A DNA stretch of 63,807 bases, filler included, from Octopus bimaculoides (taxonomy: Eukaryota): the NCBI RefSeq assembly GCF_001194135.2. It is 6 parts of 6 records of this genome, joined end to end, with 100 filler letters (N's around TTAATTAATTAA, not from the genome) between each part and the next. Parts side by side here need not be neighbours in the genome. Positions count along the whole stretch, not along the records: positions 1 to 27,988 come from NC_069005.1; 5 more parts are not named here. One strand, given 5' to 3'. A program made the translations under genes and the position numbers. Position 1 is the first letter of the stretch. The number at the start of each line of letters is the position of its first letter. The notes beneath the pieces were generated by a model. The model saw only the letters and a program-made list of their open reading frames with translations, made no database searches and was not told the origin of the DNA. Below, piece by piece: positions 1 to 63,807 of the stretch.

Positions 1-45
<45 letters not shown>
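1..45. repeat. (TA)n microsatellite
   Basis: Direct dinucleotide run. Confidence 0.95.
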
Positions 46-46
<1 letters not shown>

Positions 47-913
47 GGGCATCTTTTATTGGTAGTCTATTGAATCATGCTGATTTGGAACCAAGCACTA
101 CTAATACTACTACTACTACTAATAATAATAATAACAACAACAACCACAGCAACACATATGCACATAAATGCACATGCTCTTACTCATACTAATATGCAGA
201 CACTTACACACACACACACACACATACACACACATCCATACGAACACATCATCACCATCATTGAATCTTTCTGTTCCAGTATGTATTGATTTACATACGT
301 TATGCTTATACGACCAGCTCGAGTATTGTCATGCTTTGACATCCATAGCAGTTGGTCACTTGCCAGCTCTTGTTTAGTTTGCCAAAAATGTCCCATAAAG
401 TGTAAGCGCCTTTTCCCTTTTATTGGTGGAAACAGGCAGGAGATCTCCATACAGCTGTTTCTTTGTGGGATAAGTTCTCCAAGATATGTTTAAGACTGCT
501 CTTAACGTTTGGGTGTAAATATTGATAATAATGATAATGAAGGAAGATTAAGGTAAATTGAAAGATCTCAAAGGAAATCAAACAGATCTTGTCATCAAGG
601 TCTGTCAGGAAATTAAAGTCTCTTGTTAAGAGTATCAGTTCCAGCAGATGAGTAAAGTATCTGCACAAAAGAAATGGAGAAATTATCCAAGTATAAATAA
701 GTATTTTGGGAAATAGAGGCAACTAGAATGGAGGAATTGAAAATGGCAATAATTGGTTTGGTGGGAATGATTTTTCAATAAATTTAGACAAAAAAAACCC
801 CAAAAACCCATGACTTATACTCAAATACAGAAAATAGTATGGCTAGGCTCTGCACACTTTTATTATATATAATATTAGCATACTATAATAATAATAATAA
901 TAATAGTAATAAT

Positions 914-1128
914 AAGGGTTTCAAATTTTGCCACAAGGGCAGCAATTTTGGAGGAAGGGATGAGTCTATTACATCAACTTCGGTGTTCAACTGGTACTTA
1001 TTTTATCGACCCCAGATGAAAGGCAAAGTCGACCTCGGCGGAATTTGAACTCAGAATGTAGCGGCAGATGAAATGCTGCTAAGCATTTCACCTGATGTGT
1101 TAATGAGTCTGTCAGCTTGCCACCTTAA
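914..1128 (-). mobile_element. tRNA-derived SINE family A (ATT tail)
   Basis: On the minus strand it has a head with B-box-like gttctgagttcaaattcc and a body gtcgactttgcctttcatc...gataaa..aagtaccag. About 20 copies in the window. The body resembles the Nin/Meta-type conserved SINE domain (recollection, unverified). Confidence 0.85.
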
Positions 1129-1132
1129 TAAT

Positions 1133-1312
1133 AATCATCATCATCATCATCGTCGTTTAACGTCCGCTTTCCATGCTAGCATGGGTTGGACGATTTGACT
1201 GAGGACTGGTGAACCAGATGGCTACATCAGGCTCCAATCTGATTTGGCAGAGTTTCTACAGCTGGATGCCCTTCCTAACGCCAACCACTCCGAGAGTGTA
1301 GTAGGTGCTTTT
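1133..1312 (-). mobile_element. SINE/non-autonomous retroelement family C (GAT tail, RTE-like 3' end)
   Basis: catcatcgtttaacgtccgctttccatgctagcatgggttggacg...ggatgcccttcctaacgccaacc; near-identical at 43877 and 46931. Confidence 0.85.
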
Positions 1313-1314
1313 CA

Positions 1315-2400
1315 TCCTAGAGCTGGACAATATCTTGCACCACTGCATATTTGAAGTGCCTCAAACTTCTCTTGAAGTCTAAACTCAATGCATGGTGCCC
1401 TCCGTCCTCAGGCAAATTTATACAGGCTGTACATGAAGAGGACTAAAGGTGGACTTGACCTGACAAGTGTACAGGAGTGCATCAACATTGAAAGAAGAAA
1501 CATGAGAGAATATTTGGTAAATAGTGAGCAAGACTTGTTACAATATTCTGCTGCTGCAGAATCATTTACTTAGAGTGGAGTCGAAAGTGCTAATGAATTC
1601 TGATCACAAATAGCCAATGAGAGAGAAGAAACATTATTCTGCATGAAATTACATGGTCATTTCACCATGAAACTAACAACTTAAAATACCAGGAAGCATC
1701 ATGGATGTGGCTCAGCAAAGATGATCTCAAAAAGAAGACTGAAAGCCTAATCCTCACTGCCCAGGAATACTAGCTTAGTGGAAAGACTATACACCACACG
1801 AGTGCAACAAATCTCATCAGAATGTGTGGGAAGAAGGCCTAAAGCATGATTCACATCATTGGCACTTGTAAAAGTCTTGTACAGAAAGAGTATAAGTGCT
1901 GATACAGCAAGGTAGCCTTAAACTTTCACTGATTACTGTACTGGAAGTATGGACTCAAGATAATAGGTGCTTGATACCAACATACACTGGAAAAATTAAT
2001 GGGTGAAAATGTAAAGGCAAAGATCCTCTGGGACTTTGACTTTTAGACAGACAAGGTGTTAGAGCACAAAGGGCTGGATATAGTAGCCTTTGAGAGGGAC
2101 AAGCAAGAGTGCCTAATAACTAATGTGGTAGTGCCAGATCAACATATTGTCATGAATGAAAAAGAAAGGCCAATAAATATGGAAGCCTGCAAATTGAGAT
2201 CACCAAGATGTGGCAGTTATGAGAGTCACACATAAAGGTTGTTCGTGTTGTCATCTGAACATTGGGTTCAATACCGCCCAACATGAAGAAACATCTGGAC
2301 ACTTTAGAAATACCTAACAATCTTGGTGTGTTGCAAAAATAAGCTTAACTTGGAACTGCATGCATACTGCGTAAAGTATTGCCTGTTTAAGGTCCTTGTT
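1315..2400 (+). pseudogene. Decayed R4/Dong-clade non-LTR retrotransposon 3' half (post-RT, CCHC, restriction-like endonuclease)
   Basis: Fragments read HGALRPQANLYRLYMKRTKGG, RMCGKKA*SMIHIIGTCK, KILWDFDF*TDKVLEHKGLDIV and LGTACILRKVL, with stops and frameshifts. Confidence 0.85.
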
Positions 2401-2517
2401 ACTTGACAGACAGCACAAATCCTCACTACACACAATGTCCTCAATCTACAACATCACAGATTGGATACTGTGTGACATCTTTAATAATAATATGCAGGCA
2501 CTAGCTCTGATGGCTTT

Positions 2518-3040
2518 TGATTTTAACTGATTGGAAGTGTTATCATGCACATTGTTTTGTCTTGGTATAAAAGATGGGCTACAGCAAATATTCTTCTCAA
2601 TACCAAAGATTTGCTTGTCAATTGTTTGACCTTAACCACTTGAGCATGTCCCTTAGTGATGATATGTGCATCTCTGATCATGAGCAGAAGTAGTGGGGGA
2701 GCATCATGACTATGTGTCAAAAGGAATTCTTTGGAGTTTGAATAATTCACCTCTGGAAATATGGATGTTTCATTCAACATCCTTAAACAACCCTTATTCA
2801 ATTGGGATGGGCTACTCGATCTAAAGAAAATTCTAACTGGGCCCCACCTGCGAGATTATGTGCTGTATATCTTAATATGAGATCACCCTATCACACACAT
2901 ATGGTTGTGATGCATGTGCCTGGTGTACCCTCATCAGACGGTAGTCATGATGGGTACACTGGGCTTTGTATACTTTACCTCAGTGTCACTTTGATGGCAT
3001 GCACTGCTCTTTCACTCAATAATAATAACAACAATAATAA
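2518..3040 (+). mobile_element. Unclassified interspersed repeat ending in an (AAT)n tail
   Basis: Non-coding, ends ctctcactc-aataataat. I recognise it as a common Octopus-type repeat from memory only; single copy here. Confidence 0.45.
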
Positions 3041-3045
3041 TAATA

Positions 3046-3235
3046 ATCCTAGGCCTGAAATTTTGCAGGAGGAGATTAGTAGATTACATTGACTCCATTG
3101 CTCAACTGGTACTTATCTCATTGATCTTGAAAGGATGAAAGGATAAGTTGACTTTGTTGGAGTCTGAACTCAGAATGTAGAGACTGATGAAATGCTACTG
3201 AGCATTTTGTTTGGTGTGCTAATGATTGTGCCAGC

Positions 3236-3236
<1 letters not shown>
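3046..3236 (-). mobile_element. SINE family A
   Basis: Same body motifs as 914-1128, embedded in (AAT)n on both sides. Confidence 0.8.
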
Positions 3237-3273
<37 letters not shown>

Positions 3274-3315
3274 CATAACAAACTACATGCTTTTTTTCTG
3301 GTTTTTGTAATTTAG

Positions 3316-3494
3316 GTCAGCTACATGGAAATTTACTGTGAGCGTGTACGGGATCTTTTGAACCCCAGTAACAAAAACAACCTTCGCGTGAGAGAACATC
3401 CATTATTAGGTCCATATGTCGAGGACCTTTCTAAACTGGCCGTACAATCTTTTGAAGACATTGGAAAACTCATCGATGAAGGCAACAAAGCCAG
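3316..3494 (+). CDS. unc-104: Kinesin-3 (KIF1A/B, unc-104) motor-domain exon
   Basis: tttag|GTCAGC...GCCAG|gtaagt; 179 nt. Translates [59 protein letters not shown](R), which is KIF1-type ([13 protein letters not shown]) rather than KIF13-type. Phase 0 to phase 2. Confidence 0.97.
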
Positions 3495-3769
3495 GTAAGT
3501 TAGGAAAGTCTTCCTATTTCTTTTTGGGCCAAATGAGTGGATTATATTCTTTGTTTGTACAAAAATTATTTATGCAAATGGCTGACCTGAAAACTGGTTT
3601 AAGAAGTGACTCAGTATCAAATGTATGGTTATGTGACATTTTGGTACAGCTGTTTGGTGTCACTGATTCAATGGTGGTTTATTTGGCATCAGATGTTTTA
3701 ATGTTTCACTTGTTTTAATATTTCTCTCATTTTTCGCTTTGTTTATGTATTTGAGGATATTTATCTATG

Positions 3770-4110
3770 TGCCGGTGGTATGTAAAAAGCACCGTTTGAA
3801 TGTTGAGCCTCACAGAGGCAGTAACAGGTGACCGAGACCTTTAGTGATATACCATACTTGAGAAGACTTGTCAAGCCAAGTGAGACCATAGTCGTGGTCA
3901 ATGCCGGTGTCACATAACTGGCACCCATGCCAGTGGCATATAAAAAGCACCCACTGCACTCTTAGAGTGGTTGGCGTTAGGAAAGGTATCCAGCTTTAGG
4001 AAGGGCATCCAAATTAGACTGGAACCTGGTGCAGCTCCCTGGCTTACTAGTTCTGTCAGACCATCCAACCCATGCCAGCATAGAAAATGGACATTAAATG
4101 ATGATGATGT
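3770..4110 (+). mobile_element. SINE family C
   Basis: gtgccggtgg..aaaaagcacc...ggcgttaggaa(a)gggcatcca...ccaacccatgccagcat...gatgatgat. Confidence 0.8.
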
Positions 4111-5289
4111 TCGATTAATAAATTGTTATCTCTATCTTTCACTGTGTGTGTCTGTTTCTGTGTGCTTGTATGTGTGTTTACCTATAATGCCAAAATGTAC
4201 TGTCGCCAAAAGAGGTTCAATATCCAGTCAGTCCTGCCAAATTCTCAGTGTTCAAACAGCCACATCCAGTTGTCTCTTTCTTTAAATATATTGACTGGTG
4301 TTTACTGGCAAGGCAAATGGCTGTGCAAGGTGAGCAGATAGTATAAATTAGGAGGAAACAAAATGTGATATGGCAGGGAAGAGAAGCACTTGTGGTTCTT
4401 GTAGATTGTAGATAAATAAAAAATGTGGGAAGAAAGGTAATCAATGTATGATCTGAGAAAATTGGTTTTCACAGTTGAGATGTGAAGAAATTTATTGTAA
4501 ACCTATTCAACCCATAGCAACAAGGAGAGAGACATTAAAATAAAGATAATGAATTGTTAATCTGAGGTAAAAAGAAAATAATAAATAAAAAAATGAGATT
4601 ATAATTAAGTTAATGTTTTGGATAATTAGCTTTGGATATTGTAATAAAAATGCTATTTAGAGATGAAATGGAGGAGGAACTTGAGTGTGGACATGTGATA
4701 GTGAATGGATGGTACCAAGCAACATTGGGTTGGTTTAGTGGTTTAACGAGAAGGTGTGGCATCAGCTTGTATGGTAAATAGATTATAAAATGTCACTGTT
4801 TAGAATATGTTTGAATTAAGAACTAGAATCCCTTCTCTAATGTGGCATTTTTTTGGTTTTTGATTTATGACATTCTGTTATTTTCCATTGGCCCCATGGT
4901 GGAACTATTGAGAGGTCATATAATTTTTTTTATGAATCCTTTCCCTTGACAACGTGAAGGCAAATGATCTGGTGGTTAGGCTGTTGGACATATAATCAAG
5001 TTGTGAGTTCAATTCCTGGACCAGGTGGTGCATTGTGTCCTTTGGCAAGATGCTTCGTTTCATGTGGCTCCAGTCTATTCATTTGAAAACGAGTTCCATC
5101 TGGGACAGTATGGTGTCTTGCTACCTATTAGCCTAAAATTTTCCAAATATAAGATGTCAGTGGCACTTGATGGCTATGGCACACAAGATGATGATGATGA
5201 TGTTGCTGAGTTCCTTGACTACATGTTGCTCAATGTGGAGCTCAGTTTTGAATGACATTTCATTTACAGAATGGCAAGACCACATTCCT

Positions 5290-5330
<41 letters not shown>

Positions 5331-5530
5331 TCATTCTTTAATGTCTCCCTTTGCATGCTGGCATGGGTAGGACAGTTCAGTAGAATCCAACAAGGCTGAA
5401 GACTGCATTAAGCTTCAGTGTTTGCATTGGCATAGTTTCTACAGCTAGGTACCCTTCTTAATGGTAACCACTTTACAAAGTGTACTGGGTACTTTTCCTC
5501 CAGGCAACAGTAGTAGTGAGAACAAGTTAC
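5290..5530 (-). mobile_element. SINE family C (diverged)
   Basis: (CAT)n followed by ttgcatgctggcatgggt...tttctacagct. Confidence 0.7.
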
Positions 5531-5619
5531 TTGCAAGACAAAAAAAAGCCTCTGCCAATTAAGTAGGTGTATAGTAGGAAGGAGGGAAGTGGTTTTATGC
5601 CCAGTGTTGAAAGACTAAA

Positions 5620-5970
5620 GTATGTTGGAAGGACCTGAACTGGTGTCTTACTGTAGAGGAGATACATGGCTACCTCAACTGACACTCCATCAGCTACAAC
5701 ATCAAGGGTTCAAGTTAATCCAATCAAGAGAACAGCCTTCTCATGAAATTAATGTGCATGTGGCTGAGCATTCCACAGACATGTGTACCATTAATGTAGT
5801 TCTCAGGGAGATTTAACATGACACTATTCACTTTTGCCAGTTGAGTGGACTGGAGCAATATGAAATAAAGTATCTTACTCAAGGACACATTGCACTGCTG
5901 GGAATTGAACTTAGAACCTTATGACCAAAGCAAAGCCAAATACCCTAACCACTAAGCTACACACCTTCAC
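5620..5970 (-). mobile_element. tRNA-derived SINE family D (CORE-like centre)
   Basis: Reverse complement of the head gtggttagggtatt..gttc and of gtgtccttgagtaagatactttatttcatattgctccagtccactcaactgg. Confidence 0.75.
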
Positions 5971-6278
5971 ATGGTTACCCCACATTATATAAGAGTGAGC
6001 AGGAGTAGTTGGAAAGAGAGACAATGTTGATGATGAGGTCAGGAGAGATGTATTTATCTGAGAACTTAACATAAAGATATTCATTGATTTGTTCAATCCA
6101 ACCATGCCATACTATACAGAAGTTTTGGTCAAACAACATTATCCTGCCTCTTTAGATTCTTATTATGTGAATAAAATAAATATTTCATGCATATTTTTTT
6201 TCCAATTTCATTTGAATTATTTCTAAGAAATTGTATTGAATTTCTTTTCTATTTTCCTTTGTGTTTCCTAATCTTCAG

Positions 6279-6390
6279 GACCGTTGCCGCAACAAACATG
6301 AACGAAACCAGCAGCCGTTCACATGCTGTCTTTACCATTATATTCACCCAGAAAAAACTTGACCAAGCTACTAAGATGGTTGGAGAAAAG
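6279..6390 (+). CDS. unc-104: Kinesin-3 exon with switch I (SSRSH)
   Basis: ttcag|G ACC GTT...GAA AAG|gtttgt; 112 nt. (R)[37 protein letters not shown]. Phase 2 matches the previous exon. Confidence 0.97.
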
Positions 6391-8026
6391 GTTTGTGTTA
6401 GCTATGTTTGTATTTAAAAAGATTTTATTATTTAGCTCCTGGGCAGCTCTGATCAAGCAAGAATGTGTGATCAAAAGTGTTTAGTTATGACTATTTTTTT
6501 TCAAATCTTAAGCCAAATTGTCTAACATGTTCTTAATTCATTTAAAATGATAGGATCTGATTTAAGGGGTGCTAAGTGGTTATGTAGAAGTTTTCTCATT
6601 GACAAATATTGTTACCATATTCCTATTGATGTATACTGTCTTTGATTCAATTCATTTTGAAAATAATGAATTTAATTAAATTAACCTTTGTTATTATTAA
6701 GGTGGCATCTGGAATGTAAATTAGCATAAAATTTTGATGGATATTTTTCATTTAAATCACTTAACACTTTTGTTGCCATATTTCTGATGTGGTACGCTGC
6801 CTTTGCTTCAATTAATTTTGAAAATAATGAAGAATTTAATAACATTACTGTCATTATTAAAATGGTGTCTGGGACATAACATAAAAATTTTGATGGAGGA
6901 TTTAATTTAAAACAAGATCTATGGTACAAAGAAGTTTGTACCATAGATCCAGGAGGTACTTTAAAAAAAAATCTTCTATTCTGATACAGTGGTAGCCATG
7001 AAATTAAAATGCTAGATTGCAGACCTGAAAGTCATTTATTTGAACAATATTACAACTAAGAGAGCAATCATTTAAATATCATTTTCCATGCACGAGTTAA
7101 AAGGTCGAAGTTGAAGTAAGAGCAGAAACAACATGTGGGGTTATTTCCAATGATAAAGAAAATCTTGGTTCAGTCTGGAGGATGGCCCTGTACATATGAC
7201 CTTCGCTAGCCCTCCAGCATAGAAGAGCTCAAATAGTTAACAATCTTCCTCTTCAGAAAGTAAGAATTAATGGATTAGGATGCAGGGAGAGAATTCAAGA
7301 GGAATGGATGATGTTTTGGCAAGGAAGGGTTGGATTAGGGTATAGTGCAGAACTTGGTGGGTGGGGGGTAGTTATAATATGGTTGATGGAGAGATAAAGG
7401 AATTGGGAGCGCCTCAGGAGATGTGTGATACAGCCATCCAGTTCCAAGGAGCATAGTGATTGCAGTAGCAATAGAAAATGCAAAGACAGAGAGTAAGAAA
7501 GAGAGGGGAGGTAGCATGTCTGTGGACCTGATGTTGGAATGTGTTAAATGTTAGAAGACTAAAGGTTTTATAGGTCAATGACATTTTCTTGAAGATCTTT
7601 TGTTTCTCATTTTTGTTGAAAAAGAACATCACTACCTCAAAGCAAAAAAAAAAAAAAAAAATGTTACTGCAACTGTAACTATTTTCACAGTTGGATAGTT
7701 AAAGGTAACAATAATATTAACTCAAATAATATTGCCCTGCCTGTTTCACTTATCAAGAGATTTTACATATTTACTTAAATGCTACCAAGAAGTCAGAAAA
7801 GGTAAAACCAAACTTGATGTATGAGAGGTTGAGAAATGGATTAAAAACTGATAAGAAATAGAAAAAATACATTGTTTATCAAAAAAAAAAAAAATATTGT
7901 CATAGGTATAATCTTACCTGTAACATTTTTATATATTCAAATATGTTCAAATAATTTTCAAAATGAGAAAGAATTTAAGATTTTTAAAAACATGCAACAC
8001 ATCATCATCATCATCGTCATCGTCAT

Positions 8027-8255
8027 CAAGGCAGCGAGCTGACAGAATCGTTAGCATGCTGGGCAAAATGCTTTATGGAATTTCATCCGTCTTTATGTTC
8101 AGAGTTAACATTCTGCTGAGGCTGACTTTGTCTTTTCATCCTTTCGGGGTTGATAAAATAAATACCAGTTGAGCACTGGGGTCGATGTAATTAACTTAGA
8201 CCCTCCCCTGAAATTGCTGGCCTTGTGCCAAAATTTGAAGCCATTATTATTATTA
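8027..8255 (+). mobile_element. SINE family A
   Basis: aaggcagcgagctgacagaatcgttagc...ccttgtgccaaaatttgaagcc(att)n. Confidence 0.85.
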
Positions 8256-9404
8256 TTAAAAAATTTTTGTTTGGGTCATTCATTCATTCATTCATCCATA
8301 CACTCTCATGTGCTATTTCTGGAAAAACTGTAACGGTAGAGCTCTTAGGCACATCCTCCTCCATAGTATAATATGAACTTAGAATACAGTATAATATGAA
8401 CTTAGAATACAAAAGATCCAGAATAAATGCCATAAGGCATCTTCTCTGATGTTCTAACATTTCCACAAATCCATGACTCGAGACTGGTATTTAATTTATT
8501 GACCGCAGAAAGATGAAACGGTAAAATTTGACCTCGGCCTGATTTGAAATCAGAGTTCAAGGTCTTAGAATATGAATACCACAAGACATTTTGTCTACTA
8601 CTCTAACAATTTAGCCAATTCCATGCCATTATTTAGACCATAAGAGAACTGCTAAGGTTGTTAACCTTGCAAATGATAATAGATTCTGACAGATTTGTTG
8701 AAGACTTGACTGGTTGGGTAGGTGTGTACAATGTAATAAGAGTGGAGTGGATAGTATCAGAAGAAACATTGTGGTGATACGAGGAATAATAGATTTGATT
8801 GTGGTAGTGATGGTAATATACACACATATACACACTCACAAAAACCTACTCACACACTGACATATTCATCCACTTGCATATGCATACACCGACATAGCAA
8901 ATATTCTGACTCATTTGTATAGACACTTTGAACTCATTGGTGCAGACACTCTGACTCATTCACACAATACTATGACTCATTTACACACACACACACACTC
9001 ATTCATGTGTTCATACGCAGTCTGACACATTAAGACATACACTCATTTGAACATCCTCTCAAGTCGTTCACACATACCCACACTCACATGCTCTGACTCA
9101 GATGTTCCTGCACTCTGACACTTCAGCTGCTTCTGCACTCTGACTCGGGCGCTCCTGCAATCTGATTCAGGCACTCCTGCACCATGACTTAGATGTGCCT
9201 GCACTCTGACTCAGATACTCAGACACTCTTGCACCCTGAGTTAGATTCTCAGACACTCCTGTACTCTGGTTCATGGCCTTACACACTCTCCCTCATGCAT
9301 TTGTATGCACACACACACACACACACACACACACGCATTGGCTCATGCACTCTGCCTCTGACACTCATTCACTTTGACTCATACCTTCATGCACTCGTAC
9401 CCTC

Positions 9405-9779
9405 ATGCACTCTGACTCATACCCTCATGCACTCTGACTCGAACCTTCATGCACTCTGACTCGTACCTTCATGCACTCTGACTCGTACCCTCATGCACTC
9501 TGACTCATACCCTCATGCACTCTGACTCATACCCTTATGCACTCTGACTCATACCCTTATGCACTCTGACTCGTACCCTCATGCACTCTGACTCGTACCC
9601 TCATGCACTCTGACTCATACCCTCATACACTCTGACTTGTACCCTCATGCACTCTGACTCATATCCTGATGCACTCTGACTCATATCCTGATGCACTCTG
9701 ACTCATACCTTCATGCACTCTGACTCATACCTTCATGCACTCTGACTCGTATCCTCATGCACTCTGACTCATACCATTA
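9405..9779. repeat. 22-bp minisatellite (ATGCACTCTGACTCATACCCTC), 17 units plus degenerate flanks 9100-9830
   Basis: Units counted at 22-nt spacing from 9406 to 9758. Confidence 0.95.
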
Positions 9780-10267
9780 CACATTCTGACATAGACACTC
9801 ACACACTCTGACTCATTCACTCACATTCACGGATTCACACACTCATACTTACTGACTCACTGACTCATGCATTCGCATTCATTGACTCCTGCTTTCGTAC
9901 TCACAGGCTCACACATTTGTGCTGACCAACTCATGCATTTACTCTCACTGACACACATTCACATTCATCAACTCATGCACTTTTATGCTCACTGACTCAC
10001 ACTTTTACGCTCACTGGCTCTTTCATTCACACCCCAATGGGTATGCTCTTGCATTCATTCTTCAACTCCCTCTCTCACACACCTAGACTGTTATAAACAA
10101 GTCAATCAGAGGAGTAGCTACCTTCGGATAACACTGGCACATCACTTAGCCTGACTCTTCTAATCTTAAAACTACTACACAGTGACACATACACAAACAC
10201 ACTCATCATTGCATATATATCTATGTATACATATCTGTGTGTGTGTGTGTGTGTGTGTGTCTTCTCT

Positions 10268-10672
10268 TCTCTTTTTCTTGTTTCAGTCATTAGACTGTGT
10301 CCATGCCAGGGCACCACTTTGAACATTTTGTTTTAGCTGAATAAATCAACCCCAGCCCTTTTTTTTAAGCCTGGTACTTATTCTATCAGTCTCTTTTGCC
10401 AAACCACTGAGTTACAGGGACATAAACACACCAACACCAGTTGTCAAGTGGTGGATGGGGGACAAACATGAACACAAAGATCCACGCACACATACACACA
10501 CATCTATACGATGGGATTCTTTTAGTTTCTGTTTACCAAATCCACTCACATGGCTTTGGTTGGCCAAAGATTTCAGTAGAAGATACTTGGCCAAGTTGCC
10601 ATGCAGTAGGACTGAGCCTGGAACCATGTAGTTGGGAAGCAAAATTCTTACTATACACCCATACCTGTGCCT
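10268..10672 (-). mobile_element. tRNA-derived SINE family B (internal TG/TA microsatellite)
   Basis: Minus-strand head ggttccaggctcagtcc, then ttggccaagtatcttctact, with 3' end gactgaaacaag. More than 10 copies in the window. Confidence 0.85.
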
Positions 10673-11562
10673 CTGTGTGTGTGTGTGTGAATATATATAT
10701 CTGTGCATTTACATGTGTGGTTTATTTATATATACATGTATNNNNNNNNNNNNNNNNNNNNNNNNNNNNNNNNNNNNNNNNNNNNNNNNNNNNNNNNNNN
10801 NNNNNNNNNNNNNNNNNNNNNNNNNNNNNNNNNNNNNNNNNNNNNNNNNNNNNNNNNNNNNNNNNNNNNNNNNNNNNNNNNNNNNNNNNNNNNNNNNNNN
10901 NNNNNNNNNNNNNNNNNNNNNNNNNNNNNNNNNNNNNNNNNNNNNNNNNNNNNNNNNNNNNNNNNNNNNNNNNNNNNNNNNNNNNNNNNNNNNNNNNNNN
11001 NNNNNNNNNNNNNNNNNNNNNNNNNNNNNNNNNNNNNNNNNNNNNNNNNNNNNNNNNNNNNNNNNNNNNNNNNNNNNNNNNNNNNNNNNNNNNNNNNNNN
11101 ATATATATATATATATATATATATAAAGCTGACTCACTCTGTTGCTACTCCAAGTTTCTCACTTTTGCACATAATTTCCGGTAACTGGAATGGACCAATG
11201 AAAATGCAGGGTGTTTATTTACTGTGTTCCAAATTTCAACAGTTTCATCCATCCTGTTGCTGTATGAAGGAACTCAACAGATGCAAGAAACTCGGAATGG
11301 CAACAGTGTGAATCATCAGTGCTGACCACATAAACGAACTCCTATTTCATGTACTGAGTTGTTTATTTTACATGCATATTACCCTCTCTCTCTTTCTCTC
11401 TCTCACACTATCTCTCTCTCACACTCTCTCTCTCTCTCACACTCTCTCACACACACACTCTCTCTCTCTCACACGCACACACACACACACACTAGTTTTA
11501 TTAGCGAAGTAATACCTGACAACAGGACAATTGTTTCCATACATTAATGTATGTCCTTAAGG

Positions 11563-11593
<31 letters not shown>

Positions 11594-12197
11594 CACATTT
11601 GCATACATATACATACACATGTATATATATATATATATATATATATACATACATACATACATGTATATGTATAGAGAGAGAGAAAGAAAGGGTGTGTTTC
11701 AATGTGTTTCTATTTGAAACATCAGTCATAATTTCAGTATTGATTACACCTAATGAAAATGGAAAAGATGGAGTGCGGAAGGTAAATATAGAGTAACCAG
11801 TCAGACTGCTTGATTATCTCTTAGATATCCTGGTCCTTGTTGTTGTTTCTTCATCCTTGTCGTTGTCATCATCATCACCATATCTAGTCTCGGAGACATC
11901 CTGTTTCTCCATTCTTGCTATCATCATCATTTTATGGGTGCAGGCATAGTTGTGTAGTTACAAATTTTTCTTAGTAACCATCTGGTTCTATGTTCGGTAC
12001 CACTGCAGAGCATCTTGCTTTTCCCTGGAGGCAAGATTCCTTTTGGAACACCAGATTGACAGATTAACCAATACCTTATGTATGAAATTCACTTGACAGT
12101 AATTATGTGTGGAAACCTGTTAAAGTTGTGTGTATGTGTGTGTGAGTGCATGCGTGTGTATGCTTGTGTGTGTGCGTGTGTGTGTGTGTGTGTGTGT

Positions 12198-12520
12198 GAA
12201 GATGCATGGGTCAGTGGTTAGGGTGCCGGGCTTACGACTGCGAGGTTGTGAGTTTGATTCCTGGACCAGGCTGTGTGTTGTGTTCTTGAGCAAGTCACTT
12301 TATTTCACGTTGCTCCAGTTCACTCAGTTGTAGAAATGAGATGTGACATCACTGGTGCCAACCTGTATCAGCCTTTGCCTTCCCCCTCGATAACATCGGT
12401 GGCCTGGAGAGAGGAGACTGGTATACATAAACAACCTTTCCTGGATTTGTGTCTCGGAGGGGAACTTTCTAGGTGCAACACCATGGTCATTTGTAACCAA
12501 AGGAACTCTTTATCCTTACC
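12198..12520 (+). mobile_element. SINE family D
   Basis: cagtggttaggg...gtgagtttgattcctgg...gtgttcttgagcaagtcactttatttcacgttgctccagttcactcag; homologous to 17713-18045. Confidence 0.85.
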
Positions 12521-14164
12521 CTATATATAGATGTATATAGGTGCAAGCATAGCTGTGTGGTAAGAAGTTTCTTTTTTAACCATATGGCTTTAGGTTCAGT
12601 CCTACTGTACAGTACCTTGGGCAAGAGTCTTCTGCTATAGCCTCAGGTTGAGCAAAGCCATGTGAATGGATTCATAGATGGAAATTGAAAGAGACCTTTG
12701 TGTGTGTGTTTGCTTTACATCTGTTTTTCCATGCTAACTTGGGTTAAGTGGAAATTAATTGAAATAGTATTTGATAGCCAGATACTCTTCCTGTCACCAA
12801 CCCTTACCTCTTTTGTAAGTAAAGACAAGTTCTTTTATTCCACGCATTTTCAAAAACACTGAGCTACGGTTTCTTTATAGTGAATGTTAACGTAACAATA
12901 CTGTTTTGTTTGGCTGGTGTTGGCAAGGGCTGAAAGAATTTGTGTTTAAATGAAAATATCTTCTGGTATTTGGTCCTATACAAGTTGGTACCCCCTTTAA
13001 GCTCAGTTTGACATTTGCACTTGCTCCTCACAATACTGATAAAGCCTATTTTTCTACATACCATTGGCAGGGAGATGAGTCGCTGCTACCTACCTCTAGT
13101 GGTTGAGCGTCCATCATTGACAAGACCAAGAAAGGTCAAAATCACATGATTTGGTGGTCTCAGCACTGGAGATAGCATGAGCTTGTCTCTTTGCAAGTGC
13201 TATAAACAAGAGTGCATTTTACACCAAATGCCAATATGAGAGTTTCTCTCATGGTATCAACCACAACATAGTTTGTTATAACAGAACATCCACATTTTAG
13301 CGGGGATAAATATTACCTTTTGCTATTGATATTGCCTCTATCACTAAAATATATTTTTTAAAAGTACTAAGGGTTCAATTCACTTGCCTGAAACTCTTGA
13401 ATGTGATGCTCCAGCATAGCCATGGTGCAATGGTTGAAAATGCTAAAGCATAGTTAATAAAGACATATGATATCAATACCACATTCATCTGTTATATTGG
13501 ATATCATCATATTCATTGTTATCTCATGAGATTATGAGTTCAGTTCTTGAGCTGGGCAATTGTGCCATTTCTTTGAGTAAGGCACATCATCTTGCATTGC
13601 TTCAGTGTACTCAACTAAAAATGAGTATCAGCCAATTACTGGTACATCCCTCTCTCGCTCCAGCTGTCACACCATTGAAGCTCCACTGAGTCAATGCTAT
13701 GGGAGCCATGAATATGTATGTCTGCTTGCAACTACACAGGCACTGAAGAACAAGGAGAACCACGAACATGTGTGTCTGCTTGCAACTACACAGGCACTGA
13801 AAAACAATTTATGAAAGCCGAGTACAAGCTGCGAGTTCATTCACACTGGAAAGTAAGACTGAGCATTGTTATCTCATCAGCACTAGTGTGATAATAACAA
13901 CCACTGTGTCCTCTCCCAAACCATCACTACCACTACACAATGACTGTTGCCATCAGAAAAATCACTACAACGACCATAATAATAGCCACTGATGTTGTTA
14001 CGAGAGAGGGGGGTGTACAGACAATAAAAGGGCCCCTTTGGACCTCAGTGTATCGCTGGTACTAGGGTACTTAATTTTTTTATATCTGTTGAAGTGGGAG
14101 ATGAAGGAGGTAGTGGGGAAATGAAACTGCTTCTTCTGTCGTTCTACTGCATTTCAGAAAAATT

Positions 14165-15060
14165 CACTTGCCACCATTGCCACCACCATCACCATCACCA
14201 CCACCATCACCACTACTACTATGCTCAACAGTTGTGGCTGACCACTATTACCACCACTGCTGCCACTACTACCAACACAGGCCTCTCCACAATCACTGTC
14301 ATCATTATCATTATCTTCACCATCTCCCTCATTCCACCACATCATCATCATCACAACCACCATCACCACCATCACCACCAGCCAGCCAGCCAGCCAGCCA
14401 CTACTACAGTTACCGTGTCTACTTGTTACCATTAATACAGCAACAAGCAGTAGCAGCAGCACCACTACCACCACTAATAACAACTGTACCATCATCACCA
14501 CCACTATCAAAACCATTACCACTACCACCATCACACTCTCCTACCACAACCCACCCCAGCCCCACCACCACCACCACCACCNNNNNNNNNNNNNNNNNNN
14601 NNNNNNNNNNNNNNNNNNNNNNNNNNNNNNNNNNNNNNNNNNNNNNNNNNNNNNNNNNNNNNNNNNNNNNNNNNNNNNNNNNNNNNNNNNNNNNNNNNNN
14701 NNNNNNNNNNNNNNNNNNNNNNNNNNNNNNNNNNNNNNNNNNNNNNNNNNNNNNNNNNNNNNNNNNNNNNNNNNNNNNNNNNNNNNNNNNNNNNNNNNNN
14801 NNNNNNNNNNNTCTACCACCACCACCACAACCACCACCATCACCAAAACCACTACGACACTCACCACCACCACTGCCATACTACAACCAGCTGCAGCTGC
14901 ACCACCACCACCACCACCACCACCACCACCACCACAGCCATCATCACTGAAACCCACAAGGACAATCACCACCATCATAGCTGCAGCAGCAGCAGCAGCA
15001 GCACAATCCAGACCCATCATCATCATCATCATCGTCATCACCGTCATCATAAACCACCAT
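14165..15060. repeat. (CAC)n/(CAT)n/(CAG)n low-complexity block with internal gap
   Basis: Triplet runs generate spurious poly-H/P/T/V ORFs on both strands. Confidence 0.9.
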
Positions 15061-15539
15061 CTATAAAAATTCTATTAGAATTGACTGATTGATCTTGTGT
15101 TCAATGTGATTATGACTCATGGCATTACATCTATATACAGCAGTCAACCTACCAGCTAAGCCAGCTGACTCATACTGCTGTGCAAGAGGGCAGGCTTTTT
15201 TACACCTGCTCTCTTCATGGTGATGGTGGTGGTAGTGGTGGTGGTGGTGGTGGTAGTTGCTATTGCTCTAGTTTCAGGTGGTAACGGGATGCATGCGGTA
15301 GTGGATAACGGCAGGAAGATACTGTCTGCATCCGTGGTGATGGTGTTGGTGTTGGCGATGGTGGTGGTGGTGGTGGAAGTGATAACAATGAACGCTCCAT
15401 CTGGTGTGATGTGGTTGTCGAGGACGTTGACCCCCCCCCTCCCCGGGGAAAGGATGAAAGACAACGTCGACCTTGGCAGAATTTGAAAATGTTGGTGTTG
15501 ACAACAACGACGACAATGATGATGATGACGATGATGATT

Positions 15540-16457
15540 TGTACTATAGGCACAAGGGCCTGAAATTTCTGTGGGCAGGTGATAGTCAGTTACGTTGACC
15601 CTAGTGTGCAACTGGTACTTATTTTATTAACCCTGAAAGGATGAAAGACAAAACCGACCTCAGCAGAATTTGAACTCAGAACAAAGCTTCATCCATCATG
15701 CTAATGATTCTCCCAGCTTCTTGTAGTACTACTACTACTACTAATGATGATGATGATGATGATGATATTAATAACATCAATGATAATAATAATAATAATG
15801 ATAATAATAATCCTTTCTACTATAGGCACAAGGCCTGAAATTTGTGGGGACTAGTACTTATTTTATTGACCCCGGAAAGGATGAAAGGCAAAGTCGACCT
15901 TAACAGAATTTGAACTCAGAACGAAAAGACGGACGAAATGCCGTTAAGCATATCACTCAGTGTGCTAACGATTCTGCCAGCTTGCTACCTTAATAATAAT
16001 AATAATAATAATAATAGTGCTTTCAAATTTTGGTACAAGACCAGAAATTTTGGTGGACAGATTAAGTTGATTACACTGACCCCCAGTGTTCAACTGGTAC
16101 TTTTTTTATTGACCCCCAAAAAGATACCAAGCAAAGTCAATGTTGGCAGCATTTGAACACAGAACATGAAGATGGATGAAATGCTGTTTGCCCCGTGTGC
16201 TAACAATTCTGATAGCTCACTGCCTTACTATTACTACCACTAGCATTATTATTATTAATAAGGTGGTGAGCCAGAAGAATTGTCAGCATGTATTTTGTCC
16301 CTTTCATCTGCTGCTACGTTCTGAGTTCAAGTTCCGCAGAGGTCAACTTTGCCTTTCATCCTTTTGGGGTTGATAAAATAAGCACCACTGGGGTCAATGT
16401 AATTGACTTATTCCCCTCCCTTGAAATTGCTGGCCTTGTGCTAAAATTTGAAGTCAA

Positions 16458-16460
<3 letters not shown>
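15540..16460. mobile_element. Stack of four family A SINEs (15540-15720 -, 15811-15992 -, 16018-16227 -, 16258-16460 +)
   Basis: Each copy has the gtacc/ctttcatcc/gttcaaa motifs and is separated by (AAT)n or (GAT)n. Confidence 0.85.
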
Positions 16461-16494
<34 letters not shown>

Positions 16495-16496
<2 letters not shown>

Positions 16497-17225
16497 GGAA
16501 AACCAGTATAATGCTGAAAAAGGAATCACAAATAATTAAAACATGCCCTATACTCATAAGAAGAGGGATTTTCCAAGGAGACTCACTGTCACCTACCTGC
16601 TTTTCTGCCTTGCTCTGCCTCCACTTACAAACTTGTTAAATGAAACCACCATGGGTTATAGATGCTATGGACAAGCAGTAAATCATCTCCTATACACAGA
16701 TGACTTAAAGATGTTCACTAAAAAGACCATAGAACGGAATAACCTAAAAATTGTTCATAGTTTCAGCAAGACCATCGACATGAGCTGGACGAATGTGCCA
16801 AAGTGACATTGAGAAGAGGCAAATTAATCAGCACTGAAGACATTGCACTTGACATAAACACAGAAATCAGTGGATTAGACCACAATCACCCTTACAAATA
16901 TCTAGGAATAGACGAAATAGCTAAAATACAACCCACAGAAATGAAAGAGAAAATTAGGAGAGAACGTTAGAGAAGTGTTAGGCTAATATTAAACACTGAA
17001 CTCAATGCTAAAAATAAGATAATAGGGATAAACATGTTAGCCACATCAGTCATGAATTACAGCTTCAACGTAATGAACTGGAAGATCAGTGAATTGATAA
17101 ACTTAGAAAGAAAAACCAGGAAACTGTTAACAGCATACCAAAGTTATCACTCCAAAACAGACAAAGACGGAATATATCTACCCCACTTAGAAGGAAGGCA
17201 TGGCCTGAGAGATGGAGAGCTACCA
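16495..17225 (+). pseudogene. R4/Dong-clade reverse transcriptase fragment
   Basis: RRGIFQGDSLSP, NHLLYTDDLKMF (YxDD), YKYLGI, ELNAKNKI, LERKTRKLL, across frameshifts. Confidence 0.9.
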
Positions 17226-17712
17226 TAAAATAACATCTGATCATTGTTTGTTCAATTACCATAGCTCCTTATAAAACTCATTAAACCTCTCTATATGATA
17301 CATCAGTATTATCATTAATATTCTGAATATAGTAGAAAAGGCAGTTATAGGAAGAAATATATATATAATTCAAGAATGAATTTAATTAACTGAATAAAAT
17401 ATAAGTACTATAAATGCAATAAAATTAAATACTGGACCCATGGCTTGAGAAGTTAGATCTTCTGGGTTTTCTCAGTGGAATTTGGTTATGTTTGAGCAAG
17501 AGGTCACGAAAGGGTCATTTGATCCTTTCATGGAATCATCAATTCCAATCGCGTAAATTTCTCAAATAAAATTAAAAAGTGTAATTAATAAAAGAATTTA
17601 TTGGTTTAAAAACAATAATTTCTTTGTTCTTTCATGTCATTATTGCTTTAATAAGATTTAATAAATTGATGAACAATAAAAATTCAGTCATGTTATATTG
17701 ATATATATAGTG

Positions 17713-18045
17713 GCAAAGGTGCATGGCTCAGTGGTTAGAGTATTGAGCTTACAATTGTGAGGTTGTGAGTTCAATTCCTGGACTTGGGCTTTGTGTTGTG
17801 TTCTTGAGCAAGACACTTTATTTCACGTTGCTCCATTTCACTCATCTGTAGAAATGAGCTGCGATGTCACTGGTACCAAGCTATATCGGCCTTTGCCTTT
17901 CCCTTGGATAACATCGGTGGAATGGAGGAGGGATGCTGGTTTGCATGGGTGTTCCATATCCTTGCCCAGTCTTGTGCCTTGGAGGGTAACTTTCTAGGAA
18001 CCATTCCATGGTCATTCATGACTGAAGGGGGTCTTTATTCCTTTT
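17713..18045 (+). mobile_element. SINE family D
   Basis: tggctcagtggttagag...gtgagttcaattcctgg plus the CORE-like segment. Confidence 0.85.
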
Positions 18046-18139
18046 AGTTGCAATATCTATCCTGCTGGATAGCCACATGGTTCTCCAAGGATCAATATTA
18101 AACACTTTGTCAATCCCTGTGATGAACATGGAAGAAAGA

Positions 18140-18312
18140 CAAAGAATGACTGTGTGGTTAAGAAGCTCCCTTTGCAACCAAGGGGTTTAGGGTTCAGTCT
18201 CACTGTACAACATCTTGGACAAGTGTCTTCTACTATTGCCCCAGGCTGACCAATACCTTGTTAGTAAATTTGATAAACAGAAGCTGTGTGATCCATTGTG
18301 TGTGTGTGTGTG

Positions 18313-18352
<40 letters not shown>

Positions 18353-18545
18353 TGCAGGCATGGCTGTGCGGTAAGAAACTTGCATCTCAACCATATGGTT
18401 CCGGGTTCAGTCCCACTGCGTGGCACCTTGGGCAAGTGTTTTCTACTATAGTCTTGGGCTGACCAAAGCCTTGTGAGCGGATTTAAGTCCATTCAAGGCG
18501 GTGCTCTAGCATGGCCGCAATCAAATGACTGAAACAAGTAAAAGA
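18140..18545 (+). mobile_element. Two family B SINE heads in tandem plus a 3' end
   Basis: gtgtggttaagaag/gcggtaagaa heads at about 18150 and 18360; ggcggtgctctagcatggccgca tail. Confidence 0.8.
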
Positions 18546-18690
18546 ATAACAAGATATATATATTTGGGTGTATTTGTATTTTTGTCTCCCTGGCTTGGGT
18601 CAAACTGCATTTGTTGTACAAAACACTTTCCCAAGGTGTTACATACTGAGATTGAACTTGGGGGGTTTCATGATTTTGAAAAAAAATTGT

Positions 18691-19542
18691 TCCAAATTTT
18701 GGCTCCTGGCCAGGAATTCTGATGGGCAGTGGAAGTCAGTTACATTGACCCCACTTTATTTCATTGACCGTGAAATGGTAACAGATGAAGCCAACGTCAG
18801 TGGGACTTTTACTCAATGTAAAGAGTCAGAAGAAAAGATGCTAAACTTTTTATCTGACATGTTAACTATTCTGTCAGCCCACTACCTTAATAAGAACAAT
18901 AACCCTTTCTTCTATAGGCACAAGGTCTGAAATTTCAGGAGAGGAGTTAAGTCAATTACATTAATCCCAGTACACAACTAGTACTATTTTATTGACTCTG
19001 AAAAGATGAAAGGCAAAGTTGACCTTCATGGCATTTGAACTCAGAACGTAAGGATGGATGAAATGCCGCTAAGAATTTTTCACAGTGTGCTAATGATTCT
19101 ACCAGCTCACTGCCTTCAAAATACTTTCAAGTTTTGGTACAAGGCCACTAATTTTGGCGGGCAGTGAAATAGTTGCTTACAATGACCTCAGTGTTTCACT
19201 GGTACTTTATTTTATCTATCCTAAAAGGATGAAAGGGAAAGTTAATCATGGCAGGATTTGAACTCAGAGCAAAAAGAAGTGAGGAAAAAAAATGTTACTA
19301 AGCATTTTGTTTGCAACAACAGCAATAATAATCCTTTTTACTCCAGGCACAAAGCTTGAAATTTAGGGGAGGGTGTAAGTCAATTATATTGACCCCCAGT
19401 ACTCAACTGGTAGTTAATTTAGTGAGCCCCAGATGAAAGGCTAAGTCAACCTTGGTGGAATTTGAACTCAGAACAAAGATAAATGAAATGCTGTTAAGCG
19501 TTTTGTCTGGCATATTAATTATTCTGTTATCTTACTGCCTTA
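18691..19542 (-). mobile_element. Head-to-tail stack of four family A SINEs
   Basis: Copies at about 18691-18889, 18903-19116, 19123-19312 and 19331-19542, all on the minus strand. Confidence 0.85.
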
Positions 19543-19900
19543 ATACTAATAATGGAGAGTTGTGGCATGGACAACTTGTCTCAATTGTAAAGTATTTCAG
19601 TGCAGATGTAGACATATAGCAAGGTACTTTGAAGATCCTTGTGAGTTTACTCCTCTTTTTGAAGGAATCAGGTACCAGTCCTTCATTATTGTAAGTTACT
19701 ACATTGCTTTTCATCTCTTTCCTTCATCTTTTACTAAACTCATGGAAACTCCAACATGAAATTGCATCAGTCTTTTCTAAAATCTGATTCTTTCTATAAC
19801 ACAATTAGTCTACTTGTTAAGCTGATTGTTATACTTTCCAATTTGCGGGATTGTTACGTGTGGTGTAGTTAATGTTATTTTTTTCCTTGTGCTTTTAATT

Positions 19901-19934
<34 letters not shown>

Positions 19935-19967
19935 AAATTTACGAATATTTAAATTTTCTTTCTGTAG

Positions 19968-20165
<198 letters not shown>

Positions 20166-20494
20166 TAAAATATACCGGCAATGATTGTAACGTCTCTGGT
20201 GAATCTTTCATTATAATTAATATACATGTGTGTTTGTTAAACACCCCCACCCAATTTTTTTTTTGTTTTATGTAACAGATGAATAAAATGTATACATGTT
20301 GATGATTTGCAAATGAGTAAAACAATTCACAGCTAGTAACCAAATAAATATAAATATACAGTGTAAAGTCCTGTTTCGAATCATGAGTCTGTACATTGCA
20401 TCAACAAAACATCTGTTATGCATCTTGGATAGTTTGAATTACTTAAGAGTCTCTCTTTAACATCCCTATGAAATTTCCAAACTATTGTCTAAAT

Positions 20495-20860
20495 CAGTGT
20501 TCTTCAATCTGTTTCACTTATGGTACACTTATATTCTTTCCAAAATTCGGTGGCACACCTGAACTAAAAATATAACTAAAGATATAGGGAAAAAAATTAT
20601 AGGGGAGGAAAAAAAGTAAAGGGAAAAAAATTATTGGGGAAAAAATTATAGGGGAAAAAAGTATAGGGAAAAAATTATAGGGGAAAAAAGTATAGGGAAC
20701 AAAAAAGTATAGGGAAAAAAATTATTGGGGAAAAAATTATAGGGGAAAAAAGTATAGGGAAAAAATTATAGGGGGGAAAAGTATAGGGAAAAAATTATAC
20801 TCAGGTTATACTGCCACACACCTAGTATTGTCTCGCGGCATACTGTTTGGCGGAGCATTG
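20495..20860. mobile_element. hAT-like non-autonomous element containing a minisatellite
   Basis: 8-bp TSD gtctaaat (20487-20494) / gtctaaac (20861-20868); degenerate TIRs cagtgttc / caatgctc. Confidence 0.6.
20582..20800. repeat. ~16-18 bp degenerate minisatellite (tatagggaaaaaaat / tataggggaaaaaag)
   Basis: Visible tandem units of TATA-G3to6-A5to7. Confidence 0.9.
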
Positions 20861-21469
20861 GTCTAAACAAGAGAATTTGTAGGTTTGAAGATTAAGCTAA
20901 GAAAATACTTAAAATTCATTTAGAACTTGTGCCATAGATTCTGTTATTGGATTTGTTACCTTTTTGTGGGACTCACATTTCTGAGAGCCCATCTGTAGTT
21001 TGTGGAACTCACATTGATAAGAATATAAATATTTTTAGAAATAGACTTAAAAGATAGTTACATATGAATAAGATTACTTACCCAATATATAGTTAGGTTT
21101 TTATATCTCTGATGACTTCATTTTGGCAGTCTGATTTCTTGAATGTGACAAACTTCAGAAACTAGCTTCATATTTCTTGTGATTAGTTATATATATATAT
21201 TTTGGAGAAAAAGGGAAGTCACTGAAAAGGTCGCAAACAGTGATGAAAGAACTTTGACTAACAAACAACCGATTGATTGTTTAACCAACACATTAAAGAA
21301 ACTTTCGATTAGTTAGTTGATTAAATATTTAACCAATTGACTAACAATAAAGAAGTGATATTGAACCAGTGCATGTGTTGTTAATTGTGTAACGACTCTC
21401 ACAAGACACAAGGTTTGTTTCAACACATGAATTCACATCAAGAATCTTGCAAACCAGATACAAAAAGCA

Positions 21470-21515
<46 letters not shown>

Positions 21516-22434
21516 CATCGCCGATTCCTATGGATCGCATAAATTGTAATTCTTCGAAACATATGTCGGAATAAAGTATGCAGTTATAACATGCGTTTTC
21601 TCCATTCCTTAAATTTTTAAATATATNNNNNNNNNNNNNNNNNNNNNNNNNNNNNNNNNNNNNNNNNNNNNNNNNNNNNNNNNNNNNNNNNNNNNNNNNN
21701 NNNNNNNNNNNNNNNNNNNNNNNNNNNNNNNNNNNNNNNNNNNNNNNNNNNNNNNNNNNNNNNNNNNNNNNNNNNNNNNNNNNNNNNNNNNNNNNNNNNN
21801 NNNNNNNNNNNNNNNNNNNNNNNNNNNNNNNNNNNNNNNNNNNNNNNNNNNNNNNNNNNNNNNNNNNNNNNNNNNNNNNNNNNNNNNNNNNNATATATAT
21901 ATATATATATAGGAAGAGCAGCTGACTATCATCAAAATGACTGATTGTTGTATGTCATAAAATATAAAAATTGACCGATAGAAAGTCATAACTGCAACAT
22001 AGTATTTACTGTTTAGGCATCTTAACAATATGCACTTATGATCTGTTGTCTATAGCTGGTATGGTATGATGCCTAACTGATTTCTTGTGTTGCTGAATTT
22101 ATCAAATGTCAGTTATTGATCTATAGATCTGAAGTTTAGTTTCTGAAGGAGTGACAACTCTTTGATATCTGGTGCTCTCTGGTAGCTGAGTTACTGTTGT
22201 AATATAATAACTGAAGGTTACTGCCATATCATACTTGAATGATGCAGATAAATGATTGCTATATATATATATAATTAAAGACCATAAGTGTTTGAATATT
22301 GACTGTTGTTATATTGGCCAGAAAAGTCATAGATGAGGGGGTTTTACTTCATTTTCAAACTACTCTGTTTTTTTTATGAGATTTCTATCCCCACCTTTTT
22401 TTTTTACATTCAAAAGTTGTTTTTGCTTCAGCAA

Positions 22435-22479
<45 letters not shown>

Positions 22480-22748
22480 TTTGCAAAGTAAATTCCTTTG
22501 AAGTCTGTAAGCAATTTTTTGGCCTTTATATTTGATCGTGATATTGTCTTCAACTACATTTACCAATATTTTTTTCAATATGAAACAACATTGTGTTGTC
22601 AGTGGAGTTGGCTGTCATAATTTGACTTATCACATTATTAAATTTTTTTTTTCCTTAATTTTAAGTTGGGAAGAAACTCGGATTAAAAATGTAGATACAT
22701 ATTTTTCATTCATTATTCATTTTTATTTTATTTTTACCTTTTGTGCAG

Positions 22749-22766
22749 AGTGCTGAAGGGATAAAG
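22749..22766 (+). CDS. unc-104: Candidate 18-nt microexon (SAEGIK) in loop 12 of the kinesin-3 motor
   Basis: AG-free T-rich tract 22695-22746, tgcag|AGTGCTGAAGGGATAAAG|gtaagg. It is a multiple of 3, phase 0 and stop-free. Same position and length as the 6-aa vertebrate exon as I recall it (KIF1A DSGPNK, KIF1B DNCTSK). Confidence 0.8.
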
Positions 22767-23439
22767 GTAAGGCTTTTAAAAGGGGTCTGTGTATGTGATA
22801 TTGTCCTCCTTTATGTTTGTGGCTAGCTATGAAATTGCTCCTAAATGTTTGTATGTATGTGCCTTTGTCCTCTGATGTAGTGCAGTTTTCCGATATAGGT
22901 AACCAAGACTTAGTGCAACACATGCACCTTAAATACTCCAACAGAATCCTCCCAGTTCCTTTAAAACAAAACCCTTCATGTTGATAACAAAACATTTATA
23001 GTGCACATCTATTGCTTTTCTTATCAGTCTAAAAAATGGTTTGAGAATTATTCAGGACCAGAAGATAAATAGAATATTTTATTTAAAGTTTAGAAAATAT
23101 TTTAGGAAGAGACAAAGAAAACTTGTTATATTTTTATTAGTTTGAATTCTAAAATATTCTAATGTTCTTGTTGTTTAGAATCATAGAAATGTTTTTACCA
23201 ATTCTTCAAATTTTACTTAATATTCTGCTGAAGATGTTTTTACATAATTCTTTGTTAATGAAAGAAATGATGAGTTGAAAGAAAAGAAAAAAAATTGGAA
23301 TTGCTTGATAGACATGAATGGCACCTTTCCTTCACAATGTCTTCTCTGTGTTATAGCAGAAAAAAAAAAAGAATAGAATTAAGCAGAAATTCTATTTATT
23401 CTATAAAACCTAATTCTAACCAAAGGGATTAACAGATAT

Positions 23440-23864
23440 TGCTACCAAGAATGTAGCATGACCAAACCTGAAGACTTTCCCATCTCCAGTGATCCAACAG
23501 TGTGTTTGGTACATTGTTTAAACTGCAACCTAAGAGGTGAAAGGGTGAGGCAATTGAGACTGGTATTAGAACTGAGATAGGTGCTACTAAAACAGTACCA
23601 TATTGTATTCTGCAAGAATCCTAAGACATAGTTGTGAAATCTGAGGTGACTTGTGATCACCAATCCTCAGGATAATATCTCTGCTAACTAAATTAGCATG
23701 TAATAGATTTATAATAATAATAATAATAATAATAAGGTTTAATTGAATAATAATAATAATAGTAATAATAATAATGTTGATAATGATAAAGACAACAAAA
23801 ACAATGATAATACTGATATTAATAATAATGACATTGATAATGATAATGAGAACAAGAATAATGA

Positions 23865-23925
<61 letters not shown>

Positions 23926-24525
23926 CAGGTATCGAGGAATATAAAGGAAATCAGATTAGTGTGCTCCTTGGCATAGCAAGAATCATCAGAAAAATATTAG
24001 ATAGTTGAAAAGAACAGGTAGCATGGTACTGTAAGCTGCAGGTAGCAATCCTCTAGGAGTTCCAACAAAATCTGAGTTAATAATAATAATGATAATTGGG
24101 GTACAAAAATTCAAACGGATACGCAAAGGGAGCATTTAAACTCAATAGGCTAAGGGAACAGTCAAACCCAATACTCAATAAAGATAAAAGTGTTGCTTAA
24201 TCAATGTTGCTTGCCCATTTTAATACAAGAATGCTTGACAAAGAATGTGAGAAAATGAAAATGTCAGAACCCAAAATATGGACTTCAGAGAATCTGGAAT
24301 TACTGTAAAGTTATCATTTTCTCAATTGTAATAGGAGCCCTAGGAACTGTTGCAAGGATTTTTAATGGTTAGTTTGAAGATATTGGCTATTGAAATATGA
24401 ATTTTTTAACTCAACAGAAACCTAGTTTGTTTGGCCCAGCAAGAACCATATGAATGGTGCTATGCAACTTGATATCTTGCAGTCTAATACTAGCAGAACA
24501 ACAATGAAATACTGAGTGAGCAAAA
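23440..24525 (+). pseudogene. Three successive R4/Dong-like 3' ends (about 23440-23710, 23925-24080, 24105-24525), each followed by (TAA)n
   Basis: Terminal motifs SARILRH, VLLGIARIIRKIL and IVIGALG match the RLE C-terminus seen at 2350-2390. Confidence 0.7.
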
Positions 24526-24550
24526 GAATAATAATAATGATAATAATAAT

Positions 24551-25340
24551 AATTTTGGAATGCGGCCAGTAATTATGAGAAGAAAGGTTGGTTACCTTAA
24601 CACCAGTGCTTAAGGGATTTGAACTCAGAACATAAAACTGGAAGGAATGCTGCTAAGCATTTTGTGTGGCATGCTAATAATTCTGCCCACTCACTGCTTT
24701 CTGTAACGATGATAATAATAATAATCCTACTATAGGCACAAGGCCTTAAATTTTGGGGGCGGGGACTAATCAATTGCATCGACCCTAGTGTTTCACTGGT
24801 ACTTAATTTATCAACTCCCAAAAGATGAAAGGCAAAGTGAACCTTGGCAGGATTTGAACTCAAAACATAAAGACGAATAAAATACCACCAAGCATTTCAT
24901 CCAGCATGCTAAAGAATTTTGACTGCTATTTTATTACATTGACCTTTAAAAAAACTGACAGTCAAAGTTGATCCCTTTGGGGGTTAACTTCATCATTTTG
25001 TCAGGTCACTAAAATAAAGTACCAGTCAAAAAACTGAGGTTGATAATATCAAGTAACTCTCTCCTGTGAATTTCATGTCTTGTGTCTATATTGGAAACCA
25101 CAACAACAATGATATTAATGATGATTTCAAACTTTGGCACTAGGCCAGTAATTTTTTTTTTGGGGGGGGGTTGATTACATCGACCCCCCCCCCCCCATGC
25201 TCAACTGGTACTTATTTTATTGACTCCAAAAGGATAAAAAGCAAAGTTGACCTTAGTGGGATTTTAACTTGGAACATAAAGATGTATGAAGTGCTGCTAA
25301 GCATTTTGCCTGGTATGCTAACGATTCTGTTAGCTCACCA
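24551..25340 (-). mobile_element. Stack of family A SINEs (24551-24700, 24723-24910, 25125-25340 minus; plus-strand fragment at about 24960-25100)
   Basis: Family motifs repeated, separated by AAT runs. Confidence 0.8.
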
Positions 25341-25474
25341 CAAGGGCCCAACACAAAAACAAATAGGGACGATATAAAACAAGGGACATGTGGGCTTTAG
25401 CACAAAAATCAAGTATACAATAAAATAACAATGAAAATTCTAACAACTAAAATCCCCAATAGGAGGAATTAGAA

Positions 25475-25499
25475 AATGATGATGATGATGATGATGATG

Positions 25500-25587
<88 letters not shown>

Positions 25588-25605
25588 TGATGATGATGAT
25601 AATGA
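25475..25605. repeat. (GAT)n-(AAT)n-(GAT)n compound microsatellite
   Basis: Direct. Confidence 0.95.
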
Positions 25606-26624
25606 TAAAAAGAAGAATTAGAAAAACTAATGATAATAATAAGAATTAGAAGACACAACCCTAGACCACTTCAGGTATGTTACCTTTACNNNNNNNNNNN
25701 NNNNNNNNNNNNNNNNNNNNNNNNNNNNNNNNNNNNNNNNNNNNNNNNNNNNNNNNNNNNNNNNNNNNNNNNNNNNNNNNNNNNNNNNNNNNNNNNNNNN
25801 NNNNNNNNNNNNNNNNNNNNNNNNNNNNNNNNNNNNNNNNNNNNNNNNNNNNNNNNNNNNNNNNNNNNNNNNNNNNNNNNNNNNNNNNNNNNNNNNNNNN
25901 NNNNNNNNNNNNNNATATATATATATATATATATATAATACTATTGGTGTATGGCCTATAATAAGGCCAAGTCTGTGACAAATTATTTTACAGTTTAAGC
26001 ATTTGTGTAGACCAGACATTTTCAACCAACGTACTCCAATAAGGCATACATAAAGCCTACAAGCATGCCTACAAATGGCCAGCAGGTATGCCTACAATTC
26101 TTGGAAGGCAAATTTAAAAATAAAATATCAAGACCTTGAGAATAGCTGAGTGTTTTTTAATGTACCTCACCGGTGCACTGGTGCATGTATATTTCTTTGT
26201 GTTGAAGTGCAATGAGTGTGTTTATCTGTTCATCCCTATTATTTTAAAACAGTTTCAGTACTTTTTTTTTCCTTTTATAATAAAATCTTTAAAGAAAGCT
26301 GATGGTGTCATATCACTTTTTTAGCACTTAATCTAGTGTGTTGATGATTAAAAAAGCAAGGATTAAAATCCTCAATGTAGACTGTGTACACATTATATTC
26401 TCTTCACTTCTCTTTCCTTCTCACTGTCAAGCCTGCAGTACATGTTGTTAATATTTACTCATTTATGCACACATTCTTCACATTGTCTATTGTTGTTGTT
26501 GATTTAGATTGAAATATGTACGTAATATTGATTTTCATTGGTCACCTCATTACTACCATCGTCTTCTTTCCAGCTACTTCCACCTGCCCTTATATAATGA
26601 GGATAGCCCTGTATCTCATCTGTT

Positions 26625-26945
26625 GTAAGGTACCTAAGTCTGTCCCTCTATCATACTCTGTCTCTTGACACCTGGTATAAAGCCACCTCCCTCACTGCTA
26701 GAACCCCACTAAGTCAATGGGGATTTTCCTTTGTCTTGTGAGTTACTTGGTGACCCCTCATTAGTGCTTGTGTCATGATAAAAAGTACCTGGTATACTCT
26801 GTAAAGTGGTTGGCATTAAGGAGGATATCCATATGTAGAAACCATACCAAAACAGACATTGGGTTCAACACTCTCTTCAAGATCTTTGAATACTCTAAAA
26901 CCATCCAATTCATGTCAACACAGAAGACAGACATTAAATGATAAT
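26625..26945 (+). mobile_element. SINE family C (diverged)
   Basis: gagttacttggtgacc...aaaaagtacc...gtggttggcattaaggaggatatcc...aaatgataatga. Confidence 0.7.
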
Positions 26946-27421
26946 GAATAAACATAAGGTTTATATTGCAGAGAAGGATTGGCTGTGGGGAGTTGGCTAT
27001 TTTCAACTGATTTAATCCTACATCTTACTAGTAATTCTTATAATGGATCCAAGAGTGAAGAAAAGTAAAGTTGACTTCAGCATAAAAAGATAAAAAAAGA
27101 CCCTTTATAATTATTCTCTAAAGATCTGCTACCTGTTTTCTGGTTATAACTAGTGTTGCTTGTGAGTTCAGTGAAATTCTATGTGATTTTAAATTCTATA
27201 CTTTAATCTTACACATTTTCATTCCTACAAAATGTTAATGATAAGGATAACAATTAAGATAATTCTTTGCCCAATAACAAGTCCCCCGGTCTAAAAGGAA
27301 ACAGAAAGTCAGAGGTTTATAGTGTGTGGTCCTTTCTGAAGGGCATCCATCTATTAAATGAAGAGAAATTGATACAACTGAGATTAAGAAACGGGTTGTG
27401 CACTTGGTCAGCAAGAGCAAT

Positions 27422-27637
27422 AATGGTTTCAAATTTTAGCACAAGGCCAGCATATTCATGGGAGGGGGTAAGTTGATTGCATTGACCCCAGTACTCAACT
27501 GATACTTATTTTATCAATTCCGAAAGGATGAAAGGCAAAGTTGACCCTGGCAGAATTTGAACTCAGAACATAAAGGCAGATGAAATGTTGCTAAGCATTT
27601 TGCACCAGCATGCTAATGACTCTGCCAGCTTGTCACC

Positions 27638-27640
<3 letters not shown>
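27422..27640 (-). mobile_element. SINE family A
   Basis: Full head and body, followed on the plus strand by (AAT)n. Confidence 0.85.
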
Positions 27641-27673
<33 letters not shown>

Positions 27674-27684
27674 TTAATAATAAT

Positions 27685-27988
27685 AACGAACCGGTACCCT
27701 ACGAAAACGACGACCGTCAAAATAAAGGCCCGGACGTTGTTCCTCATGTCCCGCAAACAAAACCAAAACGGCATAAATGGACACATGAGGAACACATTTC
27801 GATCCTACACGCCTATTTCACAGCAGTACTCTACCCAAAAAACGAAAATGCAACAACACATACATATAAAACATGGAAGAAAAATAATGTAAATATAGAC
27901 CTCGATAAAACAATGAACCCTAACAAACTAGCTAACATAAGAAGATATATTCTAAAAGCAAAAAAAATATCAGAAATAGAAATAGAAC
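27685..27988 (+). mobile_element. Stop-free 5' region of a probable R4/Dong ORF, truncated by a gap
   Basis: KRHKWTHEEHISILHAYF...WKK...PNKLANIRRYILKAKKISEIEIE resembles the Myb-like N-terminus of R4-clade ORFs and starts right after (AAT)n. Confidence 0.65.
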
Positions 27989-28032
27989 NNNNNNNNNNNN
28001 NNNNNNNNNNNNNNNNNNNNNNNNNNNNNNNN

Positions 28033-28044
28033 TTAATTAATTAA
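28033..28044. other. Artificial scaffolding linker TTAATTAATTAA in a 44N-12-44N gap
   Basis: Identical 100-bp construct at 37982, 58903, 61302 and 62511; the linker has stops in all six frames. Confidence 0.95.
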
Positions 28045-28427
28045 NNNNNNNNNNNNNNNNNNNNNNNNNNNNNNNNNNNNNNNNNNNNTATATATATATA
28101 TATGCACACATATTTTTACATATATGTATATATATGTGTGTGTATTTATGTATGTATACAAACACATCAGGATGAATATACATACATAGGTATGTATGCA
28201 TGTACACAAATTATATATTGTCAAGTTTATCCAAGGAGCTTGCTCCAAAATAACTTAGCGTTTCGGCAACATATTCGATTGAATAAGTATCAGACTTAAA
28301 CCTTTTCAAAAACCGAAGTCGATAAAAGTGAATTCGATGATTTCGACTAAAAATACCTCAAGGCAGTGCCCAGGATGGTCTCAGTCTAATGATTAAAATA
28401 AGTAAAAAATAAAAATTAAAAAGACAT

Positions 28428-28459
<32 letters not shown>

Positions 28460-28787
28460 GTCCCATTTTCCTTGCCACAGTCATGGAATTGCGGCCATAC
28501 TGGGGCTCTAGATTAAAACGTTTAGTTAAAGAAATCGAACCTAGTAATTACTTTTTTCATCTGGTACTCATTTTATTGGTATCTTTCGCCAAACAGCTAT
28601 ATTTCAGGGATCTGAGCAGATAAATTTCGGCTGTCAGATAGATATAAATGCATAACAATACAAACAGATCTTCCGCACAGATTTCATTTACGAAATTTTC
28701 ACAGAAAGCATTACGTCACTTTAGTTCTTTTATGTAAGTATGTACATATACATACATGCATAGCATAATATTATACATGTATACATC

Positions 28788-28818
<31 letters not shown>

Positions 28819-28936
28819 TATTACATATATATATATATAAATATATATATGTATGTATATACAGACATATATATATATATACATATATATGTATATATAT
28901 AGTATATTATATATATGTATATTTTATATGTGTGTG

Positions 28937-28977
<41 letters not shown>

Positions 28978-29615
28978 NNNNNNNNNNNNNNNNNNNNNNN
29001 NNNNNNNNNNNNNNNNNNNNNNNNNNNNNNNNNNNNNNNNNNNNNNNNNNNNNNNNNNNNNNNNNNNNNNNNNNNNNNNNNNNNNNNNNNNNNNNNNNNN
29101 NNNNNNNNNNNNNNNNNNNNNNNNNNNNNNNNNNNNNNNNNNNNNNNNNNNNNNNNNNNNNNNNNNNNNNNNNNNNNNNNNNNNNNNNNNNNNNNNNNNN
29201 NNNNNNNNNNNNNNNNNNNNNNNNNNNNNNNNNNNNNNNNNNNNNNNNNNNNNNNNNNNNNNNNNNNNNNNNNNNNNNNNNNNNNNNNNNNNNNNNNNNN
29301 NNNNNNNNNNNNNNNNNNNNNNNNNNNNNNNNNNNNNNNNNNNNNNNNNNNNNNNNNNNNNNNNNNNNNNNNNNNNNNNNNNNNNNNNNNNNNNNNNNNN
29401 NNNNNNNNNNNNNNNNNNNNNNNNNNNNNNNNNNNNNNNNNNNNNNNNNNNNNNNNNNNNNNNNNNNNNNNNNNNNNNNNNNNNNNNNNNNNNNNNNNNN
29501 NNNNNNNNNNNNNNNNNNNNNNNNNNNNNNNNNNNNNNNNNNNNNNNNNNNNTTCTTTTATGTAAGTATGTACATATACATACATGCATAGCATAATATT
29601 ATACATGTATACATC

Positions 29616-29646
<31 letters not shown>

Positions 29647-29931
29647 TATTACATATATATATATATAAATATATATATGTATGTATATACAGACATATAT
29701 ATATATATACATATATATGTACACACACACACATATATATATATACCTTGAGTGAGTGTTCAAGCGCATATGCAGCGTGAGTCCCCATTCGTGGACCAGT
29801 TGTCACATAAGCGTCAATGTATGAAGCTATGTACGTATGTGTATGTATGTAATGTTATACTCACAATCCTTCACTAAATCTACCTCAACTACATGAATAT
29901 ACACGCACAGAAACACACACATATACACACG

Positions 29932-29968
<37 letters not shown>

Positions 29969-30879
29969 ACATATGCATATATATATATATATATATACGT
30001 ATATATATATATACGTATAAATATATATATANNNNNNNNNNNNNNNNNNNNNNNNNNNNNNNNNNNNNNNNNNNNNNNNNNNNNNNNNNNNNNNNNNNNN
30101 NNNNNNNNNNNNNNNNNNNNNNNNNNNNNNNNNNNNNNNNNNNNNNNNNNNNNNNNNNNNNNNNNNNNNNNNNNNNNNNNNNNNNNNNNNNNNNNNNNNN
30201 NNNNNNNNNNNNNNNNNNNNNNNNNNNNNNNNNNNNNNNNNNNNNNNNNNNNNNNNNNNNNNNNNNNNNNNNNNNNNNNNNNNNNNNNNNNNNNNNNNNN
30301 NNNNNNNNNNNNNNNNNNNNNNNNNNNNNNNNNNNNNNNNNNNNNNNNNNNNNNNNNNNNNNNNNNNNNNNNNNNNNNNNNNNNNNNNNNNNNNNNNNNN
30401 NNNNNNNNNNNNNNNNNNNNNNNNNNNNNNNNNNNNNNNNNNNNNNNNNNNNNNNNNNNNNNNNNNNNNNNNNNNNNNNNNNNNNNNNNNNNNNNNNNNN
30501 NNNNNNNNNNNNNNNNNNNNNNNNNNNNNNNNNNNNNNNNNNNNNNNNNNNNNNNNNNNNNNNNNNNNNNNNNNNNNNNNNNNNNNNNNNNNNNNNNNNN
30601 NNNNNNNNNNNNNNNNNNNNNNNNNNNNNNNNNNNNNNNNNNNNNNNNNNNNNNNNNNNNNNNNNNNNNNNNNNNNNNNNNNNNNNNNNNNNNNNNNNNN
30701 NNNNNNNNNNNNNNNNNNNNNNNNNNNNNNNNNNNNNNNNNNNNNNNNNNNNNNNNNNNNNNNNNNNNNNNNNNNNNNNNNNNNNNNNNNNNNNNNNNNN
30801 NNNNNNNNNNNNNNNNNNNNNNNNNNNNNNNNNNNNNNNNNNNNNNNNNNNNNNNNNNNNNNNNNNNNNNNNNNNNNNN

Positions 30880-30911
<32 letters not shown>

Positions 30912-30913
<2 letters not shown>

Positions 30914-31560
30914 GGGTGCGATGAATAAATAGTCGTCTGAATTACACAGAAATGAAAATAACGTTGGCATCTCATTTAGACAGTTACATTTACCAAAATT
31001 ACTTAAAATTTTCTTCAACTACTAAAGAGTAAATTCATTCAATAAAATCACCATTGGCTTCATCCACGGCCACTGATGACTACGGAAACTCCTGTAACTC
31101 CTCCGGACGATCTACTTGTTTAAGATGGTCAATGTTCCATAATCCTTGCCTTCAAGTCATCTTTGGTGTTACAAGGAGTTTTGTTTGTCCCTCGCTCAGC
31201 TGCGCTCCACATGTAATGATCAAGAGTGTGGCAAGTCAGATGTTAGGGGTGATGTGGTCGCAGAAAATTTCTGACACCCATGACTGGGTTCTCCTGCTTG
31301 TTTGGCATGGTGAAGAGCCCTGTTACTAGACATGGAGTCTTCCAGCAGCCACTCTCTTGAGCCAGGGCAGCACCCTCTCCTCTAGGCACTTGATGTAGGC
31401 CAACGTGTTGAGTCTGAGGCCATGTGGGAAGATGAATGGCGGCGTAACGTCGCCACCACTACTGATCACTGCAAATACCATGATGTTGACTGGATTTTGA
31501 TTTTATCACTCTCGGTACATGTCCTCAGATTCCACTGTCCTAACATTGACACGCAAAGAC
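30912..31560 (-). mobile_element. Decayed Tc1/mariner transposase 3' part (probably DD37D/maT) with terminal region
   Basis: Minus strand reads IMVFAVISSGGDVTPPFIFPHGLRLNTLAYIKCLEE, QGSSPCQTSRRTQSW and LDHYMWSAAERGTNKTPCNTKDDLKARI. The catalytic spacing is reconstructed, not intact. Confidence 0.8.
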
Positions 31561-31564
31561 TCTG

Positions 31565-31965
31565 AAACCGCTACATTGTTCAAGCTCCGTTGTTAGATTT
31601 GCACTATATCATGCCATAACTGGGAATAGAAATCCAGGCGGCTGAGAACAAATGTTTCCACAGGGTCAACATAGTTTCTTGGTCTCTTGTCTTGAAGGAA
31701 CTTAGTATCCATACTGGAAGTTGTCTGCGCTTTGCTGCCATCTTAATATTGTGCGTGTAAAATGATGCGTCATTGCACATGCTCATCCAAAAGTTTTTCA
31801 CTACCTGTGATTCTGGGATCGTAGCGTTTTCGGGTCCTGTATACACCGGCTGTAGTTCATTCCTGAGTTGATAGAGCAGTGCTTGAGCCCGACTCGCAGC
31901 CCACTTATATATCGAATTCGGGTTCCGCTGTAAGCTTACGTCATCTTGGTCTTTTATTGCCTGTA
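31565..31965 (-). pseudogene. CR1/L2-group LINE RT C-terminal fragment
   Basis: MCNDASFYTHNIKMAAKRRQLPVWILSSFKTRDQETMLTLWK; homologous to 62075-62466. Confidence 0.8.
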
Positions 31966-32084
31966 ATATATACATAAATATACTTATCTATACACACAGA
32001 CAGATAAAGATAACCAACGCATCTTATAGAAAATCTTGATGTATACATCGTTGCTCTCTCCAAAAGTCAACAATTTAAGCAGGC

Positions 32085-32128
<44 letters not shown>

Positions 32129-32502
32129 NNNNNNNNNNNNNNNNNNNNNNNNNNNNNNNNNNNNNNTATATATATATATATATATTTCGTTTTGGAATTT
32201 TGTTTGCAAGATTCTTTATGTGAGTTCGTGTGTTGAAGCATATTTTGTTGTATCTGGCGAGAGTCATTCTCTTTTAGTGCCGTATAATTTAACATACTCA
32301 AATGTATTAATATATGTACATATGTATATATATACGTATATACGTTTGTGTGTATGTATGTAATTATGTTTGTCGACTCGAGTATTTATATATATATATA
32401 TACACACACACGTTTACATATATGTATGCGTATGTACACTTACATATAAACATACGTAAATGTATGTAAATATAAACACACACACATTATATATAAGGAT
32501 AC

Positions 32503-32592
<90 letters not shown>

Positions 32593-34460
32593 AGACATAC
32601 ACAAATGCAGCATATATACACACATATATGCATATATTTATATTGGCAGCTTGACTCCGATTCATTAATTGAACTTTCACTAACGCAGAAATCACTCCGG
32701 ATCTTTTGGACCTCTGTGTGTCTGTCTCCGTATGGAGCATGTATGTATGTATGCGTGCATGTATGCATGTATGTATGTATGTATGTATGCATGTATGTAT
32801 GTATATGTATGTATACTATAATAACCATGTACATATATATATATATTCATATGCGTATATCCATGTGTTTGTGCATCTGTTTGAATGTTAGCCTGTCTGT
32901 GAAATCAATTTAGATTTTAATCTTAACCAAAAGAAATATCCAATGCAATGACTATTTATCTACCCCATTCAATAGCTACGTCTTCGTGGAATGGCCTTCA
33001 TCATTGATATAAGAAGTCCCATTAAGAAAGGCTTCTGTTTAAAAGATTATTTATATCTTTGTCTTCTGTAAAGAAGATCGAAACCTCGTCGACAGTGTAG
33101 TTTTGTCATAATATAATAAATAACATTTCTTTCATCATTTCAAAGCAAACTAACAACGTACTGCTTGTGTTTATATACGAATGTTATAATGGTATTGAAG
33201 TATAATCGACAATTGCTAGTAATACACACTTGTGTATATCTATGTTTTAAATATATATATACATGGTTCCGGGTTCAGTTCCACTGCGTGGCAACTTAGG
33301 CAAGGATCTTCCACCCTTACGAGTGGATTTGGTAGACGGAAACTGAAAGAAACTTGTTGTGTGTGTGTGTGTGTGTGTATGTGTGTGTGTGTGTGTGTGT
33401 GTTTACGATTACGACCCCTGTGGTGTATATGTTTACATTTGTGTGCGTTGACTACAGTATTAGGGCACTTTAGATCTTATTTCTAGTAATGTAGGTGTTT
33501 CTGACACCCTAATCACATTTAGCGACGATTATATATATATATATATATATATACATATGAATATGTATGTATTTGTGTCTCCGTTTGTACCCTCCCCAAT
33601 CACCATTTGACAAACGGTGTTGATGTGTTACTTGGGTAGATAATATCGGGTAATACCCTTCTCTCGAAATTGTTCCCTTTGTACTTAAATTAGAAATTAT
33701 TACTAATAGAGATACGTTTGTAAAGATTCATAGACATTGTCGAAATGGACGTTGATAATGACATTATTGAAATATCAATGATATTGATTACCTTCTATAT
33801 TTTAATACACACACAAACACAAGCAAACATACAAACATACACACATACACACATATATAGGGCGAGAGAGAAAGAGAGAGAGTTACAATAGAATAGAATT
33901 TTCACGGACATACATGCCCTTCTTCTCTCTGGGTATACATCTTCCATCGTCCCACTCTATCATGGTTAACCATATATATATACATATATANNNNNNNNNN
34001 NNNNNNNNNNNNNNNNNNNNNNNNNNNNNNNNNNNNNNNNNNNNNNNNNNNNNNNNNNNNNNNNNNNNNNNNNNNNNNNNNNNNNNNNNNNNNNNNNNNN
34101 NNNNNNNNNNNNNNNNNNNNNNNNNNNNNNNNNNNNNNNNNNNNNNNNNNNNNNNNNNNNNNNNNNNNNNNNNNNNNNNNNNNNNNNNNNNNNNNNNNNN
34201 NNNNNNNNNNNNNNNNNNNNNNNNNNNNNNNNNNNNNNNNNNNNNNNNNNNNNNNNNNNNNNNNNNNNNNNNNNNNNNNNNNNNNNNNNNNNNNNNNNNN
34301 NNNNNNNNNNNNNNNNNNNNNNNNNNNNNNNNNNNNNNNNNNNNNNNNNNNNNNNNNNNNNNNNNNNNNNNNNNNNNNNNNNNNNNNNNNNNNNNNNNNN
34401 NNNNNNNNNNNNNNNNNNNNNNNNNNNNNNNNNNNNNNNNNNNNNNNNNNNNNNNNNNNN

Positions 34461-34491
<31 letters not shown>

Positions 34492-34693
34492 TATATATAC
34501 ATATGTGTATATTTTTTAAGGAAATCTACAAAAATGCATTTTCAATATTATGTGCAACTATGAATATCATCTGAAGGCCTCGCCCCACTGATGCAGAAAG
34601 AAAAAAAGAGGGAGACGATGAGAGAGACAAACAAATATTTATATATACTATGATACAGAGCTAAATAGATAGATAGATAGATAGATAGGTAGG

Positions 34694-34757
<64 letters not shown>

Positions 34758-36194
34758 GAGATACAGGCATACATTTATGCATACATACAAACATACATGC
34801 ATATCTACACAATTCATACACATATGCAATGCCATGATGTATAGGTGTCTAAATAGATTCATAAGTAGATTAATAGATATATTCATTAGCTACACTATAT
34901 ATATATATTCATTAGCTACACTATATATATATATATATANNNNNNNNNNNNNNNNNNNNNNNNNNNNNNNNNNNNNNNNNNNNNNNNNNNNNNNNNNNNN
35001 NNNNNNNNNNNNNNNNNNNNNNNNNNNNNNNNNNNNNNNNNNNNNNNNNNNNNNNNNNNNNNNNNNNNNNNNNNNNNNNNNNNNNNNNNNNNNNNNNNNN
35101 NNNNNNNNNNNNNNNNNNNNNNNNNNNNNNNNNNNNNNNNNNNNNNNNNNNNNNNNNNNNNNNNNNNNNNNNNNNNNNNNNNNNNNNNNNNNNNNNNNNN
35201 NNNNNNNNNNNNNNNNNNNNNNNNNNNNNNNNNNNNNNNNNNNNNNNNNNNNNNNNNNNNNNNNNNNNNNNNNNNNNNNNNNNNNNNNNNNNNNNNNNNN
35301 NNNNNNNNNNNNNNNNNNNNNNNNNNNNNNNNNNNNNNNNNNNNNNNNNNNNNNNNNNNNNNNNNNNNNNNNNNNNNNNNNNNNNNNNNNNNNNNNNNNN
35401 NNNNNNNNNNNNNNNNNNNNNNNNNNNNNNNNNNNNNNNNNNNNNNNNNNNNNNNNNNNNNNNNNNNNNNNNNNNNNNNNNNNNNNNNNNNNNNNNNNNN
35501 NNNNNNNNNNNNNNNNNNNNNNNNNNNNNNNNNNNNNNNNNNNNNNNNNNNNNNNNNNNNNNNNNNNNNNNNNNNNNNNNNNNNNNNNNNNNNNNNNNNN
35601 NNNNNNNNNNNNNNNNNNNNNNNNNNNNNNNNNNNNNNNNNNNNNNNNNNNNNNNNNNNNNNNNNNNNNNNNNNNNNNNNNNNNNNNNNNNNNNNNNNNN
35701 NNNNNNNNNNNNNNNNNNNNNNNNNNNNNNNNNNNNNNNNNNNNNNNNNNNNNNNNNNNNNNNNNNNNNNNNNNNNNNNNNNNNNNNNNNNNNNNNNNNN
35801 NNNNNNNNNNNNNNNNNNNNNNNNNNNNNNNNNNNNNNNNNNNNNNNNNNNNNNNNNNNNNNNNNNNNNNNNNNNNNNNNNATATATATATATATATATA
35901 CAAATATATATATAAAGGCACGCACACATATTTATACATACATTTATTCATGCATGCATACTTTGACCGACATACGCACGGACACATTTAAACAATGTAT
36001 CAACATGTTCACGGTCGGGTACACATATGTATATGAATATTTCTTTCATTTTCTCAGTCCAGCCATGAGACTGCGGCCATGCTGGGGCACTACCTTGACG
36101 AAACGGCGCTGTTACTTCTATTATGTAAGCCTGGTACTTGATCTATCGTCATATGTTAACAAAACGCTAAACGATGGGATCGTGAACACAAGAA

Positions 36195-36415
36195 CACAGT
36201 ATGTGTTTTTGTGTCTGTGTTTGTCCCCTCTTTACATCGCTTGACAACCCATCTTGGTGCTTCTACCTCCCCGTAACCTAGCGGTTCGACAAAAGCGTCC
36301 GATGCAATAATTATTAGGCTTACAAAGAATAAGTTCTGAGGTCGGTCGATTTGTTCGACTAAAGGCGGTGCTCCAGCATGGCCGCAGTCAAATGACTGAA
36401 ACAAGTAAAAGAAAA
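36195..36415 (+). mobile_element. SINE family B, 3' half
   Basis: gtgtttgtcccc...aaaggcggtgctccagcatggccgcagtcaaatgactgaaacaag. Confidence 0.85.
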
Positions 36416-36712
36416 AAAAGAATATATATTAAACGTGTTTAAAAAATACATATAAACACTTAAGTAAAATATATGCCCCTCATCCTCTTCCTGTCTCATA
36501 TTTATTTCCTGTTGTTTTCATCGTTCCATCCTGTCTCTGTCTGTCTGTCTGTCCTTCTCTTTCTCTCTCTCTCAAATACGCAAGCCCCGGTCGATATACA
36601 ATCCCATTCAATTCTCATTTCGTTCTCGTATTTCACCCTCGACCCATCTACTATTTCCTCTCTCTTCTCCACCACTTCCTAGACTAATTTGTCTAATTAT
36701 ATACTAGTGACG

Positions 36713-37026
36713 TAAGGCGGCTAGCTGGCAGAAACGTTAGCACGCCGGACGAAATGCTTAGTGGTATTTCGTCTGCCACTAGGCTTTGAGTTCAATTTCC
36801 GCCGAGGTTGACTTTGCTTTTCATCCTTTCGGAGTCGATTAAATAAGTACCATTTACGCACTGGGGTCGATATAATCCTTTTGTTTGTCCCCTCTGTGTG
36901 TAGACCCTTGTTGGCAATAAGAAACATTAGCATGTCGGTCAATCACGGCGAAATTTGAACTCAGAACATAACGGCAGACGAAATACCGCTAAGCATTTCG
37001 CCCGGCGTGCTAACGTTTCGGCCAGC
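36713..37026. mobile_element. Inverted pair of family A SINEs (36713-36900 +, 36944-37026 -)
   Basis: Head arms 36724-36806 and 36944-37026 are about 87% complementary by hand alignment. Confidence 0.85.
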
Positions 37027-37459
37027 ACCCGCGTCTTATACGAGCGAAAAATATTAAAACATTAAACACCTGGATCCAATGCTAACATTCATTGACTTTT
37101 TTTTTGGTTAGATGGTGCGTATTGCGGGTACACGCACCTACCTTCAACGTAACTCACAGGCAGAATGAGCGTAACGCGAAATAAGCGTGACACTTGAGAA
37201 AAACATTTGAATTACAAACTGATGTCTTATATGATAGGATTCCATATATTTTCCTCATTGTTTTAAATGTTAATAATTTTTTTCAAGTCGCTCTAGAGCA
37301 GAGTCGAACTCGGGATCTTATCATTAATCAAGTGAATTTCGGAAATATCCTGTAATACTTTACACCCACAAATATTTGCATGTGAGGGAGCTGATTCTGT
37401 GAGAGAAGTATGGTTGGGGACACCACTTTGTAAAAGACACTTGGTATGCTGCAGTAGTG

Positions 37460-37865
37460 AAAGTTGTAGGCAGCAAGGGGAAGATCTTGCTTCCTAACCT
37501 TATGGTTCTGAGTTCAGTCCCACTGCGTGACATCTCGGACAGGAGGCTTCGGCTATAACTTCGAGCCAACTAAAGTCTTGTAAATGGATTTGGTAGACAG
37601 AAACTGAAAGCAAACTGTCGTGTAAGTTTATATGAGCACGCGCGCCCGCGTGTGCGTCCTTGTGTCTGTTGTTGTCTCCGCCCACATCACCGTTTAACAG
37701 CCGGTGTTGGTGTGCTTACGTCCTCGTAAAATTAGCGGTTCCTCCGCAAAAGACAGCGATTGGATAAGTGGCGGGATAAAACGAAAAATAAGTATATTCG
37801 TTCGACTGAAATTCTTGAAGGTGGTGCTCCAGCATGGTCTCGGTTTAAAGACTGGAACAAAGTAA
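37460..37865 (+). mobile_element. SINE family B
   Basis: ggttctgagttcagtcccactgcgtg...ggtgctccagcatgg. Confidence 0.8.
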
Positions 37866-38250
37866 CACATAAAAGGTGTGTGCGTGCGTGTGTGTCTGAG
37901 TGTATGGACGTCTCTCTCTCTCTCTCTCTCTCTTTACNNNNNNNNNNNNNNNNNNNNNNNNNNNNNNNNNNNNNNNNNNNNTTAATTAATTAANNNNNNN
38001 NNNNNNNNNNNNNNNNNNNNNNNNNNNNNNNNNNNNNTCTCTATATGTATATGTGTGTGTCTCGATGCTTGTGAATATATGTATGCCTGTATGTATATAT
38101 GTATATATGAGTTTGTGTGTGTATGTATATGTGTGTACATGTATCTCTATGTATATGTGTATGTGTGTGTATATGTGTGTCTAATGTATATGTATATACA
38201 TATGTTTGTATATGTATAGGCATGTGTGTATGATGAAAATATTTGTGTAT

Positions 38251-38289
<39 letters not shown>

Positions 38290-38471
38290 CTAAAAATAAA
38301 GTGGCTAGTGTTTAGTGTTTGTATTGATTAAATATATTAGAGTGGTAGTAACAACAGCAATAATAATATTAATGGTAGTAGTAGTAGCAGCAGCAGCAGC
38401 AGAATTAGTGATATTAGTAAGGGGGGGGTAGTGGTGATGGTTAGTAGCTGTGTCAGCAATATTTAAATTAA

Positions 38472-38515
<44 letters not shown>

Positions 38516-38667
38516 ATGGTGGTAGTAATAGTGGTGGTGGTGGTGGTGGTGAGTGTGGTAACTATATTACAGCAAGGCATTGTGTTGTGGTCCTTTAGCA
38601 ATTCATTTAATCCATCACCATGGTTACGATGGTTTTGGTTCCGAGTTCAAATCCTGCCATCTTTATC

Positions 38668-39218
38668 TTTTACTCTTTTACTTGTTTCAGTCATTTGACT
38701 GTGGCCATGCTGGAGCACCGCCTTTAGTTGAGCAAATCGACCCCAGGACTTATTCTTTGGAAGCCTAGTACTTATTCTATCGGTCTCTTTTTGCTAAACC
38801 GTTAAGTTACGGGGACGTAAACACACCAGCATCGGTTGTCAAGCGATGTTGGTGGGGACAAACACAGACACAAACATATACACACACACACACANNNNNN
38901 NNNNNNNNNNNNNNNNNNNNNNNNNNNNNNNNNNNNNNNNNNNNNNNNNNNNNNNNNNNNNNNNNNNNNNNNNNNNNNNNNNNNNNNNNNNNNNNNNNNN
39001 NNNNNNNNNNNNNNNNNNNNNNNNNNNNNNNNNNNNATATATATATATATATATACATATATACGACAGGCTTCTTTCAGTTTCCATCTACCAAATCCAC
39101 TCACAAGGCTTTGGTCGGCCCGAGGCTATAGTAGAAGACACTTGCCCAAGGTGCCACGCAGTGGGACTGAACGCGGAACCATGTGGTTGGTAAGCAAGCT
39201 ACTTACCACACAGCCACT
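38668..39218 (-). mobile_element. SINE family B, near full length (gap in the internal microsatellite)
   Basis: Both halves present and CpGs retained. Confidence 0.9.
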
Positions 39219-39467
39219 TTTTTTTTTGTTCTTTTTCAGCCTCTCGAGGTTTGATGGAATAAAGCACCAGTCATCTATTGGGGGCCCAGTATGATCAAAT
39301 AGGTCTTCCCATGCCTTGCCACACATACACAAATTGAGACATTGCTTATAACCAGTTTGTGTTTAACACTAGGCTACTTTGATCTGGCAGATGTCATGAA
39401 CGACATTCCAGTTGTGACAATCCTGTGTGTGTGTGTGTGTTTTCTTTGAAGGGTGTCTTTGACTACA

Positions 39468-39765
39468 GTGGAGACGCAATGGCCCAGTGGTTAGGGCAGC
39501 GGACTCGCGGTCATAGGGTCGCGGTTTCAATTCCCAGACTGGGCGTTGTGAGTGTTTATTGAGCGAAAACACCTGTTGTGCCTGTAATTCAAAGGACCAG
39601 CCTTGTCACACTGTGTCACGCTGAATATCCCCGAGAACTACATTAAGGGTACACGTGTCTGTGGAGTGCTCAGCCACTTGCGCGTTAATTTCACGAGTAG
39701 GCTGTTCTGTTGATCGGATCAACTGGAACCCTCGTCGTCGTAACCGACGGAGTACCAACAACAAA
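39468..39765 (+). mobile_element. tRNA-derived SINE (distinct subfamily)
   Basis: A-box-like tggcccagtggttagg, B-box-like ggtttcaattccc, and caacaacaa tail. Confidence 0.75.
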
Positions 39766-40354
39766 TCCAGACTACATTATCTAATGTGTACTGTGCTTCT
39801 GTTTTTTTTTTTTTGTTTTTTAAGTGTAGATTGTAGTTTGCAATCAGAGGGAGATTTGGCTGCTATTTCTAGTAACTAGTACTCTGCATATAGAGATTTC
39901 CTTGTTCACTCGCAACAGTTATATTTTTTTTTTTATCATCAGTCATCAGGGGAGCAAACACACACAGAAAGATACACACACATACATGCACACACGACGG
40001 GGTTCTTTCAGTTTCCGTCTACCAGATCTCCCAGAAATTTTGTGGCAGTGGGGCCAGTCGTTTACACCGACCCTGTTGTTCAACTGCTACTTATTCTATT
40101 GACCCCAAATGGATCAAAATCAAAGTCGACCTCGATGGAACTGGAACCCAGAAAATAAAAACACCCCAAGACAATTAATTAATTTGTCTTCTGTCATTAA
40201 TAATAAAATATTCAATACATTTTGCTTCATTGGTCTCTGATAATAATAATTAATTATAATAATAATTAATTATTAAATATATTTCAGATTTCATGAAATT
40301 CTTTAAGAAATTATTTAAAAATTCATCTTTTATTGATTTGTTTTTTTTTTTCTT

Positions 40355-40800
40355 GTGTTGTCTCTGATTCTCTTTCTTTCTTTCTCAATGTCTCTCTCTC
40401 TCTTTTTTACGGTATTATTGTCTCACCCTCTCCCTCATCTCTCTCTCTATATATATGTCTTTAATAAATTGATTGTTTTTCTCTATGTATGTTCTTCCTT
40501 TCTCTCTCATTGTTTCTCTCTCTGTCTCTCTCTGTCTCTCTTTCTCATGTTTATATGTTTGTATATATCATCCTCACTCTGTCTTATTTCATGTAAATTG
40601 TTTTTTGTTCATATGTTCTCTCTTCATCTCTTTCTGTTTCCATCCATCCATCTCTCTATCCTTCTACCCATCCATCCATCCATCCATCTGTCCGTCCATC
40701 TGTCTACTTCTCTCTCTCTTTCCCTCTTTATCCATCTATCTCTATCTCCCTCCTCCCTCCACCCCCCCTCTCTCTCTCTTTCTTATTTCATAAACATTCT
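40355..40800. repeat. CT-rich tract with (CCAT)n
   Basis: About 450 nt almost free of G, directly upstream of the candidate recursive site. Confidence 0.85.
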
Positions 40801-40810
40801 CCTCTAACAG

Positions 40811-40839
40811 TATTCCTCTTTTTCTTTTCACAGGTAAGT
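40811..40839 (+). other. Candidate recursive splice site (zero-length exon) at 40833/40834
   Basis: ctctaacag tattcctctttttcttttcaCAG|GTAAGT: a branch-like CTAAC and pure polypyrimidine tract, with the acceptor directly abutting a consensus donor. Confidence 0.55.
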
Positions 40840-40896
40840 CAATTCAGGTGGTTTCTCCTTTTACCTTTATACCTTTAAATCCCTCAGTAAAAACTG
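40834..40896 (+). other. Candidate RS-exon (63 nt, contains in-frame stop codons)
   Basis: Runs from the CAG at 40833 to a second strong donor TG|GTAAGT at 40897. In phase 0 it reads VSQFRWFLLLPLYL*. Confidence 0.4.
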
Positions 40897-41656
40897 GTAA
40901 GTTATGTTTCAACTTAACCTTAAATTCTAAACAGCTTGGTTTCATGCATGGGCCCTGATCAACCGTTGCTCAGTGCCACACATGAAACCCCATAATATCT
41001 ACACCTGTGTCTGTAGAGGAACCTATATAATTACCTACCCAGATATCTAACACACACCTGTATAGATTTACCTGTTACAAAAAAAAAATACTCTATGATG
41101 GAGTTGAGTTTTGGTGCGTTTTCCAGAAAGTTTGTGTTGGATTTGTATCATTATCTGCTGACCTCATGCTGGCCTAACGAGGGTCCCCTACTTACCTGAT
41201 CTCTTGATAGCAATGTTCCACCTACATACATATCTGTCTCATATGTTTCAGCTAATGAGGCTCACCTACATATTTACCTCACTTTCCTGTCTACCTTACC
41301 TATCTATTTACCTATTACTTACATACTCCAGCTAATGACCTAACGAAGTTCTCCTCTGGACCATCTACCTTAACATTTCTGTTTAGCTAACAAGACATCT
41401 GATTACTCTGGGTATCTGTTCGTGATTGGTTGATTGAGGATTGTCTGGATATTTGATGGTGATTGGTTGGTTCTTTGATGTTAGTTGTTTAATGGTGATT
41501 GCTTGATTGTTTGGTGATTATTCGGACATTTGATAGTGATTGTTTGGTCAACAGAATCTAATTGATAGATCATCCATGTTAGTGTTTCTCAACCATTTTT
41601 TTACCTATTGGCTCTCTTTGATTCCTATTTTGCAAGAATGGAAATGTGGGCCTTAA

Positions 41657-41872
41657 CCCTTTCGTTAACAACCCGGCTGAATCCAGTTCTGGCTCTGAGT
41701 ACAAATATCTTGTTTTCAAAAGATCTGAATTATAATCTTCCACCAAACCTTAGTCACAATTTATGTTCCTAACACTAGCTTTAATGATAACCAAGTTATT
41801 TTTACTAAATTCTTATATTTAAAATAATTGAAAGAAACTCAGCATCTCAAAATAAATACGGTAACGAAAGGG
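41657..41872. mobile_element. piggyBac-type MITE, 216 bp
   Basis: TTAA TSDs at 41653-41656 and 41873-41876; perfect 11-bp TIR ccctttcgtta / taacgaaaggg. Confidence 0.9.
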
Positions 41873-42304
41873 TTAAGCAGCAGTTACATAAATATCTAAA
41901 TATATATCTTAACCACATAATCAACTTATTGAGCATTTCACCCCTTATCCTGCTGGTAGCTTGCTTGTTTCCTTTTATCAAAGCTATCCACAACTACATT
42001 AATTTTAAATACGCACAAAGGCCTTATTTTGAATCTTAATTAGATTTTATACGAGACCCAAGGCTAATTTTCATTGGTGAAGAGGATGTAGAGTTTATTT
42101 AATGTAACATCACTATTTTATTGGTCTTTATTTTATCGAGAAGGATCAAAAGCTTATTTGAATATCCAGTGAGATTTTTTTTTTTAATTAAGCGTTCAAA
42201 ATAAGGAAAATAATTGCATTTTAACTCTTAATGAGTGTATTACCATTTCTCCCATCCGACTAATTTCTTTCTGAGCGTAATAACGAATTAATTAATGATA
42301 TATC

Positions 42305-42480
42305 ATCATCGTCATCATTATCATCATCATTTAATGTCCATCTTGCATGCAGGCATGGGTTGGACAATTTGACAGGGAATGGTAAGGCTGGAGAGCTGCA
42401 CGAGGCTTTGATGGTCTGCTTTGGCAAGGTTTCTATAGCTGGATGCCCTTTCTAACAGCAACCACTTTACAGAATGTGGT
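42305..42480 (-). mobile_element. SINE family C (truncated)
   Basis: (CAT)n tttaatgtcc...gcatgggttggac...ggatgccctttct. Confidence 0.75.
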
Positions 42481-42516
42481 TTTATATATTTGTGTGTGTG
42501 TATCTCTCTCTCTCTC

Positions 42517-42597
<81 letters not shown>

Positions 42598-42608
42598 CTA
42601 TACACACA

Positions 42609-42851
42609 CAGGGTTGGCCAAAAGTCACCTGACAGTAAATAAAAAAAAAACATTTAATTCTAAGATTAAAACAAAAAATTATTTTATAAAGAACTTGTCA
42701 AATAAATAGCTAAATGTTGGAGAAAAAATGGTGATTTTAACTCACTGCATTCAATCGTTAAACATTCATAATTGGAATGAATAAATAAAATTGAATATTA
42801 AGTATTTATGGAATTTTTGATTTTCTGTCGAGTGACTTTTGGCCAACCCTG
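42609..42851. mobile_element. Tc1/mariner-type MITE, 243 bp
   Basis: Perfect 20-bp TIR cagggttggccaaaagtcac; TA on the right flank. Confidence 0.88.
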
Positions 42852-42863
42852 TATGTATATATA

Positions 42864-43060
42864 TTCTTTTATTTGTTTCAGTCATTTGACTGTGGCCATG
42901 CTGGAGCACCGCCTTTAGTCGAGCAAATCGACCCCAGAACTTATTCTTTGTAAGCCTAGTACTTATTCTATCGGTGTCGTTAACTGCTAAGTTATGGGGG
43001 CATAAACACACCAGCATCGGTTGTCAAGCAATGTTGGGGTGACAAACACACACACACACA

Positions 43061-43091
<31 letters not shown>

Positions 43092-43254
43092 GACGCGCTT
43101 CTTTCAGTTTCTGTCTACCAAATCCACTTACAAGGCTTTGGACAACCCAAGGCTATAGTAGAAGATACTTGCCCAAGGTGCCACACAGTGGGACAGAATC
43201 CAGAACCATGTGGTTGGTAAGCAAGCTACTTACCTCACAGCCACTCCTGCGCCT
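42864..43254 (-). mobile_element. SINE family B, full length
   Basis: Complete head (aggcgcaggagtggctgtg) through to the 3' end. Confidence 0.9.
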
Positions 43255-43720
43255 ATAATTATCCACTATAATTAATTTAGTTTAATTACCCCTGCTAATA
43301 ATGTAGGCCAAAAAAGACCTCTGATAGATTCCTAAATACTTTGTAGCTTCAATGCCTTTGGCACCCATTTATTGTTCCAAATTCATTGGCAACTCACAGA
43401 AATGCTGCCAAGAGCAGAGAACACATATATATATTCACTTAGACATCATCTGGGACTTGTTTTTGCAGATATTCTCTTTGAGGGTTACAAAGTTCAGGAT
43501 TATTTTAGTGCAAGTTGAATCATACTCAGGGTGTGGCAGGAATTCTTCAGATTCACTGGCGTTGCTAACAATTTCAATGTCAAATGAATAGTGTGTTGAA
43601 TGCAAACCGTGATGGTTACCCAAAAGTGTGGAAAATGGTAAAATCGTAAAACATTAGCTACAGGTGCAGGCGTAAGTTCAATTCACACCAAAATCACCTG
43701 TGACTTGCATCAGTCGTGGG

Positions 43721-44105
43721 CAGGGCTGTTGCAGTTGAAACAAAATACTCTGACTCCTCTAATATTGGTACCACCGACTCTGATCTCCTCTTTATGTAAT
43801 TAAATGATTGTGGTCTACACATCTCATAAAACATATGAATACACTTGTACTTTGAGTTGGCCTACATGTCATAAATCATCATCATCGTTTAACGTCCGCT
43901 TTCCATGCTAGCATGGGTTGGACGATTTGACTGAGGACTGGTGAAACCGGATGGCAACACCAGGCTCCAACCTAATTTGGCAGAGTTTCTACAGCTGGAT
44001 GCCAAGAATAAAGATATTGTGAGTCAGTCAGAGTCGATATAGTTTTACCGACTCTGACTCCCCCTTAAAAGTTTCCAATTCCAACTCCATGACTCCACAG
44101 CTCTG
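43721..44105. mobile_element. hAT-like element interrupted by a family C SINE (43877-44005)
   Basis: 8-bp TSD gtcgtggg / gtggtggg; TIRs cagggctgttgcagt vs cagagctgtggagt; internal gactcc/gactct repeats. Confidence 0.7.
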
Positions 44106-44260
44106 GTGGTGGGGGTTGATAAAATTTGCAGAGGTCAATAATATTCGGAGGGTTTAGGTGGCGAGTTGGCAGGACCCTGAAGAAGCTGAGCAAAATTTTT
44201 GCTTTTTTATTCTTTTACTTGTTCCAGTCATTTGACTGCGGCCATGCTGGAGCACCGCTT

Positions 44261-44294
<34 letters not shown>

Positions 44295-45314
44295 NNNNNN
44301 NNNNNNNNNNNNNNNNNNNNNNNNNNNNNNNNNNNNNNNNNNNNNNNNNNNNNNNNNNNNNNNNNNNNNNNNNNNNNNNNNNNNNNNNNNNNNNNNNNNN
44401 NNNNNNNNNNNNNNNNNNNNNNNNNNNNNNNNNNNNNNNNNNNNNNNNNNNNNNNNNNNNNNNNNNNNNNNNNNNNNNNNNNNNNNNNNNNNNNNNNNNN
44501 NNNNNNNNNNNNNNNNNNNNNNNNNNNNNNNNNNNNNNNNNNNNNNNNNNNNNNNNNNNNNNNNNNNNNNNNNNNNNNNNNNNNNNNNNNNNNNNNNNNN
44601 NNNNNNNNTTTTCAAGGGAGGCAACTATGGGAGACCTTCTATTCTGGTTTGCCTCCCTTAGTTTCCCCGCCTATTTTCGTTAATTTAACAAAGAAAAGAT
44701 CCATTTCTCTTAGAATATCTTTAAGAAAATCGAAATAGCGTCACGTTAAAATAAAATAATGGTATTTTCCAAGACGGGAATTCAACTAGGTTATATAACG
44801 CTATTTCGAGTGTATTCCACACCCATTGCATTTAATATTATTGTGGAAAATCTGTTGACTGTTAAGGATTTTTTCCCGCCAATTTACTAAAAATAACCGA
44901 AATTTAAAAAAAAAACTTTGACGTAACGTATTTTTTTAAGTGATTCTGCAGACTTATCAATAAAGGTTTCGCACTTAGGATCATCCTGCTTTTTTTTAGA
45001 AATATTTATTTCAGTTATATAATATATTCTATAGAGGGAGGAATTATTTATCGTGTTCAACTGGTTTTTTGTTGTTGTTGTTGATGTTGTGAAGATAGTA
45101 GGGTAGGGTTTGACGAAAAAATTGGCTGCTATTTCTAGCAGAGCGACTTCACGCGAAATCATGTGAAGGGTTACATAGAAAGGGTCGTCTGTGTGTCTAT
45201 CTTAGATAGCACATGTATGTGTGTGTATTTGCATATGTGTGTACATACATATACACACATGCATCAGTCGTCTGAGAGATAATAGCAGTTATAATATTAG
45301 AATTATATATATAT

Positions 45315-45520
45315 ATATCTGACTCCCACCCCACATCGCTTGACAACCGATGCTGGTGTGTTTACGTCCCCGTAACTTAGCAGTTCGGCAAAAGAGACCG
45401 ATAGAATAAGTTACTAGGCTCACAAAGAATAAGTCCTGGGGTCGATTAGCTGGACTAAAAAAAGGCGGTGCTCCAGCATGGCCGCAGTCAAAATGACTGA
45501 AACAAGTAAAAGAGTAAAGA
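45315..45520 (+). mobile_element. SINE family B, 3' half
   Basis: gcttgacaaccgatgctggtgtg...gactgaaacaagtaaaagagtaaagagt. Confidence 0.88.
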
Positions 45521-46009
45521 GTAACACAGACAAATGTTTTCTTTTCCCACTACCTCTAAGTTTCCCTCCTGCATCCCTTTCTTCTCACTGTCGCCATCCT
45601 CTCTGCCCCCTTATTTACTGTCACTTTTCTCACCACCCCTTCCTTTCCCATCTTTCCCCCCTTCGGCCTCTCCCCTCACACATTCTACCCTTCACTCCAC
45701 CATATTGCTCCCTTCCTTCCCTCTTTTCCCCTCACACCTGTCTATACTCATCCTTGATCTATCCACTTAATATCCCACAAGCCCTTCTCTTTCCCCCTGA
45801 TCCCTCCATACACATATACCCCTCCCCCCATCCGTCCCCAGTTAGGGACCACTCTTGTAATAAGCTACTGTATTACTCCCTACACCACTATCATCCTTTG
45901 CCCCTATAAATTGGTTCTTAACCATTTCTTATCTATGGACCCCTTTAAATCCCCATTTTAGCTGTGTGGACCCTTGAAAAAATGTATATATTTTTTTACA
46001 TTTATTCTA

Positions 46010-46559
46010 CAGTGTGTTCAAAAAATCTCTCGGCAGTAAGCATTTTATTGCAAAATATTTATAAATAAGATGACATAAGACTACAAAAGAATATATTAGA
46101 CTTTACAAGACTTTAAAAAACTATATAAGGGGTTTTGAAAGTGTTGTCCTTCATTTTCAATACAGAAGTTGACTCTTCTACACGTATTGAAATACATCTT
46201 GGAGAATCTGACACGGTATGGACCGTGTGAAGGTTGTGATTGTGTCTTTTTGCTCATTAATGGTAGTCGGGCGATTCTTGTACACTGTTCCTTTACTTGC
46301 TCCCCAGAAAAGAAAAGTCTGGTGGTGTTAAATCAGGTGATCCCTTTGAAATAATCCATTCACCGAAAAATTCTTGGAGTAGCGCCATGGTGATGTGCAA
46401 AGTATGTGCTGAAAGGATGCATTTATTAATTTCACTTTCAGTGAGTTTGCCTTACAAATGGAGAGACAATATTTGAGCAATATCTCTTGGTATTAATGGT
46501 GTCTTCAAAAAATATGCGCACGATGAAACAAATTCACTGCGGAGAGACTTTTTGAACAT

Positions 46560-46563
<4 letters not shown>
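46010..46563 (-). mobile_element. Internally deleted Tc1/mariner element
   Basis: TIRs cagtgtgttcaaaaaatctctc / caggatgttcaaaaagtctctc (19/22), TA on the left, and a minus-strand remnant SPDLTPPDF. Confidence 0.8.
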
Positions 46564-46605
<42 letters not shown>

Positions 46606-46930
46606 TGTAGCTTAATAGATTGGCCATGTCAAATACTGTAACACCCACATCCTCTCTTATTTCCTGCTCTGTTTCTTCACTGAATTTCTGATGCCCCATG
46701 GGAAAATTCAGGATAAGAATAATTATAAGCTACTTATATATATGTGTGTGTGTGTGTGTGTATATATGCGTACAATCACACACATACACACACACAGTTT
46801 TGAATTTGGTGACGAGGAAAGAGTGCTTAAAATCGAAATGGAAACTATTTATTTATTTACTGGTGCTACAGTTATTTGCTGACATTCTTCCAACTTCCAT
46901 GATATCTTGCTGATCATGCATATATATGTA

Positions 46931-47340
46931 TCATCATCATCATCATCATCATCGTTTAACGTCTGCTTTCCATGCTAGCATGGGTTGGACGATTTGACTG
47001 AGGACTGGTGAAACCAGATGGCTACACAAGGCTCCAATCTGATCAGGCAGAGATTCTACAGCTGGATGCCCTTCCTAACGCCAACCACTCCGAGAGTGTA
47101 GTGGGTGCTTTTACATGCCACCGGCACGAAGNNNNNNNNNNGGTGTATTTTACGTGCCACCCGCACAAGAGCCAGTCCAGGGGCACTGGCAATGATCTCG
47201 CTCGAAAGTCCTTACACATGCCGCGGGCACAAGTGCCAGAAAGGCGATGCTGGGCACAGGTGCCATCACGATTTCACTTTCATTTGCCCCAATAAGTCTT
47301 CGCAAGCTGAGTTACGTGACGATGTTAGCATGGGTGCCAG
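46931..47340 (-). mobile_element. SINE family C, long copy
   Basis: Near-identical to 1133-1312 and extends further 5'. Confidence 0.88.
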
Positions 47341-48495
47341 TCGTCGAATTTAGTTCGATATATCCTTAATCTCGATTGGCCATGCTTGGGAATCCAGTCA
47401 GAAAATGTTATGATGGTTGCATGTGATAGGACCTAATGAAGGAGGTGTCTGAAAACTCTATGATAACAAGTTCCCAAGAATAGTAGGTGGAGAAGATGTG
47501 AAGGTTCGAAAAAATGTAAATGTTTAATTTGTAAAAGATGGGGTTTGTAATTCAAAAATTTTCTTCCTTCCTTTTTGACAAAAAACTTCCAAAACTTTCA
47601 ATTAATTTGAAAAATTTGATTCCAGAAGATTCCGATGTTTGATTAAGAAAGGAAATATTACATCCACAGGAGATGAGTTTAGGAAATAATTCTTTAAGTG
47701 GGTGTTTAGAACTACGTGGTGAAGGACATATTAAAAAAAAATTTTTTTTTGCTGGAATCTTGAAGGATATATCACATGAGATAGGGTCTGGCTGTATTAC
47801 TGAATACTGTGTTTTTGGAACCAATAAAGGAGTCACTCTGTGGTTGCTTGATCTGCTATAAATAACAGCCACATGACCATCAAGTCATAATCTGTTTTAG
47901 AACTGAAAAGAAAAACAAATGGCTACATTTAATAATGTAATCTTAGATAAACCTTGGCAGCCAATTAGCAGCATCATTAGAGCATTAGATAAGACATCTT
48001 ACAGTATTTGGTGTATACCCCTGTGTGCTAGGTTCAAATCTTACAGTAGTCAAGGTTGTCATTCATTGTTTTGGCTTCAGCAAATAAAGCAAGAACGCAA
48101 GATTGGTGTGAGGGTGAGGGTGAGGGTGAGGGTGCCAGCTGTGATGTCATTATAGTATCGAGGTCTTTGTATTCTGAGTTTAAATTCTATCAAGGGACCA
48201 AAGGATGTTACGGACTCACGTTGCCATCACAACTATTCACCCTGAAAATATTTATGTTAATCATATCCAATCAACATTGCATTTTCTGAATCTCAACTCT
48301 TTGAGAAAAAAAAAAAAATCATCTGTCCAAATATTATAAGTGTATCAAGGAATTTCCAAAACACACACACACACTCTCTCTCTCTCAATATATATATATA
48401 TATATGGGAGAATATACAAAAAATAACAACAGACGAGGACAGGTGGTGTAAATAACAAAAGTATATATTAGTATGACGCTCGGGAATACGGAAAG

Positions 48496-48532
48496 TCTTT
48501 GACGTTTCGAGCTACGCTCTTCAACAGAAAGA
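48496..48532 (-). ncRNA. Minimal type I hammerhead-ribozyme-like motif (Penelope-associated type) with one core deviation
   Basis: Minus strand UCUUU CUGUUGA A GAGC-GUA-GCUC GAAA CG UC AAAGA gives stem I 5 bp, stem II 4 bp and a palindromic ACGU stem III. The core has U instead of the conserved A6. Confidence 0.45.
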
Positions 48533-48924
48533 ATACGGAGACAAGGAGAAAAACACGGAGAAAAAAAATTGAATAGTGTTCAGTNNNNNNNNNNNNNNNN
48601 NNNNNNNNNNNNNNNNNNNNNNNNNNNNNNNNNNNNNNNNNNNNNNNNNNNNNNNNNNNNNNNNNNNNNNNNNNNNNNNNNNNNNNNNNNNNNNNNNNNN
48701 NNNNNNTATATATAATACAAATAATATGTGAGTGTATGCATATATATGTACATGTATGTATATACCTTCATCTACATGTATATATAGATGCATATCTGGG
48801 TACAGGACATTGCAAAAAAAAAACATGAACAAAATGATAAACAAGGTACAGAAAACACAGAGGCCACATAGAGAACATATCCTTCATCAGCTGCCACCAT
48901 TATAACACTGGCGTTTCGAAGAGT

Positions 48925-48960
<36 letters not shown>

Positions 48961-49220
48961 AATATACATTACAACATACTGTAAATAATGCTTAAGTAAT
49001 TTTTGCCAGTATTTCAGTGTTTAAAGAATTTAACCAAAAGCTCTGTGAAAATTGGAAAAAAAATAAAAAATAAGTAAGAAAACAAATGTAAATCATTTTT
49101 CAAACTCAGGATTATGGTTATTTTAAAATGTCTCCTGAAATTTAAGTAGCCCACTAAAATAGGAGCTCAACCTTACATGTTAATATATTAGTCTGTGTGT
49201 GTGTGTGTGTATATATATTT

Positions 49221-49254
<34 letters not shown>

Positions 49255-62466: not shown

Positions 62467-63807
62467 NNNNNNNNNNNNNNNNNNNNNNNNNNNNNNNNNN
62501 NNNNNNNNNNTTAATTAATTAANNNNNNNNNNNNNNNNNNNNNNNNNNNNNNNNNNNNNNNNNNNNTAAAACGACTACACGTGTTTCATAACCAAATTTT
62601 CAAATAGAAAAAATATCAAATAGAAAAACTATCGAAAATCAATTATATTCAAAAATATAGCTAATCTTCAGGTCATATCAACCAACAATAAATAACAAAT
62701 GAATGTATATAAAATACTTATTATATTATTAAAAATATCAAAATTATAAATGTTCCATAATTAACTTTACGTTTACTATAATATAACCTAACAGAAATAT
62801 TATAAGCAAAACTAATTTTAACGAATCTTTCGTTTAAAATACAATTTAAACGAAGTTTTAGGTTAAATTAATAAAGAAAGAAGTAATACTTATCTAAACG
62901 ATGCTAAAAGATTTTAGACTAAAACGTTTATTAGAAAGAATTCTCGTGAAAATATTGCGTAAAGAAAAAGAATAGAATAAATAGATATAAAAACATGAAT
63001 GAAAATTTTATTATGAATGAAAGATTAAACTTTATATAACTTAAATCATAATAAAACAATTAATTATATTGTAAACATTTAATTGAACTTTGAAATCTAA
63101 ATAATTATAGATTCAAAAGAATAAGACTAAGAAACAATATATACTAACAGAAATATTATATGCAAATCTTATCTTAACGAATCTTTCGTTTAAAATACAA
63201 ATTAAACGAAGTTTTAGGTTAAACTAAAATTATAATTATAAACGTAAAATATAAACTAACAAAAATTAATTTGTATAAATAATATAAAAAAGCAATTATA
63301 TCACCATTAGATAAAGGAAAAAACATTTAACAAGATTATTGAAAAGAAATACAAAATTTATCTATTCGAAACTTTAGTTTAAATAAAATTAGAAATGTTG
63401 TACTATTGACTAAACATTAATTAGAAAATAAAGTAATAATCAAAGAAATTAAATAAAAAGACTACTTATTTATCCCATAAATCAAAAAGAAATATTAAAC
63501 AGTATTAATGGAAAAAATTCAACCCTAATCTAATCGAAGTCTTGTTTTAGGCTAAGATGATAAACTTACTACTATTAATACAGTGTTAAAAAAGGTATCG
63601 ACTAAAATTATCATTAAAAATCAATTGAATTAATATAAAAATACATATTTTTTCAAACAATGATATAAAGTCATTTAACAAAGGTAAAACGATGCTGTAG
63701 TTTAAACTAAAATATAGCGAGAGAGAGAGAGAGAGAGTTTTGAAGTGGTGTACAGATATTGTATATTTAGACTAATAAGGTAGTCAGAATGTTGGATGGT
63801 TATGTAT

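Follow-up and report, generated by a model that had tools for sequence, protein, structure and literature searches.

The K-loop governs how readily kinesin-3 motors land on microtubules and how readily they stay there, and its lysine run touches the acidic tails of tubulin. An 18-nt stretch within an intron of Octopus bimaculoides unc-104 raises the question whether a microexon is inserted into loop 12 in front of this lysine run and, if so, how it is related to the six-residue block that vertebrate KIF1A and KIF1B possess at this point. The window, i.e. the whole stretch of DNA analysed here, comprises 63,807 nucleotides including filler; the locus lies in its first piece (positions 1 to 27,988).

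The host gene and its introns

Judged by sequence similarity, the first piece of the window represents part of O. bimaculoides unc-104, the orthologue of KIF1A/KIF1B, which encodes a kinesin-3 axonal transport motor. Its motor exons were mapped on the plus strand by means of tblastn, using a KIF1A probe and the retrieved proteins (Table 1). For all three motor exons of the window, the identity to Octopus unc-104 proteins is 100%. The best match among solved structures is KIF1A (8utn, E = 4e-191), and in this alignment the insert corresponds to the residues DSGPNK of loop 12. The matching full-length proteins contain PF00225 as well as the tail domains FHA, KIF1B, DUF3694, and PH. As a further kinesin-3 feature, the insert is succeeded by the K-loop VSSKKKKKTDF in every O. 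bimaculoides isoform. The exons for both the K-loop and the FHA/KIF1B/DUF3694/PH tail lie outside the window. A search of the piece for the K-loop exon (VSSKKKKKTDFIPYRDS), which comes next in the gene, showed that it is absent; more than 5.2 kb of intron must therefore follow the microexon.

Two initial protein searches covered hits of less than 1.75 times the length of the query; they yielded mostly read-through ORFs extending into introns and no cephalopod protein. Full-length proteins were reached with a query in which the motor segment was repeated five times in tandem, and the key results were rechecked by exact-sequence look-up. A Pfam scan of six intronic ORFs elsewhere in the window gave no match.

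Table 1. Features of the unc-104 locus; positions count along the window.
Feature	Position	Strand	Remarks
Motor-domain exon (59 residues + split R)	3316..3494	+	tblastn, match to unc-104
Motor-domain exon (split R + 37 residues), contains switch I	6279..6390	+	tblastn
Upstream constitutive motor-domain exon (48 residues)	19968..20111	+	ends in phase 0, donor GTAAGT
Assembly gap, 266-nt N run, in the intron that separates the microexon from the ISALADV exon	21627..21892	.	
3' splice region: AG-free tract 22695-22746 and acceptor AG 22747-22748	22695..22748	+	
18-nt cassette microexon AGTGCTGAAGGGATAAAG, peptide SAEGIK	22749..22766	+	sequence and exact peptide match to RefSeq isoforms
5' splice site GTAAGG after exon-final AAG, near-consensus	22767..22772	+	
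SINE-like element, ~250-300 nt	922-1158, 3037-3277, 15552-16075, 18909-19148, 19198-19414	+	
SINE-like element, further copies	24614-24936, 25145-25376, 27430-27600	+	
SINE-like element, inverted copies	8004-8258, 16302-16496		

The introns are rich in repeats and interrupted by gaps. The SINE-like element is present in at least 10 diverged intronic copies (60-83% identity) in both orientations, often with a (TAA)n tail. A second repeat family (12199-12428, 17716-17946, 5000-5085) has a head that looks tRNA-derived (GGCTCAGTGGTTAGAG...GGTTGTGAGTTCAATTCCTGGAC); an intact tRNA gene was not called by ARAGORN anywhere in the window. Positions 9123-9964 are occupied by a minisatellite (22-nt period, about 38 copies) that shows a strong C-over-G strand bias, with a GC skew of -0.48 in that kilobase. 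Just 3' of the ISALADV exon, the intron bearing the microexon contains a purine-rich tandem repeat (20583-20799; 15-nt period, TATAGGGGAAAAAAT, about 14 copies). Imperfect trinucleotide arrays (ATA/ATG/ACT) at 23662-23960 and 25412-25680 are located in the intron downstream of the microexon and yield long spurious N/D/T-rich ORFs on both strands. Three of the four assembly gaps (10742-11100, 14582-14811, 21627-21892, 25690-25914) are bordered by TA-rich (TATA...) simple repeats; because of these gaps, all intron lengths given for the piece are approximate. No repeat family found in a search of the window spans the microexon, and a transposon origin of this exon is therefore unlikely.

Splice signals and annotation of the microexon

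The ISALADV exon terminates in phase 0 with the codons GCA GAC GTG, followed by the donor gtaagt. The microexon begins 2,637 nt beyond this exon, a distance that is approximate because of the intervening 266-nt gap and that agrees with the 2.6 kb given by a preceding sequence-only reading. Its codons AGT GCT GAA GGG ATA AAG encode SAEGIK without a stop. The tract in front of the acceptor is AG-free over exactly 52 nt and consists of 75% pyrimidines; the nearest AG on the 5' side occupies positions 22693-22694. The CAG acceptor lies in the context ...ttttaccttttgtgCAG, and the sequence immediately 5' of the microexon is ...tttttaccttttgtgCAG. At the donor (AAG/GTAAGG), five of the six intron positions correspond to the consensus GTAAGT. 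The exon falls within the definition of a microexon (at most 27 nt, a multiple of 3, flanked by AG and GT sites), and its splice signals are competent. Each element of the splice anatomy that the sequence-only reading had described, from the AG-free tract and the CAG to the 18 stop-free nucleotides in phase 0 and the donor, proved correct when rechecked. A minus-strand ORF of 90 codons (22726-22995) overlaps the microexon; it was set aside, because nothing points to a gene there.

Short intronic sequences can resemble exons by chance, and the stretch might be an unused pseudo-exon in which sequences similar to splice sites happen to enclose 18 stop-free bases. The pattern as such is not rare: 10 naive candidates of the form AG-18 nt (stop-free)-GT were counted in 7.9 kb of intron of the piece. 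A strict filter was applied to the same 7.9 kb, demanding a YAG acceptor, absence of AG from the 25 nt before it, a pyrimidine content of at least 70%, and a GTRAG donor. Over all exon lengths from 3 to 30 nt, the microexon was the sole survivor. Moreover, the exact peptide occurs in annotated proteins. Seven RefSeq isoforms of O. bimaculoides unc-104 (X1, X2, X4, X5, X6, X7, X9) read ISALADV-SAEGIK-VSSKKKKKTDFIPYRDS, with the lysine run VSSKKKKKTDF directly behind the insert, as claimed by the sequence-only reading. These entries (P0355, P0356, P0358, P0359, P0360, P0364, P0366) have the accessions XP_052832525/6, XP_052832527, XP_052832529, XP_052832530, XP_052832531, XP_052832532, and XP_052832534. 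The older XP_0147860xx series and UniProt A0A0L8FXD6 likewise contain SAEGIK.

Skipped forms were sought by deleting SAEGIK from isoforms X1 and X4, followed by an exact-sequence look-up. Both deletion products are on record, namely XP_052832528.1 (isoform X3, 1766 aa) and XP_014786052.1 (earlier release, 1752 aa); they differ from the inclusion models solely by the absent SAEGIK. Since models with and without the insert exist, two annotation releases already treat the exon as an alternative cassette. The expectation that ORF finders miss the exon is valid for such programs, but the gene-annotation pipelines did catch it. Orthologous exons with the pattern AGTGC...AAR/GTAAG exist in a cuttlefish and a bivalve genome, and an orthologous insert is found in a GenBank entry of Doryteuthis and in assembled cephalopod transcripts (see below). 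A chance origin thus has practically no probability left: it is refuted by the isoform matches, the skip models, and the orthologous exons of cuttlefish and bivalve. The exact matches in seven isoforms together with the skip isoforms identify a real, alternative 18-nt microexon of loop 12 in front of the lysine run. It is a confirmed, ordinary feature that is already known in this species, with both splice forms present in public gene models.

Inserts at the same site in molluscs and other phyla

Among cephalopods, O. sinensis and O. vulgaris carry the insert SASEAIK (21 nt), and a skipped form was not seen in these two species. One model of Argonauta hians has no insert and represents a skipped form (P0239). 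In Acanthosepion pharaonis, an inclusion model with SADVGK (P0383) exists beside a skipped one (P0339). Logan contigs that cluster at 90% with squid and cuttlefish contain SADVGK or SADLGK (P0375, P0376, P0379, P0381, P0382, P0237) or lack the insert (P0377, P0380). These contigs of about 5.7-6.6 kb harbour ORFs of about 1,735 residues and are therefore regarded as spliced RNA. The GenBank kinesin-3 of Doryteuthis pealeii (ABY75514.1) reads SADAMGKK; here, a skipped form was not seen. Bivalves possess SAMDIK, SAMDLK, or SAYDPK, with a skipped form in Saccostrea, and gastropods possess SAETK, SAETR, or SVETK (15 nt each) or SSMDPK, with a skipped form in Biomphalaria.

For two of these lineages, the exon could be located in genomic DNA. 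The cuttlefish exon AGTGCGGATGTGGGAAAG (L003 31556-31573) is enclosed by the sites ctgtacag/ and /gtaaga and is identical to the octopus exon in 13 of 18 nt. It lies 21.8 kb past the ISALAEV exon and 13.7 kb ahead of the K-loop exon. AG and GTAAG splice sites are conserved in another coleoid, which the sequence-only reading had named as a test of its proposal. The Tegillarca granosa model P0085 reads ISALAEV-SAYDPK-SNKRKKKADFIPYRDS, and in the genome SAYDPK is encoded by a separate 18-nt exon (AGTGCTTATGATCCTAAA, L001 19045-19062) with ag/ and /gtaagt sites between two larger exons. The mollusc consensus is S-A-x-[D/E]-x-K; the exons start with AGTGC and end with AAR/GTAAG. On the basis of position and sequence, these inserts represent an orthologous microexon in the same phase-0 intron of cephalopods, bivalves, and gastropods. 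Intron and phase are identical. The sequences flanking the octopus exon cannot be aligned even with those of the bivalve, and when 300-nt flanks of octopus, cuttlefish, and bivalve were compared in a three-way alignment, no convincing conserved intronic element emerged past the splice sites. The O. bimaculoides exon and the vertebrate KIF1B exon both have 18 nt, but the idea of a kept length does not hold for the molluscs as a whole, where inserts of 15, 18, 21 or 24 nt occur.

Alternatively, the exon could be effectively constitutive in octopus, the skip models being rare splicing noise and not part of a regulated K-loop switch. Indeed, all 14 octopus models first listed carry the insert, the skip models surfaced by exact look-up only, and few reads may underlie those in RefSeq. 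In addition, the DSGPNK block is present in every sampled KIF1A-type sequence except one fish model, and a term search of the mouse neural/alternative-exon table (PMC8797185) gave no 18-nt Kif1a exon in the matched passages. However, the O. bimaculoides skip models stem from two independent annotation releases, and Argonauta is annotated in the skip form. Both forms also exist in assembled transcripts of decapodiforms and among the models of Acanthosepion, Saccostrea, and Biomphalaria. We therefore consider a constitutive exon improbable.

Outside the molluscs, vertebrate KIF1A reads ISALAEM-DSGPNK-NKKKKK (P0156), with DTGSNK or DSAPNK in fish and DSGPIK in lamprey. Vertebrate KIF1B reads ISALAEV-DNCTSK (P0101) or, when the exon is skipped, ISALAEV-SKKKKK (P0129). 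The phase-0 intron following the codon after ISALAE is common to vertebrates, molluscs, and others, as deduced from read-through ORFs and isoform pairs. ORFs reading past this codon start with V-S or V-R, and the intron is widespread in animals. The positional match to the vertebrate six-residue block that the sequence-only reading had pointed out is thus borne out for KIF1A as well as for KIF1B, including the phase-0 intron. A nemertean model contains the insert SNNRTNT (21 nt), which has no terminal Lys.

Insect unc-104 isoform pairs differ at the junction by one Ser (EI-S-ASKNKK vs EI-ASKNKK). In Trichoplusia ni, a candidate 3-nt microexon TCG (Ser; L004 20268-20270) with a sound acceptor and a donor matching the consensus (tattatag/TCG/gtaagt) sits in the 2,230-nt intron between ISALAEI and ASKSKKSKK, and the one-Ser difference of the isoforms fits such an exon. 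A 3-nt, eMIC-dependent unc-104 microexon of Drosophila (DmeEX0010000, chr2R:16762097-16762099) is listed in the PMC8797185 supplement. It is a candidate for the loop-12 counterpart and agrees with the one-Ser difference in insects.

One further sequence was initially regarded as another cephalopod because it contains ISALADV followed by a read-through (P0114/L002). This assignment was rejected, as the animal has a compact genome in which this site shows a lone 63-nt intron without a separate microexon. In the respective contig (Logan SRR18067444, 3400-3470), the only intron after ISALADV is 63 nt long and the next exon starts with SAAKTRKSKKTEF, giving SAAKTRKSKK. The start of this exon could represent a microexon that joined the K-loop exon when the intron between them was lost.

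Putative function, origin, and comparison with known systems

The octopus sequence is very probably best explained by a symmetric, phase-0 cassette microexon of 18 nt that inserts SAEGIK into loop 12 of unc-104 in front of the K-loop. Upon inclusion, SAEGIK is placed between ISALADV and VSSKKKKKTDFIPYRDS, directly N-terminal to the lysine run; upon skipping, ISALADV runs straight into the K-loop segment. Inclusion is predicted to lengthen loop 12 by six residues, among them one acidic (E) and one basic (K) residue, such that the net charge would be unchanged. The insert would presumably shift the spacing and reach of the K-loop as well as the local electrostatics. By analogy with the equivalent six-residue insert of mammalian KIF1B, for which such an effect is reported, the shifted K-loop might tune the on-rate of landing on microtubules and the affinity for them. 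A switchable six-residue spacer beside the K-loop would be a compact means of tuning axonal transport.

Inclusion may be favoured in neurons via the Srrm234 eMIC pathway, a weaker part of this model that is suggested by the UGC at the octopus acceptor and the strong donor, both typical of such exons. SRRM4-dependent microexons are marked by a UGC motif and a strong donor (PMC13174390); the octopus UGC at positions -5 to -3 (ttgTGCag) agrees in location with this SRRM4-binding motif, and the donor is GTAAGG. The UGC is missing at the acceptors of cuttlefish (ctgtacag) and Tegillarca (tataaaag). The motif argues weakly for eMIC dependence, because it is not kept in cuttlefish and bivalve and because a UGC within 15 nt is common by chance.

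The value of the octopus exon is comparative: it belongs to a mollusc-wide microexon with the motif S-A-x-[D/E]-x-K that occupies the same intron as the vertebrate exons. The sequence-only reading had considered both an ancestral bilaterian microexon and a convergent one. All 18 compiled loop-12 inserts from molluscs and vertebrates possess exactly one Asp or Glu and a terminal Lys or Arg; otherwise, their sequences are unrelated. Such a rule may reflect shared ancestry or a common functional constraint on the spacer and points either way.

We lean slightly towards the assumption that the mollusc exon and the vertebrate KIF1A/KIF1B exons arose independently in one ancestral intron. The K-loop offers a favourable target for tuning. 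As the host intron is ancient and shared, any exon born there maps to the same position of the protein; the positional match alone is therefore no proof of homology. The sequences have only the terminal Lys and the one acidic residue in common, and the length varies from 15-24 nt in molluscs to 3 nt in insects and 21 nt without a terminal Lys in the nemertean. Torres-Mendez et al. 2022 favour convergence for an unc-104 exon, not further specified, whose position is shared by fly and mouse. Likewise, in a 2026 preprint on 20 bilaterians, O. bimaculoides among them, APBB and MADD are the only cases named as ancestral-bilaterian neural microexons. On the other hand, the exon is found in every sampled bilaterian superphylum, represented by chordates (among them lamprey), molluscs, a nemertean, and insects. 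It is always in the same phase and always symmetric, and the 18 of 18 inserts that combine one acidic residue with a C-terminal Lys or Arg are less easily reconciled with independent origins. Furthermore, the lamprey block DSGPIK is similar to SAEGIK of octopus and to SAMDIK of oyster.

That the mollusc and vertebrate exons descend from a common ancestor is a serious possibility that falls somewhat short of being probable. More tentative is the proposal of a single ancestral bilaterian microexon of 15-24 nt that would have retained one acidic residue and the terminal Lys in molluscs and vertebrates and would have been cut to 3 nt in insects. If true, this single-origin exon would be the third deeply conserved (~700 Myr) neural microexon beside those of APBB and MADD and would reverse the preference for convergence that has been published for the loop-12 site. 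The site may serve as a test case for whether neural microexons persist since the bilaterian ancestor or re-evolve at functional hotspots.

Among known systems, the Doryteuthis pealeii protein ABY75514.1 is an orthologous cephalopod kinesin-3 with the orthologous insert at the same junction as in octopus. Its insert comprises eight residues with an extra Lys, compared to six in octopus; we came across no text that treats it as an alternative exon. The insect candidate exon shares the junction and contributes only a Ser (3 nt), whereas the octopus exon has 18 nt.

The octopus protein shows its greatest similarity to KIF1A, and its six residues take the place of DSGPNK; with the lamprey version DSGPIK, the octopus insert shares the C-terminal IK. 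In contrast to the vertebrate KIF1A block, which is without a matching 18-nt entry in the passages of the mouse table concerned, the octopus exon has annotated skip forms.

In this respect, the vertebrate KIF1B exon is comparable. The 18-nt exon of mouse Kif1b (MmuEX0025502) is given as eMIC (Srrm3/4)-dependent in a supplement table (PMC8797185), and deletion of the zebrafish kif1b microexon leads to a mild social-behaviour phenotype (PMC12626424). The Kif1b microexon alters motor activity (Matsushita et al. 2009, as cited in PMC12626424). For the vertebrate exon, neural specificity, Srrm3/4 dependence, an effect on the motor, and the zebrafish phenotype are hence documented, whereas the octopus exon is known from sequence and gene models. 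DNCTSK and SAEGIK each contain one acidic residue and a terminal Lys and are otherwise unrelated. Nevertheless, the KIF1B exon (mouse MmuEX0025502, zebrafish EX0041536) and the octopus exon occupy the same intron in phase 0 with a length of 18 nt, and both are cassette exons for which both forms exist, located directly in front of the poly-Lys K-loop.
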